The position numbers and the translations under genes are program-made. The notes beneath the pieces are model-generated. The model was given only the letters and a program-made list of their open reading frames with translations. It had not been told where the DNA came from and ran no database searches. 29,118 nucleotides of DNA, taken from IMG/VR virus record IMGVR_UViG_3300015615_000735, positions 62,001 to 91,118 of that record. One strand, 5' to 3'. This DNA is from an uncultured virus (IMG/VR IMGVR_UViG_3300015615_000735). Its lineage: Duplodnaviria; Heunggongvirae; Uroviricota; Caudoviricetes. Below, in pieces: positions 1-29,118 of this stretch; within the stretch, counting starts at the first letter, position 1, and each line of letters starts with the position of its first letter.

Positions 1-561
1 GAAAGAAAAACTGGGAGCGGGCCGACTCGCGTCGACCGCATCGGGTGTGCTGTTCATCATGCGCACGCTCAGACACCCACCCAGCGCCCCACCGAGCATG
101 GCGAGCGCGGACAGAACGAGTACCGGCCTCCACGCCCTCCGGAACCACGGCACGATCTCCTCGTCCGGCACTTTGGAGCGCACGTCGGAGAGAGTGTCGT
201 GGTCGCGCTCGAGACGGCGGACGATGAAGGAGAGTCGCTCCTCGGTCATCTTGGCGTGCGCCTCGGCGCGTCGAGTCGCCTCCGTGCGCTGCATCTCGTT
301 GACTTGCACTTGCCGGAGCACGGCGAGGATCGAGTCGCTGAGTTGGTGCTGCCGCTTGGCGACGTCACCCACCGCGTCGCTCACCCCGAGGATGTCGTCG
401 CGGATCGACTTGCGTCCCGCGATGCCCTCGTGACGAAACGTCTGGAGGTTGGCGAGCAGACGAAGCTCAGCCGCGCGGAGCTCGTCGCGGAGGAGCAGCG
501 CTTCGTCGCTGGTGAGCCCCACCGTGGAGGGAGAGGCCGGCACGATGGGCTCGGCGCTCAT
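1..561 (-). CDS. Coiled-coil protein with C-terminal TM helix, partial (possible lysis-module membrane protein)
   Basis: Hand-translated, not in the ORF track. ATG overlaps the upstream stop (TGATG); open for 187 codons to the window edge: MSAEPIVPAS...helical region...WFRRAWRPVLVLSALAMLGGALGGCLSV. Confidence 0.7.
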   Translation of the reverse strand, partial: MSAEPIVPASPSTVGLTSDEALLLRDELRAAELRLLANLQTFRHEGIAGRKSIRDDILGVSDAVGDVAKRQHQLSDSILAVLRQVQVNEMQRTEATRRAEAHAKMTEERLSFIVRRLERDHDTLSDVRSKVPDEEIVPWFRRAWRPVLVLSALAMLGGALGGCLSVRMMNSTPDAVDASRPAPSFSF

Positions 562-1109
562 CAGTGGCCTCGGAGCGCTTGGACAAGCTGAATGACGGCC
601 TGGATGCCGCTCCAAAGAGCGACGAGACCGAGCACCACCTTGGGCGGAAGGAAGCCGGTGAGGAGCTTCTGCACCGCGCTCGATGAGACGGCGGCGTCGG
701 TCGCGTTCGACTCGATGCGCTTGAGCCGTTCCTCGTGCTCGTCGATCTCTTCGTTGACGACGCGGAACTGGTCGAGGTTGGCAGCGCTCACCCGACGAAG
801 CTCCTGTGCGTGCTGTTCGAGCGCCTCGGCCCACGCCTCTTTCGGCGCGACCGACTCGCGCACGGACGCGCGCGTGAACTCGCGCACGGCCTCGAGCTCC
901 CCACTCGCCTTGCGCGCGGGCTCGATGCGCGGCTCATGACCGGTCACACCAGCGGGAGGAGGCGGAAAAGGCGAGTTGCTCGGCTCGCGGCGCGAGTCGC
1001 CGGACACGCCAATGCCCCTCGGCGGCTTGGCCGTCGGGCGCGCGGCGTCGAGGAACTCCTCGTCGTACGCGGGCATAGCCTGCGTGAGGTCTTTGGGAGA
1101 GAGGGGCAT
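561..1109 (-). CDS. Coiled-coil protein with C-terminal TM helix (holin/XhlA-like topology, tentative)
   Basis: True start MPLSPKDL after TGAGGCCTCCC-ATG; 182 aa; heptad-like EEIDEHEERLKRIE followed by hydrophobic VVLGLVALWSGIQAVIQLV. Confidence 0.7.
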   Translation of the reverse strand: MPLSPKDLTQAMPAYDEEFLDAARPTAKPPRGIGVSGDSRREPSNSPFPPPPAGVTGHEPRIEPARKASGELEAVREFTRASVRESVAPKEAWAEALEQHAQELRRVSAANLDQFRVVNEEIDEHEERLKRIESNATDAAVSSSAVQKLLTGFLPPKVVLGLVALWSGIQAVIQLVQALRGH

Positions 1110-1117
1110 GGGAGGCC

Positions 1118-1933
1118 TCAGTAGGCGAGAGTCCAGAAGCGCTCGGCGAACACGTGCCAGCGGAGATTCGTCGCGGCGGCGCCGGTGACGTTCAAGTTCA
1201 AGTCGGTGCCAGTCTGCGTGATGGTCACGTTGAAACCGGCCGTGGTCTCGTAGACCGTCGTCACGCTGGCGACTCGCTGCGTGTACGTTCCGCCGGAGTC
1301 GCGCGTGTAGACGACCGTGACGTCGTAGAGGGCACTCTGCGAGACGGTGTCGCCGACCGCCTTCACGCTGCATCGGAGCGTGTAGTCGCGGCTGTTCGTC
1401 GGCATCGAGTACGCCTTCAACAGCGTCACCGTCGCGTTGGTCGTCGCGACCCAGTCGGTCGCGTGGTTGATCGACGCGTCCACTCGAGCGAGGTCGCGCT
1501 TGAGCGCCTCGGCCCACGAGGTGCCGAATTGGTTCGTCTCCATCTCGGCGACGGACTCGATCGCGCCGTGCGACGGAACTAGAACCATGAACGACTCGTC
1601 CCGCATCTCGTCGTCGGAGACACCGTTCTTCAGCCCGTCGTTCACGGTGAGGCGAACGGCGTACTTTCCCCACCTGTCGCGCGGCGCGTCGACGGTGAAC
1701 GGCGGGGGCGTGACGGCGGTCGAAGTCAGGACACCATCGGGACCAAGCGTCCACCCCGCGGGCGTCGCATAGCCGGCCGGGAAGTCGTAGAGCTCCCAAA
1801 GCTGACTCGTCCAGAACGAGGTGTCCTGGCCGGAAAGCTGGATGACGTTGCCGCCCGCGACGGTGCGCACGCCAGCAACGGCCGTGTCGGCGTCTACCGA
1901 GCAGATCGTGGCGGCGAATGGAGGCGTCGGCAT
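1118..1933 (-). CDS. Putative tail fibre/appendage protein (N-terminal PKD/Ig-like strand, Thr-rich beta C-terminal domain)
   Basis: 271 aa; GKYAVRLTVNDG resembles a PKD/Ig motif; Thr/Val-rich C-terminus ending LNVTGAAATNLRWHV; same strand as the tail genes; GAAGG RBS. Confidence 0.6.
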   Translation of the reverse strand: MPTPPFAATICSVDADTAVAGVRTVAGGNVIQLSGQDTSFWTSQLWELYDFPAGYATPAGWTLGPDGVLTSTAVTPPPFTVDAPRDRWGKYAVRLTVNDGLKNGVSDDEMRDESFMVLVPSHGAIESVAEMETNQFGTSWAEALKRDLARVDASINHATDWVATTNATVTLLKAYSMPTNSRDYTLRCSVKAVGDTVSQSALYDVTVVYTRDSGGTYTQRVASVTTVYETTAGFNVTITQTGTDLNLNVTGAAATNLRWHVFAERFWTLAY

Positions 1934-2005
1934 GGGTAGACCTTCGGCGCGCGCGGGTGGCGGCGCTCACCTTGATTCGGGTGGATGGGCCCAGGGCGTT
2001 CCGAC

Positions 2006-2103
2006 TTGGGACGGGCCAGATATGTGCTGGAATAGCGATGGTTACGTTGCGCAACGAAAAACCGCCGACCCGCTCCCCGATGTCCTGGGAACGAGCCGGC
2101 GGT
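2006..2103 (+). promoter_or_regulatory. Putative promoter, 12-bp palindromic operator and leader hairpin of the antirepressor gene
   Basis: TTGGGA (2006) then TG-c-TGGAAT (2025-2033); perfect palindrome CGTTGCGCAACG at 2045-2056; stem ACCGCCG...CGGCGGT at 2061-2103 directly before the AGGAG RBS. Confidence 0.45.
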
Positions 2104-2115
2104 CAGGAGCAACGT

Positions 2116-2850
2116 ATGACCGAAAGCAAGATGGTCCCTGTCCACGGTTGGGATCTCCACGTCGGGCAGGACGCGGAGCCGCGGGTGCGGGACTTGGATC
2201 TAGGTGCGCGGCTTGGCTACGAGCGAGCGTCGGATTTTCGAGCCCTGGTCAAGAGGCTCGCGAATTCAGGAATACTGAATGATATCGATTATATCGGAGT
2301 CGCACGGCGCATAGAATTGAACCCGGGGCGAGGCAGCTTCCGCGACGTAATCGAGTACCACCTGACCGAGGTGGGGGCCCTCGTTGCGATCTCGCGCAGC
2401 GACACTGCGATGGCGACCCTCATCACGCGCCAAGTCATTGAGACCTTCCTGGCCTACCGAGCCAATGCTCACCGTGCGGCCGAGGAGCGCCTCATGGCGA
2501 TGGCGCGCGAGCAGGAGGAGCGGCTTGCGAGCATGTCGCGACAACTCGAGCAAAGCAACGCGCGTATCGGCGACGGTGCCCTCCACCGCATGTCGGCAAA
2601 GGCCCACTGCTTGGCGGTCGCCAAGGCGATTGGCGTCTCACTCCTTCGCGTCTACGGCGTGCTGCGTCGTGAGTTCAAGGTGCCGAGCATGTACCTCATC
2701 CGCCTCGGCGAGTGGGATCGGTTCCTCGGAACGCTGGAGTTACTCAAGCGCGAGTGTCGACTGAAGTCGGGCCGCGTGCCGCTTCGACTCCGCGACAACC
2801 AGGGCGAGCTCGACTTCGACGTGGCGGAGCGGGTGAAGTTGGCGAGCTGA
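2116..2850 (+). CDS. Phage antirepressor-like protein (Bro/Rha-like N-terminus, ORF6C-like C-terminus)
   Basis: AGGAG-N6-ATG at 2116; 244 aa; EPRVRDLDLGARLGY...EYHLTE..AL..SRSDTA N-domain; VYGVLRREFKVPSMYLI..EWDRFL resembles ORF6C. Confidence 0.75.
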   Translation: MTESKMVPVHGWDLHVGQDAEPRVRDLDLGARLGYERASDFRALVKRLANSGILNDIDYIGVARRIELNPGRGSFRDVIEYHLTEVGALVAISRSDTAMATLITRQVIETFLAYRANAHRAAEERLMAMAREQEERLASMSRQLEQSNARIGDGALHRMSAKAHCLAVAKAIGVSLLRVYGVLRREFKVPSMYLIRLGEWDRFLGTLELLKRECRLKSGRVPLRLRDNQGELDFDVAERVKLAS

Positions 2851-2964
2851 GGGCGAGGGTGCCCGCGAGCCATGGTTCGCGGGCCGTGTCCAATCGGGAT
2901 CCCCGCGATCCTCTTTATGCTCTTCCTCGTGACGCGTTGCTGACCGAGGAGGTAAGCTCCATTC

Positions 2965-3057
2965 GCCCGACCCTGGATCGTCCGAGCGGGGTCGGGCCCT
3001 TCGTCGTGACGCGAGCAAATTAGGAACGCCCACCATCGCGCGAGACGAGGTGGGCGT
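2965..3057. terminator. Two GC-rich hairpins between convergent genes
   Basis: GCCCGACCC/GGGTCGGGC (2965-2997) and ACGCCCACC/GGTGGGCGT (3026-3057); no strong U-tract. Confidence 0.35.
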
Positions 3058-3085
3058 AGGAACCGGGGACGCTGCGGCCTTCAGC

Positions 3086-3601
3086 TTACGCTGCGACCCC
3101 ACTGCCCATCTCGACCAAGGCGACCATCGGGCTGAAGTTGGGAGTCGCTGGATGAGCCGGCGTGCGGACGCTGCCGCGATGGGCGAGTGACGGGTCGATG
3201 AGGACGTCGGCGAATCGGTGGGCCGCCTGCCATCGTTCCTCGGCGGAATCGAAGGCGATCCCGCACGAGAAGACCCACATCGCGAGGCCGAGGGCCTTCC
3301 ACCGCTCGAAAGAGATCGAGGCGCCTCCCCGGCGAGAGTAGAGCCCTCCTTGGCGAGGCAGAAAGCGAGGCCGCGGCAACCGGCACGACCCGTTCGCCAT
3401 CGTCTCGAAGGGCTCTTTCACGGGCGTCGCCAGGTTGTCGACGTCGACGGCGGGCGGCTCTCCAGCAAACCTCGTCCGGATGGAATCGAACATCTCTTCG
3501 TCACGCAGCGCCGTACGACGAAGGCCGAGCGCGAGCGCGTCGACTGCGATCTCGGAGAGTCTGGCGCCGCTACGCCTCGTGAGGCTGGCGCGCGGTCTCA
3601 T
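3086..3601 (-). CDS. Hypothetical protein coupled to the KilA-N gene
   Basis: ATGA overlap with the KilA-N stop; 171 aa MRPRASLTRR...EMGSGVAA; no recognised motif. Confidence 0.55.
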   Translation of the reverse strand: MRPRASLTRRSGARLSEIAVDALALGLRRTALRDEEMFDSIRTRFAGEPPAVDVDNLATPVKEPFETMANGSCRLPRPRFLPRQGGLYSRRGGASISFERWKALGLAMWVFSCGIAFDSAEERWQAAHRFADVLIDPSLAHRGSVRTPAHPATPNFSPMVALVEMGSGVAA

Positions 3602-4455
3602 TCCGCACCTCCATTCAGCGCAGAGAAGGACTCGAGGTGCGTGCGGATCTGGTCGATCGCCGCGGCGGAGTAGACGTACGAGGTCACCTCTCGGTCGTGA
3701 CCAGGCGCCTTGTTCATGATCGGCTTGCAGGTGCCAGGGATATCGCCGCGAATCTTGAGCGCGGAGATCGTGCGTCCGATGACGTTGGCGTTCGTCCCGA
3801 GCATCTTCGCGATCTCGGTGGGGCTCTTCCAGTCGTGGTGCTCGGCGGGCGGAAGGGCGAAGGCGAGCGACTCGCCGCTGACGGCTTCCGCACGCTTCAC
3901 GTCGATGACGAGGGCGAGCTCGGTGCGCCCGGCGTCCTGAAGCCGCTTGGCGAGAGAGGCGAAGGCCCGCTCCTTCAGCTTCTTCTCTTCGAGATCGATC
4001 CGACGCGAAGCGGTCAGGGCTCGGAGGTGGGAGGAGTTCGGCGAGGTGACGGCGCGAACGCCGCGGGCCTCGAGCACCTTGCCCTCCATGTGGGCTTTCA
4101 CGATCGTGTTGCACCAGACGTGGAAGGCCGGCGAGAGCGACTTCGCGTAAAAGATTGCCACCTGCCAGTGGCCCCAGGTCCCAGGGTCGCTGCCGCCCGT
4201 AACCGTGCGAACCGACTCAGTGTGTTCGTCCAACACACTGCCCCGAAGGTGCTCGAGGAAGGTTTTCACCCCCTCTTGGCGGAGCCAGTTCGCCGGACGT
4301 CGCGATTCGTCCGCACCTCCCGCGCGCCACATGTCCGTAAGGCAGACCATCTCGCCCTCGGCGCGGATGGCCTTGCCCTCGAAGTGGAGGGCGGAGGAAG
4401 TCGTCGCGAGGGCGTGCGTTGCCATGCCGGCGGTGCCGGTGTTACCGTTGTCCAT
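3598..4455 (-). CDS. KilA-N domain DNA-binding protein/antirepressor with C-terminal HTH
   Basis: KilA-N signature MVCLTDMWRA...PANWLR...GTWGHWQVAIFYAKSLSPAFHVWC; C-terminal SPTEIAKMLGTNANVIGR HTH; GAGG RBS. Confidence 0.9.
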   Translation of the reverse strand: MDNGNTGTAGMATHALATTSSALHFEGKAIRAEGEMVCLTDMWRAGGADESRRPANWLRQEGVKTFLEHLRGSVLDEHTESVRTVTGGSDPGTWGHWQVAIFYAKSLSPAFHVWCNTIVKAHMEGKVLEARGVRAVTSPNSSHLRALTASRRIDLEEKKLKERAFASLAKRLQDAGRTELALVIDVKRAEAVSGESLAFALPPAEHHDWKSPTEIAKMLGTNANVIGRTISALKIRGDIPGTCKPIMNKAPGHDREVTSYVYSAAAIDQIRTHLESFSALNGGAE

Positions 4456-4484
4456 GCTGAACCTCGTATGTCGGGGTTGGCCAT

Positions 4485-4560
4485 GGCCCGGGACGCGTCA
4501 ACGTCGCCGGGCCGCTCCTTGGGAGCAAGGTCAACTTACCGCTTTGCGGATCTCAGTCAA
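4485..4560 (-). promoter_or_regulatory. Sigma70-type promoter and structured leader of the KilA-N gene
   Basis: TTGACT (4560-4555), 16 bp containing CCGC-AAA-GCGG, TAAGTT (4538-4533); leader hairpin GGCCCGG-CGACG-TTGACG-CGTC-CCGGGCC (4513-4485). Confidence 0.6.
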
Positions 4561-4754
4561 GGACTTTTTGATTTGCGCAACTCGCGCTCGGCGGCAGCAA
4601 CGACGAGATCGGCCAGGGAGCACGAAGAACGCTCACATGCCGCGCGAACCGTTTCGTACTCCGCCTCGCTAAGGCGCATGTTGACGGTGCGCGTACGAGG
4701 CTGCTCGCCCTTGAAGGGCCGTCCCATCCTCTGTTTTTCCGCGCCCTTGGACAT
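4557..4754 (-). CDS. Ribbon-helix-helix (Arc/MobC-like) DNA-binding protein
   Basis: 65 aa; MGRP...RTRTVNMRLSEAEYETVRAACERSSCSLADLVVAAA fits the beta-alpha-alpha RHH pattern; TAATG coupling to the upstream gene. Confidence 0.8.
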   Translation of the reverse strand: MSKGAEKQRMGRPFKGEQPRTRTVNMRLSEAEYETVRAACERSSCSLADLVVAAAERELRKSKSP

Positions 4755-4990
4755 TACGGCTGGTACGGCGGGTACGCCGGCTTGGTCGCCTCATGGACCG
4801 CGTAACCCATCACCACTGCGCTGATGACGGAGAGCAGGAGTAGCCCTACGAGTACGATCCCCACAACACCAAGCGGGCTCTTGTACCACGGGATAAAGTA
4901 GCGGGAAGGCTGGCCGCAGTGCGGGCACGCCCTCGCCTGGCTCGAAACGCCGGCTCCACACGCGTGACACTGGACCAAGGCCGGGTGCAT
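4754..4990 (-). CDS. Zinc-ribbon plus single-TM membrane protein
   Basis: CHACG...CPHCG zinc ribbon, then hydrophobic GVVGIVLVGLLLLSVISAVVMGYAV; 78 aa. Confidence 0.8.
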   Translation of the reverse strand: MHPALVQCHACGAGVSSQARACPHCGQPSRYFIPWYKSPLGVVGIVLVGLLLLSVISAVVMGYAVHEATKPAYPPYQP

Positions 4991-5072
4991 GAGGGGAGCG
5001 TACTCACCGACGGCGCGAATGTCACGCTAGAGGGCGGTTGGCGGACCCCGACGGGACGGTTACGATCCCACG
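4991..5072. promoter_or_regulatory. Back-to-back sigma70-type promoters, both apparently leaderless
   Basis: Plus: TTGGCG (5038)-17 bp-TACGAT (5061)-6 nt-ATG (5073). Minus: GTGACA (5025-5020)-17 bp-TACGCT (5002-4997)-6 nt-ATG (4990). Neither gene has an SD. Confidence 0.65.
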
Positions 5073-5690
5073 ATGCGTGCACTGGTAGCGGGGTTCCTTG
5101 GGGTCGTGGCGGGTCTCGGCGTGGCGTGCGGCACCACCAGGGGCCCGATTGACGAAAGCGACGCTACGGCCCCCGTGGGGACGGGGACGTCGCGCCCGGA
5201 CGCGAGCGCTGCGCCCGATGCCGAAACCACCGACGCGAGCGACGCCGCTCCCGGACCCGACGCAGCTGACGCAGCCATCCCGCCAGGATGGTGCGCGAAC
5301 GGGCCGCAGGCTACGGCGCCGAAGCTGTTCATGGAGGTGAGCGAGGCCCCGGGGTGCCTCCCGCAAGACTGTCCAACTGGCGCGAAGTACGTCGGCTACA
5401 CGACCGACATTGCGGACCGTGCCGAATACGAGCGGACGCCACCGAACCGGGTCCAGGGATGCAAGCTCGGGGCGACCCTGTCTGCCTGGTGTTGCCCTCA
5501 GGCCTGCACGAAGCGCGATGCCCCAGAGTGTGCAACCGCGGGGTTCCCTTTACCGCGCGGGTACTACTGCTACGAGCAGCCCGACGGAAGTGTCCCAACC
5601 CCGATGCCGTCCACCAACTGTGTAAACCTTCAACAGATCGGCGGCACAAATGGTCGCCTATGGTGCTGCGACGACAGCAAGCCTTACTGA
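5073..5690 (+). CDS. Cysteine-rich lipoprotein (candidate superinfection-exclusion moron)
   Basis: Signal peptide with lipobox GVA-C19; Asp/Ala/Pro linker (PDASAAPDAETTDASDAA); two 6-Cys modules each ending WCC; antisense to the tail operon. Confidence 0.85.
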   Translation: MRALVAGFLGVVAGLGVACGTTRGPIDESDATAPVGTGTSRPDASAAPDAETTDASDAAPGPDAADAAIPPGWCANGPQATAPKLFMEVSEAPGCLPQDCPTGAKYVGYTTDIADRAEYERTPPNRVQGCKLGATLSAWCCPQACTKRDAPECATAGFPLPRGYYCYEQPDGSVPTPMPSTNCVNLQQIGGTNGRLWCCDDSKPY

Positions 5691-6853
5691 AACCGCGTCG
5701 TAAGGATGTTCTCGAACTCCGTGAGCACCCCCAGAAAGATCGTGCCGGCCGCCACTGGCTTGCGGAACACGACTGGGCTTGAACCAAGCACGAAGTCGCG
5801 CGACACGAGGAGTTGCCAGCATGTGCCCGGGTTCGCGTTTCCGCGATTCGTGACCCCAGGGATCGGGAAGAGCATGCCATTTTGGAACTGGGACGTCGTG
5901 TTCAGGTCGCCCACTCGCGTCCATGCGCCGGCACCACCCGGAGATACGAAGACCCCGTTGTTGTAGGGCGACACTTCGTTCTTGAAGATGCAGAGCCGGC
6001 CGGACGCCTGGGCGATACCATCGCACGTGCCGTTCAGCAGATTCGCGGCGGTCGATGCGGTCGAGATCGCTTGCTCGTACACCTTCACCGAGAGCGGGGC
6101 CTCGTTGATCCCGGCCACTTCTTCCTGAATGTGCGCGTAGTACGCGTAGGACGCATCGTCGATGACGTTGTTCTGGTCGGTCGTGAACACGTACTCTTGG
6201 ACGGCGCCGCCCGCAGTCCATTGCCCACCCGACTTCGGTTCGGCGATGAGAAAGAATCCGTCCGGCGAGCCACTTTTGAGATCCTCGACGATGCCATCGG
6301 ACGTCCGCACGCGGAAGACGCGCATGCGCGGCACCCGCTGAGGCTGCGACGAGTGGAGGGTCGGGACGGAGAAACGTAGGCGAAGCCTCGCCAGCTTGGC
6401 CCCGTGGTGAACACGAAGCTTCTTCACGAACTCGGGTGACGTGATGCCGGTCGATCGTCGAAGTGAGCACGCCACGGGCTGCACTGCGCCCGACGGCATG
6501 ACGTTCGTGAGTGCGAAGCCGTTCTCGCCGACAGCCTGCACCGGCGCCATCGCTTGGTAGATCTTGCGAGTGCGCCCGACGTGGTTCGGCTCTAGGTCTT
6601 GGTAGTCGCCATCACCGAGCGTGAGCGTCGCGCCCGTCATCAGGCGGAGGGAGCCCGTCGCGCGAATCTGCAAGGCGGTCGTGAGCGCGAGGCCGAAGCC
6701 GTCCACCGCGATCGGAGTCGTGGGAGCGTGCACGCCGCCCGTCTTTTTGAGCCCATGGTAGACCTTGCGATCGAGGTCTTCCAGGTCGCTCGGTAGCACC
6801 TGATAGCCCGTGATCCATGTGCCGTCCGGCTGAGTGCGGGTGAAGTTCGCCAT
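5684..6853 (-). CDS. Distal tail/baseplate protein, paralog 3, with an inserted tail-fibre-type domain
   Basis: 389 aa; shares N-terminal F-x-R..W..LEDLDRK, HHGAKL, QNNVID..YAYY and terminal RFQ with its two upstream neighbours. Confidence 0.7.
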   Translation of the reverse strand: MANFTRTQPDGTWITGYQVLPSDLEDLDRKVYHGLKKTGGVHAPTTPIAVDGFGLALTTALQIRATGSLRLMTGATLTLGDGDYQDLEPNHVGRTRKIYQAMAPVQAVGENGFALTNVMPSGAVQPVACSLRRSTGITSPEFVKKLRVHHGAKLARLRLRFSVPTLHSSQPQRVPRMRVFRVRTSDGIVEDLKSGSPDGFFLIAEPKSGGQWTAGGAVQEYVFTTDQNNVIDDASYAYYAHIQEEVAGINEAPLSVKVYEQAISTASTAANLLNGTCDGIAQASGRLCIFKNEVSPYNNGVFVSPGGAGAWTRVGDLNTTSQFQNGMLFPIPGVTNRGNANPGTCWQLLVSRDFVLGSSPVVFRKPVAAGTIFLGVLTEFENILTTRFQ

Positions 6854-7645
6854 TCACTCAAACCTTTGCGTGGAGGTCTCGTAATCGAGACGGAGCGAGA
6901 TGAGCTCGACGGGTGAGCCGGCGAGCGGCGCGTCGATCCAGAACTCGTAGATGCGACTCCGCGTAATCACGTTGTTCTGGTTCGGCACGTACTCGAGATT
7001 GATGACGTTGCCGCCGTTGTAGTACGTCTCGACGTTCGACCCGAAGTTGCGGGTCCCTGTCTCGTCCAAGTAGACGATCCCGGATACGGTGCCGTTCGAG
7101 TGAAGGTAGGTCGCGTCGATCGAGCCGTCCGTGTTCCGACGGGTGATACCGACGCGCTCGAGCCCGACAGATGTCGGCTTCTGGCCCGCGTATCGGAACG
7201 AGAACGTCGCTTTCGTGAGTGACGCGCCCTCGTGGAGGCGATGGCCGTCGACGACAAGGGAAGCCGTCCTGCCCGCGGTGAGCAGTGCTCCAGTCGGTGA
7301 TACACGATGTTCGTCCGTGAAGTCTCGGAAGCCAGCCTCGAGCCAGCTGAACGTCGTAGAACGGACGCGCGGAGTCGGGAACAGAGGCCACTGGTCGACC
7401 AGCTCGATCCGTGGGTCGCCGTCGCCGTACCTCGGGCGGGTGATGACGCCGCCAGAGAAGTCGGACGAGGCGCCAAGCTGCATGCCGGTTCCGCCCACCA
7501 CGAGCGGCTCGCTCAGCGTCCAGACGCCGCCCTCGTCGAAGTTGATGAGTTCCGACGAGTACTGGTCGAGCGCCGACAGCTTGCGCGAGGACAGGGCGAA
7601 TCGCTCCGGCCAGACGCCGCCGGTCATGACGTGCGAGCGCCTCAT
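6854..7645 (-). CDS. Distal tail/baseplate protein, paralog 2
   Basis: True start MRRSHVMTGG at an ATGA overlap; 263 aa; LSALD..NFDEGG, HEGASL, QNNVIT, ends RFE. Confidence 0.7.
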   Translation of the reverse strand: MRRSHVMTGGVWPERFALSSRKLSALDQYSSELINFDEGGVWTLSEPLVVGGTGMQLGASSDFSGGVITRPRYGDGDPRIELVDQWPLFPTPRVRSTTFSWLEAGFRDFTDEHRVSPTGALLTAGRTASLVVDGHRLHEGASLTKATFSFRYAGQKPTSVGLERVGITRRNTDGSIDATYLHSNGTVSGIVYLDETGTRNFGSNVETYYNGGNVINLEYVPNQNNVITRSRIYEFWIDAPLAGSPVELISLRLDYETSTQRFE

Positions 7646-8493
7646 TGGAACCTCAGGCTCGTGATCTGGTTGTACCGAACCCGAAGCGCACGAATGACGG
7701 TCCCGTAGTCGGTCCCGACCGCCGTGGCAAAGCTCGCGCCCGTCGCCGCCGCCGAACTTTCCTCGATGAAGTCGACGAAGTACGCGTACTTGTCGAGCTC
7801 CACGAACGAGTAGATGTTCGTCTCGTAGACGTTGGAGCTTTGCGTTGCACCACCGTTCTCGAAGGCGGCGATGTTGGCGATGCTGGCGGGCACGTCGAGG
7901 AACCCATCGTCGCGATAGAGCCCGTTCCGCGCCGTGTGGAGCGCCTGGACGATGCCGCTCGTGTCGACGCGGACGACTCGGAACTTGGCGAAGTTCGGGA
8001 ACGCGGTGCGGCCCGTGGTGGATACGCTGAATGTCAGCATCACCTCGGCAAGGTTCGACCGATCGTGAGGGAAGAACGGAATCAGCATCCGCCCGCCCTG
8101 GAACCGCGTCTGAATCGCCGTGGCGTTCGACAAGGCAGGAACGGCGTAGCCGAAGGCCTCGGGCGCCGTAGGATGCACGCGGTGGCGAACCGTTCGGTCG
8201 CTTCCGGCATGGCCCGAGACGAGGCGAATGTAGTCGTTCACGTGCCCGGCGCCGTGGCGGATGTGCGAGCCTGCGCTCGTGAGGATCGAACCGTCCAGTG
8301 TCCACGGTCCGGCCGCGACCATGCCGGCGCCACCGATGAAGATCGCCGAAGGGCCGGCCGTGTGGGAACTGCCCTCGTCGCCATTCGCCGCGAGTACGGT
8401 CTTGCGATCGATGTTGCGTAGCGCCGTGGCGATGCCGGGGATCCGACACGTGTACCAATCGACGTCTGGGAATTCTCGGCTAAAAGACGTCAA
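7642..8493 (-). CDS. Distal tail/baseplate protein, paralog 1
   Basis: TTG start overlapping the upstream stop; 283 aa; LRNIDRK..NGDEGS, HDRSNL, YAYFVDFIEE, ends RFQ. Confidence 0.7.
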   Translation of the reverse strand: MTSFSREFPDVDWYTCRIPGIATALRNIDRKTVLAANGDEGSSHTAGPSAIFIGGAGMVAAGPWTLDGSILTSAGSHIRHGAGHVNDYIRLVSGHAGSDRTVRHRVHPTAPEAFGYAVPALSNATAIQTRFQGGRMLIPFFPHDRSNLAEVMLTFSVSTTGRTAFPNFAKFRVVRVDTSGIVQALHTARNGLYRDDGFLDVPASIANIAAFENGGATQSSNVYETNIYSFVELDKYAYFVDFIEESSAAATGASFATAVGTDYGTVIRALRVRYNQITSLRFQ

Positions 8494-9473
8494 GGCACCC
8501 TCGAGAAGTTGTCGGTGGTTACGGCGTCGAGCGATTCCACGTCGAGAGTGATCGAGGCAAAGTATGCCGAGCCGTCAGACGACTCGTGGACGATGCTCCA
8601 CGTGGTCACGCCACGAACGATCGCGCGCACGACCTCGTCGACCTTGCGCCGCGTCTCGGGCCGCTTGGCCGCTGCGATCTTGAGCACGACGAGGATGTGG
8701 CGCCTTGTCGAAAGCTGCATCGGGGTCGACCGGGTGGTCGCGCTCGCACCGATCGGGTGAGGCTTCGTGAACGTTGCAGCGAGGACGCGGGAGGTGCCCT
8801 CGCCCGTCGCCGCCGTCACCGTCACAATCTCGGCCGCACCAGGAATCTCCGCCTCGACGAGGACCTTCTCGCCGACGACGACGAGCTCGTCCGCCTGCGA
8901 CGTGTCCCAGTTCTCGTAGGGCACGGTCGCGACGCCAGAGACGCCGAAGTCCGGCGCCACGCACTCGAGCAAGCGAATCGTCTTCGCCGGGATGTCGACG
9001 CGCGAGTAGTGGCCCGGAGCTCCACCGACCGTCGAAGGCCATCGCTCCGTGTCCGCCTGAGGCGCCACGTAGAGCGCAACGAAGTCGGAACCGAGGAGCG
9101 TCCGCAGAGCCGTCGTAATCGCCTCGTCGCGCGACCCGCGCGCGGCCAGGTTCTTCGCGGCGAGGATGGCCCGTCGCTCGGCGATCGTGGCGTCCTTCGG
9201 GGGCGAGACGACGAACGCCGCCTCGTGCTGGGGAAGCTTCTCGGTCGCGGTCTCGGGCGCGAGGTTCAGGCTCGCGCGCTCGAGCGAACGACGCGCGCTC
9301 GCGATGGCGATCGCGTCGGCGAAGTTCGTCGCCTCCATGTCCGTACCCTCGGAGACGTCGAACGCGGTCCCGCCCCCGGTCGCGGCATTCAGCGCGCGAT
9401 AGACGGTCTCGGCCATCGGCTCGTCACCCGTGAATTGGGCGAGGCCGAAGCCGTTGAAGGCGGAGAAGCGCAT
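8490..9473 (-). CDS. Baseplate wedge protein, Mu gp48/YmfQ (DUF2313)-like
   Basis: PETATEKLPQHEAAF...ATIAERRAILAAK motif; lies downstream of baseplate J. Confidence 0.75.
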   Translation of the reverse strand: MRFSAFNGFGLAQFTGDEPMAETVYRALNAATGGGTAFDVSEGTDMEATNFADAIAIASARRSLERASLNLAPETATEKLPQHEAAFVVSPPKDATIAERRAILAAKNLAARGSRDEAITTALRTLLGSDFVALYVAPQADTERWPSTVGGAPGHYSRVDIPAKTIRLLECVAPDFGVSGVATVPYENWDTSQADELVVVGEKVLVEAEIPGAAEIVTVTAATGEGTSRVLAATFTKPHPIGASATTRSTPMQLSTRRHILVVLKIAAAKRPETRRKVDEVVRAIVRGVTTWSIVHESSDGSAYFASITLDVESLDAVTTDNFSRVP

Positions 9474-9480
9474 GCGAACC

Positions 9481-9981
9481 TCAGAGGATGTCGACGACGA
9501 AGTTGCAGTCCGTGCCCGTGGCGCCGAGCTTCGACTTCACGCGGACCGCAGGGCTGTTGGCCGCTGGAACGGCGGCAGTCGTGTAGAGCGCGCGGAGTCG
9601 GTCGATCTCGGTGTCATCGGTTTGCGTGAGCCCACCTGGCGCCGCCGCGCGAGTCGGCAGGAGCGCGACGGGCCACGAAATGGTCGTGTCGCCGGCAGCG
9701 TTGTCGGTCACCGTGAACGAGGACGTCGTCACCGCCGAGCCCGGCGCCATGACCGAGGTCACCGCGGGGACGCCACCGGAAATGGTCACGAAGACGCGAG
9801 CGAGCGGAATCATCGAGCCCGCGGCAACGCCCTGCTGACCAAGCTGGTTGTAGTCCTCGGCCGTCGCATCCCTCACAGGGTCGGGCGCGGGAGTGCGGTT
9901 GGTCTTCAGCCCGCCGCCGACGTCGTCGATGGTGGGCCGACGCGGCGGCGTCTGGTCGAACGTGCGGGTGCTGGACGGCAT
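9481..9981 (-). CDS. Hypothetical baseplate-associated structural protein
   Basis: 166 aa, Thr/Ala/Val-rich; ATAEDYNQL resembles fibre-anchor motifs; TGAGG-coupled on both sides. Confidence 0.6.
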   Translation of the reverse strand: MPSSTRTFDQTPPRRPTIDDVGGGLKTNRTPAPDPVRDATAEDYNQLGQQGVAAGSMIPLARVFVTISGGVPAVTSVMAPGSAVTTSSFTVTDNAAGDTTISWPVALLPTRAAAPGGLTQTDDTEIDRLRALYTTAAVPAANSPAVRVKSKLGATGTDCNFVVDIL

Positions 9982-9987
9982 AGGACC

Positions 9988-11484
9988 TCAGACGGCGAAG
10001 ACGGACAGCTTGCCGAGGACGAGGAGGTTGACGCTCACGCCAGGCGTTCCGACCGGCGTAGAGAACGGGATGGCCGGGTCGGCGATGAGCACCGACGACG
10101 TGCTCGTGATCTCGTCGAGCGCGCGGAACGACTTCGAGGAAAGCTCCGAGGGCCACACCGGCGCGGCCGGGGAGCGCTTCTGTCGGAGTCCTTCGTCGAA
10201 GAACGGATCGAACATCTCGCCAGGGCCGAGGCCGGCGAAGGCCTCGAGCACCGGCTCCACGAGCCCGTCGAGCGACTCCGAGTAGGGACACGGGATGTCG
10301 CCGATCGCGGGCACGTAGTCGAGATCGGACGAGCCGTTCGACGAGTCGCAAACGATGCCGATCGTGAACGGGTCGACGACGCTCGACGAAAGCACCCGCT
10401 TGCGCTTGAAGGTCTTCGAGATGGGGTCGAAGAACGCGAAGGTCGAGCCCACCTGCGGCGCAACCGGGACCGTCGGGGTGTAGACCTCGAAGTTCAGCGC
10501 GTCGGTGACGGACGAGACGACCATCGTGTTGATGCCGCCACCGACGTACGGGGGCCACTGCACCGCATCGATCCAGCCGACCGTTCCGGCGGACCACCGC
10601 ACGCGCAGCATGAGATTCGTCGCGACCTCGAGAATCTGGCAGTCGATGACGTTGTCGTCCTTGGGCAGCTTGCCGACCACGTAGGCGCGCGTGGCGGCCA
10701 TCTGGACGGCGTTCGGCGAGCGCGAGGCTCCTGCCGTCGCAGGCGCGAGCGTGAACGCGTAGGCGGTCGTTCCTGGGCCGTAGAGGCCCGGGTACGTGAA
10801 CACCGCCTGGACGGGCACGCCCGGCGTCTGCGCGACGAAGCGCTGAATCTCAGCGTCGTTGCCGGCGGCGGGAGGGACGGCCTTCGCCGCCTTGATGCGA
10901 TCGACGACCTCGGAGTTTGTCTCCTCGCCGCGCCCGCCTTCGAGGCCGAGGCCGTTGGGCAGGGCGAAGACCGTGGCCTTGCCGTTCGCGCCTGGGCGCT
11001 TCGACGTCCACGTGAGGACGGTGCCCGCCGCGAGGTTCGTCTGGTCGCCGGTGTCGATACCTTCGATCGGCACCTCCTCGCCATCGAAGTAGCGCTTGGT
11101 CGCGACGCACTGGAAGCGGAGCCCGGTCTGGGGGTCGCGAAGCTCGTCGCCCTCGAAGATGGTCGCGCCGCCGGCGCTCGTCGTGATGGTGACGTAGCCC
11201 GAGCCGCCGATGGCGGGAAAGCGCGGAGGCGCGCCAATGCGGGCAAGCTCCGCGTCGAGGCCCTCGGTCGACTTGTCCTCGAGCCCGACGTCGTTCGCGA
11301 TGCTCGCCGCGTTCGCGTAGACCGGAAGCAGCGTGTCCGCGATGACGTTGGCGCGAATGAACGCGAGCGAACCATCGCCCACGCGCGCGGCGGGCTGGCG
11401 AAACTTGAAGTCGCGCTGGTACTGCTCGACGATCTGGTCACGCGTGGGCGTGAAGAAGTCGCCAGTGAGGGTTTCACCCGCCAT
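9988..11484 (-). CDS. Baseplate J / Mu gp47-like wedge protein
   Basis: LDAELARIG..R.PAIGGSGYV, GDQTNLAAGTVL, GGRGEETNSEVVDRI..PPAAGN, GPGT motifs; 498 aa. Confidence 0.9.
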   Translation of the reverse strand: MAGETLTGDFFTPTRDQIVEQYQRDFKFRQPAARVGDGSLAFIRANVIADTLLPVYANAASIANDVGLEDKSTEGLDAELARIGAPPRFPAIGGSGYVTITTSAGGATIFEGDELRDPQTGLRFQCVATKRYFDGEEVPIEGIDTGDQTNLAAGTVLTWTSKRPGANGKATVFALPNGLGLEGGRGEETNSEVVDRIKAAKAVPPAAGNDAEIQRFVAQTPGVPVQAVFTYPGLYGPGTTAYAFTLAPATAGASRSPNAVQMAATRAYVVGKLPKDDNVIDCQILEVATNLMLRVRWSAGTVGWIDAVQWPPYVGGGINTMVVSSVTDALNFEVYTPTVPVAPQVGSTFAFFDPISKTFKRKRVLSSSVVDPFTIGIVCDSSNGSSDLDYVPAIGDIPCPYSESLDGLVEPVLEAFAGLGPGEMFDPFFDEGLRQKRSPAAPVWPSELSSKSFRALDEITSTSSVLIADPAIPFSTPVGTPGVSVNLLVLGKLSVFAV

Positions 11485-11932
11485 TGAAGGAACTCCTCAG
11501 AATCACGGGCCGCGACGCCGGGTCGCGAAGGTTTGCAATCTCGGTGTCCATCGCGACGCGAGTCGGGTAAGCGATCGCCGTCACGCGAATCACGCGCACG
11601 TCGCCAGCATCGATGAGCCGCTTGAGCGCGACGTTGACCTCGTCGGTCGCCACCTGCGGCACATCCTCGCGACGAGCCTGGAGGATGCGTTTGACGTTCA
11701 GTCCGACCGTGGGCGCCGCTGGAATCGAGCCGAGCACCACGCCGATCGCGAGCGAGGCTTCCTGGATGACGGGGTGAGCCGTCGCGAGGTCACCGTTCGC
11801 GAGGATCGGAAGACCGCGAATCGCGGGGTCGTAGTACGGAATCGCCGCAGTCGCGGTCGAGCGCACGGTGGGCGCGCCGACGGGCGCAAAGCCGCAAGGC
11901 CCCACGCCGCAGGGATGATCGCCAATGCCCAT
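11474..11932 (-). CDS. Baseplate sheath-initiator, Mu gp46/gp25-like
   Basis: 152 aa directly before J; GSIPAAPTVGL...EVNVALKRLIDAGDVRVI. Confidence 0.7.
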   Translation of the reverse strand: MGIGDHPCGVGPCGFAPVGAPTVRSTATAAIPYYDPAIRGLPILANGDLATAHPVIQEASLAIGVVLGSIPAAPTVGLNVKRILQARREDVPQVATDEVNVALKRLIDAGDVRVIRVTAIAYPTRVAMDTEIANLRDPASRPVILRSSFNGG

Positions 11933-11939
11933 AGGAACC

Positions 11940-12311
11940 TCAGTCGTCGAAGGGACAGGCGGGCGGATCCGGTATGCTCGGCAGTGCCGGCGCCTGCGGA
12001 ATCTTCACCTTTGGTGAAGGGAATGGCAGCGACATCGAGCCGGACAGATTCAGCAGTGCGCTCGGAGAAAGGCCTAGATCTGGGTCCGGAGGATCCGGGA
12101 TGGGAGGCAGACCGGGCACTGACGGAATCTTGACTTTGGGCGATGGGAACGGAAGCGAAAGCCCACCACTCGGGCCCGGCGAAAGCCCCGAAAGACCGAG
12201 GTCTGGGTCGGGAGGATCGGGGATGGGCGGTAGCCCGGGAATGTTTGGAAGTTTGAGCTTTGGCGCGGGGAACGGGATGGTCAGGTCGGGCCTTGGGAAT
12301 CCGCAGCTCAT
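11940..12311 (-). CDS. Proline-rich tandem-repeat protein with one Cys near each terminus
   Basis: 123 aa; about 2.6 copies of a 41-42 aa unit (LPFPSPKVKIP..PGLPPIPDPPDPDLGLS); ATGA-coupled to the spike gene and TGAGG-coupled to the next gene; repeat differences are largely at third codon positions. Confidence 0.8.
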   Translation of the reverse strand: MSCGFPRPDLTIPFPAPKLKLPNIPGLPPIPDPPDPDLGLSGLSPGPSGGLSLPFPSPKVKIPSVPGLPPIPDPPDPDLGLSPSALLNLSGSMSLPFPSPKVKIPQAPALPSIPDPPACPFDD

Positions 12312-13093
12312 GACGACTTCAGGTGCGACGTCTCGGCCGCCTCCTTCAGCGCCGCGAATGGCGGGACTACCTGGCCAAGCGTCTTGAGGGCCCCCTCGAG
12401 CGCCGCGAAATACGCGGCCATGGGGGTGGCTTTCAGCAGCGCATCGCCAGCCCCAATCATCCCAACCCCGAGCGCGCCCTGAATGGACGTGTCCCCGGCG
12501 AGGGTAAGACCGTCGTCATTGGCCTCAAGGTAGGCGTTGCCTTCGGCATTCCGGAACACGGCCGACCGCTTTCCGCCCGAGACCATCTGGAGGCCCATGC
12601 CGTCGCCGTGTTTCAGCGAGACGGCCTCCTTGCCGTCCGTGCGAACGTCGAACTGGAGGAAGTGCGCCTTGCTCACGTACTTCGCCGACACCGTCCACGA
12701 GCCCGCGCGCGTCGTGCTCTCGGGGTCGTCGGGCTTGCCGTCGAACAGCGAGAACGTGCCTGGAGCCGCGGGGCAGTACGTGAGGTATCCGCCCTTCTTG
12801 AGCGGCGGGAGCGAGGCCGTTTGCCTCGGGTCATTCAGCGGCAAGGCGTAGAGGTCATCGCCCACCGTCATCAGCAAAACCTCGCTGGCGAGCTCGGGCG
12901 AGCCGTCGTTCGCCTGGTCCGCGTCGAGCGGTCGCGCGATGGTGCCGAGTGGCGAGATCGCAACGGCAGGCTTCGCACCCGCCTCTTCCTCGCCGTAGCT
13001 GTCGAGGCTCAGCTCGAGGTGCTTGTCGTCGTCGTACGACGAGAGCAGCACGAGGCCGAAGTCCATGTGAAAGTGGTCGTCGTGCCGAGGCAT
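12308..13093 (-). CDS. Baseplate central spike, Mu gp45/P2 gpV-like
   Basis: Follows the hub; N-terminal PLGTIARP..EVLLMTVGD..NDPR..LKKGG pattern, then beta-repeat-like strands; 261 aa. Confidence 0.7.
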   Translation of the reverse strand: MPRHDDHFHMDFGLVLLSSYDDDKHLELSLDSYGEEEAGAKPAVAISPLGTIARPLDADQANDGSPELASEVLLMTVGDDLYALPLNDPRQTASLPPLKKGGYLTYCPAAPGTFSLFDGKPDDPESTTRAGSWTVSAKYVSKAHFLQFDVRTDGKEAVSLKHGDGMGLQMVSGGKRSAVFRNAEGNAYLEANDDGLTLAGDTSIQGALGVGMIGAGDALLKATPMAAYFAALEGALKTLGQVVPPFAALKEAAETSHLKSS

Positions 13094-14488
13094 TTACTTT
13101 TTCCTCCGGCGCTTGCGAACGCGTCCGCTCTTGGCCTTCGCGACCTGCTCGACGATCGTCGGGTCCTTCTCGAAGAAGCAGTCAGCGAGCCGCATGAACG
13201 TCACCTTCGTGATCGTCGGTGGGCACGAGTACTCGACCGCCTCGACGTAGAAGAGCCCGTTGATTCCAAGCTCGTCGTCCTTGATGGCCGCGACCGTGTC
13301 CGGCGTGATGACCGCGCGCTTACCGTCCGGCGTTGGCGCCGTGTGGCCCTGCAACGTGTACGTGAGGTGCCACGATGCACGGTTGATCTCGGCGAGCTTC
13401 GCGCGTGCGTACTTGACCGCCTGCGCCTCGTCCTGGACGTTGACGTCGCGGAAGGCGCGCGTGCGCGTGATGCCCAGCGCGGCCATCTCCTCGTCGACAA
13501 ACTCGCCACGAAGCTTGCCGCGACCGTCCTTCTTGCCGGGCCGCCGCGAGTAGACGACGACCTTCGATGCGCGTTTCGTCGTGTCGTTCTTGAACTCGTG
13601 CGCGAGGACGTTGACCGCGTTGCGAAGCTGCCCGCGCTGGCGGATGAACTGGTACGTCGGTGGCTGGAGGACGTTCGGCGCGCTGATGACGACGGAGCCA
13701 TCGGCCGCCGTCCAAAGCATCAGCCCGCCCTTGTCGAGGTGCCTCCGGAGGAAGTCGAGGCACTTCTCGCCCATCTTGGCGTGGACGGTGTACGTGGTCG
13801 GAACGCCGGGAATCCCAGGGATGATCTCTGGGCCCTTCGGCGTCTGTCGCGTGCGAACCGGAGTGATGTCGTCGTTCTTCTCGGTCTCGACGACGTTGCG
13901 CCCGCCGCGCTCGGTCAGGATGCCCTGACCACGACCCTGCGGCTGTTGCGACCCGGCCGGTGCCGGACCTCCGCCCACCTTGGGCGGCACGCCGGCTTTG
14001 CCCGGCTTCGTGACGACCCCGACGCCCGAGCGAATGCGTACGTTCGCGTCGTTGCTCGCGAGGATGTCCGTGTCCTCGAGCCCGCCCGCGGCGACGTCCA
14101 TGACGCCCGCGACAAGCTCCGCGTACGACACGTTGACGAACGAGATGTCGTACTCGAACTCGGCATCGAGAAGCTTCGCTAGGAGGTCGCGACCACCGAG
14201 CGTGACCGAGGTTCCGTTGCCGTCGCCCGCCGATGCGTGGTTGTCGGTGTCGCCGGTGAACGCGAGACACGGACCGATCGCAAGCTGGAACGGGGTGCCC
14301 GGCGGGTAGCGTTTGAAAAGCTCGACGGGCTCCTCGAGTCCGCCGAGTCGAACGGAGAAGACGGCGGGCTGCTGGAGCACCGCCATCTTGACCGAGTAGT
14401 TCTCGAAGATCCGGGTCTCGAATCCCTTGAACACCACGCGCACGCGGTCGTCGATCTCGCCATTCGGCTTGACCTCGAAGTCGACCAT
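13094..14488 (-). CDS. Baseplate hub, Mu gpP (gp44)-like
   Basis: FENYSVKM, FTGDTD, VTLGGRDLLAKLLD, GEKCLDFLRR..GLMLW..DGSVVI, DDELGINGLFYVEAVEY. Confidence 0.85.
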   Translation of the reverse strand: MVDFEVKPNGEIDDRVRVVFKGFETRIFENYSVKMAVLQQPAVFSVRLGGLEEPVELFKRYPPGTPFQLAIGPCLAFTGDTDNHASAGDGNGTSVTLGGRDLLAKLLDAEFEYDISFVNVSYAELVAGVMDVAAGGLEDTDILASNDANVRIRSGVGVVTKPGKAGVPPKVGGGPAPAGSQQPQGRGQGILTERGGRNVVETEKNDDITPVRTRQTPKGPEIIPGIPGVPTTYTVHAKMGEKCLDFLRRHLDKGGLMLWTAADGSVVISAPNVLQPPTYQFIRQRGQLRNAVNVLAHEFKNDTTKRASKVVVYSRRPGKKDGRGKLRGEFVDEEMAALGITRTRAFRDVNVQDEAQAVKYARAKLAEINRASWHLTYTLQGHTAPTPDGKRAVITPDTVAAIKDDELGINGLFYVEAVEYSCPPTITKVTFMRLADCFFEKDPTIVEQVAKAKSGRVRKRRRKK

Positions 14489-14498
14489 GTGGGCCTCG

Positions 14499-15404
14499 TT
14501 ACGCTGCGGGATAGAGCACTTGCGTGCCTGAGGGGATCTTGAACGAGTCGGGGAACGCGTTCATGCGGAGGAGGTCCTGCACGCGCTCGGTCGTGCCGTA
14601 GATGGCCGACGAGACGGCGCCGATCGCCATCATCTGCGGAGTCACGTAGACGAGGGTTTTCGACGCTGGCGTGAACAGGCTCTCGCCCACGTCGTTCGCC
14701 GCGTTCCAGAGGTTCCGGACCGCGGTGTCGACGCCGACGGAACCAGCCGACCCCGCGAACTCGACGACCGATTCCACTTGTTGGCAGAGGTCCTTCACGC
14801 GCTCGACCTTGTCGCTCAGGAGTTGCGCCTGGGCCTGCGCTTGGTCCTTTAGCGCGACGACCGAGCCGACCGCGTCGCCGATCTGCTCGAAGATGCCGGG
14901 CTTGCGCCGGAGGCCACGGAATTCGAGGAGCGCGAGTTGCGCGTCGAGCGCGCTCATCGCCTCGTCGAGCGAGTTGACCGCGAGCTCCGCCTCGTTCCCG
15001 CCGAGCGATGCGCCTTCGTCGTCCTCGCAAAACTCGAGGTCGACCTTCTCGCCGTCGAGCGCGTTGGCCGCGACGAACTTCTGCGTCCACGACGTCGGGA
15101 ACGCGCGGATGGTGCCGATGGTCGGGACGACGAGATCCTTCGTCTCGCCCGTCTCCATCAGTTCACGAAGGCGCTTGAGGCCAGCGGGCCAGAGGTCGGG
15201 GTAGTTGACCGACGCCGGGCCGGTCAATTCGTGAAACCACGCCGAGACGCGGATGACGTACAGCTTCCGACCCAGCTTCTCGGGCTGCCCACCGGGCGAG
15301 TGGGGGTACTCGTGGATGTGATAGCGCTGCGAGCCGTTGACGGTGACCTCCGTCGTCGGGAACGCGATGCCCCCGAAGCTCATGCGCGAGAGTGTGATCG
15401 CCAT
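14499..15404 (-). CDS. Mu gpN-like DNA-circularisation/tube-initiator protein with C-terminal LysM-like domain
   Basis: Start MAITLSRMSFGGIAF; HEYPH..EKLGRK (DNA_circ_N-like); C-terminal IYGTTERVQDLLRMN..IPSGTQV; 301 aa. Confidence 0.85.
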   Translation of the reverse strand: MAITLSRMSFGGIAFPTTEVTVNGSQRYHIHEYPHSPGGQPEKLGRKLYVIRVSAWFHELTGPASVNYPDLWPAGLKRLRELMETGETKDLVVPTIGTIRAFPTSWTQKFVAANALDGEKVDLEFCEDDEGASLGGNEAELAVNSLDEAMSALDAQLALLEFRGLRRKPGIFEQIGDAVGSVVALKDQAQAQAQLLSDKVERVKDLCQQVESVVEFAGSAGSVGVDTAVRNLWNAANDVGESLFTPASKTLVYVTPQMMAIGAVSSAIYGTTERVQDLLRMNAFPDSFKIPSGTQVLYPAA

Positions 15405-16708
15405 CGTTCGTTTCCTGGGTCTGAAACCACGGGCTTTAGGGCGGCCCTCGGTTCTGAACGCGTCTGCCCATTGAGCCACTACGGGACATGGTTATGATGG
15501 TCGAAGTGCTCGTCCGTAAGGCCTTCCGCTTCCGCGTCTACCCAACGACCGAACAGGTCGCTCGGGTCGTGGCATGGGAAGGCGCTCTCCGGTGGCTATG
15601 GAATATTGCTAATGAGCAGCGGATCGTCGGATACGTCCGACCTCAGAACGAGCGTCGCTTCCCTACAGCGTTCAGCCAGATCAACGAACTGACTGAGCTT
15701 CGGGCCGCTCTTCCGTGGCTCGCCGACGTGCCACGCGATGTGTGCGCGCAACTCCTCATCGAACTCGATAAGGCATGGCAGAGGCGCTTCAAAAAGCTGT
15801 CGGGGAGCCCGCGTTGGAAGCGCAAGGGCCGGGACTTCCTCGGTATCACCGGACCGCACCCGAAATCGTGGCGCCTCGACGGATCCATTCTCCGATTCCC
15901 GAAGCTCGGCAATCTCCGCGCGGTCGTCCACCGACCCGTCGAGGGCAAGCCCAAAACATGTACGCTTCGTCGCGAAGGCGACCAGTGGTTCGCCTCGATC
16001 GTGTGCGAGATCGAGGTTCCGGACCCCACGCCGCGAACCGCACCGTCGGTTGCCATTGATCGCGGGGTCGTGAACGCCACTGCCGACAGCGACGGTCGCA
16101 TCGTCGAGTCGCCCCGTCATTTCCAAAAGGCACTCAGCCGTCTCGCTCGTGCGCAGCGCAACGTCTCCCGAAAGAAGAAGGGATCCAAGAACCGAGACAA
16201 GGCGAAGGCTCGCGTCGTTTGCATCCACCGAAAGGTGGCCAGGCAGCGCGCTCACTTCGTCCACCAACTCAGCGCCGGCTACGCCAAGAGCCACGGCATC
16301 GTCGTCGTTGAGAAGCTTCAGATCGGGAACATGGTCAAAGCCAACCGGGGCCTCGCGCGAGGCATCCTCGACGCGGGATGGGGTATGCTCGTATCGCAGC
16401 TCCGATACAAGCTCGCGTGGAGCGGAGGGACACTTGTCGAAGTGCCAGCCGCGTACAGTTCGCAGACGTGCAGTGAATGCGGATGCATCGACACGGAGAG
16501 CCGCACCTCGCAATCCGAATTCCTCTGCACTGCCTGCGGACACCGTGACCATGCTGACCTCAATGCTGCAAAGGTTTTACTCACCCGTGCGAATCGCTCG
16601 GGTCTGCCTGTGGAGGGCTCGCCACCGGGCGCCCGTCGAAGCAGGAAACGGCTGGTCGCACCCAGGCGGCCTGCCGAAAGCTCCATCCTTTAGGGTGGAG
16701 TTGATTAC
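15405..16708 (+). mobile_element. Non-autonomous IS200/IS605-family (IS1341-type, tnpB-only) element
   Basis: Right end AAAG-CTCCATCC-TTTA-GGGTGGAG-TTGA-TTAC; AAAG/TTAC obeys the IS608 guide/cleavage-site pairing rule. Left end degenerate (GAAA-CCACGGGCTTTAG...), boundary either 15405 (after CCAT) or 15417 (after TCCT). No tnpA. Confidence 0.85.
15506..16693 (+). CDS. tnpB: RNA-guided endonuclease TnpB
   Basis: KAFRFRVYPTTEQ N-terminus, RuvC-I AIDRG, RuvC-II VVEKL, Zn finger CSECG/CTACG, RuvC-III HADLNAA. Likely leaderless GTG start 7 nt after TATGAT (-35 TTGAGC at 15471); the ORF track starts it at 15488. Confidence 0.95.
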   Translation: MLVRKAFRFRVYPTTEQVARVVAWEGALRWLWNIANEQRIVGYVRPQNERRFPTAFSQINELTELRAALPWLADVPRDVCAQLLIELDKAWQRRFKKLSGSPRWKRKGRDFLGITGPHPKSWRLDGSILRFPKLGNLRAVVHRPVEGKPKTCTLRREGDQWFASIVCEIEVPDPTPRTAPSVAIDRGVVNATADSDGRIVESPRHFQKALSRLARAQRNVSRKKKGSKNRDKAKARVVCIHRKVARQRAHFVHQLSAGYAKSHGIVVVEKLQIGNMVKANRGLARGILDAGWGMLVSQLRYKLAWSGGTLVEVPAAYSSQTCSECGCIDTESRTSQSEFLCTACGHRDHADLNAAKVLLTRANRSGLPVEGSPPGARRSRKRLVAPRRPAESSIL

Positions 16709-16728
16709 GCTACCTCACTGGCCAGGCG
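16585..16728 (+). ncRNA. TnpB omegaRNA (reRNA) scaffold plus flanking-DNA guide
   Basis: GCCTGTGGAG...GAAGCAGGAA scaffold overlapping the tnpB 3' end, the RE hairpin, then guide GCTACCTCACTGGCCAGGCG from 16709; ends approximate. Confidence 0.7.
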
Positions 16729-18925
16729 GCGGCGTTCGGCCCGCCTCGGGCGTTCCAGGCGGCCCCAGCTGCCCCTCGACGACCTTCACCTGAATCGGGT
16801 GACTCATCAGGTAGTCGTTGAGCTGCTTCGACGTCGCGAGCATCTCCTGCTGGAGCTTCTCGGCGGCTTGCACGTTCGCGTCAGCGGCGACGGTGTCCTT
16901 GTGGCGCGAGTCCTTGATGGTCCCGCCGATGCCGTTGCCCTTGCCAGACCCAAACGCCATATCGCCCGCGCGGAACATCATCCCGGCGAGCGAGTTGTCG
17001 TACATGTTCGCGGCGAGTGCGGAGCCGAAACCCATCTTCTCGCCCTTCTTGGCCTCGGCAGCCTCCTTGCGCGCGGTGGCAAGGGCCGCATCGGCCTCAC
17101 CGAGCGCTCGCGTGTTCAAGGCCTGCTGGCCAGAGTTGACCTCGCCGCTCGACACACCCTTGCGCGAGGCATCGATGACGGAGCCGACGGAGGATTGTGC
17201 CTCTGCAAGCTGCGTCTTGCCGGGTTTGCTGCCGGTGACCCAGGTGACGAACGATGCCAGCGAGGCGGCGGCGTCGACGATAGACGGCGCGATCGCAACA
17301 AGCGCAGGGGTTAGTTCGTTCTGAACCTTGAGAAGGGTCTGTCGCATGGTCTGATTGAAGACCTCGGCCTGCGACTTCGGCTGCTTCATCGCGAGCGCGA
17401 ACGACTCCGCAGCTTCTGCCGCGTCGATGCTTGCCTTCTTGAGTTGCTCGAAGTTCGCACGCACCGCGGCTTCGCCCGCAGCGCCGCCGCCGGCCTGACG
17501 GTAGAGCGTCGCCGATTCCTCGACGGCGCGACCGCCTTGGACGTTGGCGAATATCTTCTTGAACTCCGTCGGATTCATCCCCTTGGCGCGGAGCGCTTCG
17601 ATGATGAGTTCCTCGGGATTCCTGAGCATGCCCTTTTTGTTGAATACTTCGACGCCAGTTGCGGCCTTGAATTCCTCAGCGCGCTTCGGCGTCTTGAGCA
17701 TCGAGGTGAACGCGGCGACGGACGTGGACGCCTGCGTAGCGCTGGCTGCACCACCGCCCTTACGAGCGGACTGCGCGAGAGCCCCGAGCATCACCATGTT
17801 GTCGGCGAGATTGCCCTCGAACTGCCCAGCTTGGGCCGACAGCTTGTCCATCTGCGACGCGAGGTCTTTGATCTCGACGGCGCCCAGCTTTCCCTGCGCG
17901 GCAAAGCTGTTCATGATCTGGTTGAGCTTTTCGCTCTTGTTCTCGGTGTCCCCCATCGCCATCGAGACGCCGCCGGCAGCGCTCATCATGTCACTGAGGT
18001 TCGCGCCCGTGGCCTTCGACAGCTTGGCCATGTCAGCGAGGATCTCTCGCCCAGTCGCAAGGTCGCCCGTCTTGGACGTGAAGTCGCCGAGACCCGCCAT
18101 CGCGTCGTTCGCGTCGAGGCCTGCCATCTTTCCGACACGAAGCGAGTCCTCCGCGAGCGTGTTGGCGCTCACGCGAAGGCCGTTGCGCGCATCGCCGGCC
18201 TGATAGCCGCTGTTCGCAATGTCCTGCGCCGACTGGGTCAGCGCGAAGTTCTTCTGCGCCATCGCACCGAAGTCGGTCTCGACTCCAGCGCCGCGCGCGA
18301 GGTCCATGGCTACGGACGCAGCGAAGCCACCGGCGGCGCGAAGGCCACGGCCGGCGAGGGACGCGGCTCGTGCGCCACCAGCGCGCATCGCGGCGGACTC
18401 TTCCGCTCGGCTCGCGGCAGCACGATCGCTGGACGCGTTGTTCTTGCGGGCCTGGTCGCTCCAGTAGCGGTCGTAGTCCCGCTTCCGCTTGGCCATCTCC
18501 TGCTCGAGCTCGCGGGTCTTGCGCTTCTCCGCGCGCATCTCCTCGGAGGCCTGCTTCTCGGCGAGGCGCATCGCGTAGTCGGCGGACTTCTGCCGGACCA
18601 TCTGCCAATGCTTCGCGAGCTTGTCGGCTTCCGCGGCCTCCTGCTTCGACGCCTTCGCCGTCGCGGCAGCCTGGGCCTTCGCAGCCTTGTCGGCCGCTTT
18701 GACCTCTTCCTGGCGCCACTTCTCGGTCGTCTTGACGAGCTTCGCGTACTCGCGCTCTTCCTGCGAGAGGCCGGCCTTCGTCGCGCGCACGCGAGCATCC
18801 GCGGTCGCGCGCGTCGACTTCTCGATCGCTGCCTTCGCGCGATTCGCCGCCTCGATGGCCGGACGAAAGACGTCAGTCAGCGATCGGTCCGCCGCGGCGC
18901 CGACTCGGATGATGAGCTGAGACAA
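16715..18925 (-). CDS. Tail tape measure protein
   Basis: 736 aa, Ala/Gly/Lys-rich helical; QGKLGAVEIKDLA core motif; follows the chaperones; TTG start. Confidence 0.9.
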   Translation of the reverse strand: MSQLIIRVGAAADRSLTDVFRPAIEAANRAKAAIEKSTRATADARVRATKAGLSQEEREYAKLVKTTEKWRQEEVKAADKAAKAQAAATAKASKQEAAEADKLAKHWQMVRQKSADYAMRLAEKQASEEMRAEKRKTRELEQEMAKRKRDYDRYWSDQARKNNASSDRAAASRAEESAAMRAGGARAASLAGRGLRAAGGFAASVAMDLARGAGVETDFGAMAQKNFALTQSAQDIANSGYQAGDARNGLRVSANTLAEDSLRVGKMAGLDANDAMAGLGDFTSKTGDLATGREILADMAKLSKATGANLSDMMSAAGGVSMAMGDTENKSEKLNQIMNSFAAQGKLGAVEIKDLASQMDKLSAQAGQFEGNLADNMVMLGALAQSARKGGGAASATQASTSVAAFTSMLKTPKRAEEFKAATGVEVFNKKGMLRNPEELIIEALRAKGMNPTEFKKIFANVQGGRAVEESATLYRQAGGGAAGEAAVRANFEQLKKASIDAAEAAESFALAMKQPKSQAEVFNQTMRQTLLKVQNELTPALVAIAPSIVDAAASLASFVTWVTGSKPGKTQLAEAQSSVGSVIDASRKGVSSGEVNSGQQALNTRALGEADAALATARKEAAEAKKGEKMGFGSALAANMYDNSLAGMMFRAGDMAFGSGKGNGIGGTIKDSRHKDTVAADANVQAAEKLQQEMLATSKQLNDYLMSHPIQVKVVEGQLGPPGTPEAGRTPPPGQ

Positions 18926-18928
18926 AGA

Positions 18929-19489
18929 TCACCCGTTCGGGTTGAGGTCGTCGAGCACGAACGCGAGGAGCCGCCGCATGCGCGCGCGCTTGAGCGCGGA
19001 CAGGTTCGGGCTCTTCTCCGCGAGGAGCGCCGGGAGCGTCGCGATCTCCTCGTCCGTCGCCTCGCGGCGGGTCGGGTCGAGAGACAGCCTGGTTCGCTCC
19101 CACGCGTCGAATACGAGCTTCAGCCCGTCGGACGTGAAGTACTCGCGGACCATGTCCTCGGGGGCCGCCTTGATGGGGTCCCAGGCCGAGGTCACGTCGT
19201 TCGGATCGCAGAGCGCTTGGCTCACGATGTGGGCGAGGAGCGCGTCGTTGTGCGCGTCGATGAATGCTTGGAGGTCGTGCGGTTTCGATGCGTCGGCGTT
19301 TGGCACGGCGCGGAGTGCGCGCTCGCGAGCCTGGGCTCGAGCAACCTGAAGGTCCTGGTGAGCGATGAGGCGAAGGCCCGCGCACATGGTCTCGCGTGGG
19401 CGATCCTCCCAGTCACTTCGGAAGGCGTTCGGGGGAATGTTGACGAAGCCCGGCGGCAAGCTGGCTTCGTTTGCCGACCAGACGGTCAT
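18929..19489 (-). CDS. Tail assembly chaperone, second paralog
   Basis: 186 aa between chaperone and tape measure; aligns by eye with 19490..20116 (LRLI..D..ARAQAR; IVSQALCDPND; FTSDGLKLVFDAW..LDP). Confidence 0.6.
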   Translation of the reverse strand: MTVWSANEASLPPGFVNIPPNAFRSDWEDRPRETMCAGLRLIAHQDLQVARAQARERALRAVPNADASKPHDLQAFIDAHNDALLAHIVSQALCDPNDVTSAWDPIKAAPEDMVREYFTSDGLKLVFDAWERTRLSLDPTRREATDEEIATLPALLAEKSPNLSALKRARMRRLLAFVLDDLNPNG

Positions 19490-20116
19490 TCATGACCCTT
19501 CCGTCGCTGTCTCGGGCGATCCAGTCGTGGCCGAGCCAGAGAGCGATTTGAGCGTCTGTGAGGTCGCGAGCAGGCGTGCCATAGAAAGAGCAAAGCTCCA
19601 CCGCATACCTGGCCGCGCAGAGACGAAAAAACTCATGTCGCCGTCCTCGCCCGTGGCGGTACGCACGACAGCATTCACGAAGTCGACCGGCTTCATCTTC
19701 GAGACGAGCGGGTTCGTTTCGTCCTGCCAGATTTGCTGCTGCTCGTAGAGGAACTCGATCAGCTCGGGCGTCAGTTCTTCCGACGCGACGATCTGCTCGA
19801 CGCCACCGTCGAAGACGGGCATCGGCGCGTTCGGCGGAGAGTCGACGTCGACGTATGCGAGCGCGATCGTGTGGAGCTTTCGCCCTCGATCGACCAGATC
19901 GTCGACCGAGTCGGTGTCGCTCGTGAGGCCCTTCGCGTAGGCGCGAGCCTCGGACTCGACACGATCGGCCTCGCCGGCGGTGAGCGCCCGCACGTCGAGC
20001 TCAAACGTGGGGCCCTTCCACTTGCCCGTCTCGAGGTCGAGAACGGCGCCAGGACGAGGGAGCGTGACCCGTTTCCGGAGTCGCGTTCCCTGCGTGATAC
20101 TGGAGTAGGACGGCAT
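19490..20116 (-). CDS. Tail assembly chaperone (G-like)
   Basis: True start MPSYSSITQG at a TGATG overlap with the tube stop; 208 aa; VRALTAGE, LTPELIEFLYEQ..NP. Confidence 0.75.
   Translation of the reverse strand: MPSYSSITQGTRLRKRVTLPRPGAVLDLETGKWKGPTFELDVRALTAGEADRVESEARAYAKGLTSDTDSVDDLVDRGRKLHTIALAYVDVDSPPNAPMPVFDGGVEQIVASEELTPELIEFLYEQQQIWQDETNPLVSKMKPVDFVNAVVRTATGEDGDMSFFVSARPGMRWSFALSMARLLATSQTLKSLSGSATTGSPETATEGS
19625..19631 (-). promoter_or_regulatory. -1 programmed frameshift site T TTT TTC (G to GT; GT would end at 19413, 234 aa)
   Basis: In-frame AGT TTT TTC; the -1 frame is open and reads RLCAARYAVELCSFYGTPARDLTDAQIALWL. Confidence 0.7.
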
Positions 20117-20493
20117 CAGCCCGAGATCTTGGGCTTGGCGCCTTCCATCACGATCGAGCCGGTCGTGACGCCCTTCTCGGTGTCCGACTTGTAGCTCGCG
20201 GTGAGGACGGCCATCTTCTGCTTGTAGAACTTCCCGCCGATCACGCACGACACGTCGATGTCCTCTTGAGCGAGGATCTTCTCGATGTCGTTCGTTGAAG
20301 TCGACCCGGTGACGGGCACAACTTCGGTGACGGTCAGCTTCATCTTCGCCTGACCCTTGGAGTAGGCAATGATGCCTTCCTGGCCATAGAGCGCCTCACG
20401 CCCCATCGAGAATTCGACCTCGACCGAGTTGACCTCGGCGGCCTTCTTGTTGCGCCAGTAAAAGGCAATCTGGCGGACGACTGCATCGGCCAT
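20116..20493 (-). CDS. Tail tube protein
   Basis: 125 aa beta-rich protein directly after the sheath. Confidence 0.8.
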   Translation of the reverse strand: MADAVVRQIAFYWRNKKAAEVNSVEVEFSMGREALYGQEGIIAYSKGQAKMKLTVTEVVPVTGSTSTNDIEKILAQEDIDVSCVIGGKFYKQKMAVLTASYKSDTEKGVTTGSIVMEGAKPKISG

Positions 20494-20604
20494 GGTGGTG
20501 GCTTCCTTCGGTGTGGGTCACACGCAAAAGCCCGCCACCAAGCGCACGAAGGTGCACTCAGCGACGGGCTGTAAAGTGGTGCGCGGGTGAGGCGCGAGTG
20601 GCCG

Positions 20605-22122
20605 TTAGGCCGTGTTGAAGATCTGGCGAAGCACGTTGTCCAAGCGATGCTGGACTCGGCGCACGGCCATCGGCGTGTCGGCGAGGATGTAGCGGCCGGC
20701 CTTGTTGAAGTCGGTCACGGGCGCCCAGACGCCGACGGGACGCTCTTCGAGCCACCCATTGGCGAACCAGTCGAGCATCCGATCTTGAGACGCGGCGCCC
20801 CAGAGCTTGGGGTACGCGACGCCGGTGGGCGGCGGCTCCTCACCCTCCGCCGGATCGGGTCCGACGTACGGGTTCTGCGGACGGAACTCCGTCTCGTAGA
20901 GCAGCTTCAGATCGACGGTGCCGTAGTCCGTCATGACCGGGTCGCCGATGTCGAGACAGCGCTCGTCCTGGGCGGAGCCGTTGAGCGAGTACGAGGTGAT
21001 CGAACGGACCACGCGAGCGGTACCGTCGACGGTCGTGATGGGCGTGACGCTGTTGTTCAGCGCGGCGTCCTGCTCGGTGTCGGTCGGCATGTCGACGTCG
21101 AACGCGTGCGGCGCGATGCCAGCGAGGACGAGTCCGTCGTAGTCCGGCACCGGCGAGGTCTGCTCCGTGACGGAGCGGATGGCCGCCTTCGCCGCTGCGA
21201 TCTCGCACGGGTGCGACTCGCTGTTTCGCATCCAGAGGAGCTGACCGCGGAACGCGTTCATCGTGGTCTGGGCGATCGACTGCGCAGAGGCGAGCGCGCC
21301 GTTGTGACCGACCACGAACTGCTCGAGGAGCAGCGAGAGCGGGCCGGCCTTCGTGTTGACGTGCGTCTCCCAGAGGCCGACGTTCGTGGCGTCGTTCTGG
21401 GCGACCGCGATGCGCGCGTAGCGCTGGGTCGTCAGCTTGGTGAGGAGCGTGGTGACGTCCTCAGCGCCCGTGCCCGTACCGGCCGCACCGAAGCGGTAGC
21501 CGTTGGTGTTGAGCGTCGCCGATCCGGTGATCGTGAGGACGAGGGCTGACGGCTTGTCGGTCGGATCGAAGTAGAGGATCCAGTCACGACCCGAGGCGCC
21601 CTTGTTCTTGAGCGTCCAGGTCAGTGTGTCCGTGCCCGTGTTGTAGGCGCACGTGGCGGGGAGGTCGGTCTTGGCGTTGAACGCGGCGGCGACGGCAGTG
21701 CCGACGTCGTCGAGCGACATCGTCGCAGAGACGTTCACCGCGACCGAGGTGCCCGCGAGGCGGAAGCGCAGGACGCCAGCCGCGACGGTGCCCGAGAGCA
21801 CGCACGTGATGGTTCCGGCGGTGCCTGCACCGGGCTCGGTGACGGCCGCGATGTAGAGCTCGAGACTCGGCACGCTGAAGGCCTTGAGAGCCATGCGCGC
21901 AAGCTGCGAGCCGGGGCCCGCGTACGCGTTGACCTCGTCCATACTCGTGACGCGGAGGATGTCCTGGTCCGCGACCATCGAGCCGGCGGAGGTCTTCATC
22001 CCGACGAGCAGGCAGCGAAGGCGACCGCTTCCGGCGGAGACGGAGCCCGCGCCGAAGACGATCTTGGCGATGTAGCGAGGGACCTTGTACGACGGCGAAA
22101 TGCCCGTGTTACCGACCGGCAT
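20605..22122 (-). CDS. Contractile tail sheath protein, Mu gpL-like
   Basis: YKVP, LLVGMK, GPGSQLARM, TLKNKGASG, TEQDAALNNSVTPI, VVRSITSY; 505 aa. Confidence 0.92.
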   Translation of the reverse strand: MPVGNTGISPSYKVPRYIAKIVFGAGSVSAGSGRLRCLLVGMKTSAGSMVADQDILRVTSMDEVNAYAGPGSQLARMALKAFSVPSLELYIAAVTEPGAGTAGTITCVLSGTVAAGVLRFRLAGTSVAVNVSATMSLDDVGTAVAAAFNAKTDLPATCAYNTGTDTLTWTLKNKGASGRDWILYFDPTDKPSALVLTITGSATLNTNGYRFGAAGTGTGAEDVTTLLTKLTTQRYARIAVAQNDATNVGLWETHVNTKAGPLSLLLEQFVVGHNGALASAQSIAQTTMNAFRGQLLWMRNSESHPCEIAAAKAAIRSVTEQTSPVPDYDGLVLAGIAPHAFDVDMPTDTEQDAALNNSVTPITTVDGTARVVRSITSYSLNGSAQDERCLDIGDPVMTDYGTVDLKLLYETEFRPQNPYVGPDPAEGEEPPPTGVAYPKLWGAASQDRMLDWFANGWLEERPVGVWAPVTDFNKAGRYILADTPMAVRRVQHRLDNVLRQIFNTA

Positions 22123-22125
22123 GGG

Positions 22126-22659
22126 TCACTTCCCTTCCGCGTTGTCGCGAATGAGCGTTTTGGAGATGACGGCCTTCTCGCGGCTCGGAGCCGGAGGCGC
22201 GGGGCCGTCCTGCTCCTCGGCCTTCGTCGGCACTTCGGCAAGGCGAGCCTCTTTGCCGTAGAGCGCCTGGAACGACTCGAGCGCCTTCGCCTTCTCGGCC
22301 TCGAGCGCCTTGTCGACGGGGAAATACGAGTCGCCGAACCCGCACATGCGCGCGGTCTTCTCGTCGGCCGCAATCAGCGAGCCGTCGTTGATGGCGTTCG
22401 CGATGTGAGAGCGAACGTTGGAGTCGTCGACCTGGATCTCGATGACCCGAGGCTTGCCGTCCTTGCCGAGCGGGAAGTAGAACGCGTGCTTGCCCGTCTT
22501 CGCGAGCTTGGCCTCGTCGAGGCGAGCCCCGAGCCAGATGCCGCGCGATGCGGGCAAGGCGACGACGCCCTGCGGAATACCGACCTTCGCCTCGTCGTCA
22601 CTCGACGGATCGATGGCGAGCGCCGCGAACGGATTCGCGACGACCTTCGCAATTTTCAT
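22126..22659 (-). CDS. Hypothetical protein in the Mu gp38 position
   Basis: 177 aa just before the sheath; HIANAINDGSLI weakly recalls DUF2635. Confidence 0.6.
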   Translation of the reverse strand: MKIAKVVANPFAALAIDPSSDDEAKVGIPQGVVALPASRGIWLGARLDEAKLAKTGKHAFYFPLGKDGKPRVIEIQVDDSNVRSHIANAINDGSLIAADEKTARMCGFGDSYFPVDKALEAEKAKALESFQALYGKEARLAEVPTKAEEQDGPAPPAPSREKAVISKTLIRDNAEGK

Positions 22660-22687
22660 GGGGCCTCGTGTGTTGGTCAGAGGCGAA

Positions 22688-23653
22688 TCACGCGTACGTG
22701 AACGCCGATGCGAGCGAGGCCGACGCGCCGTTGGGCAGCGTCACCTTCACCTCTTTGGCGCCCGCGCTCCCTGCCGGAGTCGTCGCCGTAATCGTCGATT
22801 CGTCGACCCACGCGACACTCGTGCAGGGCACGTCGTCGACGGTCAGCGAGAGAGGCCCGAGCAAGTCGTCCTCGAAGAATTGGGTGCCGGACACCGTGAT
22901 GGCGGTGCCACCTGCGAGCGGCCCCGAGCTCGGCGTGACCGAGGTCACGACGGGGCGAAATTCGAAGCTCTGGTATCCGAGCGTGTCGGGGCCGAGTGAG
23001 CCTTGGATGCCGCGAATTGCGTCGTAATCGTCGAGCGTGGCGACAATGAGCGACGTGACCTCGATGGTCACGAGGAGGGAGTCGTACGGGTAGGACTTCT
23101 CGCCCTTCATCACCTGGAACTCGAACGGCTTCGCGTCGCGCGCTTCGATCTTGGTGACGTTCAGGTGCTTGATGAGGAACGAGCCGTAGTTATCGGTCTT
23201 GGGATCGACGTCGTCTTGGACCTTCCAGGCGGGGTTCCGCCCGCGCTCGATGTTCCGCTGGATGGCGGTGGCGATCGCGTGCTTGAACGGATCGCGGATC
23301 GCGTCCTTCTCAAACTCTTCGAGATCGGGCACCCACAGCGCCGCAATCTGGGTCACCTGCGCCTTCCAGTCCTGCGAGTACGGCGTCAGCTTGGGCCAGC
23401 CGAGGCGGTACAGGAATAGGCACGGAAGGTCTGCGTCAGTGAACGCCGACTTGTTCGGATTGTGTGTCTGGATCGTCTCGATGACGTTCGGCTGTCGCGG
23501 GCAGACGACTCGCCATCCGGCGGCAAGGTCCGCGTTGACGGAGGCCTTCAGGAACGAGCCGAGGACGTCGAGAATCGGATCGCCGATCGCATCGGTCTCG
23601 GGGTCTCCGACGTCCTGCATGGGCAGGGTCAGGAGGCTCACGCGATCGGACAT
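22688..23653 (-). CDS. Putative tail completion/terminator protein with C-terminal IPT/TIG domain
   Basis: Synteny plus DLPCLFLYR N-domain; C-terminal PVVTSVTPSSGPLAGGTAITVSGTQF...TITATTPAG...AFTY is a typical IPT/TIG sequence. Confidence 0.75.
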   Translation of the reverse strand: MSDRVSLLTLPMQDVGDPETDAIGDPILDVLGSFLKASVNADLAAGWRVVCPRQPNVIETIQTHNPNKSAFTDADLPCLFLYRLGWPKLTPYSQDWKAQVTQIAALWVPDLEEFEKDAIRDPFKHAIATAIQRNIERGRNPAWKVQDDVDPKTDNYGSFLIKHLNVTKIEARDAKPFEFQVMKGEKSYPYDSLLVTIEVTSLIVATLDDYDAIRGIQGSLGPDTLGYQSFEFRPVVTSVTPSSGPLAGGTAITVSGTQFFEDDLLGPLSLTVDDVPCTSVAWVDESTITATTPAGSAGAKEVKVTLPNGASASLASAFTYA

Positions 23654-23660
23654 GGGCGCC

Positions 23661-24197
23661 TCAGCGGTCGAGAATCTGTTGGGCGTTGTCGATGCCGCGG
23701 TAGATCTCGCGGACCATCACGCGCTCGCACTTGAGATAGGCGTGATGCATGAACGGGTAGGGTCGCGAACCGGGGTGGTTCACGTAGCGAGCGAACATCC
23801 GGGTGCCGTTAGCGCCAATCCACGAGAGCACCGTGGCGCGTCGCGGGTAGATGACGTGAGGCCGAGTGCCTTCCTCGACGTACGAGGCGTACTCCATGCC
23901 AGCGCGAATCTCGCCGAACTGGGCGCCGTCGACGTCCGAAGGAAGGTCGGCCATGCTCGGCAGTCGATTGTTCGTCCCGCGCGAGGCACCCACGCTCGTC
24001 CGATTGCCCGTCAGCTTTCCGATGGTCGAGCGTTCAAGGTTGCCCGTTCGGTTGGTGTACGAGTGCAGCGCGCGGGCCTCAGCGGCGCCTTCCTGGACGC
24101 CTTGGGAGACGCCGCGGCGAGTGCCCGCGCGAATCGACGCGCGCACGCCTACCCACGCCTGGACGAGCGCGGATGCGTCTACTTCGCAGGTGAACAT
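23661..24197 (-). CDS. Neck protein, HK97 gp10-like
   Basis: RTGNLERS, EYASYVEEGTRPHVI, VNHPGSRPYPFM; 178 aa. Confidence 0.85.
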   Translation of the reverse strand: MFTCEVDASALVQAWVGVRASIRAGTRRGVSQGVQEGAAEARALHSYTNRTGNLERSTIGKLTGNRTSVGASRGTNNRLPSMADLPSDVDGAQFGEIRAGMEYASYVEEGTRPHVIYPRRATVLSWIGANGTRMFARYVNHPGSRPYPFMHHAYLKCERVMVREIYRGIDNAQQILDR

Positions 24198-24253
24198 GGG
24201 CCTCTAAAAGCTGGCCCCACGTGTTCCCGGGGAGGTTCGGGTGTGGGGCCTTG

Positions 24254-24327
24254 AGGACTCGGCAGGCATCGAACCTGCGCGCATCGGCTTAACAAGCCGC
24301 CGCTCTTACCGACTGAGCTACGAGTCC
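24254..24327 (-). tRNA. tRNA-Asn(GTT), atypical acceptor end
   Basis: GGACTCG/CGAGTCC acceptor, GCTC/GAGC D stem, loop TTGTTAA, GCAGG-TTCGATG-CCTGC T arm; G1-C72, U73; no encoded CCA. Confidence 0.9.
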
Positions 24328-24333
24328 AAGTGT

Positions 24334-24464
24334 TGGGAACGATGGTGGCTTGTGGTTCGTGGTAGGGGTAGCGACCCGATGTCAGCCTGAGCCAACACCT
24401 GCCCCGTGTGGAGGCACCAGAACACTCGCCACATGCTAGCTAGGCATCCACCACCATCGGCCCA
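24334..24464 (-). ncRNA. Unassigned ~130-nt multibranched RNA between two tRNAs
   Basis: Closing stem CGATGGTGG/CCACCATCG (extended by TGGG/CCCA); internal hairpin GGTGTTGGC-TCAG-GCTGACATC whose three G-U pairs form only on the minus strand. Confidence 0.55.
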
Positions 24465-24465
24465 G

Positions 24466-24550
24466 TGGGTCAGGAAGGAGTCGCACTTTCGGGGCTCCGA
24501 AGAGCACGTGGTTTACAGCCACGCCCGGCCCTCTACCGGACTACCAACCC
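24466..24550 (-). tRNA. tRNA-Tyr(GTA), non-canonical D and T arms
   Basis: GGGTTGG/CTGACCC-A73; CGTGG-CTGTAAA-CCACG anticodon arm; long variable arm GCTC-TTCG-GAGC; T loop TGCGACT. Confidence 0.8.
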
Positions 24551-24614
24551 AGGTGCCCGCCTTGCGACGGGAGGCGAGAGCACAGCGCCGTCGAGCGGCG
24601 ATCGCATCTCGCTG

Positions 24615-24682
24615 CCGACCTCCGTGGAATCGAACCACGCCCTACGGATTTGGAATCCGATTGGCCCCATGGCCTGCGGCCG
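24615..24682 (-). tRNA. tRNA-Trp(CCA)-like, reduced D arm (68 nt)
   Basis: CGGA-TTCCAAA-TCCG anticodon arm; CGTGG-TTCGATT-CCACG T arm; acceptor CGGCCGC/GAGGTCG (one mismatch), G73; D hairpin GGCC-ATGG-GGCC. Confidence 0.7.
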
Positions 24683-24755
24683 AATGCACACGGCGGATTA
24701 CAAGTTCGCCGTGCCCACCACTTCGGGATTTCAGGTCCCGCCGTGGCAAGACAGT

Positions 24756-24881
24756 CTAAGAACGAATCTTCGGCCAGGTCACCACCACCGGCCAGAGGAG
24801 CACGACGAGCGGCCCTTCTTTGCGGGGAGTCGGCTCGACGAGAGCCAATTCGGGATGCGGGATGTGTGGGCGAGGGGTCAT
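24756..24881 (-). CDS. 41-aa micro-ORF
   Basis: Hand-translated MTPRPHIPHPELALVEPTPRKEGPLVVLLWPVVVTWPKIRS; AAAGG RBS right after the upstream stop. Confidence 0.4.
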   Translation of the reverse strand: MTPRPHIPHPELALVEPTPRKEGPLVVLLWPVVVTWPKIRS

Positions 24882-24891
24882 CGTCGACCTT

Positions 24892-24996
24892 TCACTGGCA
24901 CATCGGCACCGGCCTCGCGCATTGCACGAGCCCGTCGACGACGATTACTGCGAGCACTGCCGCGAGGAAGGCAGTGGCGAGTTGGCGAAGGGGCAT
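24892..24996 (-). CDS. 34-aa single-TM peptide
   Basis: MPLRQLATAFLAAVLAVIVVDGLVQCARPVPMCQ; TGATG-coupled to the upstream ORF. Confidence 0.55.
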   Translation of the reverse strand: MPLRQLATAFLAAVLAVIVVDGLVQCARPVPMCQ

Positions 24997-25214
24997 CAAC
25001 CCGCCTCGGGGCCAAAGTTGGCGTCGGCCCATTCCGGCGAGCCGCCGACCTTCTCTCCGCGCGCGATGGCGGCCCGGATGTCGACCGCGAACGAGGCATT
25101 GGCTGCCCGCGCGCACGCGGCGCAGATGCCGATCTTGCGGCAGATGCGCTTGATGCTGGAGTCCGTGTCGATGCAGCGGAGGCAGGGGCCGAATTCGGTT
25201 CGCGGTTCGCTCAT
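24996..25214 (-). CDS. 72-aa small protein with two CxxC motifs
   Basis: CLRC...CAAC; AGGA RBS shortly after the gp36 stop. Confidence 0.6.
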   Translation of the reverse strand: MSEPRTEFGPCLRCIDTDSSIKRICRKIGICAACARAANASFAVDIRAAIARGEKVGGSPEWADANFGPEAG

Positions 25215-25230
25215 GCCCCAATCCTAAGCA

Positions 25231-25701
25231 TCAAAAGTCGCCCATCTTCTCCCAGAACCCACCTTCGCGGCAGACCGTGGAAGTCGACGCGGTCCCGCCC
25301 GACGTAGTCGAGTCGAACAGCGCGCCGCCGTGGTTCGCAGCAGGATCGGGAGGCGACTCGCCGAGCATCGTCTTGCCGTCGCGGAGCCGGCAGAGGTCCT
25401 TCTCCGCCTGCTCCATGAGCTTGATCCAATCGAGCCCGATGACCGCCTCGGGGTGACGCTGCGCCGCGTACGCGACTGCGACGTCCAGGTCGAGACGAGT
25501 CACCTCGCGCGGCACTTGGCCGACATCGAAGGGCAAGAGCCCGAGCGGGGCGAGGTACGAATTGACCTTCGCCTCCGCGTCTTCGAGCAACTGCTCCACG
25601 GCGTCGTTGTCGCTGTTGCCTGAGTGGTTGTCGTCGTAGATCCGCTTGAGAGACTTCGGCGAGATGCGCTTCTCGAGCGCTTGTTTTTTCGTTCGCGCCA
25701 T
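25231..25701 (-). CDS. Head-tail connector, Mu gp36 (DUF1320)-like
   Basis: LEDAEAKVNSYL...LP..VP..VTRL..DVAV...EQAEKDL.RLRDGK. Confidence 0.85.
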   Translation of the reverse strand: MARTKKQALEKRISPKSLKRIYDDNHSGNSDNDAVEQLLEDAEAKVNSYLAPLGLLPFDVGQVPREVTRLDLDVAVAYAAQRHPEAVIGLDWIKLMEQAEKDLCRLRDGKTMLGESPPDPAANHGGALFDSTTSGGTASTSTVCREGGFWEKMGDF

Positions 25702-25713
25702 CTCGCCTCCTTG

Positions 25714-26169
25714 TCAGTCCAAACGAATGAGGGCGCCGGCGGCGACGAGACCAAGGAACGCGTCCTCGCTATGCTTCGTCGTGTCGACGGTGAACTCGAG
25801 GTTCGCCTCGTAGGAGGCGCTGTCCCAGTCGATGGAGCCGTAGGGCCACACCTTCACGCGAGGGCCCTGGAGAGGCTCCTCGGCGGAGGAATCGGCATCC
25901 TTGAACGTGAGCCGGGGCTCGGCCGTGCGGAGCGGGAGGTCACCGTTGGCGGAGGCCCGACGGGCCTTCTCGGCCTCGTGGTCGGCGTAGTCGCGTTCCG
26001 ATAGCGCCTCGAGCTCGGCGGCCTTGGCCTTCGCGGCCTCTTCCTCGGCGAGCATCGCGGCAAGCTCCGCGTCCTCGGCCGCTTTCGCGGCTTCGGGCGA
26101 GGGACTGAGCGAGGGCTCGTCGCCGAGCGGGAGGGAGGCCTCCGCGCTCGGGGATTTCGCCTTAGCCAT
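25714..26169 (-). CDS. Acidic hypothetical protein after the major capsid gene
   Basis: True start MAKAKSPS at a TGATG overlap with the MCP stop; 151 aa, Ala/Glu-rich. Confidence 0.7.
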   Translation of the reverse strand: MAKAKSPSAEASLPLGDEPSLSPSPEAAKAAEDAELAAMLAEEEAAKAKAAELEALSERDYADHEAEKARRASANGDLPLRTAEPRLTFKDADSSAEEPLQGPRVKVWPYGSIDWDSASYEANLEFTVDTTKHSEDAFLGLVAAGALIRLD

Positions 26170-27257
26170 CAGGCCACCACGTTGAGCATCAGGTAGCCGG
26201 TGTCCGACGAGACGACCTTCTCGTCGACCTCGTGACCGACCTTGGCGTAGTAGCCGCCCTTGACGCCGGGCTTGGGATCGAACCACTCGTGGGTCTCCTT
26301 CTGGCCGAAGCGGAAGGTGTAGCCGAAGCTCGCGTGGCGGATGCCGGGGCTCGTGGCGACACGGATGACGCCGAAGTGCTTGCCCCAGATGCGGCTGTAC
26401 GAGGCGGTCTGGCCCTCGTTCGCAGTGTCCTCCCACGCCGCGCCGACGAGGAGATCGTCGAGGCCGAGGTACTCGGCGAGCTGCGTGCGGTTGGGGAGGC
26501 GGAGGCCCGACTGGTGCTTGAAGTCGGTCACCACCGTGGGGTGGCGGCGGAGCTTGTTGAAGACCGCGCGCGAGGTGTAGCCGACGAGGCGCGAGGAGCC
26601 CGCGGCGGGCTGCCAGATCGCATCGATCGCGGTCGCGACGGCTTCGTACGGCGACTCGGTGAACGTCGAGTAGTCGGACCACTGCGTGGTGCCGGCCTTG
26701 GTCGACGTGGTGGCGAAGTTGCCGGCGGTCGTGAGCACCGCGGCGTGGCGCTTCTCCTGCGCGAGCGCGAGGGCCTCGTTCACCGCGGCGACGAGATCGA
26801 TCATCTCGTTCAGCGGCGCGTCCTGGTTCGCGAGGTCGCTCGAGTCGATGAAGTCGAGGAGTGCGTACGGCTTGACCGAGTAGTTGCTCGTGGTGCGAGT
26901 CTCGGTGATCTCGTTCGGAGTCGAGCGGTTCGACACCGAGTCGTCCGGAGTCGCGAGGCGATCGCGCTTCGAGTAGATGAAGTACTTGTCGCTCTTCTTC
27001 GCGACCGACACAATCGGCATCAACTGCGTGCCGATGTAGTCCTCGTTCTTGTACTGAACGGAGATGTTCGCGAGGGTGCCGTCGTTGTGCAGCGAGCCGC
27101 TGACTGCCTTGCAGTTGAGGAGGCCCGCGTTCGCCTTGTCGAGCTTCGCGCGGAGCTTCGGGTCGCTCTTGGCGCGGGCGATGAGCGCCTTCGCGCGCTT
27201 CACGACGTCGGAACCGACCGCGCGGGTCACGTTGGCCTGAAAGATGGCGTTTTCCAT
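26169..27257 (-). CDS. Major capsid protein (lambda gpE-like family)
   Basis: 362 aa after protease and cement genes; LANISVQYKNEDYIG..P.VSV, FNKLRRHP, IWGKH..SFGYTF. Confidence 0.9.
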   Translation of the reverse strand: MENAIFQANVTRAVGSDVVKRAKALIARAKSDPKLRAKLDKANAGLLNCKAVSGSLHNDGTLANISVQYKNEDYIGTQLMPIVSVAKKSDKYFIYSKRDRLATPDDSVSNRSTPNEITETRTTSNYSVKPYALLDFIDSSDLANQDAPLNEMIDLVAAVNEALALAQEKRHAAVLTTAGNFATTSTKAGTTQWSDYSTFTESPYEAVATAIDAIWQPAAGSSRLVGYTSRAVFNKLRRHPTVVTDFKHQSGLRLPNRTQLAEYLGLDDLLVGAAWEDTANEGQTASYSRIWGKHFGVIRVATSPGIRHASFGYTFRFGQKETHEWFDPKPGVKGGYYAKVGHEVDEKVVSSDTGYLMLNVVA

Positions 27258-27279
27258 TTTGTCTGGAGTCCTTTGAGAG

Positions 27280-27344
27280 CGAGCGCCACCGCCCGACGCG
27301 CCATCGAGGGCGGTCGGGTCAGTGCGCGTAGGGTGGTGGGCTCG
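27280..27344. promoter_or_regulatory. Long imperfect hairpin just upstream of the MCP RBS
   Basis: CGAGC-g-CCACCGCCC-GACGCGC pairs with GCGCGTA-GGGTGGTGG-GCTCG, about 20 bp. Confidence 0.5.
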
Positions 27345-27387
27345 ACGTCGAGAATCGGAGTGCGCGGACGTCAGTCGCGCTTGGGAA

Positions 27388-27801
27388 TCAGGCCGTGGAC
27401 TTGGGAGTCGTCACGCCGATGAGCAGGCCGACGAGGTCGCCAGCGACGCCGCTCTGCATGAACTTGCCGCGCAGGTTGCGAATGGTGGTGCCGTCCGCGA
27501 TTGCCTGGTTGGTGAAGCCGGTCGCGTTGGTGATGGCGAAGAGGCCGCGGGTCGCGGTGCCGGCGCTGCCGACCTTCACGGGGACGATGGCGTGGCCGTC
27601 GAGGGCGACGGAGACCTTTTCACCGGCCGTGGCCGAGTTGAGCGCGATGCCCATGCCGTCTTCGCCAGCGCCGCAGTCCTGGCACTCGTCGTCCGCCGAG
27701 GCGAACTTGACGCTGAGTCCCTTGGTCGCGACCTGGCCGGCGGCGACGGTGAACTCCTGGATGAGGGCATTCTGGATCTTGTTGTGTGCACGAGTGGCCA
27801 T
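27388..27801 (-). CDS. Capsid cement/decoration protein (DUF2190-like)
   Basis: 137 aa, Gly/Ala-rich; GIALNSATAGEKVSV, GVAGDLVGLL; between protease and MCP. Confidence 0.8.
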   Translation of the reverse strand: MATRAHNKIQNALIQEFTVAAGQVATKGLSVKFASADDECQDCGAGEDGMGIALNSATAGEKVSVALDGHAIVPVKVGSAGTATRGLFAITNATGFTNQAIADGTTIRNLRGKFMQSGVAGDLVGLLIGVTTPKSTA

Positions 27802-27914
27802 TTGGGAGCCTTTCAGAGAAAAAGCGTCGCCACTCCGTGCGCGCCAATCGGCGGTCGGTTGCTCGCGCGACGCGAGTCGTTGGGTTGGTTCAGGCGCCTA
27901 CGGCGCGTTGTGTC

Positions 27915-28448
27915 TCAGAGCTCGTCGCCGAAGTCGCCGTCGTCGCTGGAGCCGGAGGGCTCACCGTCCGCGCCAAGCTCGTCGGAGAGATCGCCGTCGT
28001 CCGACGCCGCCTTGCCCTTGGTCGGGTCGACGACAGTCGAGGTCAGGCCGAGGTCGGGAAGGCCCTTCACGATCGAGTCGAACGAAGCGCGGTCCTTCTT
28101 CGCGAGACCGAGGAAGTCGTCCTTCTGCGCGGGCGTGATCTTCTTGCCGATGAGGTCGTCGACGTCGCGCTCGGTGGCCTTGTCGGTGAGGTCGGCCTTC
28201 TCCTTCGCGAGGGCGTCGCGTTCGGAAACGACGCGCTTGGCGCCATCTTCGAGGCTCTCGTCGGCCTTGCAGCCGAGAGCGGACTTGAGCGCCTCCGCGG
28301 CCTTGTTCGCGGTCTCGAGAGCACTCGCAGCCTTCGCCGCCTCGACACCCGCTTCCGCGAGCGCCTTGGTCGCGGCTTCGAGCCTCTCGCCCGCGGCCTT
28401 GAGCTCCGCGTCCTTCGCCTCGAGTGCCTTCTTCGTCGCTTCGTCCAT
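27915..28448 (-). CDS. Nested in-frame scaffolding protein (Nu3/gpZ-like)
   Basis: Internal GGAG-AACAAC-ATG (MDEATKKALE) at the start of the coiled coil; 177 aa. Confidence 0.65.
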   Translation of the reverse strand: MDEATKKALEAKDAELKAAGERLEAATKALAEAGVEAAKAASALETANKAAEALKSALGCKADESLEDGAKRVVSERDALAKEKADLTDKATERDVDDLIGKKITPAQKDDFLGLAKKDRASFDSIVKGLPDLGLTSTVVDPTKGKAASDDGDLSDELGADGEPSGSSDDGDFGDEL

Positions 28449-29012
28449 GTTGTTCTCCGTGCTCGCCGGGGGCGGAGCCTTGTCTTTGGTGTCCGCCGAT
28501 CGCTCGGCCATCGCTCGGGCTCGCATCTTCGCGAGCGCTTCGTGGTTTGCCGGAACCGGCGTCACGCTGATCTCTCGGAGGCTGTTCCCATAAAGAACGA
28601 AGACCTCTTTGCCGTCGCGCTTCTCCCACTTGTAGTCAGTGGGGATGAAGCCGACGGACACGGCGCGGAGGAAGCCGCCTTGGATGAGCTTCCAGACCTT
28701 CTCGGCCTCGGGATTCGCGTCCTCGGTGGCGAACTCGATCGTGCACTCGAGCCGGCCGTTCTTCACGCCAACGTCGACCGCTTTACCGATCGGCAGTGCG
28801 CGCGAGTTGTGCGCGAACAGGATGACCGGATTGGCCTTGAACTTATCGAGCTCCCAGGAGGCCTGGTCCACGATCTCGTCGTAGGTGTCGACCGCATCCG
28901 TGCTCGCGATGAAGTCGACTCGGCGCTTCTCGATGTCGATCGACTTGAGCGTGATTCCGAGTCCGACCAAGCCATTCAGGCTCGGGGCCTCGGGGGTAGA
29001 ACCGTCAGCCAT
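27915..29012 (-). CDS. HK97-family prohead protease fused to a scaffold domain
   Basis: FIAST..VD, NPVILFAHN..LPIGK, GFLRAVSVGF, LREISVTPVPAN; coiled-coil C-terminal half. Confidence 0.93.
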   Translation of the reverse strand: MADGSTPEAPSLNGLVGLGITLKSIDIEKRRVDFIASTDAVDTYDEIVDQASWELDKFKANPVILFAHNSRALPIGKAVDVGVKNGRLECTIEFATEDANPEAEKVWKLIQGGFLRAVSVGFIPTDYKWEKRDGKEVFVLYGNSLREISVTPVPANHEALAKMRARAMAERSADTKDKAPPPASTENNMDEATKKALEAKDAELKAAGERLEAATKALAEAGVEAAKAASALETANKAAEALKSALGCKADESLEDGAKRVVSERDALAKEKADLTDKATERDVDDLIGKKITPAQKDDFLGLAKKDRASFDSIVKGLPDLGLTSTVVDPTKGKAASDDGDLSDELGADGEPSGSSDDGDFGDEL

Positions 29013-29118
29013 ATTCGGCCTCTTCTTTGGCCTTCTCGGCCAGCTTGGACGCCTCTTTCAGGCGCGCCTTTTCGTTCTCGATGGCCGCGCGAATCGACTG
29101 GCGTTCGGGCATCGCCCG
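29005..29118 (-). CDS. C-terminus of an upstream head-module gene (partial)
   Basis: Open frame ...ERQSIRAAIENEKARLKEASKLAEKAKEEAEYG-stop, overlapping the protease start. Confidence 0.5.
   Translation of the reverse strand, partial: RAMPERQSIRAAIENEKARLKEASKLAEKAKEEAEYG

Follow-up and report, generated by a model that had tools for sequence, protein, structure and literature searches.

Introduction

Two groups of small RNAs are the closest described systems to the element that we report here. One consists of the bacterial Y RNAs, represented by YrlA (RF02553), YrlB (RF02565) and Yrn1 and Yrn2 of Deinococcus (RF01053). Chen et al. 2014 give the 5′ motif of YrlA as GNCGAAN0-1G, and the available text of that article also lists G7, G8, C9, G11 and A12 of Yrn1 as the residues protected by Rsr, and describes Yrn2 as being made with tRNA-Asp (PMC4201824). 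Across bacteria, conservation is limited to the 5′ strand of the Y RNA, according to the accessible portion of bioRxiv 10.1101/312249, while the primary Ro60 site is described in the accessible portion of PMC4030889 as a bulged C. Phages can also encode such RNAs. In the available text of PMC12135203, Yrl1 and Yrl2 of the Thermus phage phiLo, which are carried together with a phage Ro60, are proposed to dampen the host PNPase. The other group is RNA C and RNA D of phage T4 (rnaC and rnaD, NC_000866), non-tRNA RNAs of 119-139 nt that are packed directly between tRNA genes and whose roles are called unknown in the available text of PMC3014915. The literature that we searched, mainly its openly readable share, holds nothing on the element described below or on Y-like RNAs in phages without Ro60.

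The element, which we call unit X, lies between two tRNA genes of an uncultured phage. It resembles the bacterial Y RNAs in its size (80-130 nt in that group), in the long stem formed by its 5′ and 3′ ends, which is a general Y-RNA feature, in a 5′ GGCCGA and in a possible bulged C. Like Yrn2 it is tRNA-associated, and it would presumably be co-transcribed with its neighbours. It differs in having no Ro60 gene nearby or anywhere in the phage record, where a Y RNA would be expected to lie within about 4 kb of one, and in having no T or D arm and no Rfam score; its 5′ motif reads GCCGATGG, one mismatch away from GNCGAAN0-1G. It shares with the phiLo RNAs a phage-encoded, Y-like character, but in phiLo, as far as the available text goes, Ro60 sits beside the RNAs. 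The T4 RNAs match it in size and setting. There is no overall similarity between the sequences, however, rnaC has a T-arm where unit X has none, and unit X is optional among close sisters.

The tRNA island

The virus record is a complete myovirus genome of 91,118 bases with terminal repeats and 66% GC. The stretch that was analysed, hereafter the window, is its final 29 kb (29,118 nucleotides) and carries head, neck, sheath and baseplate genes, every one of them encoded by the minus strand. The head-tail adaptor and neck genes flank an island of tRNA-Trp, tRNA-Tyr and tRNA-Asn, and unit X fills the gap between tRNA-Tyr and tRNA-Asn from border to border. At the same adaptor-neck site most relatives have a small RNA island or none. 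The features of the locus are:

25231..25701, minus strand: head-tail adaptor gene (Mu gp36-like), the upstream border of the island
24614..24682, minus strand: tRNA-Trp(CCA)-like gene whose D arm is short; sisters swap this slot as well
24465..24550, minus strand: tRNA-Tyr(GTA), with an atypical T-loop, conserved in sisters; unit X begins directly behind it
24334..24464, minus strand: unit X, about 130 nt, with paired ends (4 bp, a 1x2 loop, 9-10 bp) and two alternative interior folds
24330..24461, no strand assigned: interval swapped for 107 other letters in sisters from two studies (runs X1 and X7), the flanking tRNAs being kept
24454..24463, minus strand: 5′ decamer GGGCCGATGG, identical to the 5′ strand with which Y RNAs encoded next to Ro60 genes bind Ro60
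24451..24459, minus strand: 5′ arm of the 9-bp closing stem
24340..24348, minus strand: 3′ arm of the 9-bp closing stem
24385..24445, minus strand: rod of fold B, 24445-24433 with 24398-24385, 13 bp with one bulge
24378..24399, minus strand: hairpin of 9 bp, three of them G-U, formed in fold A (about half of the ensemble)
24366..24377, minus strand: small hairpin GGGT-CGCT-ACCC, common to folds A and B, with an 11-12 nt run equal to the 5′ hairpin of T4 rnaD
24318..24434, minus strand: 38-codon reading frame through unit X into tRNA-Asn, probably incidental
24253..24327, minus strand: tRNA-Asn(GTT), which begins 6 bases past unit X
24205..24252, minus strand: stable hairpin and short T run that close the island, without a score in the consensus terminator scan
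23661..24197, minus strand: neck or tail-completion gene, the downstream border of the island

A consensus scan found neither a sigma-70 promoter nor a terminator. There is also no antisense target of unit X in the phage, where the best matches were of 12 nt or 19/21 (E≥0.14). The tRNA-Tyr gene is unusual in its own right: its T-loop, TGCGACT, is non-standard, Rfam misses the gene, and it is near-invariant in sisters while its neighbours change.

Exchange among sister phages

Part of the region is contained in about 20-22 public DNA runs, and four of these, from four studies, were compared. No run listed for the region is an RNA data set, which carries no information on expression. Contigs from runs X1 and X7 join position 24329 to position 24462 across 107 other letters, and in X1 the neighbouring tRNA-Tyr shows no differences over 90 bases. 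In run X13 a contig links positions 24279 and 24462 through 176 letters of other sequence, so that part of tRNA-Asn goes too; in run X18 the place of unit X is outside the coverage. The inserts of 107 and 176 letters may be diverged homologs of unit X or unrelated units. A further sister locus, L225, has the same tRNA-Tyr (93/94 bases) with the closing hairpin immediately after it, and has neither unit X nor tRNA-Asn. In each of the four sister lineages seen, unit X is either missing or exchanged for other sequence.

The borders of exchange in the sisters therefore match the ends of the stem of unit X, and the unit is dispensable: it is an optional cassette whose borders are defined by the swaps themselves. 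This illustrates that exact exchanges of RNA units between near-identical phages can mark the borders of a unit without any transcript. The turnover does not imply a lack of function, because whole tRNAs in the island are swapped in the same way; the tRNA-Trp slot, for example, is similarly replaced in X1 by 165 letters. The anatomy fits a discrete RNA that would be released by processing of the flanking tRNAs, and its swaps or absence in sisters support this. We consider that unit X is probably a processed, dispensable small RNA.

Folding

A preliminary description of this DNA had placed a multibranched RNA between tRNA-Tyr and tRNA-Asn, and the motifs that it quoted are present there on the minus strand, which gives the more stable fold of the two strands (-55.7 kcal/mol; plus strand, -49.5 kcal/mol). 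Its perfect 9-bp closing stem pairs 24451-24459 with 24340-24348 at a probability of 0.88-0.92, which falls to 0.53 within a Tyr-X-Asn precursor. Such a stem was matched by none of 3000 dinucleotide shuffles and by 26 of 18,198 genome windows. The element had also been said to lack a T-loop and not to be a tRNA; we find no tRNA call and no T-loop at unit X.

The proposed interior fared less well. The ATGC/GCAT helix has a pair probability of 0.04-0.05 and the GTGG/CCAC (taken as 24432-24429 with 24411-24408) and GGGG/CCCC arms of 0.00, and the best fold that holds all the proposed helices reaches -45.9 kcal/mol, compared with -55.1 kcal/mol when unconstrained. The 9-bp hairpin with G-U pairs does form, in about half of the ensemble, but is equalled by 420 of 3000 shuffles. 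The ensemble is split between a multibranch that contains this hairpin and a rod (1004 and 995 of 2000 samples, respectively), and the only helix common to both inner folds is the small hairpin at 24366-24377. Taken whole, the RNA did not separate from shuffled sequence, a check that had been suggested for the fold: its z-score is -1.40 and 20 of 200 shuffles were equally good. This is a weak test here, because the real tRNA-Tyr next door itself reaches only -1.46.

Searches for relatives

Rfam matched only tRNAs in the whole window and the island at E≤10 and left unit X unmatched; the remainder of the genome and L225 gave nothing at the gathering score. The homologs for which the preliminary description proposed a search did not appear in the collections that we covered, and covariation is unobtainable because no homolog was found. 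Of the three outcomes that this description had named as counting against the RNA, two were observed in a weak form: a fold that does not outdo shuffled sequence, and a lack of homologs. Pattern searches of viral sequences gave 52 loci with the closing stem, none of them near a tRNA or similar to unit X, 24 loci with the Ro-type ends and five with two inner motifs, again with no homolog. The small hairpin was found at 116 loci or more, with no homolog of unit X among the matches listed. A metagenome scan by the anticodon pattern of tRNA-Tyr gave at least 120 loci, the pattern being too common, and no sister among the matches listed.

With blastn, unit X had four short matches in phages, none of them a homolog, and no match in plasmids. 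Among bacterial genomes around G001 (E≤0.1), matches of 19-44 nt were found in 17 of 201 genomes from the family, one of 401 from the order and one of 401 from the phylum. Seven of the 19 short matches of one set were inspected, together with the single match of another, and none was like unit X. Readings of the unit as SRP, 6S, c4, HDV-like or hammerhead RNA were dropped, since Rfam gave no score for them and inspection by eye revealed no core that would fit.

Resemblance to Y RNAs

The preliminary description called the likeness of the 5′ end to a Y-RNA stem a weak hint. For the first ten bases it is better than that, but the Y-family models and the second motif fail. We built a 10-base profile from 50 Y-RNA 5′ strands at 21 Ro60 loci of the candidate host family (see below), and the 5′ decamer of unit X ranks fifth among 182,216 positions of the phage under it. 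Its score is reached by none of 522 tRNA starts and by 24 of 138 phage Y elements, while GGRYCG alone begins 29 of the 522 tRNAs. Among Ro60-linked elements GGGCCGATG is the second commonest start (17/153). None of 39 other inter-tRNA spacers has both a Y motif and a closing stem.

The bulged C is less clear. The 3′ strand of unit X offers one G opposite two C's, so that two G-U pairs allow a helix with a bulged C to be drawn; eight sites in the genome pass this single-G test, and unit X has the longest continuation of them. In the free RNA this register has a probability of 0.00 and costs 4.4 kcal/mol, and a 1x2 loop forms there instead.

The closest family is a set of RNAs of the form GGGCCGA-N8-GGTTAYC...YTYGYCC, found in Polyangiaceae and in many phages, of which the first ten bases of unit X are a common variant. 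Their position, among tRNAs, and their anatomy mark them as Y RNAs, and most lie under the Rfam cut-offs. One Ro60-linked member has 14 of its first 15 bases as in unit X, and some members have free-form, non-tRNA multi-hairpin interiors. Measured against this family, unit X has a degenerate second motif, no internal loop after the Ro helix, a 3′ strand that is one change off, and no score with either of two models that we built from it (R1 from 14 short and R2 from 13 longer host RNAs). Where GGTTAYC is expected 15 bases after the first G, unit X has GGATGCC at an offset of 14 with two mismatches. Among 217 candidates from Ro60 loci, 152 have at most one mismatch and seven have two, as does 4.5% of the background, and this comparison is therefore about neutral. 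A 22-base profile gives unit X 1.4 against a host median of 26. In 101 of 131 family members an internal loop follows two pairs beyond the bulged C; in unit X the pairing continues for nine, a length that none of the 131 attains.

The covariance models agree. Y_RNA (RF00019), YrlB (RF02565) and the Deinococcus Y RNA (RF01053) had no matches at unit X at E≤10, and nor did YrlA (RF02553) at E≤10 over the 91-kb genome. Genuine RNAs of the YrlA type from this class reach 55-63 bits. R1 and R2 did not report unit X at E≤10, while chance sites in the phage genome reach 15 bits and R2 gives held-out members up to 65 bits. R2 also found nothing in five related phage records, two groups of which were incomplete. 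Since these family tests failed, unit X falls outside YrlA, YrlB and the GGGCCGA-N8-GGTTAYC family, and at best works like a Y RNA. Two other candidates were rejected. A rotated YrlA order (T arm, closed acceptor stem, D arm) survives only as remnants (TTC and TGGCTCAG) and folds at -20.3 against -55.1 kcal/mol, and a further Ro-like mini-hairpin, located at 24744-24776 with 10.9 bits (E 5.4), shares sequence with a short reading frame and was taken as chance.

Ro60 and the candidate host

The complete phage record has no match to the TROVE profile of Ro60, for which the control was positive in two of 14 genomes, and five related records have none either. Capsid relatives occur in four genome bins, assigned to Actinomycetota (the sister L225), Polyangiaceae (43%), Proteobacteria and one further bacterium, and the neck gene matches two of 383 genomes in the family of that Polyangiaceae bin. 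We use this family as the putative working host, an assignment drawn from these matches. L225, the close sister, is a 29-kb contig within an Actinomycetota genome bin; either it was misbinned or it hints at what the host is.

In a sample of 151 genomes from the candidate host family, 36 exceed the TROVE cut-off. By our own reading, the domain is complete in 21 of the 36, and the other 15 match only through a short C-terminal segment. The Ro60 genes of the family lie mostly within tRNA arrays, among RNAs with a GGGYCG-N9-GGTTAHC module and a partner strand such as CTTGCCC. In viruses, a GGGCCGA-type module has Ro60 within 2 kb at 47 of 70 loci and not at the other 23.

In the Polyangiaceae-family Ro60 loci (L238-L258), the Ro60 genes lie in large tRNA arrays. 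Many of the RNAs around them measure 120-125 nt and are shaped like tRNAs, with ordinary acceptor ends but with a Ro60 stem inserted after the D arm, which amounts to YrlA in un-rotated order and is called tRNA by Rfam. At several of these loci a Ro-type hairpin overlaps the ribosome-binding site of Ro60, which suggests autoregulation. The viral loci L322-L391 form a large phage Y-RNA family, GGGCCGA-N8-GGTTAYC...CTTGCCC, mostly hairpins of 50-70 nt, although L382 and L371 have non-tRNA multi-hairpin interiors.

Proposed role

The likelihoods that we attach to this and the other readings are judgements and were not computed. As a mechanism we tentatively favour unit X as a ligand or decoy for the Ro60 of the host, the likeliest of the roles considered though short of an even chance. 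It would be transcribed with the late head-to-tail genes, and would be freed by 3′ trimming of tRNA-Tyr and an RNase P cut before tRNA-Asn. The paired ends would then act as a diverged stem of Y-RNA type; as Ro60 is lacking from the phage, the partner would be the Ro60/Rsr of the host. Unit X could serve as a gate or decoy by which Rsr, and PNPase with it, is kept off phage RNA, or alternatively as a tether through its free-form interior. The expected effect is that Rsr-PNPase decay would be dampened or redirected, along the lines suggested for phiLo with its own Ro60.

A broader version, which we think unlikely, makes unit X a self-contained Y-RNA mimic of novel architecture, with a Ro60-docking stem and a two-state, non-tRNA interior in an exchangeable slot, capturing the Ro60-based RNA-decay and repair machinery of the host. 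With the other RNAs of the sisters, the island would then be a fast-changing kit of RNA counter-defences. If unit X does bind the host Ro60, it would show that a phage can redirect host RNA quality control by RNA alone, and would offer an easy way into the function of bacterial Y RNAs. If it does not, it is another uncatalogued small RNA of a phage tRNA cluster, without relatives.

Alternative explanations

It is possible, if somewhat doubtful, that unit X is a stable tRNA-cluster RNA like RNA C and RNA D of T4, cut from the tRNA precursor, protected by its end stem and acting on a host or phage protein through the GUCGCUA inner loop or a fold switch, so that its Y-like start is chance. Its setting and size are those of rnaC (139 nt) and rnaD (119 nt), it fails every Y-RNA model, and its small hairpin has 11-12 consecutive bases in common with the 5′ hairpin of rnaD, a local score matched by one of 500 shuffles; the same hairpin occurs, at 55 of the 116 loci among the matches listed, in a family of phage RNAs not yet catalogued. 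The match to rnaD is one short run, however, which was found late after many comparisons and beyond which nothing aligns, and rnaC gave no match, with 500 of 500 shuffles equally good. The rank of the decamer would also be left unexplained. We regard as improbable the simpler view that unit X is an unselected or decaying spacer acquired with the island, whose end stem merely aids the folding and separation of the tRNAs. The z-score of -1.4, the want of a defined inner fold, the failure to find homologs in the collections that we covered and the absence or replacement in four sister lineages all speak for a spacer, and a 9-bp closing stem is also present in two of 39 other inter-tRNA spacers of 90-200 nt. 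Yet the stem is far beyond that of shuffled sequence and unit X occupies the whole slot, while the turnover, being shared with whole tRNAs, is no sign of lost function.

A relic of a tRNA or a decoy for tRNA ends seems decidedly improbable. Here the ends would be an old acceptor stem with discriminator A, or a worn-out YrlA, that soaks up enzymes which cut or process tRNAs. The 3′ end, CCC-A, is acceptor-like and TGGCTCAG resembles tRNA positions 8-15; moreover, the island has atypical tRNAs and anticodon-like hairpins, and the phage encodes an RNA ligase. Against this, there is no T-loop, neither ARAGORN at a lowered threshold nor the Rfam tRNA model finds anything at unit X, the cloverleaf in YrlA order folds at -20.3 compared with -55.1 kcal/mol, and no tRNA start of the 522 scores as unit X does. 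That the locus is a gene for a 38-codon peptide (24434-24318) is hard to credit at all. The frame has an ATG start and a G-rich run upstream, but it ends inside tRNA-Asn, it starts in paired sequence, and sisters replace it at the borders of the RNA unit.

Other RNA elements and genes

Several further elements were seen in the course of this work. The RNA ligase has an OB domain (G000:C1:24060-25154, minus strand) and is followed by an AAA_28 kinase-like gene (G000:C1:23473-24063, minus strand); the two may work together in RNA repair. Two hairpins with anticodon-like loops, one of them readable as Thr-UGU, stand at the island's head (24683-24750, minus strand) and are possible anticodon decoys or tRNA remnants. 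The gap between tRNA-Trp and tRNA-Tyr (24551-24613, minus strand) contains two short stem-loop units in a slot that is replaced or skipped in sisters.

A relative with 68% capsid identity (L058, 7988-8072; also L054, L056 and L057) has a different, conserved closed-stem element of about 85 nt at the same adaptor-neck site. In L060 (3505-3775; also L061-L063) a tRNA-like unit of about 115 nt, with an acceptor and T arm and an expanded middle, lies between the capsid and adaptor genes together with a tRNA-Trp; its 3′ end has ten bases (CCACCATCGT) in common with the 3′ end of unit X. Finally, freshwater phages carry at L405 (658-761) and 54 more loci a promoter-driven RNA of about 85 nt that lies between two genes named by eye from their translations, one Hsp20-like and the other nuclease-like. 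It has three hairpins and a likely pseudoknot and no Rfam match, and it has an GGGTCGCTACC hairpin and a CTGAG loop in common with T4 rnaD.
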